Assembly: GCA_038062915.1 (NCBI GenBank)
Contig: JBBTWD010000012.1
Location: 1-42,010 of the forward strand
Reading direction: 5' to 3'
DNA from: Patescibacteria group bacterium
GTDB lineage: Bacteria > Patescibacteriota > Microgenomatia > UBA8517
DNA length: 42,010 nucleotides
Shown: positions 1 through 42,010 of the stretch, one piece after another
Layout: every line of letters starts with the position of its first letter
How positions within the stretch are numbered: the stretch's first letter is position 1
Position numbers and translations under genes: made by a program
The notes under the pieces: generated by a model
Told to the model about the DNA's origin: nothing
Databases searched by the model: none
The model's input: only the letters and a program-made list of their open reading frames with translations

Positions 1-35
1 TTAAACCTACGTGTATACCATTCCACCACCCGCGC
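1..35 (-). tRNA. tRNA-Leu-type gene, 5' half only (cut by window edge); anticodon not fully visible
   Basis: Reverse complement GCGCGGG-TG-GTGGAATGGTATACAC-G-TAGGT-TT-AA..., same acceptor and D-arm layout as the two complete Leu tRNAs. Confidence 0.8.
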
Positions 36-48
36 TTAAAAACCTGGG

Positions 49-133
49 TGCAGATGGGAGGATTTGAACCTCCAAGAGTTTTAACACTCATACGGCCCTG
101 AACCGTACGCGTCTGCCGTTCCGCCACACCTGC
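49..133 (-). tRNA. tRNA-Leu(CAG)
   Basis: Acceptor GCAGGTG/CATCTGC, anticodon arm TACGG-TTCAGGG-CCGTA, long variable arm, GGTTCAAATCC T-arm; no encoded CCA. Confidence 0.95.
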
Positions 134-202
134 AAATTTATCCAAGCTTGATCATTATATCAAAACTTGACACAAAATTCTTTATATGACATCCTGAAAA
201 CT

Positions 203-802
203 ATGGAATACAGCTGGGAGGATAATTTTTCTTTTTGGAAAAGTCTTTTTTTTGTAGCTGTTTTTTTTACTATAGCACCAATCACAATTGGGGTAAGCCT
301 TTTTTCCCTTATCTCTTTAAAATATATCCCAAAAGGGTCGGTTGTTAATACAAGTGGTGTTAGAATATATGCATCTCTACCCAATAGTTTTCCATCAATA
401 AACGGTAGTGTTGAAGCAACTGACGCCAGAGTGGAAATTATCAGACAATACCTGACTAACTATAAATCAAGTCTTGAACCCCACGCGAGTTTTATTGTTC
501 AAACTTCTGATAAATATGGTTTGGATTATCGGCTTATCACCGCCATTGCACAACAGGAAAGCAATCTTTGTAAATTAATCCCTCCCTCCTCTTTCAATTG
601 CTGGGGCTGGGGGATTCATAGTGAAGGCACTTTAGGTTTTGGTTCATTTGAACAGGGAATTGAGGTAGTCTCAAAGGGATTAAAGGAGCAATATTTAGAT
701 AAGGGGTATGTTTCTCCAGAACAAATTATGAGTAAATACACACCTCTTTCAAATGGCTCATGGGCCAGTGGTGTAAACCAATTTATGAACGAGATGGAGT
801 AA
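203..802 (+). CDS. Membrane-anchored lysozyme-like/glucosaminidase-family peptidoglycan hydrolase
   Basis: N-terminal TM helix; YGLDYRLITAIAQQES and NCWGWG motifs; the track start TTG at 167 is part of a TTGACA box, so ATG 203 is preferred. Confidence 0.7.
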   Translation: MEYSWEDNFSFWKSLFFVAVFFTIAPITIGVSLFSLISLKYIPKGSVVNTSGVRIYASLPNSFPSINGSVEATDARVEIIRQYLTNYKSSLEPHASFIVQTSDKYGLDYRLITAIAQQESNLCKLIPPSSFNCWGWGIHSEGTLGFGSFEQGIEVVSKGLKEQYLDKGYVSPEQIMSKYTPLSNGSWASGVNQFMNEME

Positions 803-803
803 T

Positions 804-1562
804 ATGTCCGCAGCATATGATACATACGACTACCTTTCATATTGGATGGGTCGGGACTATGAGCACAACTCCGAAGTAATTGCTATTAAAGATTTAATTA
901 GCAAAATTAAAAAAATAGATACGATCCTGGAAATAGGAGCAGGATTTGGAAGATTGGTGCCATCATATTCATTTAGAGCTAAAAAAGTTATTATTACTGA
1001 TCCTTCTTCAAAACTCTTAAAAATAGCCAGAGAAACAAATATAAATAAGAAAAAATTTAAGTTTATACACTCATCACTTGAAAACTTGCCATCAAAAATA
1101 AAAAATAACTCAATCGACTTAATTATTATGATTAGAGTTACACATCATTTAAAAAATTTAGATTTATCCTTTTCAATTATTAATAAATTTCTTAAGTCAG
1201 GCGGATTTGTTATTTTAGAATATCCAAACAAAACAAATATCAAAACAATGGTTAAACAATTCTTTAAAGGTAATGTTACATATCTTGCTGATATTTCGCC
1301 AGTTGATCTAAGAAGCAAAAGACAGGTGAAAAAAAATACAATACCATTTTTTAATTACCACCCAGATAAAATTAAAGATACCCTAGAGTCACATGGAATT
1401 AGCATACTAGAAACAAGATCTGTATCAAATTTAAGGAGTAGTCCAATCAAAAATGTTTTATCTGTTAACACTCTTTTATATCTAGAGAAAATATTTCAAA
1501 CACCTTTTTCATGGTTATCACTAGGGCCTTCTATATTTGTTCTTGCCAAAAAAAGAGAATAA
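804..1562 (+). CDS. Class I SAM-dependent methyltransferase
   Basis: ILEIGAGFGR motif I; DLIIMIRVTHH; LKSGG. Confidence 0.85.
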   Translation: MSAAYDTYDYLSYWMGRDYEHNSEVIAIKDLISKIKKIDTILEIGAGFGRLVPSYSFRAKKVIITDPSSKLLKIARETNINKKKFKFIHSSLENLPSKIKNNSIDLIIMIRVTHHLKNLDLSFSIINKFLKSGGFVILEYPNKTNIKTMVKQFFKGNVTYLADISPVDLRSKRQVKKNTIPFFNYHPDKIKDTLESHGISILETRSVSNLRSSPIKNVLSVNTLLYLEKIFQTPFSWLSLGPSIFVLAKKRE

Positions 1563-1575
1563 GCGCAGTCAAAAC

Positions 1576-1604
1576 TTGACAACCCTATAGGTCTTTGCTA
1601 TAGT
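1576..1604 (+). promoter_or_regulatory. Sigma70-type promoter for an orphan small RNA
   Basis: TTGACA(1576-1581), 17-nt spacer, TGc-TATAGT(1599-1604). Confidence 0.75.
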
Positions 1605-1610
1605 CATTCC

Positions 1611-1692
1611 TAGATTCCGAGGCTGACCCTGCTTGTCAGGATTTGGCGTTGGGATTTTTATTTGAGGCCGCCGCAAGGCGGCCTCTTCTTTT
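1611..1692 (+). ncRNA. Candidate ~80-nt small RNA (G-U-rich hairpin plus terminator)
   Basis: Lies between a consensus promoter and an intrinsic terminator; no ATG; stems AGATTCCGA/TTGGGATTT, GCTGA/TTGGC, CCTG/CAGG. Confidence 0.55.
1664..1692 (+). terminator. Rho-independent terminator
   Basis: GAGGCCGCC-GCAA-GGCGGCCTC followed by TTCTTTT. Confidence 0.9.
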
Positions 1693-1725
1693 GTCTTAAA
1701 CTTCATGCTGATATAATTAAAGTAT

Positions 1726-1781
1726 GCTCTCGTGGCCTGCCCGCAAGTGCTACGCATAGCGTTGCAGGCGGGCGGAACGGT
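1726..1781 (+). pseudogene. Duplicated 5' end of tRNA-Leu(TAG) interrupted by a 37-nt hairpin
   Basis: GCTCTCGTGG[1736-1772]CGGAACGGT versus GCCCTCGTGGCGGAACGGT at 2044-2062 (18/19 match); preceded by TGaTATAAT at 1709-1717. Confidence 0.8.
1736..1772. repeat. GC-rich REP-like palindromic insert
   Basis: CCTGCC-C-GCAA-G-TGCTA-CGCA-TAGCG-TTGC-A-GGCGGG hairpin. Confidence 0.75.
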
Positions 1782-1792
1782 TTGATTGATTC

Positions 1793-2038
1793 ATGTTTTA
1801 TTACACTTATGTTTTATTAAGTAAAAAAGACTCGAAGTTATATATTGGTTGGTCAAATAATCTTAAAAATAGATTTCAAAAACACAACAAAGGTTTGGTG
1901 AGAGCTACTAAGGACAGGCTTCCACTTAAGCTAATATATTACGAAGCTTGTTTAAGTCAGATTGGTGCGATAGCTAGAGAGAAACAATTAAAAACTGGGT
2001 TTGGAAGAAAATATCTAAAAAATAGGTTAAAATTGTAG
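1793..2038 (+). CDS. Stand-alone GIY-YIG nuclease
   Basis: YTYVL...LYIG...NLKNRFQKHN...AIAREKQLK; Tyr, Arg and Glu of the motif are present. Confidence 0.9.
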   Translation: MFYYTYVLLSKKDSKLYIGWSNNLKNRFQKHNKGLVRATKDRLPLKLIYYEACLSQIGAIAREKQLKTGFGRKYLKNRLKL

Positions 2039-2043
2039 CCTAA

Positions 2044-2124
2044 GCCCTCGTGGCGGAACGGTATACGCGTACGCTTTAGGAGCGTATTCCTAACGGATTA
2101 GAGGTTCAAATCCTCTCGAGGGCA
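2044..2124 (+). tRNA. tRNA-Leu(TAG)
   Basis: Acceptor GCCCTCG/CGAGGGC; anticodon arm TACGC-TTTAGGA-GCGTA; GGTTCAAATCC. Confidence 0.95.
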
Positions 2125-2149
2125 CAAAAAAAGCGTATACTTATATAGT

Positions 2150-2326
2150 ATGAATTTTGAACCTGTCCATATTCACAAAACCCATAAAGGATCATATGAG
2201 AGTATGATATTTTTACTCATACCAATTCTTATATTTGTGACCATAATGCTGTTTATGGTTGCAAAAACAGGCAAGGGAAGTGTCGCGGGAAGTGCTACCG
2301 AGTTGACATATCCTCTTAAAAAATAG
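2150..2326 (+). CDS. 58-aa single-TM small protein (not in ORF track)
   Basis: MNFEPVHIHKTHKGSYESMIFLLIPILIFVTIMLFMVAKTGKGSVAGSATELTYPLKK; TATACT just upstream; co-oriented with the downstream genes. Confidence 0.65.
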   Translation: MNFEPVHIHKTHKGSYESMIFLLIPILIFVTIMLFMVAKTGKGSVAGSATELTYPLKK

Positions 2327-2339
2327 TAAAGTTAATTTA

Positions 2340-2804
2340 ATGAAGAAATTAATAATCGGCTTGGCTTTTCTTCTACTTTTTGTATCAATAACTCCTCGAG
2401 CCACACTAGCACAAAACCGCCAGGAAATTAAAGAGCAAAAGGTCGCCCTAGATCAAAAAAGGCAGGAAAAAATTACAATCTTTTTTGAGAGAATGACCAA
2501 CAAGTATGAAACGGCTATATTAAGGCTTGAAAAATTAATAACTAGAATCGAAACGAGAATTGAAGAAGAAGATATAGAAACTCCAAATGAATTAACTGAA
2601 GCTAAAAAAAGATTAATAATGACTAAATCTAAAATTGAAACAATTAAGATTGATTTTGAGACCATGTTAATCTCGAATAAACCTAAAGAAGTTTTCAAAA
2701 ACGTAGGTAAGGAGTTGAGATTAATTAAGTCAGAACTAGTTGCTATTCACAAACTTTTGGTTAGTACCATTGGGGACATAAAAGGACTGGGGAAAAGGAA
2801 ATGA
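2340..2804 (+). CDS. Secreted coiled-coil hypothetical protein
   Basis: Signal peptide ending TLA; heptad-rich helical body. Confidence 0.75.
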   Translation: MKKLIIGLAFLLLFVSITPRATLAQNRQEIKEQKVALDQKRQEKITIFFERMTNKYETAILRLEKLITRIETRIEEEDIETPNELTEAKKRLIMTKSKIETIKIDFETMLISNKPKEVFKNVGKELRLIKSELVAIHKLLVSTIGDIKGLGKRK

Positions 2805-3034
2805 AGAATAAGCAAAGCTTGGCCGGCTCTGCCGGTAATAATTTTTTATTATCACTAGCAGCATTTTTAGTAATAGCTCTTGGAATAATGAGCTATGTAA
2901 CATATAACCAAAACCTGGCAACTAAAACTTATAGTGAATCAACCCAAGTGGAATCAATACAAAAAGATCTTGATGATACAAGTTTTGACAACCTCGACCT
3001 TGAGTTAAAAAATATCGAGACTGAACTTGAGTGA
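2801..3034 (+). CDS. Small single-TM hypothetical protein
   Basis: Start and stop overlap both neighbours; TM segment followed by an acidic tail. Confidence 0.7.
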   Translation: MKNKQSLAGSAGNNFLLSLAAFLVIALGIMSYVTYNQNLATKTYSESTQVESIQKDLDDTSFDNLDLELKNIETELE

Positions 3035-3519
3035 TTAAACAACTTTTTCTCCCACTAGCAGGCGTTGCAGCTTTTATAGTTTTTGTAGGTCTTTTAGTCA
3101 AAGACCCATCTAAATTTGGATTTGTTAAACCTTCACCAGCTCCAATACAAAAAACAATTAAAATCGCTGAAAAATCTATAAAAATTGAACTGGCTGATAC
3201 TCCCGAAAAACGTTCTAGGGGGCTTTCTGGTAGGTCTTTACTTGAAGAGAATTCAGGTATGTTTTTTACTTTTGACAGTAAGGATACTTTTTCATCATTT
3301 TGGATGAAAGACATGGCAATTCCTATTGATATTATTTGGATTAATGACGACAAAATTGTAAAAATTGATAAAAATGTACCAGTTCCAATAGCCGGGGCAA
3401 AAGATTCAGACTTAAAACTATATAGACCTGATAAACCAATTGATTATGTTTTAGAAGTTAACGCTGGCTTTGCCGACAAAAATAATATTACAGTTGGCCA
3501 AAGCTTATCCGGTCTTTAA
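3031..3519 (+). CDS. DUF192-family protein
   Basis: ELADTPEKRSRGLSGR...GMFF...FWMKDMAIPIDIIW...YVLEVNAG. Confidence 0.9.
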   Translation: MIKQLFLPLAGVAAFIVFVGLLVKDPSKFGFVKPSPAPIQKTIKIAEKSIKIELADTPEKRSRGLSGRSLLEENSGMFFTFDSKDTFSSFWMKDMAIPIDIIWINDDKIVKIDKNVPVPIAGAKDSDLKLYRPDKPIDYVLEVNAGFADKNNITVGQSLSGL

Positions 3520-4540
3520 CTATATCTTTTACTCCAAACCCTCTTGCTGACCCTACTACAAAATTGCCCCATTTCTCATTGATTTTATAAACCGCTTGCT
3601 CTAAATTTTCCTTTTTTATATTTTTATCAAACAAATCAAGCTGTAAATTTGACTTTTCGACTAAATCAAAAAGTCTTACAGAAATTTTATGATCGGAAAC
3701 GTAAAACTCCTTCTTTTTTGCTTTAAACCCGTGTTTCCTAGCTCGCAAGGAGGCTTTTTCAAAAAGCCTAGATATAATGGCAGTGACATTTGTGTCTTTT
3801 GACAATTTAAGAGAAACCTCATTACCAAAACTTTTTCTTTCAAACTTTATATCATCAACCTCATAGCCTCTTAATCTTAAGCTCCAATAACATCCAAGGA
3901 AGGGTTTTTTGTGATTATACAAATCCATTACACTATAAACCCCAATCATATTCAGCCTTGTTGAAACACCTTTTTTTATCCCGGTTAAATCTGTAAGTTT
4001 AAGTTTCGAATAAACGTTTAAATAATTATTTTTATTAATTTCGACAAGCCCGTCGGGCTTAATTAGCCCCGCAGCCACCTTAGCTAAATATCTATTTGGG
4101 GCAATTCCAACAGAAACTGTTATATAGTCTCCAATTTCTTTTCTAATTCTCTCCTTTATCTCCTTGGCTACATCACAAGGTGTAACCTTGTTATCTAAAA
4201 TAAAAACAAATTCGTCGATTGATTTTGGTTCGACTTGGACTGAATACTCACAAAGCAGGTTGTGTAATTTTTTATGAACATCACGATATTTATTTGGATC
4301 TGGTGGTAAAACAATTAATTTGGAATAGATATTCCTGCCATCACTCACTCTCATTCCAGTTTTTATCCCCAGTTTCTTGGCCGTCACAGAAGAAGCTAAA
4401 ATGCAACCATTTGGGGTAGTAAAAGCTGCAACAACAACTGGCCTGTCGCGAATTAGAGGATTTGCTTGTTGTTCAATTGTTGCAAAGCAGGAATTAATAT
4501 CTATTAACATTACATTTGATTTTGCAGGATTAAATTCCAT
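3488..4540 (-). CDS. dinB: Y-family DNA polymerase (DinB/UmuC-like)
   Basis: IDINSCFA, AKKLGIKTGM, SIDE, SVGIAPNRYLAKVA, KPDG; QLDLF clamp-binding motif. Confidence 0.9.
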   Translation of the reverse strand: MEFNPAKSNVMLIDINSCFATIEQQANPLIRDRPVVVAAFTTPNGCILASSVTAKKLGIKTGMRVSDGRNIYSKLIVLPPDPNKYRDVHKKLHNLLCEYSVQVEPKSIDEFVFILDNKVTPCDVAKEIKERIRKEIGDYITVSVGIAPNRYLAKVAAGLIKPDGLVEINKNNYLNVYSKLKLTDLTGIKKGVSTRLNMIGVYSVMDLYNHKKPFLGCYWSLRLRGYEVDDIKFERKSFGNEVSLKLSKDTNVTAIISRLFEKASLRARKHGFKAKKKEFYVSDHKISVRLFDLVEKSNLQLDLFDKNIKKENLEQAVYKINEKWGNFVVGSARGFGVKDIVKDRISFGQL

Positions 4541-4778
4541 GGCCGAAGGACAAACCCTCTAAAATTTCTTCTAACCGCCAGCATAAATTTTTAGTATTAA
4601 GATCAATTTTCAAAAAAACCGAACCTGAAACTACAGAAAAGGTGTGGTGCAGGGTGTCACCCCCTAGGTGTGTGTGGTGAAAACCTATCTTGTCTATTTT
4701 GTAAGTTCTGCCTTTCCAAACTAGATACTTAGGAATATTATTAACTAATCCAACAGAAATAGATTCATTAATTACCAT
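4530..4778 (-). CDS. Small beta-rich protein coupled to dinB (DUF6504-like)
   Basis: PKYLVWKGRTYKI...WRLEEI pattern; overlaps the dinB start. Confidence 0.65.
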   Translation of the reverse strand: MVINESISVGLVNNIPKYLVWKGRTYKIDKIGFHHTHLGGDTLHHTFSVVSGSVFLKIDLNTKNLCWRLEEILEGLSFGHGI

Positions 4779-4791
4779 AACTATTTATGAA

Positions 4792-4807
4792 CCGAATAAA
4801 CACCGAA
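4792..4807 (-). promoter_or_regulatory. Candidate LexA/SOS operator TTCGG-N6-TTCGG
   Basis: Direct repeat immediately after the TTGACT -35 box (4812-4807) of the dinB operon. Confidence 0.6.
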
Positions 4808-4812
4808 GTCAA

Positions 4813-5748
4813 GTGATAAAAAATATAACAGTTGCGATCATCTATATTCTGATAGGTTGGTTTCTAAATACGACGTGGCATTTACCCAAAAACCAAAATA
4901 ATCCTATTTCTCAAATAATCCTCAAGCCATTGGAAAAATATTCAATAGAAAACTTAAGTAAAACAAAGTTTAAAGCAAGTGAGATAAAAGTAGATGGCAA
5001 TTTGTTTAGTTTTTTTGTTGAGGGGAAAAAAGTTACGGGACAAATTAATATCCCAGATGGAGAAGGCCCGTTTCCGGTAATAATCATGTTTAGGGGATAT
5101 GTTGACCAAAAACTATATAAAACAGGGGATGGAACCCGTAGAGCTTCCGAGTATTTTGCTAAAAACGGATTTATTACATTAGCCCCTGATTTTCTGGGCT
5201 ATGGTGGAAGCGACGCTGAAGCTTCTAATATCTTTGAATCCCGCTTTCAAACATATGTAACTGCATTAACATTAATAAATTCAATCACCCAATCATCCAA
5301 TTTACCAATTGACCAATCATTTATATTTTTGTGGGGCCATAGTAATGGGGGACAAATAGCATTAACCACCCTCGAAGTTACTGGCAAAAATTATCCTACA
5401 GCTCTTTGGGCACCGGTATCTAAACCCTTTCCATACTCAATTCTTTATTATACAGACGAGTCAGACGATCATGGTAAATTAATTCGATCTGAACTTGCTA
5501 AATTCGAGCAAAACTATGATGTGGAGAATTATTCGCTAACAAATTACCTAGATAAAATAGTAGCACCCATTGAGCTCCACCAAGGAACAAATGATGATGC
5601 TGTACCAACTTCCTGGTCTGACACTTTAGCAAAGAGACTTACCAATGTTGAATATTTAAAACACCCTGGTGCTGATCATAATTTAAACCCAGCTTGGAAC
5701 CAGTCGGTTAGCCAAAGTTTGCATTTTTATCAAAAGTTTCTACAATGA
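4813..5748 (+). CDS. Membrane-anchored alpha/beta hydrolase (S9 peptidase-like)
   Basis: GHSNGG nucleophile, HQGTNDDAVP, ADHN. Confidence 0.85.
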   Translation: MIKNITVAIIYILIGWFLNTTWHLPKNQNNPISQIILKPLEKYSIENLSKTKFKASEIKVDGNLFSFFVEGKKVTGQINIPDGEGPFPVIIMFRGYVDQKLYKTGDGTRRASEYFAKNGFITLAPDFLGYGGSDAEASNIFESRFQTYVTALTLINSITQSSNLPIDQSFIFLWGHSNGGQIALTTLEVTGKNYPTALWAPVSKPFPYSILYYTDESDDHGKLIRSELAKFEQNYDVENYSLTNYLDKIVAPIELHQGTNDDAVPTSWSDTLAKRLTNVEYLKHPGADHNLNPAWNQSVSQSLHFYQKFLQ

Positions 5749-5851
5749 TATTGTGGTGTTAATAATGAGATTAGCTATGCCCATTACAATACTACGGCAA
5801 CAATTGCCTCAATTGTGCTATCACTTACATCCTGGTTCTTAAACCACCTTA

Positions 5852-6106
5852 CTAGACCCTAGGTTGCATTGGACGAGCCTCGTTAACATTGATCTTTCTT
5901 CCTTTAAGATCGTAGCCATTGAATTTTTCAATAGCTGCTTTTGCCTCATCTGCGCTTGCAAATTCGACAAAACCAAACCCTCTGCTTCTACCTGTCATTT
6001 TATCTGATAAAACAACGGCATCAGTAACATTCCCAGCATCTGCAAACAAAGCTCTTAGATCATCGCTAGTTACTTCCCACGACAAATTTCCTATAAAAAG
6101 TTTAAT
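5852..6106 (-). CDS. RRM RNA-binding protein with probable ATT start
   Basis: RNP2 KLFIGNL and RNP1 RGFGFVEF; in-frame TGA at 6115-6113; GGAGGTGA SD 6 nt before ATT 6106. Confidence 0.9.
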   Translation of the reverse strand: MKLFIGNLSWEVTSDDLRALFADAGNVTDAVVLSDKMTGRSRGFGFVEFASADEAKAAIEKFNGYDLKGRKINVNEARPMQPRV

Positions 6107-6200
6107 ATGAAGTCACCTCCTCTCATGTAAATTACCTTGGGGCTATACCTTACCAATCACTTGGGGCACTACCTCTCAAAGCTAAAATGTATTATAATAC

Positions 6201-6371
6201 ATGGATATGAAAAAGAAAGTATCAAAATTAAACTTGGGCCTACCTGAACTTCTGCGTGGAAAATCAAGGTTTTCTGGAGGAGCTAGTTTTCAAAAAATCG
6301 GTGGTGCAGCTACTAAATTTACACCACCAGCCATTAGAATTACTCAACATAAAGGGGGAGGGGGTAAATGA
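6201..6371 (+). CDS. Small basic Gly-rich protein coupled to tig (not in ORF track; start 6201 or 6207)
   Basis: MDMKKKVSKLNLGLPELLRGKSRFSGGASFQKIGGAATKFTPPAIRITQHKGGGGK; ATGA overlap with tig; TATAAT at 6193-6198. Confidence 0.7.
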   Translation: MDMKKKVSKLNLGLPELLRGKSRFSGGASFQKIGGAATKFTPPAIRITQHKGGGGK

Positions 6372-7174
6372 AATCCGTAGTAGCCAGGCAAAGTGACGGT
6401 ACAGTTCAAATTACGTTCACTATTCCTTTTGATCAAATAGCAAAGGCGCAGGATGAGACAGTTGCCGAAATGGCTCACGATATCGAAGTACCCGGATTTA
6501 GAAAAGGAAAGGCTCCCCTTGATAAAGCTAAAGAAAAAATACCGCAAGCTACTCTTATAGAGCACTCATTAAGGCATATTCTACCCAAGGCCTTAGCTGA
6601 CGCCATAAAAGAACATTCCCTAAAAATCGCAATCTATCCAAAATATGAACTTGTCAATAGTGACCCAAATAAAGACTGGCAAATTAGAGCAGTTACTTGT
6701 GAACTACCGGAAATTAAGCTGGGTGATTACAAAAACAAGATTGCGGGCGAAATTAGAGCTATATCAATTAAAAAAGAGCCTACCAGGGAAGAAAAAGAAC
6801 AAACTGTAATAAAATATTTAATTCAAAACGTTAATTTTACAATTCCGAAAATTCTTATCGAAGAAGAAGTGGGTTCCAGACTATCAAACTTATTGGCTAG
6901 AATTGAAAAGCTAGGTTTAGCACTTGAAGGCTATTTATCTTCAATTGGAAAAACAACAGAATCACTAAGAACTGAATACGAAGCCCAAGCAAAAGATGCG
7001 ATTACAATTGATTTAATATTGAGTAAGATTGTTGGAGATCAAAAAATAAATACCACCGATAAAGAGCTAGACGAGGCCATAAAAGCTGCAAACGCAAAAC
7101 CTGAAAATAAAACTGTGGTGAATTCCATTCTTAAAAAACGCAAGGCACTTGAATTTTTGACAGGTCTGAAGTAG
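6368..7174 (+). CDS. tig: Trigger factor lacking the PPIase domain
   Basis: VPGFRKGKAP ribosome-binding motif; ELPEIKLGDYK; 268 aa. Confidence 0.9.
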   Translation: MKSVVARQSDGTVQITFTIPFDQIAKAQDETVAEMAHDIEVPGFRKGKAPLDKAKEKIPQATLIEHSLRHILPKALADAIKEHSLKIAIYPKYELVNSDPNKDWQIRAVTCELPEIKLGDYKNKIAGEIRAISIKKEPTREEKEQTVIKYLIQNVNFTIPKILIEEEVGSRLSNLLARIEKLGLALEGYLSSIGKTTESLRTEYEAQAKDAITIDLILSKIVGDQKINTTDKELDEAIKAANAKPENKTVVNSILKKRKALEFLTGLK

Positions 7175-7185
7175 ACTATGGGCAA

Positions 7186-7782
7186 ATGACCGACCAAAAG
7201 AAAAAACAAATCCAGTCTGTGGCTAAACAAAATGTGATTGAATCACTAAAGGGTATTGGTACTAGTGTAGGTAATGATTTCTTCAACGATCTTCTTGGCT
7301 TTAAAGGCTCACCAAGGAAAATCTCAGCTGAAATTGCGGCAGGGGAGTCGATGGATATAAATGAATCGTTTAGTGCCAGCTTCGAGGAAAACAAAAAACT
7401 TAAAGCTCAAATTTTACTTGAAAGGAACCTTTCATCAGATGAAAAAAGACTGTCTGAAGAAAAAATTGGAAAATTGAGAGTCCAATTGCAAGCTTTGATT
7501 TCGGAAATTGCCAAACTAGCTTTTTCTAACCAGGAACTTGCACAGGAATCTAAAATAGCCATGATGGAAGTTCCTGTAAACCCAGGAATATACCATATTG
7601 TATTTTTTGAGAAACTGATCAGTTTCATGCAGTCTTTCCGAAAGAAAATAGAAGAGGCGGGAATTTGGCTCCACTCGTCAAATAAAAGAAGTGAAAAGAA
7701 AAATTACTGGTCAATGTACAAGAAAAAAGGAAGTAGCTTCCTTTTATCCCCCGATCACTATCTTCAAAGATCGGCGGGTTAG
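7186..7782 (+). CDS. Conserved hypothetical protein (DUF5660-like)
   Basis: PGIYHIVFFEKL...WL...YWSMYKKKGSSF motif pattern. Confidence 0.65.
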   Translation: MTDQKKKQIQSVAKQNVIESLKGIGTSVGNDFFNDLLGFKGSPRKISAEIAAGESMDINESFSASFEENKKLKAQILLERNLSSDEKRLSEEKIGKLRVQLQALISEIAKLAFSNQELAQESKIAMMEVPVNPGIYHIVFFEKLISFMQSFRKKIEEAGIWLHSSNKRSEKKNYWSMYKKKGSSFLLSPDHYLQRSAG

Positions 7783-7801
7783 TGGTATAATTTTGCCTCA
7801 A

Positions 7802-7873
7802 GGACGACTAGCTCAGTGGTAGAGCGTCTCATTGACATTGAGAAGGTCGTTGGTTCAATCCCAACGTCGTCCA
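7802..7873 (+). tRNA. tRNA-Val(GAC)
   Basis: Acceptor GGACGAC/GTCGTCC; anticodon arm TCTCA-TTGACAT-TGAGA. Confidence 0.95.
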
Positions 7874-7883
7874 CAAGTTTCTG

Positions 7884-7956
7884 GGGCCGTTAGCTCACTT
7901 GGCAGAGCGCTTGCATGGCATGTAAGAGGCAGCCGGTTCGATCCCGGCACGGTCCA
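7884..7956 (+). tRNA. tRNA-Ala(GGC)
   Basis: Acceptor GGGCCGT/ACGGTCC with G3:U70; anticodon arm CTTGC-ATGGCAT-GTAAG. Confidence 0.95.
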
Positions 7957-8001
7957 CAAATTTGGAGGGTGAGCCTGCTCTCTGTGCGGTGTAACTTCAG
8001 G

Positions 8002-8022
8002 AAAATTCGGACATTTTTTAAG
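8002..8022 (+). repeat. Left 21-bp inverted repeat
   Basis: Exact reverse complement of 17746-17766. Confidence 0.85.
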
Positions 8023-8183
8023 GCACAAGTCTGAACTTTCGCGTGTTCACAGCTCGCCCCTCGCTTCGCACAGCACAAAATTTTCGCCGTTCCCTTTCTC
8101 TCCTAATTTCGCCAAAAAGGCAGGTTCATCCGAACATTACTTACCCGCTCCTAGCGGGCTCAGCTCCGCTTACCCGCTACTTT

Positions 8184-8211
8184 GACGAATTACACTTTAG
8201 GTAATTCGTCC
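8184..8211. repeat. Palindrome GACGAATTAC-N7-GTAATTCGTC
   Basis: 10-bp arms; GGTAATTCGTCC (8200-8211) recurs at 17769-17780. Confidence 0.75.
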
Positions 8212-8268
8212 GCGCTATATTTTTTCTTGCTTATTTCAAATTACTCTTTTGAGAGTTATAATTGCAAT

Positions 8269-9165
8269 ATGTTATCCGAACCGAGGTTTATTGAATTTGC
8301 AACAGAAGATGGTCTCACACTACCTGGACTTTTGTATGAAGTAAAAGGTTCTAAAAAAGTTGTCATTTATCTTCACGGAAATGGTAGCTCCTCTATTTTT
8401 TATGACGAGAGTGAACATCGGGATATGCCAGAACAATTAAGTCAAAAGGGTATTTCTTTTTTAATGTTTAACAATCGTGGAGCACATATCATTAAAAAAT
8501 TAAATGTTAAAAATGGAAATGAAGTTGAAAGAGAAAAGTTTGGTTGTGCTTATGAAAAAATCAAGGAATGTGTTTTAGATGTAGATGGAGCTGTAGAATT
8601 TCTTTAAAAATTGGGTTACTCAGAATTTTATTTGGTTTGGGTTTCAACTGGTGCAAATAAAATTTGTGTTTACGATCACTGCAAACCCAAAAATGTTTTT
8701 AGTAAATATGTACTACTTTGTGGTGGAGATGATACAGGAATCTACTACTCCGTTTTAGGTAAAGAAAAGTTTTTCAGACTTCTTAAAGAATCAGAAGAAA
8801 AAATAAAAAATGGCGAAGGTGAAGATTTAATCGAAGAATTATTACCAGACGAAATTTTTTCATATGTTGGTTTTTACGATATAGCTAATCCAGACGGAGA
8901 TTATAATTGTTTCCCTTTTTCAGAAGTCTTCACAAAAACAAAACTTTCAACAAAACCACTTTTTAGATATTTTGTAGAAATCAAAAAACCAAGTTTAGTA
9001 ATTTATGGAGAAAATGATGAGTATGCTTGGGGAGATATTAATAAAGTTATTAATATTTTGAAATCTTATCAGCCAGACTTTGAATACATAACGATTAACG
9101 ACGCAGACCATGGATTCACCGGGAAGAAAAAAGAACTAGCAGAAGCAATTTCTAATTGGATATAA
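8269..9165 (+). pseudogene. Alpha/beta hydrolase split by an in-frame TAA (8605-8607)
   Basis: YLHGNGS, then after the stop and in the same frame LVWVSTG (degenerate GxSxG), IYGENDE, ADHGF. Confidence 0.8.
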
Positions 9166-9171
9166 ATCAAT

Positions 9172-9852
9172 ATGGCATTTAGGGTTAAAGAGAGCGATTA
9201 TGATATAGATAAAAAGCCTGATACGTGTCCCTCGTGTGGTAAAGGTATATCTCCCGTTTTTTGTTTTCAGTATGGAATTGATACATGGAGACGCTATGAA
9301 GGATTTTTACAAATAGTTTATCGTTGCCCCCGCGAGGAATGTAATCGTTTATTCATTGCCAAATATGTTAACCCTGGTTATCCAACTGGTGATACATTAT
9401 TTCTTAACACGACTTATCTACTAGACATAACTGAATATGAGAAATTTTCTGAACTTATTGATAAAACTTCTGAAAAATTTCCGAGGATTTATAATCAAGC
9501 AAAAATTGCAGAAGAAAATGGACTAGACATGATAGCAGGACCCGGATATAGAAAAGCATTAGAATTTCTCGTAAAAGATTATCTTATAAAAACAAGTCCA
9601 GAACTTAAAGAAAAAATCAAAAAAGGACAACTTGGAGACGCAATAGCTCTAATAGCCGACACTCGAATCAAATCTTGTGCAAGTCACGCTACCTGGATTG
9701 GAAATGATGAAACTCACTATGTGAGAGTATGGGAGGATAAAGATCTTGAAGACCTTAAAAATTTAATCAAAATGGTTGTCGATTGGATTGACCTAGTAGA
9801 ACGTTCAAAAGAATATGAAGTAAGTATGCCTGGGAAAAAATCTTCAACCTGA
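9172..9852 (+). CDS. Zn-ribbon plus DUF4145 (HEPN-like) protein
   Basis: CPSC...CPREEC; GYRKALEFLVKD...WIGNDETH. Confidence 0.75.
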   Translation: MAFRVKESDYDIDKKPDTCPSCGKGISPVFCFQYGIDTWRRYEGFLQIVYRCPREECNRLFIAKYVNPGYPTGDTLFLNTTYLLDITEYEKFSELIDKTSEKFPRIYNQAKIAEENGLDMIAGPGYRKALEFLVKDYLIKTSPELKEKIKKGQLGDAIALIADTRIKSCASHATWIGNDETHYVRVWEDKDLEDLKNLIKMVVDWIDLVERSKEYEVSMPGKKSST

Positions 9853-9941
9853 AATCTGAATAGATGAGTACAAAAGTTATACTAGAACAAAATTTGTGTT
9901 CAATAGCACTTTAGCCTTGTACAATAGTGAAGTATCTCAGA

Positions 9942-10367
9942 CTATTTCAAATTCATCACCTTTTCCTTGAAGTGCTCAAACGCCTTTTTGTTATTTTCTT
10001 TTCCTAACAAACCCATTGCTTCGTCAAATGTGCACCATTTGTATTCTGAATGCTCTTCAGGATTGATTTTAATGTCATCGCTTTCTGAAATCTCAACTCC
10101 GTAAACCAAGTCTATATTTGGTTCGCCTCTTTTATTTTCCCAAGGAAAACTCCAAAGTCTGTCTGTAACATTTTTAATACTATCAAGACTGAGTTCTTCT
10201 TTAACACCACGTCTTAAACATTCTTCAATTGATTCGCCATCTTCCAAACTTTCGGTCAATGGTTGCCAAAAGTCACCGTCTTCTGGAACTCTCTTAATTA
10301 TTAAAAACTTAAAATCGTTACCAGATTTGGCAAACATTATTCCCTCAACTTTTATAGGTATATCCAT
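9942..10367 (-). CDS. NUDIX hydrolase (NudB-like)
   Basis: FWQPLTESLEDGESIEECLRRGVKEEL (degenerate Nudix box); EHSEYKW. Confidence 0.8.
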   Translation of the reverse strand: MDIPIKVEGIMFAKSGNDFKFLIIKRVPEDGDFWQPLTESLEDGESIEECLRRGVKEELSLDSIKNVTDRLWSFPWENKRGEPNIDLVYGVEISESDDIKINPEEHSEYKWCTFDEAMGLLGKENNKKAFEHFKEKVMNLK

Positions 10368-10410
10368 ACTTGTAATAATATCACTAACAACTGGCTAAGC
10401 AAGAATTAAA

Positions 10411-10755
10411 TTATCGTCTTTCAGGATTGTCTGAAAAATTTCCTTCTACAATAGTTTTTCCAGTTAATTCAGAAACTCTGGCTCTGACAGATATATTTAC
10501 TTCCAAGATTGATTTAGTTGAATCCACGCAAATTGTTTTTTCTGAAAGCTCTACAGGCAAGGTAGCCATTGTATGCTCAAAATCGCCATAATATCTTGTA
10601 AGGACTGTTTCATTAAATTTAGATTTTTCAGAAGTTCTATCCGAATTTCTTCCAATTAAAACATCTAATGGCGCATGGAGTAAAAATATTTGATCGGGTA
10701 GTAATATTTCATGCTTTCCTGATCTATTTTCAAAGAATCTTATCGAGTCAAGATC
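10411..10755 (-). pseudogene. C-terminal fragment of a thymidylate/nucleotide kinase-like gene
   Basis: LPDQIFLLHAPLDVLIGR...VDSTKSILEV; no P-loop; the upstream part of the track ORF is antisense to the S66 gene. Confidence 0.55.
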
Positions 10756-11673
10756 GTTGTCACTCATTTCGATCGAGCAAAGGAATTTTGCGAACAAAAG
10801 ATTTGAGGATTTGGGTTTTAAAGTTTCTTTTGGAAAACACCTCGAAGAAATTGATGATTTTTCCTCATCTCCAATTAATTCAAGAATAGAAGATTTACAC
10901 AATGCTTTTAGTGATAAAAATGTTAAAGCAATTTTGACCGTAATTGGCGGTCATAATAGTAATCAGCTATTGGATTATATTGATTGGGAATTAATTCGTA
11001 ACAACCCAAAAATTCTTTGTGGTTTTTCCGATATCACTGCTTTAAATAATTCCATCTTAGCCAAGACTGGATTGGTTACTTATTCTGGATCACATTACTC
11101 AACTTTTAGTCAAAAATTACATTTTGATTACACTCTCGATTATTTTAAAAAATGTCTAATGACTAATGATCAATTTGAAATAAAACCGAGTAGTGAATGG
11201 AGTGATGACCAATGGTATATAGACCAAGAAAAAAGAAACTTGATAAAAAATGATGGGTACTTAGTTATTAATGATGGAGAAGCAGAAGGAACAATAATTG
11301 GTGGCAATCTTTGTACTTTTAATCTTCTTCAAGGAACTAAGTATCTTCCTAATTAGAAGGCTCAATTTTATTTTTAGAAGAAGATGAATTAACTTTCCCT
11401 GAAAACTTTGATAGAGATTTGCAGTCAATCATTCATCAACCAGGATTTGATGGGGTTCTGGGCGTTGTTATTGGCCGTTTCCAAAAAACCAGTAAAATAT
11501 CCTCTGATTTGTTAGCACAAATCATTAAATCAAAAAAAGAATTAAATAATATTCCAATTATGGCTAATGTTGATTTTGGCCATACAGATCCTAAAATTAC
11601 ACTTCCAATAGGTGGACAAGTGAAAATATCTGTAAATAACTTAAAGGCAATAATTGAGATACTAGAACACTAA
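10748..11673 (+). pseudogene. LD-carboxypeptidase/MccF (peptidase S66), 5'-truncated and frameshifted near 11354
   Basis: SRSLSLIS, IGGHNSNQLL, GFSDITAL, GGNL; continues in another frame as LEGSILFLEED...VDFGHTDP. Confidence 0.85.
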
Positions 11674-12188
11674 TGCAAGGCCACGAAATAGAGATATTAG
11701 AAGCTACCCTAAAAGACGTAGAGGGAATAATAAAAGTCCAACAAGTTGTTTGGCTTGATACTTATCCGAACAAAGAAATAGGGATTACCTATAAAGATGT
11801 TGAGGAACAGACTAAGCAGTTTAATACCGAAAGGTTGATTAAGAAATTATCTGATCCATGCAGACACTATTGGGTTGCAAAAACTGAAGGAAATATTATC
11901 GGTATGCTCACCGTTTCAAAAGGTGAAGAAATAAACACATTGCAGGCACTCTATATACTTCCTGAGTTTCAAGATAAAGGTGTGGGATCAAAACTTATTA
12001 AAAAAGGTTTAGAGTGGCTTGGGACAGAAAAGAATGTTGTATTGGGTGTGGCATCGTATAACAAAAATACAATAGAGTTTTATAAAAAATTCGGGTTTGT
12101 AGAAAAAGGAGAAAGACATGATGAAATTGCAACACTCCCTTCTGGAAAAGTCATACCTGAAATAGAAATGGTATTATCTTTCATCTAA
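11673..12188 (+). CDS. GNAT N-acetyltransferase
   Basis: LYILPEFQDKGVGSKL; N..TIEFYKKFGF. Confidence 0.9.
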   Translation: MQGHEIEILEATLKDVEGIIKVQQVVWLDTYPNKEIGITYKDVEEQTKQFNTERLIKKLSDPCRHYWVAKTEGNIIGMLTVSKGEEINTLQALYILPEFQDKGVGSKLIKKGLEWLGTEKNVVLGVASYNKNTIEFYKKFGFVEKGERHDEIATLPSGKVIPEIEMVLSFI

Positions 12189-12296
12189 GGATTATCAATA
12201 GAACCTAACTTACCCCTGCTTGTTTTTCATGGATACTCAAAACTTAAGGTTATTTCCTTAATTCCCAGATTCGTGTAAAATACCAGTATTGAAACT

Positions 12297-12737
12297 ATGG
12301 GTATTGAGAAAAATAGATTTATGGAACCTGAAATCAATCAGAAGGCATTGGTTGCCAGTGCAGATAAGCTTGGCTTTGCTACTTATGATCGTGTTCTATT
12401 TCAGGATCTAGATTTGAATATAAAGATGGGTGAGGTAACGGCTATAACTGGTAAAAGCGGTTCTGGAAAAACTGTCATTCTTAGGATTCTAGCTGGAGAA
12501 GAAAAACAGCAAGAAGGAAAAGTTTTTATTAATCCCAGAGCTAAAGTCATATTTGTTCCGCAAAAACTCGAAGATGTTGATGTTGATAAGAACCAAAATA
12601 TAAGGGATCTTTTCAAGGACGCTCGTGGCTTAAGTGAGATTGAGACAAAGATGGCAGAATATGAAGCTAGGTTAGCCGATCAAAAATATGACGAAAAAAC
12701 TGTCGAAGAATACAATGATCTTAGCATCACCATCTAA
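12297..12737 (+). pseudogene. N-terminal fragment of an ABC-F-type ATPase
   Basis: Walker A GKSGSGKT, Q-loop VPQ, arm helix; ends before the signature and Walker B motifs. Confidence 0.75.
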
Positions 12738-12806
12738 TGGATATCTGATAACAATATCTAGATCGTTAACCGTTTCGAGATAAACAAGATTGCTTGATTT
12801 GGTCAC
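12712..12806 (-). pseudogene. N-terminal fragment of a probable GNAT-like gene, fused tail-to-tail to the ABC-F fragment
   Basis: GTG start with TATAAT at 12821-12816; MTKSSNLVYLETVNDLDIVIRYPLDGDAKI. Confidence 0.45.
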
Positions 12807-12845
12807 AATACTTTTATTATATCAACTGAGGGAAAATTTTCTAAT

Positions 12846-13754
12846 TCAATTTTTATGACTTACGGATAGTGAAGAATTGACTAAAGATTTATATACAAGT
12901 TTTATCCCTTCTTCAACTGTTGTCTCAGGTAACCAATTAGCTTCCTTTTTAATCTTTTCTACAGAATAAAATATCTCTTTTACTTTGTCTTTCTTCTGTT
13001 TTTTAAAAACTATTTTATATTTTTTACTTGAGATTTTTTCCAAAATTGAAATTATATCCAAGATGGAAAAACTTTTCCCCGTTCCAACATTGTATATACC
13101 GTATAAGTTTTTCCTTATAGATAAAGATAATATCTTGGCAACATCTTCAACAAAAACTAAATCCCGCTTCTGTTTACCATCACCATATACCGTAACAATA
13201 CCTTTATTAAAAAGGTCACTACATAATTCATAAATGACACCCTTTTTATTTCCAGATCCATATAAACTGAAAAATCTTAAAATTGTATACTGATTTCCGT
13301 CTTTTTTACCCCATTCTTCTATGATTTTTTCTGCTTTAAATTTACTCATACCATATTCGGTATCCGGATGGCATTTGTCGGATTCTTTAAAAAGTTTTTT
13401 ATTCGAACTACCATAAACAGCTACTGTTGAAGAAAATATAATTTTCTTCACGGTATGTTTAGACGCTTCCATAATCAAGTTTCTTGTTGTATCAACGTTT
13501 CCTTTATCCATACGTGTATTTCCTGATAAGACTTGGCCTGCTAAATGAATCAAAATTTCACATCCTTCAAGAAATTCGTCAAGGCCTTCTTTAGTCAAAA
13601 GATTTCCTTTTACGACTTTGACTGATTTTGGGTATGAGGCCCCATTAAAATCCAAAACAGTTATTAAAAAACTGCTCCTCGCTAAATAGTGGAGTAAACT
13701 TCTACCGACAAAGCCAGAGGCTCCCGTAATCGAAATTTTTTGATATTTCGGCAT
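12846..13754 (-). CDS. NAD-dependent epimerase/dehydratase
   Basis: TGASGFVG; SSTVAVYG; YGMSK; GDGKQKRDLVFVED. Confidence 0.9.
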   Translation of the reverse strand: MPKYQKISITGASGFVGRSLLHYLARSSFLITVLDFNGASYPKSVKVVKGNLLTKEGLDEFLEGCEILIHLAGQVLSGNTRMDKGNVDTTRNLIMEASKHTVKKIIFSSTVAVYGSSNKKLFKESDKCHPDTEYGMSKFKAEKIIEEWGKKDGNQYTILRFFSLYGSGNKKGVIYELCSDLFNKGIVTVYGDGKQKRDLVFVEDVAKILSLSIRKNLYGIYNVGTGKSFSILDIISILEKISSKKYKIVFKKQKKDKVKEIFYSVEKIKKEANWLPETTVEEGIKLVYKSLVNSSLSVSHKN

Positions 13755-13765
13755 TTTTTATGAAG

Positions 13766-14776
13766 CTAAAACCAACCTTCTGCTTTTAGTATTTGGACAA
13801 GCTCATCCTTACCCAGTCGTTTTGCTGTGGCCGAAGAGTAATGAAGCTCATCTAATCTTACTAAATCTTTGTATTTATTTGTAATAATGGATGTTTCTAT
13901 TTGAGGCAAAATAACGAAGTAGTTTCCTATCTCAACTGTTCTAATGGATTCAGAAGAACTTATAAGAGTCTCGTGGATTTTCTCACCTGCTCTTATGCCA
14001 ATATTAACAATGTTAACTTTACTTTTAGGAATATTACTAAGCATGGCATCGGCCAAATCGGCAATTGTGTGTGCGGACATTTTCTTAACAAAGACTTCAC
14101 CCCCAACCCCTTCTTTTAAAGCCGTGAGAACAAGTTCGACACTTTCTTTAAGAGTTAACATAAAGCGTGTCATTTTAGAATCTGTAATTGTTATCGGTTT
14201 AAAGTCGCCTATAAGCGATTTAAAAAGGGGAACTACGGAACCTCGAGATCCTAAAACATTACCACATCTAGTTGACACAAATACTGTTTTTGCATTAGTG
14301 GTATAAAGATTGGCAGTTGTAATTAATCGTTCCTGAAGAGCTTTTGTCATTCCATAAGCGTTAATCGGTTCAACAGCTTTATCTGTAGAAAGAGCGACAA
14401 CCTTTTCAACACTTTCCTCTCTCGCAGCTTCGATAATATTTTGCGCTCCCAGAATGTTAGTTTTAATTCCATCCCAAACATTATATTCGACCTCAGTAAT
14501 CCATTTAAGAGCTGCTGCGTGGATAATAATATCGACTCCTCTTATTGCTTCTCTTACACTCCTATAATCTCTGATATCTCCCAATATAAACCGCAATCTT
14601 TTTTCATTTTTATATTCCAAGCGCATCGTCCCCTGTTTAACTTCATCCCGACTAAACACTACAATTTCTTTAGGACTATAGTTCAGTATCTCTCGAATAA
14701 ACATCTTTCCAAAGGAACCCGTTCCGCCTGTTATAAGTATTCTTTTGCCGTAGATCATGTCTGCCTGATTCTGCAT
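13766..14776 (-). CDS. UDP-GlcNAc 4,6-dehydratase (PseB/FnlA/CapD-type)
   Basis: TGGTGSFG; SRDE; HAAALK; LSTDKA; YGMTK; GNVLGSRGSVVP; start placed at ATG 14776, 7 nt after TATAAT. Confidence 0.9.
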   Translation of the reverse strand: MQNQADMIYGKRILITGGTGSFGKMFIREILNYSPKEIVVFSRDEVKQGTMRLEYKNEKRLRFILGDIRDYRSVREAIRGVDIIIHAAALKWITEVEYNVWDGIKTNILGAQNIIEAAREESVEKVVALSTDKAVEPINAYGMTKALQERLITTANLYTTNAKTVFVSTRCGNVLGSRGSVVPLFKSLIGDFKPITITDSKMTRFMLTLKESVELVLTALKEGVGGEVFVKKMSAHTIADLADAMLSNIPKSKVNIVNIGIRAGEKIHETLISSSESIRTVEIGNYFVILPQIETSIITNKYKDLVRLDELHYSSATAKRLGKDELVQILKAEGWF

Positions 14777-14885
14777 AAAGGTAATTATATCACAATGTAT
14801 CATCCGAGCCTCAGAACTTACTCTTTCACAGTAAAATACCTTGAATTAAAAAATCATTTCGAAATCCTGTATAATCGAGTTATTA

Positions 14886-15593
14886 ATGAAAAAATCTAAT
14901 TTTGTATTGCCAACCTTAGTTTTTCATTCAGTGGGAAAGGGTGCTGGTAAGGATTTATACGCTTTAGAACCCGCTCAGTTTGATGCTATTGTGGCAATGA
15001 TTGTTGAAAAGTTTGGTGGTACAGTGAGCATGGAAGATATTTTTGCGAGCCAAAGTCCTCCTGTAAACCGGAACGGAGTTTTATTAACATTTGATGATGG
15101 TTACAATGACCATTCTGAAGTGGTGCTCCCAATCTTAAAAAAATATAATGCCAAGGCAACTTTTTTCTTATTACCTAAATATTTTGGTCAAAAAAACCTG
15201 TGGGATCACCGATCACAAGTAATATTAAATCACATATCAATTGAGCAGGCTAAAGAGTTAGTGAAGGAAGGCCATACTGTTGGTAGTCATGGATTAACAC
15301 ATAATTCGTTACTTAAATTTAGCGATCGACAACTTAAAACTGAACTTCAAAAATCAAAAGAAATCCTTGAAAATACTCTGCAAATTAATGTGAATTGTTT
15401 TTCGTACCCATACGGAGATTTTGATCAGAATATCAGTAAAATGGCATCTGGTATCTATAAATATTCTTTTGCTACAAATAAAGAAACGGCTCCTGATTGG
15501 AATCAATTTGAGTACTCTCAAATTAGAAGAGAGCGTATCTTGTCAAACATGGGCTTGAATGAAATAGAGACTTTGATAAATGAATATAAATAA
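14886..15593 (+). CDS. Polysaccharide deacetylase (CE4)
   Basis: LTFDDGY; GSHGLTH; FSYPYG. Confidence 0.9.
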   Translation: MKKSNFVLPTLVFHSVGKGAGKDLYALEPAQFDAIVAMIVEKFGGTVSMEDIFASQSPPVNRNGVLLTFDDGYNDHSEVVLPILKKYNAKATFFLLPKYFGQKNLWDHRSQVILNHISIEQAKELVKEGHTVGSHGLTHNSLLKFSDRQLKTELQKSKEILENTLQINVNCFSYPYGDFDQNISKMASGIYKYSFATNKETAPDWNQFEYSQIRRERILSNMGLNEIETLINEYK

Positions 15594-16467
15594 AAAACAC
15601 TTTTCAATTGGAATTGTAACACCTGTAAAAAACGAGGAGGATACACTACAAAATTTAGCAAATTGTATCCTTAGTCAAACTAGGTTGCCTGATCATTGGC
15701 TGATTGTAGACGACGGATCATCAGATACCACTCCCTCTATTATTAATAGCCTTAAAAAGAAATATAACTGGATAACCAGTATCAGCCTACCTGATCGAGG
15801 ATATTACAGCCGAGGAGAAGGTAGTTATAGTACTGCAGCAAAGGGCTTCAAATATATGTTAGCTTCTTTTGATGTTCAGGTCTTAGGTATTTTTGATGCG
15901 GATATCTCATTTGAAAAAACAACGATTGAACGTATTCGTGATGCGTTCCTAAAATCAAATAAACTAGGTATTTATGGTGGAGAAATTGTTGAGTTAATAG
16001 ATGGCAAGTGGATAACCCCGATGATATTACCCAAAGATTTTGTAAGGGGTGCGTGTAAGTTTTTTCGTAGGCAATGTTATGAAGATATTGGGGGAATCAA
16101 ATTAGGAAAATCTAGTAATGTTATTAGCAACATGGAAGCGCTTATGTATGGTTGGGAGGTAAAAAGAGATAGCACATTATTAATTAAGCATCTTCGTTCA
16201 GGTGGATCGAGAGATAATTATGTGCAGCGATACACGAAAGGGGGTGTAGAAGCAGCTTATATAGGTAGTGACTCCCTACTTACACTTGTACGTGGGGTAA
16301 GAAAGATGATTAAATCAAAACCATATTTTTTAGGTGGACTTATTTTTCTGGGTACCTATTTTAATAAAGCCTTTTTACGCAGAGATCAATATTCTAATCC
16401 AAAGTTGTTAAAGTTTATTCAAAAGCGCCATAGACAAATTTTATGGGAAGGGTTTTATAGATGGTAA
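15580..16467 (+). CDS. GT2-family glycosyltransferase
   Basis: TPVKNEE; VDDGSSD; DAD. Confidence 0.9.
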   Translation: MNINKKHFSIGIVTPVKNEEDTLQNLANCILSQTRLPDHWLIVDDGSSDTTPSIINSLKKKYNWITSISLPDRGYYSRGEGSYSTAAKGFKYMLASFDVQVLGIFDADISFEKTTIERIRDAFLKSNKLGIYGGEIVELIDGKWITPMILPKDFVRGACKFFRRQCYEDIGGIKLGKSSNVISNMEALMYGWEVKRDSTLLIKHLRSGGSRDNYVQRYTKGGVEAAYIGSDSLLTLVRGVRKMIKSKPYFLGGLIFLGTYFNKAFLRRDQYSNPKLLKFIQKRHRQILWEGFYRW

Positions 16468-16476
16468 AAATAAAAT

Positions 16477-17082
16477 ATGACTAAAAAAGTTTTCCCAATG
16501 CGTACTATCTCACCAGAAGGTGCGCCAATACCATCACACGCAAAACTAGCTTTTAAGGGAAAGGTGTTCGAAGTTTGGCAATGGGAACAAAAATTGTTTG
16601 ATGGTAGTGTTGAAACCTTTGAACAGTTGAAAAGACAAAACACGGCCCAAGTCATACCTGTAGTGGGAGATAATATTCTCATACAGCTTGAGTCGCAGCC
16701 TAACGTATCGCAATCTTTTTTGTCATTACCTGGTGGCAGATGTCTTCCAGATGAAAAATCTCTTGATGCAGCTAAACGAGAATTATTAGAAGAAACTGGT
16801 TACACATCAAACGATTGGATATTGTGCAAAGAACAGAATTCTATAGGTAGAATTGACTGGACGGTCTATACATATATTGCTCGTAATTGTATTTTCCAAA
16901 AACCCCAACAATTAGATTCCGGAGAAAAGATAAACACACGCCTTGTTACTTTTGATGAATTTCTTATGCTTTCAGAAGATCAATCTTTTTACGAAAGAGA
17001 GTTAATTCCAATGCTACTCTATGCTAGATTTGATCAGAAAATCAAGGATGAATTTCGTAATTTACTCTTTAAGAAAAGGTAA
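16477..17082 (+). CDS. NUDIX hydrolase (ADP-ribose pyrophosphatase-like)
   Basis: LPGG...AAKRELLEETGY. Confidence 0.9.
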   Translation: MTKKVFPMRTISPEGAPIPSHAKLAFKGKVFEVWQWEQKLFDGSVETFEQLKRQNTAQVIPVVGDNILIQLESQPNVSQSFLSLPGGRCLPDEKSLDAAKRELLEETGYTSNDWILCKEQNSIGRIDWTVYTYIARNCIFQKPQQLDSGEKINTRLVTFDEFLMLSEDQSFYERELIPMLLYARFDQKIKDEFRNLLFKKR

Positions 17083-17095
17083 TTTATAAAAAATA

Positions 17096-17581
17096 ATGAA
17101 ACAAAATACTATTTCAAATTCCTCTAAATTGAAATATAGAAACGGCGTAATTGGTCTTATTTTAAATAAAGATAAAAGAATTTTAATCGTACAATCAGTT
17201 GATTATGGCAAAAACGAGTGGAGATTTCCTGGTGGAGGAATCGAAGCCGGAGAATTGTCCAAAAACGCTTTGTTACGTGAATTGTTAGAAGAATTAGGTA
17301 CCAACAAGTTTGAAATCATTAAAAAAAGTGATGTTGTAATAAAATATGATTGGCCACTGGAAGTTATAAAAAAGAGACTTATAGACAAAGGTAAAACATA
17401 TAAAGGCCAAATACAAATACAATACTTGGTTAACTTTGTGGGAAATCTAGACGAAATAAAAATAACTAAAAAGGAATTAAGAAAAATTAAATGGGTGAGT
17501 TTTAGGGATCTAAAGTTGTATTTTAAATTTCCTGGCCAATTGGAAAATGCACGAAAGACAATTGAGGGGTTTGGTTTATAA
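17096..17581 (+). CDS. NUDIX hydrolase (RppH-like)
   Basis: YRNGV; WRFPGGGIEAGE...RELLEELG; YDWP; YKGQIQ. Confidence 0.85.
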   Translation: MKQNTISNSSKLKYRNGVIGLILNKDKRILIVQSVDYGKNEWRFPGGGIEAGELSKNALLRELLEELGTNKFEIIKKSDVVIKYDWPLEVIKKRLIDKGKTYKGQIQIQYLVNFVGNLDEIKITKKELRKIKWVSFRDLKLYFKFPGQLENARKTIEGFGL

Positions 17582-17588
17582 TTAAATT

Positions 17589-17732
17589 ATGGCAAAAGTA
17601 GCACTAGGTAACGACCAAAAGCTTCTGGTTGACTCGTTTTACAAAGTTAAAACTAAGAAGAACTTGGCTCTATTTATTCAAGACTTGTTTACAGATGAAG
17701 AAGTTTTGGATTTAGCACAAAGGGATACTTGA
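17589..17732 (+). pseudogene. Truncated TrpR/YerC-like repressor (HTH missing)
   Basis: MAKVALGNDQKLLVDSFYKVKTKKNLALFIQDLFTDEEVLDLAQR then stop; parallels FLQDILTASEIKNLSIR of 29201..29698. Confidence 0.7.
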
Positions 17733-17745
17733 CGCAAACCTGCGA

Positions 17746-17783
17746 CTTAAAAAATGTCCGAATTTTTCGGTAATTCGTCCACA
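17746..17783 (-). repeat. Right inverted repeat / island end
   Basis: 21-bp perfect reverse complement of 8002-8022; weaker similarity extends outward to TGTGG (versus TGCGG at 7985). Confidence 0.8.
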
Positions 17784-17901
17784 TTGTAGAAAGTCAGTTT
17801 AAGATATATAATTATGACGGCGTTCAAGAATATGAGTATATTACTCATTTGAATTGAAAGCTGACATGTCATTCGTGAGAATGCTATAGGATAGACTTCA
17901 A

Positions 17902-19704
17902 ATGAACATACGAAACATTGCAATAATTGCTCACGTTGACCACGGTAAAACAACCCTGGTCGATGCACTCTTGCGTCAATCTCATACCGAGATGAAAAAG
18001 GAAGTGGATGATATGGGTACAATATTGGACAGCAATGAGCTCGAACGAGAGCGCGGAATCACAATTTTTTCCAAAAACGCTTCAGTTGAATACAGGGGAG
18101 TAAAAATAAATATTATCGATACCCCGGGCCACGCTGACTTTGGGGGTGAGGTAGAGCGTGTTTTATCGATGGCAGATGGCGCACTACTTTTAGTTGATGC
18201 CAAAGAGGGACCAATGCCTCAAACCAGATTCGTACTAAAACAAGCCCTTAAAATGCATCTTAAAGTTATTGTGGTCATCAATAAAATTGATGCAAAGAAT
18301 GCCAAACCAGAATATGCTCTTGGTAAAACTTTTGATCTTTTTGTGGAGTTAGGAGCAGACGAAGAAACAGCACTTTTTCCTATTGTCTATGCTTCGGGTC
18401 GTGATGGTAAGGCGGGTTATACTGAAGACTTATCAAAAATGACCGATATTACGCCTATTTTTGATGCGATTTTGAAACACGTACCAGAGCCACTCGCTTT
18501 TCCAGACAAACCACTACAAATGCTTGTAAGTAACATTGGTAAAGATAGTTACAAAGGCAGGATTGCGATTGGAAAGATTTACGCCGGCAAAATCGCAAAT
18601 GGGCAGGACATTAGCCATATTAACCGCGAAGGAATTGTTACAAAAAGTAAAGTAACCTCACTTTCAACCTTTAAGGGCTTGGGTAAAATCGAGGAACAAG
18701 AAGCCCGGGCGGGAGATTTGGTTGCCGTCACCGGAGTAACTAATATAAATATAGGAGAAACGATTTCGGACCCAGTTAACCCAATCGCCTTACCACTTAT
18801 AAATATTGAGGAACCAACCGTAAAAATGGTTTTTATGGTAAACAGTTCCCCTTTTGGAGGACATGAAGGTGAATTTAAAACCAGTAGTCAAATACGGGAA
18901 AGACTTTTTAAAGAATTGGAAACCGATGTTGCCCTTAAGGTAATTGATGATCAGGATGGAACCTGGACAGTCATGGGCAGAGGCGAACTACATTTGGCTA
19001 TTTTTATTGAACGAATCAGACGTGAAGGCTACGAGTTCCAGGTAAGTAGACCAAATGTTATCAATAAGGTCATTGATGGAATTAAAATGACCCCTTTTGA
19101 AAAGGTATATATCGAAACTCCAGACGCCTCCTCGGGAATTGTCATCCAAAAGATGGGCCAGAGGCATGCCAAAATGGATAATATGGAAACCCGTGAAGGA
19201 ATCGTATATTTGGAATTTACCGTAGCCACCAAGGAACTTATTGGGTATCGAAGCGAATTTATTACAGACACCAAAGGATTAGGGATAATTAACTCAACTT
19301 TTTTTGAATTCCAAAAAGACGATGGTATGACAAGGAAAAGAGAAAGAGGATCGCTTGTGGCTTACGAATCTGGCGAGACTAGGCTTTATGGATTGGTTAA
19401 TGTCCAGGATCAGGGAGATTTATTTATTGGCCCAGGTATCAGAGTCTATACGGGTCAAATTGTAGGCCAGCACGCAAGAACCGGGGACTTGAGAGTCAAT
19501 GTCTGTAAAGAGAAAAAGCTTTCCAATATGAGGTCAAAAGGAGATGGAACCAGTGAGCACTTTAATTCACCTCGCGAAATGGGTCTTGAAGATGCCCTAG
19601 ATTATATTGACGACACTGAACTTGTCGAAGTTACTCCAAAAAGTATTAGAATTAGAAAAGTTTACCTTAATGAGCTAGATGAGAAGAGAAATCGAAAAAA
19701 ATAA
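17902..19704 (+). CDS. typA: Translational GTPase TypA/BipA
   Basis: AHVDHGKTT; ERERGITI; DTPGHADF; NKID; GRGELHL; [11 protein letters not shown]. Confidence 0.97.
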
Positions 19705-19745
19705 TACTTGACAAAAAAGTAGTACCTTGGTACCATGATACCAGT

Positions 19746-19991
19746 ATGCAAACAGTATCAACCAACATTAGATTTGATCAAAATGAGTACGAGGAATTGA
19801 GGACTTTGGCGTTTCAGGAAAATACTAGCTTGGCTAGCTTAATAAATTCCGCTGTTCGAGAATATAGAATCAAAAAACTATTTTTCTCTCGTGAAGCAAG
19901 AATTCAACTTTTTGAGAAAATGAAAAACTCTAAAATAAAAATTAATGTTTCTACGGTGGATCTAGTCAATGAGGGAAGAAAATTTAAATGA
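19746..19991 (+). CDS. Putative antitoxin (ribbon-helix-helix-like)
   Basis: STNIRF strand plus two helices; ATGA overlap with the PIN gene; promoter TTGACA...TACCAT with TACC repeats. Confidence 0.7.
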   Translation: MQTVSTNIRFDQNEYEELRTLAFQENTSLASLINSAVREYRIKKLFFSREARIQLFEKMKNSKIKINVSTVDLVNEGRKFK

Positions 19992-20425
19992 GAACTTTTG
20001 TAATTGATTCCTCTATATGCCTCAAATGGACGTTAAGCGATGAAATAGACTCCGATAAAGCCTCAGATATCCAAGAGATGTATGTAAAGGGTGAATTTAA
20101 CCTTATAGCTCCAGATCTTTGGCTTTATGAAGTAATAAACGGAATTAAAAGTGTGGGGCTTAAAAAAAAACTTATACCTGAAAGCAAATTAACAGAGAAG
20201 CTACTAGACTTAATCAAATCTCAACCAAACTTAATGAGTATTTCCGATATTCCAGAAATATGTCTTAAAAACTCGTTAGAATTTGGTATTAGTGGATATG
20301 ATAGCGCGTATATAACCCTTGCCCGAGTGCACGGACTTACTTTGATTACTGCAGATGAAAAACTAGCGAGAAAAGTCAACAATCCAAAACTTGCAATTTC
20401 TTTAAAAGAGTTTAAAATAAAGTAG
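19988..20425 (+). CDS. vapC: PIN-domain VapC-type toxin
   Basis: VIDSS; APDLWLYEV; YDSAY; LITADEKL. Confidence 0.9.
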   Translation: MRTFVIDSSICLKWTLSDEIDSDKASDIQEMYVKGEFNLIAPDLWLYEVINGIKSVGLKKKLIPESKLTEKLLDLIKSQPNLMSISDIPEICLKNSLEFGISGYDSAYITLARVHGLTLITADEKLARKVNNPKLAISLKEFKIK

Positions 20426-20428
20426 TAA

Positions 20429-20547
20429 TAGCTTTTGCATGAGACCTAACCAACCTCAAAGCTAATAGGTAAGTAAAGAGTGGCAAGAGAAGTGGAACCA
20501 CGCTTCGGCAAGCTCAGTGTAAACTGAACTTCACGAGTCGTCTTCTT
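20429..20547 (+). promoter_or_regulatory. Atypical T-box leader upstream of thrS
   Basis: Antiterminator AGAAG-TGGAACC-ACG...CGT-CTTCT (20488-20546); short first stem with ACC triplets; promoter TTGCAA-16-TAAAAT (20391-20418). Confidence 0.7.
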
Positions 20548-20567
20548 AAGAGTATTATTAAAATACC

Positions 20568-21824
20568 ATGAAGAAGATTGACGACAAAATACAAGAAAAA
20601 GATTGGGATCACAAAAAGCTGGGTCGCGAACTTGACCTATTTACTTTCTCTGATACTGTGGGAAAAGGTTTACCACTTTGGACCCCGAAAGGGGCTGCAA
20701 TAAGACGTGAGATTGAAAGATTTATAGTTGATGAAGAAATTAAACGCGACTATAACCATGTCTATACACCCGATATTGCAAAATTAGATTTATATAAAAA
20801 ATCTGGTCATTATCCTTACTACAAAGAGTCTATGTATGCCCCGATCCAGATTGAAGATGAAGAGTATATGCTTCGCCCAATGACATGTCCTCACCACTTT
20901 GAATTATTCCTAGATAAACCAAGAAGTTATAAGGAACTTCCAATAAGATACGCAGAACTTGGCAAACTTTATAGATTCGAAAAATCAGGTGAGCTTATGG
21001 GGCTTCAAAGAGTAAGAAGCTTTTGTTTGGCTGATGCTCATATTATTTGTTCTAAAGACCAAGCAGAAAGTGAAGCTGATAAAGTTCTAGAGTTAATTGA
21101 CTATGCAGCCAAAGTTTTTGGACTTGAAAAAAATAAAGATTATTTCTATCGACTTTCACTTGGAGACAGAAAGGATGAAAAGAAATATTTTAAAGATGAT
21201 GAATCTTGGGATCATGCAGAAGAAGTATTAAGAAAAGTTTTAAAGAAAGATGGATCGAAATTTATTGAAGCTCCAGGTGAGGCTGCATTCTATGGTCCTA
21301 AAATTGACGTCCAAATGATTAATGCTAATGGAAAAGAGGATACTGCTTTCACCGTCCAATATGATTTTGTTATGCCAAAGAGATTTAAACTTGAATATAT
21401 AAATGAAGAGGGTGGGAAAACCGAAGCCGTTGTGGTTCACAGATCATCGATTGGAGCAATTGAGAGAATAATTGCATTCTTAATTGAAAAATACAAAGGC
21501 AATTTTCCTACTTGGTTAACTCCGGTTCAAGTTAAAATTCTTCCAATTGCTGATCGCAATATGCCATATGCCATGAAAATAAAAAATGTTTTAAGACGGG
21601 AGAATGTAAGAGTAGAAGTTGATGAAAGAAACGAAACATTAGGGGGCAAAATTCGTGATGCACAGCTTGAAAAAGTAGCTTATATGTTAATAGTTGGTGA
21701 TCGTGATGAAAAAACAAATAAAGTTTCTATAAGAAAGAGAAACGGAGATGATTTAGGATCACTTGACCTTAAAAAATTTATTTTAGACCTCAAAACAGAA
21801 ATTGACACAAAGTCTTTAAATTGA
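20568..21824 (+). CDS. thrS: Threonyl-tRNA synthetase lacking the N-terminal TGS/editing domains
   Basis: DHKKLGRELDLF; RPMTCPHH; GEAAFYGPKID; VVVHRS; 418 aa. Confidence 0.97.
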   Translation: MKKIDDKIQEKDWDHKKLGRELDLFTFSDTVGKGLPLWTPKGAAIRREIERFIVDEEIKRDYNHVYTPDIAKLDLYKKSGHYPYYKESMYAPIQIEDEEYMLRPMTCPHHFELFLDKPRSYKELPIRYAELGKLYRFEKSGELMGLQRVRSFCLADAHIICSKDQAESEADKVLELIDYAAKVFGLEKNKDYFYRLSLGDRKDEKKYFKDDESWDHAEEVLRKVLKKDGSKFIEAPGEAAFYGPKIDVQMINANGKEDTAFTVQYDFVMPKRFKLEYINEEGGKTEAVVVHRSSIGAIERIIAFLIEKYKGNFPTWLTPVQVKILPIADRNMPYAMKIKNVLRRENVRVEVDERNETLGGKIRDAQLEKVAYMLIVGDRDEKTNKVSIRKRNGDDLGSLDLKKFILDLKTEIDTKSLN

Positions 21825-21836
21825 TTTAATAGAATC

Positions 21837-22052
21837 ATGACATTAATTAGAAGTAAAAAAGACAAAGAAGAATTTGTTAGCCTCATATCAGATGCCTTTC
21901 AACAAGTTATGGTTCCTGCACTTGATAATGCAATTGTTAACCTTAAGCAAGAACTATCCTCAAAGGAAGATGTTAGAGAAGTTGGAATGAAAGTAGATTC
22001 ACTTGACAGAAAGTTTGATGCACAACAAGAAAGACATTTGGCGACAGTTTAA
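21837..22052 (+). CDS. Small coiled-coil hypothetical protein
   Basis: Heptad pattern; own promoter-like TTGACA...TTTAAT. Confidence 0.55.
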   Translation: MTLIRSKKDKEEFVSLISDAFQQVMVPALDNAIVNLKQELSSKEDVREVGMKVDSLDRKFDAQQERHLATV

Positions 22053-22102
22053 TTAAACCTTGATATATCAATCATTTTTAGCTACAATTCACACTAAGTA
22101 GA

Positions 22103-22672
22103 TTGGGAAAAAGTAAACTTTTCTGGCGTACGGATCTTGCAATTAGAGCGGAATCCTTGCGTGTAGTTGATTCCCAAGGAAAGCTCATTGGAGTTTTAAA
22201 GAAACAGGAGGCGCTTGATAAGGCTAAGGAGGCGGGACTGACTTTAGTAGAGATAGCACCCAATGCCAGCCCACCCGTAGCTAAAATTGTAGATTTTGGT
22301 AAATTTAGATACGCAGAAGAAAAAAAAGCTCGTGCCCAGGCTAAAGGGGTGAAAGGCGGAGAAGTAAAAGAGATTAGATTTTCGCCATTTATAGCAGATA
22401 ATGACTATCAAACAAGAATACGAAGAATTAAAGAATTTTTTGCAGATAAAAATAAGGTAAGAATAGTTGTAGTTTTTACAGGTCGCCAAATGGGGAGTAA
22501 GCCCCAGGGTTATGTACTTTTGCAGAGAATTTTTAAAGATTTTGGAGGAGAAATTGCAGCCGATATGGAGCCTAAATTCTTAGGCAAGCATTTGGTTACA
22601 GTAATCTCGCCGGTCAGTAAGGCTAAACAAGTCAATGCCAAAAATCAAAACAAGGAAATCGATAACAAATAG
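22103..22672 (+). CDS. infC: Translation initiation factor IF-3
   Basis: LVEIAPNASPPVAKIVDFGKFRY; KEIRF; TTG start. Confidence 0.95.
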   Translation: MGKSKLFWRTDLAIRAESLRVVDSQGKLIGVLKKQEALDKAKEAGLTLVEIAPNASPPVAKIVDFGKFRYAEEKKARAQAKGVKGGEVKEIRFSPFIADNDYQTRIRRIKEFFADKNKVRIVVVFTGRQMGSKPQGYVLLQRIFKDFGGEIAADMEPKFLGKHLVTVISPVSKAKQVNAKNQNKEIDNK

Positions 22673-22847
22673 ACTACGGGTTACAAAATCCGGTAAGGTC
22701 ATGAGGCGTCAATCTTTTAGAAGACATCTTAAAGCTGGCAAATCTCAAAAAAGACTTAAAAATCTTAAAAAAACTATTGAGATGAAAACATCATTTGCAA
22801 AAAGAATTAAAAAAAGATTAGGTAGTAAAACTAGAAAAAATAGATAA
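22635..22847 (+). CDS. rpmI: 50S ribosomal protein L35
   Basis: [22 protein letters not shown]; position between infC and rplT. Confidence 0.95.
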
Positions 22848-23182
22848 TGAGAGTTAAATCAATATCGGCCATAAGACACAGAAAAATCCTTAAAGCCGCC
22901 AAGGGATTTAAACAAGCAAGACGGACACGAATTCAAACTGCTAAAGAGGCAGTGCTTCACGCAGGAGCTTATGCTTATAGTGGCAGAAAATTACGAAAAA
23001 GAGATTTAAGAAGCCTTTGGATAGTCAGGGTCAACGCCGCAGTTAGAAGTCAGGGGTTGTCCTATTCTAAATTTATTGACGGACTTAAAAAATCAAAGAT
23101 AGAAATCGACCGCAAAATTTTAGCTGACATTGCCTTCAGTGATCCAGCCTCTTTCAAACAAATCGTCTCGGAGGTACAATAA
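22847..23182 (+). CDS. rplT: 50S ribosomal protein L20
   Basis: [16 protein letters not shown]; YSKFI; IDRKILA. Confidence 0.97.
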
Positions 23183-23189
23183 CTCCATA

Positions 23190-24185
23190 GTGAACGAGGA
23201 TTTAATTAATCTTAAAAACCAAACAATAGCCCAGATTGGCGATGTTAAAAGCCTTGATGATCTAGAGCAAATTAGAATTGATCTCTTTGGCAGAAGTGGG
23301 AAAGTAACCAAGGCTACCCACAACCTTAAAAATACCGATCCCGAAAAAAGAAGGCAAACCGGAATTCTAATTAACGAGATTAAAAATACACTTGAAAATC
23401 AAATCGCCGAAAAGAAAAATAGTTTAAAAGTTACCATTAGAGAGTGGTTTGATCCAACAATACCGATCAGACTTCCTAAAATTGGACATCTTCATCCAAC
23501 CTCAATTGTAATTTCAGAAATGGTTGAGATTTTTAAAAATCTTGGCTTTTCCATCACCGAAGGTCCAGAAATAGAATCTGATAAATATAATTTTGAGCTT
23601 TTAAATCTTCCTAAAGATCACCCTGCAAGGAGCCTTCAGGATGTTTTATATATTGATGAGCCAGAAATTCTGTTAAGAAGTCATACTTCATCTGTTGAAA
23701 CTCGTATGATTGAAAAGTTAAAACTACCATTTAGAGTAATTGTGGCCGGAAAATGCTACAGATTTGAAAATGTGAATGCTAGTAACAACGCCATGTTCTA
23801 TCAGTTCCAGGGGGTCGCACTTCAAAAAGGATTATCCCTTGCTGACCTTAAAGGTACACTTTTTTACTTTGTTAAAAGTTATTTTGGAGAGGATAGGAAA
23901 ATTAGATTTAGGTGTAAGTATTATCCAGAAGTTGAACCGGGGGTAGGGCTTGATCTAGATTGTACATTTTGTAATCAAAAGGGTTGTTCGGTATGTAAAG
24001 GTAGGGGATGGCTTGAAATGATTGGAGCTGGGATGATCCACTCTAATATACTTAAAAATTTTGGCTATAAGTCAAGTGAAATTTCCGGTTTTGCTTTTGG
24101 AATGGGGCTTGACCGAATTGTAATGGACAGATTTAAAATAAATGATATTAGAAGTCTATACAACGGAGACATAAAAAATATATGA
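23190..24185 (+). CDS. pheS: Phenylalanyl-tRNA synthetase alpha subunit
   Basis: GHLHP; HPARSLQD; LRSHTS; GFAFGMGLDR; GTG start at 23190. Confidence 0.95.
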   Translation: MNEDLINLKNQTIAQIGDVKSLDDLEQIRIDLFGRSGKVTKATHNLKNTDPEKRRQTGILINEIKNTLENQIAEKKNSLKVTIREWFDPTIPIRLPKIGHLHPTSIVISEMVEIFKNLGFSITEGPEIESDKYNFELLNLPKDHPARSLQDVLYIDEPEILLRSHTSSVETRMIEKLKLPFRVIVAGKCYRFENVNASNNAMFYQFQGVALQKGLSLADLKGTLFYFVKSYFGEDRKIRFRCKYYPEVEPGVGLDLDCTFCNQKGCSVCKGRGWLEMIGAGMIHSNILKNFGYKSSEISGFAFGMGLDRIVMDRFKINDIRSLYNGDIKNI

Positions 24186-26155
24186 AAATACCAATTAACT
24201 GGCTAGAAGAATTTGTTGAAATTCCATCTGACCTTAAAAAATTGACTCATGACCTTACTATGGTTGGGCATATGCTTGATAAAATTGAAGAAAAAAATGG
24301 TGAAACCATACTTGATCTTGAACTTCGGGGAAATAGAGCAGATTGTTATTCAATTTTGGGAATCGCTAGAGAAGTATCTGCAATTTATGGAAATAGAGTT
24401 AAAACTCTTCAAACTGTTCTCTTAACCAAAGTCAAGAAACTAAAAAATATTTCTTTAAATGTTAAAACTCCATTTGTTAAAAGAGTAGGAATGGTTGAAG
24501 TAAAAGATGTAAAAATAATGAAGTCACCCAAATGGCTATCAGACAAACTTACAAACTATGGAATGGAATCTATTAACAACATTGTTGATTTAACAAATTA
24601 TGTGATGATCGAAACGGGAGAGCCTATTCATGCATTTGATTTAGACAAGGTGGGGGATAACATCGAAATAAGGCTAGCAAGGGATGGTGAAAAAATTACA
24701 ACATTTACAGATGGTCAAATAAAATTGACTCATGAAGATTTAGTTTGGGCCTCCGGCCCAGAGGGCCTACGGCCCGGAGGGCAAGTCCTTTCAATTGCTG
24801 GAGCGGTTGGGGAAAAATATAATTCGATTTCTGATTCCACCAAAAATATATTAATAGAAGCGGCAAATTATAATAGAGCAAATATAAGAAGAATGATTTA
24901 CAGGCACAAGCTTCTGACTGAAGCTGGCATTAGGCATGAGAAAAATCTTGACCCAAACATAGTAGACCTTGCCATTTCTAGATTTCTGTATTTAATTAAA
25001 AAATACAATTGGGGGAAATTTAATCCTGAAGTTTATGATTATTACCCCAGTAGGGTCTCACCTTGCAAAATCAACTTAACCTATAATTATCTAAAAACAT
25101 TAGGTGGGGTAGATATTAAATTTAGTGAAATCAAAAATATACTTTCAAAATTGCAGTTTGAAGTAGTTAAAAAAGATAAAGAAGAATTAACCGTTCTAAT
25201 TCCTACTTATAGAACCGATGTCATCCTAACCGAGGATCTAATTGAAGAGATAATCAGAATCTATGGATATGACAATATCCCTACAAAAACTTTAGCTTTA
25301 GAAATTCCTAAAAATGTTACGCTTAATTATATACTTCAAGAAGAAAAATTTAGAAACTCATCAGAAGCTCTTGGATTTGATGAAGTGATTAGCCTTTCAT
25401 TTATCAAAAAAGAATATTTAGATAAAAATATCCCAGTTGATAAAGGTAATTTAAAAGTTGTCTCAATTCAAAATCCTCCTTCTCCAGATACAAGGTATTT
25501 AAGAGCTACTCTGTTTCCAAACTTATTAGATTCCACTTTAAAGATAATTAATGATAGGGGAGAGGTAGCCCAGTTATTTGAAATTGGTAAAATATATCTT
25601 AAAAACGGAAATAGGTATATTGAAAAAAGAAAAATTGGACTCATCTCTTGGAACGAGAATAAAAAAAATTTCTCCGACTTTAAATCGCTTGTCCATGCTC
25701 TTTTTGCAAAGATGGGAATTAAATCTCCTGAATATTTACATGAAATATTAAATATTACTTTATCGGATTCCTACGTTTTAAAATTTATGGGCAAAGAAAT
25801 AGGTTTTGGAGGGAAACTTAATGACATTTATTATATTGAGATTGATTTAGACATGCTATTGGGTCAGGAGAAAAAATATAATATGTCTCTATGGCCAAAG
25901 TTCCCTCCTCAAATAGAAGATTTAACTTTTACAATCCCCGCAAAAACATATATTGGCAATGTTATGAGAGTTATTTCGGAATTAGATTCTAGAATTTCGA
26001 ATTTATCATTGAAAGACATTTTTAGTGATTCATACACCTTTAATCTTGAGTATCAGGATCCAGATAAAACTTTAACAAATGATGAAGTGGAAAAAATACG
26101 AAATAAAATTCTTTCAGCCGTCAAATCCAAATTCGGCGCTTCAATCAAGAGCTAA
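24182..26155 (+). CDS. pheT: Phenylalanyl-tRNA synthetase beta subunit (short form, B2 domain apparently absent)
   Basis: NRADCYSILGIARE; VDLTNYVM; PTYRTD..DLIEEI; TLTNDEV; 657 aa. Confidence 0.93.
   Translation: MKIPINWLEEFVEIPSDLKKLTHDLTMVGHMLDKIEEKNGETILDLELRGNRADCYSILGIAREVSAIYGNRVKTLQTVLLTKVKKLKNISLNVKTPFVKRVGMVEVKDVKIMKSPKWLSDKLTNYGMESINNIVDLTNYVMIETGEPIHAFDLDKVGDNIEIRLARDGEKITTFTDGQIKLTHEDLVWASGPEGLRPGGQVLSIAGAVGEKYNSISDSTKNILIEAANYNRANIRRMIYRHKLLTEAGIRHEKNLDPNIVDLAISRFLYLIKKYNWGKFNPEVYDYYPSRVSPCKINLTYNYLKTLGGVDIKFSEIKNILSKLQFEVVKKDKEELTVLIPTYRTDVILTEDLIEEIIRIYGYDNIPTKTLALEIPKNVTLNYILQEEKFRNSSEALGFDEVISLSFIKKEYLDKNIPVDKGNLKVVSIQNPPSPDTRYLRATLFPNLLDSTLKIINDRGEVAQLFEIGKIYLKNGNRYIEKRKIGLISWNENKKNFSDFKSLVHALFAKMGIKSPEYLHEILNITLSDSYVLKFMGKEIGFGGKLNDIYYIEIDLDMLLGQEKKYNMSLWPKFPPQIEDLTFTIPAKTYIGNVMRVISELDSRISNLSLKDIFSDSYTFNLEYQDPDKTLTNDEVEKIRNKILSAVKSKFGASIKS
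24750..24780. repeat. In-frame GC-rich palindromic insert within pheT
   Basis: CCTCCGG-CCCAGAGGGCCTACGGC-CCGGAGG encoding ASGPEGLRPGG in an AT-rich gene. Confidence 0.7.
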
Positions 26156-26386
26156 TTTGCGTTCAATCTTTACTACTCTTTTTGTTAATTTATCAAACTC
26201 ATCAATAGTTGGAGCATCTTCTTCGAGGTTAGCAATCTGAAAACCCAACCTATCAATCCTAGTAGTCAAACTTGTTTTAGTTTCATCAATCTGGTCAGTT
26301 AACTTTTTATCCAGTTTCTTGATGTCACTTCTGATTCCTACTTGGCCATCTATCAGCATCTGAAGCATTTTAGTATTTGTTGTCAT
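26141..26386 (-). CDS. Small coiled-coil hypothetical protein
   Basis: Heptad repeats; LEEDAPTIDEFDKL. Confidence 0.7.
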   Translation of the reverse strand: MTTNTKMLQMLIDGQVGIRSDIKKLDKKLTDQIDETKTSLTTRIDRLGFQIANLEEDAPTIDEFDKLTKRVVKIERKLALD

Positions 26387-26429
26387 AATTACTTATAACG
26401 TTTTAGCGCTTATTAATCAATATATCAAA

Positions 26430-28949
26430 CTAAGGAGTAGGGGTCGGGGCATTGGGATCTACATTTACTCCAATTGTAATTGTTCTATCTGATTCCTTTC
26501 CATTTGCATCCCTGGCCATTGCTCGAATTGTATAAACTCCATCAGAAAGTCCCGAGGCGTCATAATTATATGGGGGACTATCAAAATTTCTGACATTGTT
26601 CCCGTCAATGTAAAGCTCAACCCTGACTATATCACTCGTTGATTCAGCCTTAACCTTAATTGTAAAATTGCTACCCACTTGAGATTTGTCACTCGGTGAA
26701 ACAAAATCAACAACCACAGGATTACCACCTCCACAATAGTCAGAGGGTGGATGATAGCGTGTATCAGCCTGACCCGAAAGCCAGCTTAATATTCCTTCTT
26801 GCCATCTATTGGGTGAGCCAGTTGGGTCTTCTTCTTTAAATACAAAAAATTCTTTTTCTTCATAATTACCTGCTGCAATGTCACCTGGAGCTGCCAGCTT
26901 CCCGTCAGTTTTGCAGATTTTTAGTTTAAGATGGACCCTGTCTTCCTCCGGTTCACTACCTTTTATAAACGATTCTGTTCGACTTGGATAGCCGTCATGA
27001 GCCCGATATCCAGAAATAATATCAACTGAAGCATTAACTATTCCTTTGGGTGTTTCAAAATCCTGGTATTTTTTGCCCAAAAGCGATTCTAACAATATTC
27101 GCCTCCAAATGGGGGAGGCCCCAGACACACCCGAAGCGACATTTAACATTTCACTATTATCGTTATTACCTACCCAAACACCAACCATAACCGCAGGATT
27201 TCCACCAACTGTCCAATTATCTCGTCTGTCATTTGTCGTTCCTGTTTTAACCATTATTTTTTTCCCTGCTATGTTTAAAAGTGAATTGGGACCAAAAACA
27301 TCACGTCTTGCTTCATTGTCAGATAATATATTTGAAATTAGATATGCTTGTTCTTCAGAAATTACTCTTTTTCCTAATTTTGGTTTTGTTTCCTCTAGGA
27401 CTTTTCCATTGACATCTTCTACTTTTAAAATGGCAACTGGTTCAACTCTATGTCCAGTATTTACAAAACCTGAATATGCACTTGTCAAATCAAGAAGTTT
27501 AACCTCACCTCCACCCAGAGTTAAAGAGAGCCCGACGCGTTTTAAAGTTTCATTGTCAGGTTTTAAGGTTGTAATTCCCATTTCGTTTGCGGTAGCAAGT
27601 ACATCTTTTATTCCAACCAGTGCAAGCATTTTAACTGCAGGAATATTTATTGAGTTACCCAGTGCATATCGAATCTGAATAGGACCTTTATATTTACCAT
27701 CATAATTTACGGGTTCGTAATCAGGTTGACTTACTCCTCCAGGAAAAACCGTAGGAACATCCATAACAAGCGTGGAGGCGGAATACCCTTCCTTAAAAGC
27801 TGTCACGTAGGTAAATGGCTTGAATGATGAACCTGGCTGCCTTGGTGAAGTTGTTACATTAACCTGGCCATCATAATCAGGATCGTCAAATCTTTTACTC
27901 CCGACCATGGCTAAAATTTCACCTGTTTGAGGATCAAGAACTACCGCACCCCCGTTTGTAATATGTTGCTTTTCTACTTTTGAGATTTCTTCGGCAACAA
28001 TCTCCTGGGCTGATTCTTGTATGGCAAGATCTAGAGTTGTTGTAACCTTTAAACCACCAGTCTCGACAATAGATTCGCCATATCTTTCTTCAAGAATTTT
28101 TTGGACATAGGAGACAAAATGTGGAGCTTTAAAATCTGACCCCCTTGGTTTAAATTCTAACGATTCAAGCTGGCTACCAGCTTCATTCTCCTGATCACGG
28201 GTTATATAGCCATCTTCACGCATTCTTCTTAAGACTTCCTTCGTTCGACCTATATACGCTTTTGGATCAGAAGAATAAGGAGAATAATAGGAGGGTCTTT
28301 GTGGTAGGCCGGATAGGAAAGCAGATTCTGTAAGCGTTAAGTCTGCGACTTTCTTTCCGAAATAAATTTCAGAAGCGCTTTCAACTCCCCAAGCCGTTCC
28401 TCCATATGGAGCCTCATTTAGATACATCTGTAAGATTTCATCTTTTGTATATTTCTTTTCAATTTGAACGGCTAGTACGAATTCCTTAACTTTTCTATAA
28501 ACACTTCTTTCGGAAGTCAAAAGTACATTCTTAACCAATTGTTGAGTTAGAGTAGATCCTCCTTGAGCACGCCCCTTAGTAAAAATTCGTGTAAAACCAC
28601 GAAGCATACCAATGGGATCAAAACCACTATGGGCATAAAAATTCTTGTCCTCTATTGCGATTGTGGCCTGGCGTAGGTATAAGGGTACACTATCTAGTTT
28701 AATTGGTGTTTGTCTTTTGTCTGAATAAATGTCATACAAAACTTCACCGTTTCTATCTTGTATCTTTGTGGAAAATCCTTCTTGTCTTACAATTTTATCG
28801 GAAGAGGGAAGTCCAAATGTCATCAATGGAAGTATTATGAAAAGAAAAACAAATCCAGCAACAACTGCCCAAAAACCAAGCTTTGCAAACTTAACCAATT
28901 TCTGACTCTTGGCTACAGATTGCCTTCTTCTAACTCTATCTCTCCACAT
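26430..28949 (-). CDS. Class A penicillin-binding protein with C-terminal Ig-like domain
   Basis: EDKNFYAH, GGSTLTQQL, RKVKE (GT51); SSFK, SIN, KTG (transpeptidase); VELYIDG (Ig-like). Confidence 0.95.
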   Translation of the reverse strand: MWRDRVRRRQSVAKSQKLVKFAKLGFWAVVAGFVFLFIILPLMTFGLPSSDKIVRQEGFSTKIQDRNGEVLYDIYSDKRQTPIKLDSVPLYLRQATIAIEDKNFYAHSGFDPIGMLRGFTRIFTKGRAQGGSTLTQQLVKNVLLTSERSVYRKVKEFVLAVQIEKKYTKDEILQMYLNEAPYGGTAWGVESASEIYFGKKVADLTLTESAFLSGLPQRPSYYSPYSSDPKAYIGRTKEVLRRMREDGYITRDQENEAGSQLESLEFKPRGSDFKAPHFVSYVQKILEERYGESIVETGGLKVTTTLDLAIQESAQEIVAEEISKVEKQHITNGGAVVLDPQTGEILAMVGSKRFDDPDYDGQVNVTTSPRQPGSSFKPFTYVTAFKEGYSASTLVMDVPTVFPGGVSQPDYEPVNYDGKYKGPIQIRYALGNSINIPAVKMLALVGIKDVLATANEMGITTLKPDNETLKRVGLSLTLGGGEVKLLDLTSAYSGFVNTGHRVEPVAILKVEDVNGKVLEETKPKLGKRVISEEQAYLISNILSDNEARRDVFGPNSLLNIAGKKIMVKTGTTNDRRDNWTVGGNPAVMVGVWVGNNDNSEMLNVASGVSGASPIWRRILLESLLGKKYQDFETPKGIVNASVDIISGYRAHDGYPSRTESFIKGSEPEEDRVHLKLKICKTDGKLAAPGDIAAGNYEEKEFFVFKEEDPTGSPNRWQEGILSWLSGQADTRYHPPSDYCGGGNPVVVDFVSPSDKSQVGSNFTIKVKAESTSDIVRVELYIDGNNVRNFDSPPYNYDASGLSDGVYTIRAMARDANGKESDRTITIGVNVDPNAPTPTP

Positions 28950-29017
28950 TATTGATACATTCTAACAAAGATAGATCCACTTGACTACTTTTCACAGACA
29001 AATGCTAATATCTTCTT

Positions 29018-29176
29018 ATGGCATACAAAACATTTTGCGATATTTGCAAAAAAGAAATAAAAGTAGGTGGGATTCATGTGAGACTTCATCTTGATACCGG
29101 CCAATTTTGTGAAACCTGCTGGATAGATAAGAAAAATTGGCCAAAAATCCACAAAGTTATAAAAGAAAACGATTGA
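29018..29176 (+). CDS. 52-aa zinc-finger microprotein (not in ORF track)
   Basis: MAYKTFCDICKKEIKVGGIHVRLHLDTGQFCETCWIDKKNWPKIHKVIKEND; TGc-TAATAT 6 nt upstream. Confidence 0.7.
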   Translation: MAYKTFCDICKKEIKVGGIHVRLHLDTGQFCETCWIDKKNWPKIHKVIKEND

Positions 29177-29180
29177 CTTC

Positions 29181-29208
29181 TGTATCACTGTACTAGTACG
29201 ATGGTACA
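29181..29208. promoter_or_regulatory. Palindromic operator 1 (TrpR-like)
   Basis: TGTATCACTGTACTAGTACGATGGTACA, directly after TTGACT at 29173-29178. Confidence 0.75.
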
Positions 29209-29698
29209 AGTGATAAAAAGGCGCCTAAAATCTGATTTAATTTTTGATTTAATAAATGCATTCAATTCAATTAAATCCTCACAAGAAAGCGCGTCCTTTC
29301 TTCAAGATATTTTAACAGCAAGTGAGATCAAAAATCTTTCCATTCGCCTTAGAATTGCCAAGCTTCTTCTGGTTGGAGAGAAACAAAGAGATATTTCCTT
29401 GAATTTAAGAGTAAGTATAGCTACTGTTACAAAAGTAAACGCATGGCTAAACCAAAAAGGTGAGGGATTAAAGCAAGTAATCTCGAGGCTACCTCAGAAA
29501 TATGACATCCCGATAAATTCTATTGGAGGACCTCTTGAGTTTCATCTTCCTGAAGTTCTTGCCGCGTCAATTCAGTATACATTCGCTTCAGCCCAGAACA
29601 AGAAAGCAAATAGGTTTATCGAGGGTGTAAATGAAAAGTCTCTACTGGATAAACAACTAAAAGAAATCTCTGATGAGACATATAAACATAAAGGATAA
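29201..29698 (+). CDS. TrpR/YerC-family repressor with C-terminal extension (start 29201 or GTG 29210)
   Basis: FLQDILTASEIKNLSIRLRIAKLL...QRDISLNLRVSIATVTKV HTH. Confidence 0.85.
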   Translation: MVQVIKRRLKSDLIFDLINAFNSIKSSQESASFLQDILTASEIKNLSIRLRIAKLLLVGEKQRDISLNLRVSIATVTKVNAWLNQKGEGLKQVISRLPQKYDIPINSIGGPLEFHLPEVLAASIQYTFASAQNKKANRFIEGVNEKSLLDKQLKEISDETYKHKG

Positions 29699-29700
29699 TT

Positions 29701-29728
29701 TGTATCACTGTACTAGTACGATAGTACA
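29701..29728. promoter_or_regulatory. Palindromic operator 2, upstream of the tyrS promoter
   Basis: TGTATCACTGTACTAGTACGATAGTACA, 27/28 identical to operator 1. Confidence 0.7.
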
Positions 29729-29778
29729 AAAAACGAAACTAATTGTGCAAAATGCCAAATAGCAACTATAATTAAATT

Positions 29779-30924
29779 ATGGATAAAATTGATGAAATAT
29801 TAACAAGGGGTGTCGTTAATATTATCCCTGGTAAAAAGGAATTAGAAATTGTTTTAAATTCTGGTAAAAAACTAAATGTCTACTTGGGTATTGACCCTAC
29901 CGCAACAAAAATACATCTTGGTAATGCAGTAGCGCTAAGAAAACTTCAGCAACTTGTTGGGCTTGGACATAACGTAACTTTTTTAATTGGCGATGCTACA
30001 GCTTTAATTGGCGATACCTCTGATAAAGATAACGAGCGGCCCGTCTTGACACCCGAAGAGATTAAGGAAAATTTCAAAAATTATAAAAATCAAGCTAGTA
30101 AAATTCTTGATTTCTCAAAAGTTACAATAAAATTTAATAGTGAATGGTTAAATAAGCTAAGTTTTACCGACACGATCAAACTTGCGCAAAACTTTTCATT
30201 CGGAGATTTTGCCAGTCGAGAACTTGTTAAAAAAAGATTGGCTGATAAAAAAAGGGTTGGACTTCATGAAGCGCTTTACCCAGCAATGCAGGGTTATGAT
30301 AGTTATTTCTTAGATACTGATATTCAAATCGGTGGAGCCGATCAAACTTTTAATATGCAGGCCGGAAGAATTCTGCAAAAAAATCTAAGAGGAAAAGAGT
30401 CTTTCATAATTGTAACTGGATATTTAGAAGGAACTGACGGAAGAAAAATGAGTAAGAGTTGGGGAAATGCTATATGGTTAAATGATAGACCGGAAGAAAT
30501 TTTCGGTAAAATACTTTCTATTCGAGACGATCTAGTCGAAACGTATCTAACACTCGCCACAAACTTACAAGCGGATGAAATTTCTAAAATAAAAAGTTTA
30601 CAACCACTTGAAACTAAAAAACAATTGGCGTTTTATATTGTTAAGGAATTACATAGTGAAAAAGAAGCTAAAAGCGCGCAAGGAAATTTTGAAAAAACTT
30701 TTCAAGATAAAAAGCCAGAATTTGAAACTGAAGTACCGGTAAAAAACACTTTGGCAGAAACTATTGCGCCTTTTACCTCTCTTGCTTCAATATCAGATGC
30801 CAAAAGATTAATTAAAAACGGGGGAGTAGATATTAGCGGGGAGACAATTTATGATCCCAATTATAGACCAAGAGTTGGCGAATTAATTAAAGTCGGAAAA
30901 AGATTATTTGGAAAAATTAAATGA
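29779..30924 (+). CDS. tyrS: Tyrosyl-tRNA synthetase
   Basis: YLGIDPT..IHLGN; YPAMQGYD; GGADQTFN; KMSKS; S4-like tail. Confidence 0.97.
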   Translation: MDKIDEILTRGVVNIIPGKKELEIVLNSGKKLNVYLGIDPTATKIHLGNAVALRKLQQLVGLGHNVTFLIGDATALIGDTSDKDNERPVLTPEEIKENFKNYKNQASKILDFSKVTIKFNSEWLNKLSFTDTIKLAQNFSFGDFASRELVKKRLADKKRVGLHEALYPAMQGYDSYFLDTDIQIGGADQTFNMQAGRILQKNLRGKESFIIVTGYLEGTDGRKMSKSWGNAIWLNDRPEEIFGKILSIRDDLVETYLTLATNLQADEISKIKSLQPLETKKQLAFYIVKELHSEKEAKSAQGNFEKTFQDKKPEFETEVPVKNTLAETIAPFTSLASISDAKRLIKNGGVDISGETIYDPNYRPRVGELIKVGKRLFGKIK

Positions 30925-31019
30925 TTTCAAGGGGAGCTAAAAAAATTTTTGTAATAATAACCATAATTGCCGGGATATCGCTTCTAATAGGGTCAATGAT
31001 TCCTTTTCTATTTATATGA
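30921..31019 (+). CDS. 32-aa single-TM microprotein (not in ORF track)
   Basis: MISRGAKKIFVIITIIAGISLLIGSMIPFLFI; ATGA overlaps with both tyrS and recG. Confidence 0.7.
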   Translation: MISRGAKKIFVIITIIAGISLLIGSMIPFLFI

Positions 31020-32953
31020 TTTTCGCAGACTTAAAGCGCCTAGGAATTGAGTCAAGTCTAGATCTTTTAAACCACATACCTATCCGATATGTTGACTATT
31101 CAAATCTCACTACAATCGCTAACGCCGTGGTCGATGAAGTTGTAACAATTAAAGGCAAAATCGCATCTCTTAGAAACATCTTCACCAAAAGAGGGCTAAG
31201 AATGCAGATAGGTGCACTAGAAGATAACGCAGGCAAAATTTCCATTGTTTGGTTCAACCAACCATTTCTTACAAAAGCACTTTTCCCAGGAAGGGAGGTG
31301 GCACTATCCGGGAAGGTTACTTTGTTTTCGGGCCGCCCAGCACTAGTTTCTCCCGAATACGAAACCCTAACTAATCTTCATGATACAACACATACAGGGC
31401 GTCTTATTCCTGTTTATCCCGAAACATCGGGTATATCTTCAAAATGGATTCGAACAAGAATAAGAAAAATTTTTGCCGCTGAATCTTCCAAATTAGAAGA
31501 ATCTTTACCAAAAGAATACTTGAAAAAAACACGTCTCGCAACAACGCTTACGGCCTATCAATTTGTACATTTCCCAAAAAATTTGAAAGAGGCGGAAACC
31601 GGAAGAAAGCGATTAGCATTCAACGAACTACTTAATATTCAGCTAAATTCGATGAAGAAAAAACTGAATTGGCAAAAAAAACGCTCTGCGAACAAATTAA
31701 CTATTAACAGTTTGGCTATTAACAAATTCATCAATCAACTACCGTTTAAATTAACCGCGTCACAGAAAACCGCAACCGACGAAATTTTAAACGATTTACA
31801 AAAAAATACTCCCATGAATAGACTACTTGAGGGGGACGTTGGAAGTGGTAAAACCGTTGTAGCCGCCATCGCCGCATATGCTATTTATTTAAATGGCAAG
31901 CAGTCTGTTTTTATGGCCCCAACTCAAATTCTGGCCCAGCAACATTTCGATACGCTTAAAAAGTTTTTTCCAAAACTTAAAATCTCTCTTGTTATTTCTA
32001 ATGGCCAACGACCAATAGCTAATAGCTATATCTATGTCGGTACCCACGCCTTACTCCACAGCAAATTAGATTTTAAAAACGTAGCATTGGTAGTAATTGA
32101 CGAGCAACATAGGTTTGGAGTTGAGCAAAGGGCTACCCTAATCAAAAAATCCAAAGCTCCACACGTTCTTACTATGACAGCAACCCCAATCCCCAGAACA
32201 ATAGCACAAACCCTGTATGGGGATCTTGACCTTTCAACTTTAAGTGAGATGCCAGCAGGAAGGCAAAATATAACCACTTGGCATGTACCACCATCCAAAC
32301 GGGATGGGGCCTATGAATGGATCAAGTCACAAATCACTAATTACCAATCACAAGTCTTTGTCGTTTGCCCTCTCATTGATCAAAGCGATAAAGAGACCAT
32401 GAAAGACATCAGGAATGTAACAACAGAATATCAAATGCTAAAAAAACAAATGTCAAATTTAAAATTGGGACTGCTACATGGAAGACTAAAGTCGAAAGAG
32501 AAAGATAAGGTCTTAAAAGACTTCAGAAATGGAAAGACAGATATTTTAGTTACAACTCCAGTGGTTGAAGTTGGGATTGATATTCCCAATGCAACCATAA
32601 TGGTAATTGAGGCCGCTGAAAGATTTGGCCTTGCACAGCTACATCAATTAAGGGGGAGGGTGGGAAGAAGTGATAAAAAATCATATTGCTTACTGTTTAG
32701 TAATGTCAAATATTCAAGGAGACTTAACGCCATGACAAAAACCAATTCAGGATTCATTCTTGCAGAGCTTGACTTAAAGCTTCGAGGTCCGGGGGAGATA
32801 TTTGGAATCAAACAGCATGGTTTCCCACAATTTAAAGCCGCCAGCTGGTCCGATACTGATTTAATAAAAAAGACCAAGATACTAGCGGAAGATGTTTTTA
32901 AAAATCCAAAGAGCTATAAAAATCTCATTGATAAAATAACGACCATGAGTTAG
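31016..32953 (+). CDS. recG: ATP-dependent DNA helicase RecG
   Basis: GDVGSGKT; DEQHRFG; TATPIPRT; QLRGRVGR; wedge OB domain. Confidence 0.97.
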   Translation: MIFADLKRLGIESSLDLLNHIPIRYVDYSNLTTIANAVVDEVVTIKGKIASLRNIFTKRGLRMQIGALEDNAGKISIVWFNQPFLTKALFPGREVALSGKVTLFSGRPALVSPEYETLTNLHDTTHTGRLIPVYPETSGISSKWIRTRIRKIFAAESSKLEESLPKEYLKKTRLATTLTAYQFVHFPKNLKEAETGRKRLAFNELLNIQLNSMKKKLNWQKKRSANKLTINSLAINKFINQLPFKLTASQKTATDEILNDLQKNTPMNRLLEGDVGSGKTVVAAIAAYAIYLNGKQSVFMAPTQILAQQHFDTLKKFFPKLKISLVISNGQRPIANSYIYVGTHALLHSKLDFKNVALVVIDEQHRFGVEQRATLIKKSKAPHVLTMTATPIPRTIAQTLYGDLDLSTLSEMPAGRQNITTWHVPPSKRDGAYEWIKSQITNYQSQVFVVCPLIDQSDKETMKDIRNVTTEYQMLKKQMSNLKLGLLHGRLKSKEKDKVLKDFRNGKTDILVTTPVVEVGIDIPNATIMVIEAAERFGLAQLHQLRGRVGRSDKKSYCLLFSNVKYSRRLNAMTKTNSGFILAELDLKLRGPGEIFGIKQHGFPQFKAASWSDTDLIKKTKILAEDVFKNPKSYKNLIDKITTMS

Positions 32954-32961
32954 AATCAGTC

Positions 32962-33120
32962 ATGACTCCTTTACCAAAAAAGAAGCACACGAAGTCACGG
33001 ACTGGTAAAAGACGTGGTGGACAAGCCAAGATGTCATTACCAAATCTATCTAAGTGTTCTAATTGTGGACATTTGAGGCAATCGCACATGGCTTGCCCCG
33101 AGTGTGGACATTACAAGTGA
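32962..33120 (+). CDS. rpmF: 50S ribosomal protein L32, Zn-binding form (not in ORF track)
   Basis: [18 protein letters not shown]...CSNCG...[11 protein letters not shown]. Confidence 0.95.
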
Positions 33121-33467
33121 AAACTGCAACTGACCCCAGACATCTAAGAAGAAGGGAGACTATTAAATTTCTTTTCGCCCAAACATATGCCCCGCAACCA
33201 AAGCCATCCGAGCTTGTTTTAAAAATTCTGAAGAAATTAAAAAAAATCGATTCTGAAATTCAAATCGCCGCTCCAGATTGGCCACTTGAAAACTTAAATA
33301 AAATTGATTTGTCAATTTTGAGACTTGCAACATATGAACTTAAATATGAAAATACTCCACCAAAAGTGGTTATTGATGAAGCTGTCGAGCTTGCAAAAGA
33401 ATATGGAAGCGAATCTTCCTCTTCCTTTATTAATGGAGTATTGGGTACAATCTACAAAGATGGATAA
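33117..33467 (+). CDS. nusB: Transcription antitermination factor NusB
   Basis: IDLSILRLA; [17 protein letters not shown]; FINGVL; GTG start overlaps the rpmF stop. Confidence 0.95.
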
Positions 33468-33690
33468 AATGAATAACAGTAGCTTCGCTATACGAAAACT
33501 TCTGGCTGATCATCTTGGCCTTGAGCCGACCGACATCGAGGACGAAGATTCTTTGACTATTGATCTGCACATGACCCCAGCTGATCTAACCGACTTTATA
33601 GAAACTTTAAATTCAAATGGATTTGATTCCTCCAAACTAGATTTTTCCGAAATTGAAACTTTCGGCGAGCTAAATGAAAAACTTACCTAA
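33460..33690 (+). CDS. Acyl carrier protein-like protein lacking the canonical phosphopantetheine Ser
   Basis: [10 protein letters not shown]...DLHMTPADL...IETFGEL acidic ACP pattern; directly upstream of rnc. Confidence 0.7.
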
Positions 33691-34351
33691 CCTTTTTATT
33701 AACAATAGCCTTTTTGACCAAGCCCTGACCCATCGATCTTGGGTAAATGAGCATAAAGGAAAAAGAACGTCAAATGAGCGTCTAGAATTTTTAGGAGATG
33801 CGGTACTTGAATTTATAGTCTCCAGAGAGCTTTATAAATCGTTTCCTGATAAAGAAGAGGGATATTTAACTGCACTAAGAGCTAATCTGGTAAACACAAT
33901 TTCACTCGCCGAAATCGCCAAAAACCTGAACCTTGGAAGCATTATTTACCTATCTAAGGGCGAGGAAGAGACAGGTGGGAGAACCAACTTATCACTTTTG
34001 GCTGACACAGTCGAGGCTATTATCGGAGCTTTGTTTATAGACGGCGGACTTTCCTCGGCAGAAGAATTCATTAACAAAAACCTACTCCATGAGCTCGGTA
34101 AAAGAGCACTACTACCTTTAAAGGACGCAAAAAGCCTCCTGCAGGAATATGTCCAGTCGAGAGGATTATTAACTCCCAAATATAAGGTTATAAGGGAAAT
34201 CGGACCGGATCATAACAAGGAATTTGAAATTGAAGCAGTGGTAGACAGTAAGGCTTGGGGCAGAGGGGTGGGTAAGAGTAAGGCCGTAGCTGAACAGGAA
34301 GCTGCAAAAGTAGCTCTAGATATGATACAATCGTCCGATGGTGAAAATTAA
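33674..34351 (+). CDS. rnc: Ribonuclease III
   Basis: NERLEFLGDAVL; dsRBD. Confidence 0.97.
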   Translation: MKNLPNLFINNSLFDQALTHRSWVNEHKGKRTSNERLEFLGDAVLEFIVSRELYKSFPDKEEGYLTALRANLVNTISLAEIAKNLNLGSIIYLSKGEEETGGRTNLSLLADTVEAIIGALFIDGGLSSAEEFINKNLLHELGKRALLPLKDAKSLLQEYVQSRGLLTPKYKVIREIGPDHNKEFEIEAVVDSKAWGRGVGKSKAVAEQEAAKVALDMIQSSDGEN

Positions 34352-34574
34352 ACTAGCAAAATTCGGTCGAAAAAAGGCACCTTTTTATAGAATTGTGGCG
34401 ATTGCCGACAAATCAAAAAGGGAAGGCAAACCCGTAGACACTTTGGGTTACTGGAACCCTTCTAGCGACGAATTAAAATTTGATAAAGAAAAATTAAAAG
34501 TTTTAGTTGAAAAAGGAGCACAAATAACAACCGGTGTAGCAAAACTGTTTACCAAGAAAGTGACTGTAAAATGA
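34338..34574 (+). CDS. rpsP: 30S ribosomal protein S16
   Basis: MVKIKLAKFGRKKAPFYRIV...LGYWNP...GAQ. Confidence 0.95.
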   Translation: MVKIKLAKFGRKKAPFYRIVAIADKSKREGKPVDTLGYWNPSSDELKFDKEKLKVLVEKGAQITTGVAKLFTKKVTVK

Positions 34575-34798
34575 AAAATCTTCTCGATTTTTTGTTAAAA
34601 GGAATATTGGGAGAAGAATCGTTCGAAGTTTCCGAGTCCGAAGATATGGGAAGAACTCTATATTCAATTAAAACTGAAGATAAAAATAAAGGATTAATCA
34701 TCGGAAAAGGTGGAAAGATGATTAACGCGCTTCGTAATATTCTCAAGGTTAAAGCAACCCTCGAAAAAACCGCAGTCAACGTCCAAGTCACTGACTAA
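34571..34798 (+). CDS. khpA: KH-domain RNA-binding protein KhpA
   Basis: GLIIGKGGKMINALR; follows rpsP. Confidence 0.85.
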   Translation: MKNLLDFLLKGILGEESFEVSESEDMGRTLYSIKTEDKNKGLIIGKGGKMINALRNILKVKATLEKTAVNVQVTD

Positions 34799-35444
34799 AA
34801 GGATCTTCGCGAAATTCATCTTTCGCCGGCGGAAGCATAAAAAAGGCCGGTTGTATGAGAGAGGAAAGAGAATCAAGTGTTTCTTTTTCTTCGACGGTTA
34901 AACCTTCAATTGCTTCCAAAAGAGCGGGAAGCTTTTTAGGTAAACTTGCCCAAAAAACTTCGACTGATACCTCAGCTTGAGTTATATCCAAAGGTTCGCT
35001 TATTTTAATTTTTTCAATTAATGTTAACGGGGAAATGTTTTTAATACTCCGTAAAAATTGGGTTACAAACTCTCTTGGGCCTTCAATTTCAAAACTAACA
35101 CTTACTTTTTTAGTCTCCGGTTTATCCGGCATCTCTAGGCCCGTTTTTGTATTAAAAAAGATAACACCATTGTCATTAGCAAGCTTCTTTAACTGTGAAA
35201 TAACAATTAAAGATGGATTTGTTTCGGGTAGTGCGTTCAGCGAAAGATCAGAGAAAAAAAGCGAATCGTTTCCAATTTCCTCTAAAATATCTATCTTTTG
35301 CCGAAGTACGGTAACATCTTTTTTGGCTTGAGAAATTTTACTCCTCAAATCGTTAATCTTTTTATATCCAAACTGTAAAGAAAATATAAATAAAAAAAAT
35401 ATACCCAAAAGCAAAAAAATATTTAAAAGAAACTCTTTTTTCAT
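34788..35444 (-). CDS. pilO: Type IV pilus assembly protein, PilO-like
   Basis: TM, coiled coil, ALP motif, ferredoxin-like pattern; position after pilM/pilN. Confidence 0.7.
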   Translation of the reverse strand: MKKEFLLNIFLLLGIFFLFIFSLQFGYKKINDLRSKISQAKKDVTVLRQKIDILEEIGNDSLFFSDLSLNALPETNPSLIVISQLKKLANDNGVIFFNTKTGLEMPDKPETKKVSVSFEIEGPREFVTQFLRSIKNISPLTLIEKIKISEPLDITQAEVSVEVFWASLPKKLPALLEAIEGLTVEEKETLDSLSSLIQPAFFMLPPAKDEFREDPFSQ

Positions 35445-35965
35445 TTTTCTTCAAACATCAAACTGACCAGATACCCGTTTTCCGGCGCAAAACTAATAGA
35501 CTTCATTATTACCTGCCCGAATGAATTTACTTGCGTTAAATCATTAAAAAAATTCTTTAAAGCCTGAAGCGAAGCAAAATTTATTGAGACGCTGGTTTTT
35601 TGTAAATCAAGATTTACTTCCTCTATTAAACTATCGGCAGGTACTTTTGAAAGAATAGAGGAAATTTTCTCAAGTTTATCTCCGGATGAAGACACCTGTC
35701 TTAAAACCTTTATTTTTGACAAACGATCTTTTAATAAAACCGCTCGGGTTTCCGTGGCTTCTTGAAATTCGACTTGAGTTTTCAGCGAACCGATGTCTGC
35801 TTCAAGATTCTTTAATTCCATCGCACTCAAAATTAAAAACGAAATAGATCCCAGTATCGTAACCAAAAACAGCGCAAGCGTAAGATAGGTAAATTGTTTT
35901 ATAAACCTTGTGTATTTACCAAGACCGGACGTGGCCGTATATTCTTTGGGTAGTAAATTTATCAT
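35441..35965 (-). CDS. pilN: Type IV pilus assembly protein, PilN-like
   Basis: N-terminal INLLP PilM-binding motif; TM; coiled coil. Confidence 0.85.
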   Translation of the reverse strand: MINLLPKEYTATSGLGKYTRFIKQFTYLTLALFLVTILGSISFLILSAMELKNLEADIGSLKTQVEFQEATETRAVLLKDRLSKIKVLRQVSSSGDKLEKISSILSKVPADSLIEEVNLDLQKTSVSINFASLQALKNFFNDLTQVNSFGQVIMKSISFAPENGYLVSLMFEEK

Positions 35966-36972
35966 TCGTGCATTGCAAGACCAACCGCAACAGCATAAAG
36001 AGGCGCGTAAGGACTTAACTTCTTAGCAACATCCGGATCAACAGAGAGTTTTGAAAATGGATTGCCTATTACGACCTCCATGCCCAGTAAGCCCGATATT
36101 GTGGAAATAATTTCAGGCATTCCGCTTGTTCCTCCGGAAATTATAACCGCGCCGGGGATATCCCCCTTTTCCTCTTGCTGATAATAATGAATCGCTTTTA
36201 TAACCTCATCAACCACCATTCTTAAAATTGGATCAAGTGCCCCTTTGATTTTCCCCTCAAGCTGGGCCGAGGCTAAACCATAAGTCTTTTTATATTCTTC
36301 AGCCTGCATGGGGCTCACTCCCAAATTCTGCGAAACCGCTCTTGTAAAAGCTTCACCGGCAATTGGGATCGATCTCGAAAAGGACAAAAGCCCGTTCTTT
36401 GCAATTGCGATATCTGTCGAATTTGCCCCGAAATCGATAAGAAGCACTGTTTTATCACTCGGAGCAAGTGATCGGCATAATGCCATTAATTCCGTTTCAA
36501 CAATCACCGGATTTAAATTTGCGGATTGGACTATTTTTACACATTTCTCAACAACAGTCCGGGGAGCCGCGACTAAGAGTACAGTAACTCCGGAGGGAAT
36601 TGATTTTTCATTTCTTTCCAAAATCAAGTGCTGGATAATAGCTTCAGAAACTGGGATGGGAATATATTGCTCCGCTTCCCATTTAATGGCTGATGCAATC
36701 TCCGAATCAGTCAATAAAGGAAAACGTATGGTCCGGGTAAACACCTGCTGTTCGGGAAGGCTGATTGCGCAATCGCGCGAAGAGATTCCGGCTTCTTTAT
36801 GAAGTTTTTTTATAATCTGGGAAATTTCCGCAATTTCTTTTTCGTCCTCAATTTTATTCGGAAGTGTTCCTGAAAGGGCTACAATACCGGTTGCCGATAG
36901 CCCATATCCACTACCGGATTTATCAACTTCAACTATCTTAATTGTTTTTGTACCTATATCAAGTCCTACCAT
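35962..36972 (-). CDS. pilM: Type IV pilus assembly protein PilM
   Basis: VGLDIG; EAEQYIP; IDFGA; SGG; AVAVGLA. Confidence 0.93.
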   Translation of the reverse strand: MVGLDIGTKTIKIVEVDKSGSGYGLSATGIVALSGTLPNKIEDEKEIAEISQIIKKLHKEAGISSRDCAISLPEQQVFTRTIRFPLLTDSEIASAIKWEAEQYIPIPVSEAIIQHLILERNEKSIPSGVTVLLVAAPRTVVEKCVKIVQSANLNPVIVETELMALCRSLAPSDKTVLLIDFGANSTDIAIAKNGLLSFSRSIPIAGEAFTRAVSQNLGVSPMQAEEYKKTYGLASAQLEGKIKGALDPILRMVVDEVIKAIHYYQQEEKGDIPGAVIISGGTSGMPEIISTISGLLGMEVVIGNPFSKLSVDPDVAKKLSPYAPLYAVAVGLAMHE

Positions 36973-36984
36973 GGGCAGATTAAT

Positions 36985-37821
36985 TTATTTTACCAAACCA
37001 ACTGAACTAAAGACAGCGTTATCAAAAATCATCGGCGCTTCCGACCAGCTTTGAAAAACCTCAAGTTTTCTATTTGCTTCCCCCGAAGAACCTGTTGAAG
37101 ATATCAAAGATCCCTGCGAAGGCAGAGTATCTCCCGCTACTTGAAAACCTATTTCATGGTTTTCGGTGGTATTGTAAAACATTTTTACCCTCGCAAATTT
37201 CAACCCTCCGTCAGGAAGACTTGGAATCCCAAAAGTCTTCCCAAATTGATAGGATTTATCTCCTATTATACAAGTTCCGTTTGTTGTGTCCGGGCTATTA
37301 AAATTATTACCTCTTGCGGGTTTTGGATCAAAAGCGACGCGGCCGATTTTAAGCGTCCCATTATTATAGAAAGTGCTTGCCTCTATCGCCGGAGTTTCCG
37401 GGGAAGAAACCGCTGTCCCCGGTTTTCCCCAGCAAACCTTCAGGGAATTACCGGAAAAGCAGGCGTGAGAACCGTCGCAAATTAAATTCCCACTTGCGTC
37501 ATGGTTCATAAACCATAAAGTCGCTGAATCACCCGAAGCCAAATTAAAAGGATAATTAAAAGTATTTGTACCTTCAGAAAAACCCGAAACAACGGCATTA
37601 AAGCTGGCATTTTCAAACGTTCCCGGCGAAGAACCAATAACCAATGCCCTTTCAATTCCCGCCTCGGCAGCCGAAAAAGCCCGGATAGCCTCTTCTCCTC
37701 TTGAAGAAACCGCAATATCGGTTACCGATCTTGAAAGAATATATAAAACAAGCGTTAAAACCACAGACATAGAAAGAAGAACTATAACAAGGACTTGCCC
37801 TTTTTGATTACGAATTACCAT
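36985..37821 (-). CDS. PilX-like minor pilin
   Basis: NQKG|QVLVIVLL class III signal; AFSAAEAGIE. Confidence 0.8.
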   Translation of the reverse strand: MVIRNQKGQVLVIVLLSMSVVLTLVLYILSRSVTDIAVSSRGEEAIRAFSAAEAGIERALVIGSSPGTFENASFNAVVSGFSEGTNTFNYPFNLASGDSATLWFMNHDASGNLICDGSHACFSGNSLKVCWGKPGTAVSSPETPAIEASTFYNNGTLKIGRVAFDPKPARGNNFNSPDTTNGTCIIGDKSYQFGKTFGIPSLPDGGLKFARVKMFYNTTENHEIGFQVAGDTLPSQGSLISSTGSSGEANRKLEVFQSWSEAPMIFDNAVFSSVGLVK

Positions 37822-37880
37822 CAAATTAAATATAGCACAACAAGACAATTACTTGCTATACTTATTAATATTATACCCCG

Positions 37881-38549
37881 ATGACAAAGTTGATTAAAAC
37901 AATAATCTTAGGAACCCTGATAGTGCTTTTTGCTATAACTACCTATTTAGGCTATAAACATTACGGCCAGACAAAAACCATTACCCCCGAGAATATCGGC
38001 AAGCCCCAAGAAATAATAGTTAAAGGCGTAGTCAAAAAAGGCAAAGATCTTGAGCTTCAAAAATCATACTGCCCCGACCAGCTTTATATTCTGGTTGATA
38101 AAGGAAATGCATATATCGGGGGAGGCCAAGTTTTTCAACTGCGAACTCCGGATAACCTAAAAGTTGCGGCGCCAACTGAATATGCAAAATACAGGGAGTC
38201 CGTAGTTAAAATTACCGGAACCTACCAAAATCTTGCCCCAAATTGTAGCGGAATCAACAAAGACTGCTCATGTGATCCCTTTATTTTAGTAAAAGATATT
38301 GAAAAACCAGGTAGCTCTTTCTCCACATCCCCGATTTTTTCCGGCGTAATTTCCTGCCTCCCTGATACGGCCGATGAAGATTGCATTCTGGCTTTTCTTG
38401 ATGACAGCGGAAATTTTTACGCTCTAAGAAATATTGCGGATGATTTAATCGTCAAAGGTACTACCCTTTCCTTCACCGGCGAACTCACTCCGACTCCGAA
38501 TACGGGGGATGGGGTAGAGGGGGTAGTAGATGTGATTGAAGTGAGGTGA
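37881..38549 (+). CDS. Membrane-anchored Cys-containing hypothetical protein
   Basis: N-terminal TM; beta-rich body with six Cys. Confidence 0.7.
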   Translation: MTKLIKTIILGTLIVLFAITTYLGYKHYGQTKTITPENIGKPQEIIVKGVVKKGKDLELQKSYCPDQLYILVDKGNAYIGGGQVFQLRTPDNLKVAAPTEYAKYRESVVKITGTYQNLAPNCSGINKDCSCDPFILVKDIEKPGSSFSTSPIFSGVISCLPDTADEDCILAFLDDSGNFYALRNIADDLIVKGTTLSFTGELTPTPNTGDGVEGVVDVIEVR

Positions 38550-38561
38550 TATAATCTGAAA

Positions 38562-38867
38562 GTGAAAACAAAGAAACTTCCTTCATTTTTTAAACCTTAT
38601 TTTTGGGATGTGGATTTTTCTCGTCTGGATTTGTCCAAAAACCCAGAGTTCATAATTAAAAGGACTCTAGACAGGGGAAATACAGAATCTTTAAAATGGA
38701 TTGTTGATTATTATCCAAAGGAAAAAATCAAAAAAACAATACTTATGAGTCGCGATTTATCCCAAAAAACCGCTAATTTTTGGGCTGATGTATATAACCT
38801 GGATCGTACAAAAATATTATGTTTACAAAAACCCTACTCCCCGATACAGTTCGGGCTATCCAGTTAG
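38562..38867 (+). CDS. DUF6922-like putative antitoxin partner of the AbiEii-type NTase
   Basis: YFWDVD...FIIKRTLDRG...NFW. Confidence 0.75.
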   Translation: MKTKKLPSFFKPYFWDVDFSRLDLSKNPEFIIKRTLDRGNTESLKWIVDYYPKEKIKKTILMSRDLSQKTANFWADVYNLDRTKILCLQKPYSPIQFGLSS

Positions 38868-39451
38868 TTTCGGACATATTGATTGTTAAAAATGCATATC
38901 TGGCGGGGGGAACTGCGTTAGCTCTTCATTTAGGGCATAGGGTTTCGGTTGATTTAGATTTTTTTACACAGGAGGAACTCGCGGAAAATATTCTATCTCA
39001 AGATTTAAACCGCTTGTCTGAATTCAAACAGGAAGGGAAAGCGTGGAGAACTGTTTGGGGAAAAATCGGAAAAACAAAGTTTAGTTTGTTTTACTACAAG
39101 TATCCATTACTTGCTCCTACCCATAAATTCATGGGGATTAACTTACTAGATTTAAAAGACATTTCAGCTATGAAAATAGCAGCACTTGGTGACAGAGGAA
39201 CAAAAAGAGATTTTATTGATTTATTTTTCCTAACTAAAAATTATTCCCTTGATGAAATGCTCGCATTTTATAATCAAAAATATGGAGATTTAGAATCCAA
39301 GTTGTATCATTTAACAAGAAGTTTTGATTATTTCGCAGATGCCGAAAACGATAGTCTTCCGAAAATGTTAGGAAAAATGTCTTGGAAGGAAATTAAAGAA
39401 TTTTTTCATAAAGAATCGATGAGGCTTGCTAAACTTAATGGTTTCTCATAA
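38819..39451 (+). CDS. AbiEii/AbiGii-family nucleotidyltransferase
   Basis: YLAGGTAL...HRVSVDLDFF; MKIAAL.DRG.KRDFIDL. Confidence 0.9.
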   Translation: MFTKTLLPDTVRAIQLVSDILIVKNAYLAGGTALALHLGHRVSVDLDFFTQEELAENILSQDLNRLSEFKQEGKAWRTVWGKIGKTKFSLFYYKYPLLAPTHKFMGINLLDLKDISAMKIAALGDRGTKRDFIDLFFLTKNYSLDEMLAFYNQKYGDLESKLYHLTRSFDYFADAENDSLPKMLGKMSWKEIKEFFHKESMRLAKLNGFS

Positions 39452-39547
39452 TTCCCATGTTCTAGTTACCAGTGCAATCCTTTAGGTATTTATTAAACAC
39501 CTCAATGGGTCTATCGCAGGGGGTTGCGATCGTTTCTAGAACTTGTG

Positions 39548-39571
39548 TGACCAAATTAGCTATGCGGTGTG
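39548..39571 (+). repeat. Direct repeat A, copy 1 (copy 2 at 40081-40104), flanking the MNT-HEPN pair
   Basis: TGACCAAATTAGC identical; 20/24 overall. Confidence 0.65.
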
Positions 39572-39586
39572 TGATATAATCAAGCA

Positions 39587-39892
39587 ATGAAAGTAAGTAA
39601 CTTAGAGGAGGCTAAAAAAATAATTAAAAAGGAGAAACCTATTTTGGCTCGTGATTTTGGTGTCTCCAAAATTGGGTTTTTTGGTTCTTTTGTTTTTAAT
39701 GACTTTACACCTAAAAGTGATGTCGATATTTTAGTTGACCTCGCGAAAGAAAGTAATTTAAGTTTATTGGATCTAATTCACATTGAGAATCACTTAAGCC
39801 ATAAATTGGGAAGAAAAGTTGATTTGATAACCAAAAATGGTTTAAAACCATACATTAAAAACGTCGTTCTTAATTCAGTTGTTTATGTCTAA
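39587..39892 (+). CDS. Minimal nucleotidyltransferase (MNT) antitoxin
   Basis: FGS...SDVDILV; LGRKVDL. Confidence 0.9.
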   Translation: MKVSNLEEAKKIIKKEKPILARDFGVSKIGFFGSFVFNDFTPKSDVDILVDLAKESNLSLLDLIHIENHLSHKLGRKVDLITKNGLKPYIKNVVLNSVVYV

Positions 39893-40067
39893 CAAAAGAA
39901 AAGATTATAGATTATATCTAGTCGATATCGAAACTTCTTGCTCCAAAATACTAAAATACTCCAAAAATAAAACCAAAACCCAGTGGGAAACGGTCAAAAA
40001 AGATATACCTGCTTTAAGAAAACAAATTGCTGAAATTTTGAAAAATCCACAACTTGACCTCGTTTGA
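39885..40067 (+). pseudogene. HEPN/DUF86 toxin with in-frame internal deletion
   Basis: N-terminal YLVDIETSCSKILKY joined directly to C-terminal WETVKKDIPAL; no RxxxxH motif. Confidence 0.75.
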
Positions 40068-40160
40068 CGGCCTTGACTTTTGACCAAATTAGCCATAGGG
40101 TATGCCTTGACTATTTCATCCCTAATGAGGTATTCTTGGAGAAGCTAAATAGTCCAGGGG

Positions 40161-40532
40161 TTGCGATTCAACCTAGAATGTAGGTTCGTCCCCATGAAGG
40201 GGACAGATATATTTTGCGGAGGTAATCTAAGTTTAGCGAACAGATTTAAAAATAAATTAAATCCTGTAGAAGAAACAGCGTTACGAGAAAAAATCATGGA
40301 AAACTCTATTAAAAAAGGCTATGCTATGATTGGTAGAAGTGATCTTAGGCTATTAGATGATTTATTAGTTATCGACAATACTTTGGAAAGTTGGATTTGG
40401 AGAAATAGTATTGTTACTGCACCTCTGTTTCACATATACAATTTAGTTCAGGAAACAGTAAATCCAACTGGAAGTTTCGTTAAAGAAGGTGGATACTCAT
40501 TTGATTTAAAAGTTATTAGAGAGGATTTTTAA
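40161..40532 (+). CDS. Hypothetical protein, possibly a 5'-truncated fragment
   Basis: Open frame ending 1 nt before the HAD gene; start uncertain (TTG lies inside repeat B). Confidence 0.45.
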   Translation: MRFNLECRFVPMKGTDIFCGGNLSLANRFKNKLNPVEETALREKIMENSIKKGYAMIGRSDLRLLDDLLVIDNTLESWIWRNSIVTAPLFHIYNLVQETVNPTGSFVKEGGYSFDLKVIREDF

Positions 40533-40533
40533 T

Positions 40534-41136
40534 ATGCAAGACACACTTAATTTGGATGGAATAAAGTTAGTTATCTTTGATTTGTGTGGTGTTCTAATAA
40601 ATGTTTCGTGGGAGAATATGGAAGAAGTTCTTAAGAAGAATAGTATTTCAATACCTGCTGAATTTTTTAGAAAGACATCAGAAGAAATTTTCCAACTACA
40701 TAAATTCAATCACATTGAAGATGGTGTTGATATATTTTTAAAAAGATTAGGGTTGGAAGATAATAAACAATTAAGACAGACTCAAATTAATTTTATAAAT
40801 AATTGGGGTAAATTAGCGACACAAAATTCAGATGGAATTAAACTACTTAGATTAGCACAAGAACATAAACTTAAAACTGCAGTGTTGTCTAATGTTTTTC
40901 CTGTCCAAGAGTCGTGGAAAAAAGATTGGAGTATTGATAATATAGATAAATTTTTCTTTTCCTATGAAACGGGAGTACAAAAACCAGATAAACAAGCATT
41001 TTTAAATGCCATCAATTATTTTGGTGTTAAATCTAGCGAGTGTTTAATGATTGGTGATAGCAATAAAAAAGATATAGTACCAGCTAATGAATTAGGAATG
41101 AAAACACTATATTTTGGTACAAAGATTGTCAATTAA
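40534..41136 (+). CDS. HAD-family hydrolase
   Basis: FDLCGVL; LSN; KP; IGDSNKKD. Confidence 0.9.
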   Translation: MQDTLNLDGIKLVIFDLCGVLINVSWENMEEVLKKNSISIPAEFFRKTSEEIFQLHKFNHIEDGVDIFLKRLGLEDNKQLRQTQINFINNWGKLATQNSDGIKLLRLAQEHKLKTAVLSNVFPVQESWKKDWSIDNIDKFFFSYETGVQKPDKQAFLNAINYFGVKSSECLMIGDSNKKDIVPANELGMKTLYFGTKIVN

Positions 41137-41200
41137 TTCTCTAATTTTCCAACGTACTCTCCAGAATTTGGAAAGTTATTTTTATAATCCTCAACTAATT

Positions 41201-41893
41201 TTATCCAAAAACCGGGGCCTGACGGCCCTTTGTTAAATAGTTTCTCCATTTTCCCTTCTTTAAAATATCAGGAATGGATTTGTTGAGATTTTCTTTAAAA
41301 TAGTTTTCTAACTTCTTTACAGCAGGCTTATCATTACCTCCTGGATTTGTATAGATTGCTAATGCCTCTTTAAGAACTTCATACCTTTCGTTTCCCAGCT
41401 CTTTTTTTAAATCTGAATAGTAATAATAAAACATAAAATGATTTAGTTCGTGCAAAGCTATTTTTATGTGGCTTCTCAAGTCTTGATTCTTTCCACTCAT
41501 AAACCACCTTTCTTTAAAATTGTAGGGAAATATATTTACAGTAGTTAAATAGACGATAATTTTTTCAAAGGGAAATTTTTCTTTGTAAACACCTTCTAGT
41601 TTGTGAATTATTTCATCCTTCTTCGAGTTTAGGTTTTTCTGCAACCAATCAATAATTACGGGGGTAGTGTTTGCGTGATTTTCTCGATACCAGTCGAGAT
41701 ATTTTATTATTTTTTTCTTTGCTTCATTTTTTGTTTTTGCTTTATCTAGGTTATCTTTAAAATATTGGGGAAAATTTCTTAATAATTTTTCACGAAGATT
41801 TATCCTTCCGTGTTTTATATACGCAAATTTCCACACTGAATCTAAATAATTCCAGATGTCCTTTTCTTGAGAATAAGAAATCATAAACTTCAT
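41201..41893 (-). CDS. Hypothetical protein with HExxH motif (possible zincin)
   Basis: HELNH followed by KEALA. Confidence 0.6.
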   Translation of the reverse strand: MKFMISYSQEKDIWNYLDSVWKFAYIKHGRINLREKLLRNFPQYFKDNLDKAKTKNEAKKKIIKYLDWYRENHANTTPVIIDWLQKNLNSKKDEIIHKLEGVYKEKFPFEKIIVYLTTVNIFPYNFKERWFMSGKNQDLRSHIKIALHELNHFMFYYYYSDLKKELGNERYEVLKEALAIYTNPGGNDKPAVKKLENYFKENLNKSIPDILKKGKWRNYLTKGRQAPVFG

Positions 41894-42010
41894 AGGTAAG
41901 TTTTCTAGATCATAAAAACTTCGAACTACCTGTTATCCTCCGTACCACCACCCGCTTCATCGTTTAATTGCGGATCGCTGGATATCAGAGATGTTAGGAT
42001 CGAATTGTTA

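Follow-up and report, generated by a model that had tools for sequence, protein, structure and literature searches.

How does a small nuclease gene come to stand between a truncated and an intact copy of the only tRNA-Leu(TAG) gene in a bacterial genome, and could it be mobile? We examined this question in a 42,010-nt stretch of Patescibacteria DNA, hereafter the window, which belongs to genome G000; other G numbers denote related genomes, and L numbers denote loci or contigs. Reading along the plus strand, an extended -10-like box, TGATATAAT (1709..1717), lies 8 nt 5' of a tRNA fragment and is presumably the resident tRNA promoter. The fragment itself (1726-1781) repeats nt 1-19 of tRNA-Leu(TAG) in two pieces, 18/19 identical overall, with a 37-nt hairpin between them. 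Part a of this left copy, GCTCTCGTGG (1726..1735), corresponds to nt 1-10 of the tRNA (9/10 identical, with the mismatch at nt 3), and part b, CGGAACGGT (1773..1781), to nt 11-19 (9/9 identical). The GC-rich imperfect palindrome between them (1736..1772, no strand assigned), belongs to hairpin family A; as GGC occurs on either side of its border with part a, that border can shift by up to 3 nt. An 11-nt spacer (1782..1792), in which we could recognise no ribosome-binding site, leads to the gene for a single-domain GIY-YIG nuclease of 81 aa (1793..2038), the only ORF in the DNA between the two tRNA copies. Five nucleotides (2039..2043) then separate its stop codon from the intact tRNA-Leu(TAG) (2044..2125), which was found by ARAGORN and scored 58.2 bits against the Rfam tRNA model. 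According to ARAGORN, this is the sole gene for that anticodon in G000, and it is 98% identical to the tRNA-Leu(TAG) of G023. The promoter-like box, the 18/19 copy, the nuclease ORF and the intact tRNA 5 nt past its stop had all been pointed out in an earlier, sequence-only reading of this DNA, and all stand where that reading had placed them.

The box TGATATAAT is absent from the output of a promoter scan that requires a -35 element, because no -35 hexamer fits. A TATAAT is found at the corresponding place ahead of tRNA-Leu(TAG) in the uninterrupted sites of G004 and G007. As a promoter the box is a consensus match only, and its function is putative.

A window duplicate of just 19 nt could suggest a chance resemblance or an assembly artefact. 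However, contigs from a second study's sequencing runs cover positions 1676-1918 and 1925-2123 with zero differences, and metagenome contig L149 has the identical arrangement. These independent assemblies agree, and the tRNA-Leu(TAG) arrangement is not an assembly artefact. Their agreement, together with a second case in the same genome and about two dozen parallel cases elsewhere, refutes this reading, to which we give practically no credence.

The second case in G000 lies on C9, where the tRNA-Asp(GTC) leader and nt 1-24 are followed by a 20-nt palindrome, by nt 25-38 and by the ATG of an 88-aa GIY-YIG ORF, whose stop codon falls within the intact tRNA-Asp. We also scanned the unmasked 500 nt upstream of each of the 40 tRNA genes in G000. 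An exact copy of at least 11 nt of the tRNA 5' part was present upstream of five of the 40, among them the two tRNAs that follow a small GIY-YIG gene; two further genes, both for tRNA-Ser, had 9-nt upstream matches only. The arrangement of tRNA fragment, GIY-YIG gene and tRNA exceeds chance in this genome.

The 81-aa ORF matches the Pfam family PF01541 (GIY-YIG) over residues 3-73 (56 bits, where the cut-off is 22.6; E 4.9e-15), and the same family is also matched in G000 by four small copies and one 422-aa protein. Residues Y6, Y17, G19, R27, H31 and E63 are invariant across 25 aligned sequences, and we take the conserved Tyr, Tyr, Arg, His and Glu to be the catalytic residues, as in work on I-TevI and UvrC. 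An AlphaFold2 model (pLDDT 96.4) places strands at residues 3-10, 16-21 and 45-53 together with three helices, in a GIY-YIG-type sheet flanked by helices. By Pfam and by this model, the whole protein is the catalytic domain, with no added DNA-binding domain. Its best Foldseek matches are UPF0213 BH0048 (1zg2) and the nuclease domain of Slx1 (6seh/7cq3, TM scores of 0.7-0.76 on the query), with further matches to HIGLE, I-TevI and UvrC domains, and it is nearer in structure to Slx1/UPF0213 than to I-TevI. At the sequence level, a PDB search returned weak UPF0213 matches only (BH0048 at E 0.007), and NCBIfam profiles gave sub-threshold matches only. The protein nevertheless differs from Slx1, which has extra domains and a partner, Slx4, and from UPF0213, which has no known link to tRNA genes or hairpins. 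Among viral contigs we found one relative only.

Ssn proteins, which are of similar size and domain make-up, have been shown experimentally to be hairpin-directed ssDNA nucleases (Chenal et al., Nat Commun 2025; PMC11893778). Like Ssn/SsnA with their NTS/SRM repeats, as described in the available text of that paper, the protein studied here is a small single-domain GIY-YIG enzyme (81 aa, compared with about 80-110 aa for Ssn), a hairpin-forming repeat of 20-50 nt lies beside the gene and has further genomic copies, and different proteins pair with different hairpins (PMC11893778). Unlike the Ssn repeats, the hairpin of our element lies on one side only and its copy number is very low. A search for the published Ssn SRM motif gave 0 matches across the whole of G000 and 0 at the 80 homologue loci within 300 nt of their ORFs. 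A word search found tRNA unmentioned in the main text of the Ssn paper and, in the supplement passages retrieved, mentioned within gene descriptions only, and the supplements searched contain no Patescibacteria entries (PMC11893778). It is by size, domain and hairpin that we place the 81-aa protein beside the Ssn nucleases (cd10448), which it appears to resemble.

We then asked how widely the layout occurs, using as homologues the best 80 of 446 relatives by match to the 81-aa protein, a set not drawn at random; some of their records carry phylum labels ('Gammaproteobacteria', 'Bdellovibrionales') that are the depositors' own. At 25 of these best 80 loci, a same-strand tRNA begins less than 100 nt past the ORF end; L042 is a 26th tRNA-adjacent locus, whose tRNA contains an intron-like insert and was overlooked by ARAGORN. 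The isotypes behind the homologue ORFs are Glu, Leu, Ile, Thr, Gln, Val, Met, Lys, His, Phe, Asn and Pro. The left copy aligned as two tRNA parts split by an insert at 23 of the 25 loci and at both G000 loci, with the hairpin placed after tRNA nt 8-24 and the tRNA copy ending at nt 14-39. The duplication begins at or near nt 1 in most loci and ends in the D-arm region in most. Over 22 rows (three weak ones, L033, L035 and L062, were left out), the left copy and the intact tRNA share 527 matches against 25 mismatches (95% identical), and 10 of the 22 rows are mismatch-free. Such identity between left and right copies could also stem from gene conversion rather than recent insertion.

The tRNA-adjacent proteins cluster on a tree of 85 columns, built by a quick method and with 3 well-supported branches only: they require 5 label changes, compared with a shuffled mean of 23.1, and none of 500 shuffles reached 5. 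When 30 relatives were sampled by Pfam score instead, a tRNA lay directly downstream of 8 of 32 small GIY-YIG genes, with a clear partial copy in some of these cases only. The same layout recurs at many tRNA isotypes in many bacteria, and tRNA 5' fragments, for which the sequence-only reading had proposed a survey, are strongly enriched beside close GIY-YIG homologues.

The hairpin, which had previously been treated as an incidental insert in the tRNA copy, proved to be something else: a separate module, about 36 nt long and conserved in sequence, which is tied to the protein clade and has solo copies elsewhere. A GCCYGCAACGY-type hairpin lies at most 140 nt upstream of the ORF at 22 of 27 tRNA-adjacent loci versus 1 of 56 others, and that single positive is L042, itself the locus whose tRNA was missed by ARAGORN. 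An identical 30-nt hairpin core is present in G008, G023 and G025 besides G000, which makes four genera, and G000 carries solo, near-identical 36-nt copies of family A at C7:5222-5257 and C4:49784-49819. Within a 101-nt context the 37-nt palindrome folds as a hairpin, and the z-score of the whole segment, -1.4, is unremarkable. The inserts are 36 nt with an end ambiguity of 1-3 nt at most, and on this ground we rejected the idea that the hairpin had duplicated its target site. Both orientations relative to the ORF occur (14 versus 8), a finding hard to reconcile with a simple strand-specific cis site.

These properties raise the question of whether the hairpin itself is the mobile agent. The partial tRNA duplications would then be by-products of hairpin-provoked replication or repair errors, and the GIY-YIG protein would be an Ssn-style host or guardian nuclease controlling repeats or incoming DNA, and not a homing enzyme. 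Solo hairpins of all three G000 families do lie away from any GIY-YIG gene, five of the eight in frame within long ORFs, and the module behaves as a discrete insert, without target duplication and in either orientation; the Neisseria Ssn, for its part, acts on transforming ssDNA (PMC11893778). Three other G000 tRNAs with 5' partial copies but no ORF would also fit, yet no such hairpin is found there, and the fillers of these three duplications have no clear relative among the loci compared. Moreover, the strict two-arm hairpin pattern has 0-2 copies per genome in 41 genomes, unlike a spreading repeat, and on these counts we gave up the notion of a highly amplified repeat. It is the ORF junction, and not the hairpin, that marks where the tRNA copy ends, and the position of the ORF, always exactly between the truncated and the complete tRNA, would be left unexplained. 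We consider a hairpin acting in this way unlikely.

Alternatively, the gene might be what is left of an intron. GIY-YIG genes are classic passengers of group I introns, and an intron-encoded homing endonuclease in a tRNA gene could have lost its ribozyme, with the intact tRNA restored by recombination. Rfam searches reported tRNAs only, without a group I intron core (RF00028), in positions 1-9000 of the window (E up to 1), and tRNAs only, without any ribozyme, at 20 tRNA-adjacent homologue loci (E up to 0.01). The same search does detect group I introns in the tRNA-Asp of relatives: G019, G023 and G024 each have one of about 200 nt in the anticodon loop of tRNA-Asp(GTC) (RF00028, 72-90 bits). 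The site of these introns lies at most 2 nt from the end of the left tRNA-Asp copy in G000 (splice site read by eye, with U before it and G as the last intron base), and the tRNA behind the element at L042 has an insert of roughly 250 nt in its anticodon loop (sequence read by eye), both of which favour an intron origin. The tRNA copies, however, mostly end in the D-arm region and not at the intron site, and the protein is without the DNA-binding domains found in intron endonucleases, its structure being closer to Slx1/UPF0213 than to I-TevI. With the lack of intron matches at the loci searched, these points make a decayed intron distinctly improbable. A Pfam scan of the five nearest ORFs detected neither an integrase nor a transposase domain; the neighbouring ORFs scanned comprised one methyltransferase and three without a Pfam match. 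Within the scope of these searches, the earlier statement that intron core, integrase and transposase are absent holds.

A check for uninterrupted orthologous sites, also suggested by the sequence-only reading, found them in related genera. This check and the survey of tRNA fragments were the two by which that reading could have been refuted, and both went its way. G007 and G004 have a conserved upstream unit followed directly by tRNA-Leu(TAG), and G020 has the upstream gene followed directly by an uninterrupted tRNA-Asp. At all five syntenic tRNA-Leu(TAG) loci that we inspected (L008, L009, L013, L015 and L019; two of these are the G007 and G004 sites), there is neither a GIY-YIG gene nor a partial copy. 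Because the uninterrupted sites lie in other genera, loss and gain are indistinguishable. At the strain level, contigs of four sequencing runs show no joint across the element, and among metagenome contigs the exact 26-nt leader plus tRNA start matches one contig (L149), which is filled; no empty allele was seen among the very few alleles sampled.

The lack of strain-level polymorphism in these contigs is what would be expected if the arrangement were resident and vertically inherited, an old duplication having put a small nuclease gene into a tRNA operon, where it serves a host role such as repair at highly transcribed tRNA genes and is no longer, or never was, mobile. Small GIY-YIG genes are indeed present in 40 of 41 related genomes, with up to 14 per genome of about 1 Mb, and the protein is well conserved, at 58-72% identity within the clade. 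On the other hand, the occupied tRNA isotypes differ between genomes, the syntenic sites of relatives are uninterrupted, and the left copies, which are non-functional, match the intact tRNA at 95% of positions, against differences of 30-40% between the proteins. Two syntenic Giovannonibacteria loci, L029 and L037, also argue against residence: over the stretch that begins with the hairpin and reaches about 100 nt into the ORF their identity is about 97%, compared with about 65% in the flanking gene (alignment read by eye), and their acceptor-stem types are swapped between the left fragment and the intact tRNA. Finally, tandem elements exist, at L028 and L031. A purely resident gene is, in our judgement, quite unlikely. 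The L029/L037 mosaic, the 30-nt hairpin core common to several genera and the tandem elements are signs suggestive of horizontal movement. A long staggered-cut duplication of the whole element was also considered as its origin and fits poorly, because in 18 of 21 loci the resemblance between the 10-nt stretches ahead of the two copies does not exceed that expected by chance in AT-rich DNA.

We consider it fairly probable that the locus holds a single copy of a compact and widespread selfish element, made of nuclease and hairpin, that resides in the 5' parts of tRNA genes, where a duplicated 5' segment spares the host, the tRNA promoter drives the element, and break-induced recombination on tRNA homology spreads it. 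The parts of such an element would be a single-domain GIY-YIG gene of about 80 aa (Slx1/UPF0213-like, Ssn-like) and a cognate GC-rich imperfect palindrome of about 36 nt. Their order would be the resident promoter with its leader, a shortened copy of the tRNA 5' part split by the hairpin (nt 1 to about 14-39), the ORF, a few nucleotides, and the complete tRNA. This complete downstream copy would keep the host viable, and therefore no self-splicing intron or intein would be needed. Fragment, ORF and tRNA would be transcribed jointly from the tRNA promoter, with the tRNA freed by processing. The nuclease may bind the hairpin or a folded, single-stranded tRNA gene and nick or break the DNA nearby, and through recombination repair an uninterrupted orthologous tRNA gene could then receive a copy of the cassette. 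Homology arms would be provided by the pair of tRNA-derived repeats, which, given the strong conservation of tRNA sequence, would also serve between distant lineages.

As to the point of entry, the sequence-only reading had proposed the D-loop. That description remains one of several equally good ones, and a cassette that brings its own tRNA 5' fragment to the 5' boundary of the gene fits equally, the duplication starting mostly from about nt 1. More tentatively, and as a conjecture that may well prove wrong, the compact element might represent a third route, besides self-splicing introns and inteins, by which a homing-type nuclease gene can occupy an essential gene. The element would carry or create the 5' end of its target gene and so restore a whole gene downstream, a tRNA target would give it a strong promoter and cross-phylum homology arms, the 36-nt hairpin would be the handle for its nuclease, and the cassette could jump between isotypes and between distant bacteria.

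Several known systems share parts of this layout. Group I introns of bacterial tRNA anticodon loops occupy the same class of genes but contain a ribozyme, whereas here the tRNA is regenerated at the DNA level and not by splicing. REP/RAYT systems, as described in the available literature, likewise tie short GC-rich palindromes to one small nuclease or transposase gene, and IS200/IS605 palindrome-associated elements and Rickettsia palindromic elements are comparable repeat systems. As in these, solo copies of our hairpin lie in frame in protein genes and insertion occurs without target duplication; the enzyme differs, being a GIY-YIG hydrolase and not a HUH tyrosine transposase. As a hydrolase, it is therefore unable to rejoin DNA by itself. 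Seg-type enzymes are larger and have DNA-binding domains, and they differ further in having neither a hairpin module nor a partial target duplication. Phage T4 SegB is nevertheless a free-standing GIY-YIG homing endonuclease gene in a tRNA gene cluster, and our element is like it in being a GIY-YIG gene among tRNA genes and outside any intron; the spread of such genes is thought to run by cutting of naive alleles and copying during repair (PMC2330249). Unlike integrase-driven islands, our element measures about 0.3 kb, lacks a recombinase and repeats the 5' part of the tRNA. Integrase islands usually duplicate the 3' part. The islands and prophages described in the available text on such insertions are 9-23 kb with a recombinase and have partial and complete tRNA copies as att sites, and the likeness is that these copies flank the insert and the tRNA stays functional (PMC9897764).

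The sequence-only reading had gone further in suggesting an undescribed class of tRNA-targeting mobile element. We found no description of the nuclease-hairpin-in-tRNA layout in the literature searched, which supports this suggestion, but related precedents qualify it: the Ssn nucleases and their hairpin repeats, and the endonuclease genes found next to partial gene duplications in fungal mitochondria. Allomyces atp6 is a case of an endonuclease gene beside a partial gene duplicate. In fungal mitochondria, endonuclease ORFs flank partial C-terminal duplications of atp6 and cob, and as at our locus the endonuclease gene lies between the complete gene and its partial duplicate, so gene function survives invasion without splicing (PMC6279837). 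There, however, the duplicated part is the 3'/C-terminal one of a protein gene, in an organelle, and the available text describes no hairpin (PMC6279837), whereas here it is the 5' part of a tRNA gene in a bacterium. In rRNA genes of CPR bacteria, GIY-YIG ORFs have been reported in non-intron insertion sequences (neither group I nor group II); many of our homologue records come from the same bacterial group, and stable-RNA genes are hit in both cases (PMC11270868). These insertions differ in targeting rRNA, and the available passages of that report describe neither a duplication nor a hairpin, while its main text does not mention tRNA (PMC11270868).

If the selfish-element reading is true, about 300 bases would be enough for a selfish element to establish itself in essential genes with no ribozyme, intein, integrase or transposase, which would be a new answer to how endonuclease genes invade genes without killing their host. 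It would account for part of the abundance of tiny GIY-YIG genes in small-genome bacteria, and hairpin-directed ssDNA nucleases would gain a possible natural role as enzymes of mobile elements, with many natural nuclease-hairpin pairs on offer for ssDNA tools. It would also account for many partial tRNA fragments and for in-frame GC-rich palindromes in protein genes. As a separate observation, truncated tRNA copies and read-through ORF ends of the kind seen here are prone to annotation mis-calls.

The arrangement claimed in the sequence-only reading is present in the sequence. We read a −10-like promoter box, TGATATAAT, at positions 1709-1717 of the window, and 8 nt after it a partial copy of a tRNA 5′ end begins. 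The first piece of this left copy, GCTCTCGTGG (1726-1735), is followed by a GC-rich imperfect palindrome of 37 nt (1736-1772), predicted to fold into a hairpin, and directly thereafter by the second piece, CGGAACGGT (1773-1781). With the palindrome removed, the left copy is identical at 18 of 19 positions to nucleotides 1-19 of the tRNA-Leu(TAG) downstream. An 11-nt spacer leads to an ORF of 81 amino acids (1793-2038) that is a GIY-YIG domain alone (Pfam PF01541, 56 bits; cut-off 22.6), and the intact tRNA-Leu(TAG) starts 5 nt past the ORF stop (2044-2125; found by ARAGORN and by Rfam at 58.2 bits). This tRNA gene is the only one for its anticodon in the window's genome (G000; 702 kb, 28 contigs). 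The element, meaning the split tRNA fragment with its hairpin and small ORF, occupies the 5′ part of a single-copy tRNA gene, and the complete tRNA lies downstream.

We rejected an assembly artefact as the source of this arrangement: contigs assembled from runs of a second study span both junctions with zero differences, and the arrangement is also unchanged on one metagenome contig. Rfam searches of window positions 1-9000 (E up to 1) returned no intron or other known RNA, and among four neighboring ORFs scanned against Pfam, one encodes a methyltransferase and three had no match.

The layout is confirmed as real and general beyond the window. Scanning prokaryotes at one genome per species, we obtained 446 stretches coding for relatives of the protein and kept the best 80 (58-73% identity). 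At 25 of these best 80 of 446, a tRNA on the same strand begins less than 100 nt beyond the match end, with isotypes Glu, Leu, Ile, Thr, Gln, Val, Met, Lys, His, Phe, Asn, and Pro; a 26th tRNA-adjacent locus, L042, has a long insert in the anticodon loop of its tRNA and was missed by ARAGORN. When the 220 nt preceding each ORF were aligned with the first 48 nt of its tRNA, we found a split match at both loci of the window's genome and at 23 of the 25 tRNA-adjacent loci, so partial tRNA duplications do accompany close GIY-YIG homologues, as the earlier reading had anticipated. Leaving out three weak rows (L033, L035, and L062) gave 22 split-copy rows. In these, the left copy starts at tRNA nucleotides 1-7, is interrupted after nucleotides 8-24 by an insert of 20-79 nt (exactly 36 nt in 8 rows), and ends at nucleotides 14-39; 527 of 552 compared positions agree with the intact tRNA, and 10 loci have zero mismatches. 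The 10 nt preceding the two copies rarely agree: at least 7 positions are alike in just 3 of the 21 loci, among them the tandem array L028. The start of the duplication is therefore usually the mature tRNA's first nucleotide or close to it. At tRNA-adjacent loci the left copy ends 0-26 nt before the ORF start, and the tRNA start falls between 11 nt before and 45 nt after the ORF stop, usually within 12 nt; several of these ORFs lack their own stop codon and run on into the tRNA. Rfam found no non-tRNA RNA families in 20 tRNA-adjacent loci. A second sample took the best-scoring locus of each of 30 related genomes; in it, a tRNA lies directly downstream of 8 of 32 small GIY-YIG genes, some with the same split copy and other hairpins, others merely placed between complete tRNAs.

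Several loci depart from the single-element form. Two successive elements precede one tRNA in L028 (1211-1420; part of this locus is masked with N), and in L031 (about 1760-2060) a hairpin, a tRNA fragment, and another GIY-YIG gene come after the element. At L112, GIY-YIG genes and complete tRNAs alternate within a tRNA cluster. The only relative in the viral collection (L148, 144-529) has an ORF, a hairpin, and tRNA-Lys(TTT), ordered as in L035, and the last bases of its hairpin are the first bases of the tRNA.

The hairpin insert is conserved in sequence as well as structure, with arms CCCGCCYGCAACGC and GCRWTGCGGGCRGG and fixed mismatches. An arm of the GCCYGCAACGY type occurs at most 140 nt before the ORF at 22 of 27 tRNA-adjacent loci versus 1 of 56 others, that one being L042, and it is found in both orientations relative to the ORF (14 to 8). 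The hairpin is inserted cleanly: its ends are ambiguous by at most 1-3 nt, and therefore there is no target duplication. An identical 30-nt core of the window's hairpin type, family A, is present in four genomes (twice in G000, and in G008, G023, and G025). Strict matches number 0-2 per genome among 41 genomes, in which a reversed control pattern gave zero matches. Each nuclease variant thus has its own low-copy hairpin, in every case within about 10-36 nt of the ORF start. Solo hairpins also occur in the window's genome (family A, 2; B, 2; C, 4), and five of the eight are in frame within ORFs of 260-1303 codons (C16:87637-87654, C16:47949-47966, C7:5222-5257, C16:15476-15499, and C16:20095-20119), where they encode short added peptides, e.g., PAGRHG or DPTSLKLRGAS. 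We take these to be much like the palindromic elements of Rickettsia.

The window's genome contains four small GIY-YIG genes and one 422-amino-acid protein carrying the domain. The small gene on contig C9 directly precedes tRNA-Asp(GTC): a copy of the tRNA-Asp leader and nucleotides 1-24 is followed by a 20-nt perfect palindrome, nucleotides 25-38, and the ATG, and the ORF's stop codon falls within the intact tRNA-Asp. The C28 gene is accompanied by no tRNA, but a GC-rich hairpin belonging to a third family stands 5 nt upstream of the ATG; at the fourth, on C3, a hairpin spans the stop codon. As a control, we searched the 500 nt preceding each of the 40 tRNA genes in this genome, with other tRNAs masked, for exact copies of the gene's 5′ part. 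Copies of at least 11 nt precede 5 of the 40, and two of these five tRNA genes follow GIY-YIG genes. At the other three, Thr-TGT (C20:12244-12304), Gly-TCC (C9:2932-2986), and Pro-GGG (C16:91936-92026), an exact copy of nucleotides 1-20 or 1-14 is followed by 35-76 nt of filler, and these partial copies contain neither an ORF nor a GC hairpin. Two of the three fillers share a start, AGCA..TAGCTTGGCC, and all three copies may be footprints of lost elements. Two tRNA-Ser genes have upstream matches of 9 nt only.

Empty sites, which the earlier reading had named as a check, were found in related genera and not at strain level. The order methyltransferase, small conserved transcription unit, tRNA-Leu(TAG) is kept in five related genera, and none of the five has a GIY-YIG gene or partial tRNA copy at that locus. 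In two relatives, G007 and G004, about 60 nt including a TATAAT box separate the unit from the tRNA; since the window's left fragment resembles the G004 leader plus the first tRNA nucleotides, the comparison suggests that the fragment retains the resident promoter. Similarly, in G020 the upstream gene is followed directly by an uninterrupted tRNA-Asp. The tRNA-Asp(GTC) of G023, G019, and G024 carries an anticodon-loop group I intron of about 200 nt (Rfam RF00028, 72-90 bits; L138 160-359 on the minus strand, L141 1861-2069, and L142 2495-2698), which is not in G020 or G000; its site, with the splice site read by eye, is within 2 nt of the left-copy end in G000. At strain level, contigs of four runs held no empty allele, and the one metagenome contig with the exact leader is filled.

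Two syntenic Giovannonibacteria loci, L029 and L037, bear on transfer. As we read their alignment, identity is about 97% across the hairpin, the remainder of the tRNA copy, the spacer, and the ORF's first ~100 nt, whereas it is only about 65% in the flanking gene. In each genome the left fragment's first 20 nt show one acceptor-stem type and the entire intact tRNA shows the other, with the types exchanged between L029 and L037, and therefore at least one tRNA-derived part travels with the element.

Nine residues are invariant in 25 aligned protein sequences (Y6, Y17, G19, R27, H31, A59, E63, K67, and G71). The AlphaFold2 model of the 81-residue protein is confident (pLDDT 96.4), and Foldseek placed UPF0213 protein BH0048 first, then the Slx1 nuclease domain (TM 0.68-0.76 on the query; best rmsd 1.6-2.2 Å), and then HIGLE, with the I-TevI and UvrC domains far lower. 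Slx1 is a structure-specific endonuclease acting on branched DNA. Enzymes of the GIY-YIG fold cut DNA and cannot rejoin it, so movement, if it occurs, would have to rely on host repair or recombination.

On a quick tree, whose branches have low support owing to the short protein, tRNA-adjacent proteins make up 22 of 24 rows of one subtree; adjacency required 5 label changes versus a shuffled mean of 23.1, a value reached in 0 of 500 shuffles. The other large group, a sister group within this protein family, has a different layout, seen at 33 of the best 80 of 446 loci (e.g., L039, L052, L058, L063, and L081): TTCACCCTGTTAAAT and its variants stand before the ATG, and the reverse complement of this motif supplies the last codons, TTAACAGGGTRA (residues and stop), so that the ORFs are flanked by terminal inverted repeats of ~13 bp. 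They often abut the next gene's start codon, and the layout resembles a tiny inverted-repeat element carrying a GIY-YIG gene. At L095, a mini-palindrome whose arms are the same lies downstream. In a Lutibacter agarilyticus record (L090, about 1400-1800), a GIY-YIG gene occupies a protein gene's 5′ region; ~52 nt from the start of the protein gene flank it on either side, and the ORF stop falls within the duplicated part, a layout that follows the same logic as the elements at tRNAs; a second GIY-YIG match lies just upstream.

Our search of open-access papers and preprints found none linking a solo GIY-YIG gene, a 5′ tRNA fragment, and a hairpin. From the published descriptions, the nearest characterised system is Ssn, small single-domain GIY-YIG proteins that cut single-stranded DNA beside hairpin repeats flanking their genes (PMC11893778). 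The tRNA-adjacent clade resembles this system on paper but differs in having no SRM, the published Ssn repeat motif, in G000 or in the 300 nt around the 80 homologue ORFs. The nearest precedent in the sources consulted for an endonuclease gene placed between a complete gene and a partial copy of it is fungal mitochondrial, where endonuclease ORFs adjoin C-terminal duplications of atp6 and cob (PMC6279837). Integrase-driven islands also leave partial tRNA copies (PMC9897764), but as described there they are about 30-80 times larger and have a recombinase. GIY-YIG ORFs are reported in non-intron insertions of CPR rRNA genes (PMC11270868), and a GIY-YIG domain protein is among genes predicted as donated by Patescibacteria to other bacteria (PMC12455944). 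The element is best filed with free-standing endonuclease genes and nuclease-hairpin pairs, as a variant whose distinctive trick is that an essential tRNA gene is rebuilt through 5′ duplication.

The earlier reading took the arrangement for a selfish nuclease module. Its layout stood and recurs, and comparative anatomy favors the selfish interpretation as the best supported, which we regard as moderately probable. In such a module, the resident promoter would drive a single transcript, from which the ORF would be translated behind a very short leader and the tRNA freed by tRNA processing. The nuclease might recognise its own hairpin, as Ssn enzymes do theirs, or a folded single-stranded tRNA gene, and then make a nick or break. 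A filled copy, present on a sister chromosome or acquired by DNA uptake, could serve as the template for repairing the broken, uninterrupted tRNA gene, with the left fragment pairing with the target's 5′ part and the intact tRNA with the remainder; simple replacement via tRNA homology alone would reproduce the whole layout. Such repair would account for a duplication that starts at the first tRNA nucleotide or close to it, for the near identity of left copies and resident tRNA, for the cassette's crossing of lineages, and for the preference for tRNA genes. As for the hairpin's place within the left fragment, it may be the enzyme's cis site, needed close to the gene where the fragment is the sole dispensable DNA; it may protect the element from deletion by shortening the direct repeat; or it may mark an earlier insertion step.

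The small conserved transcription unit between the methyltransferase gene and the element (window 1571-1700) has a near-consensus promoter (TTGACA, 17 nt, TATAGT; 11/12), then ~60 nt with a stem, and then a terminator hairpin at 1664-1685. It is 72-88% conserved in G003, G007, G018, G020, and G023, has no Rfam match, and may be an undescribed small RNA.
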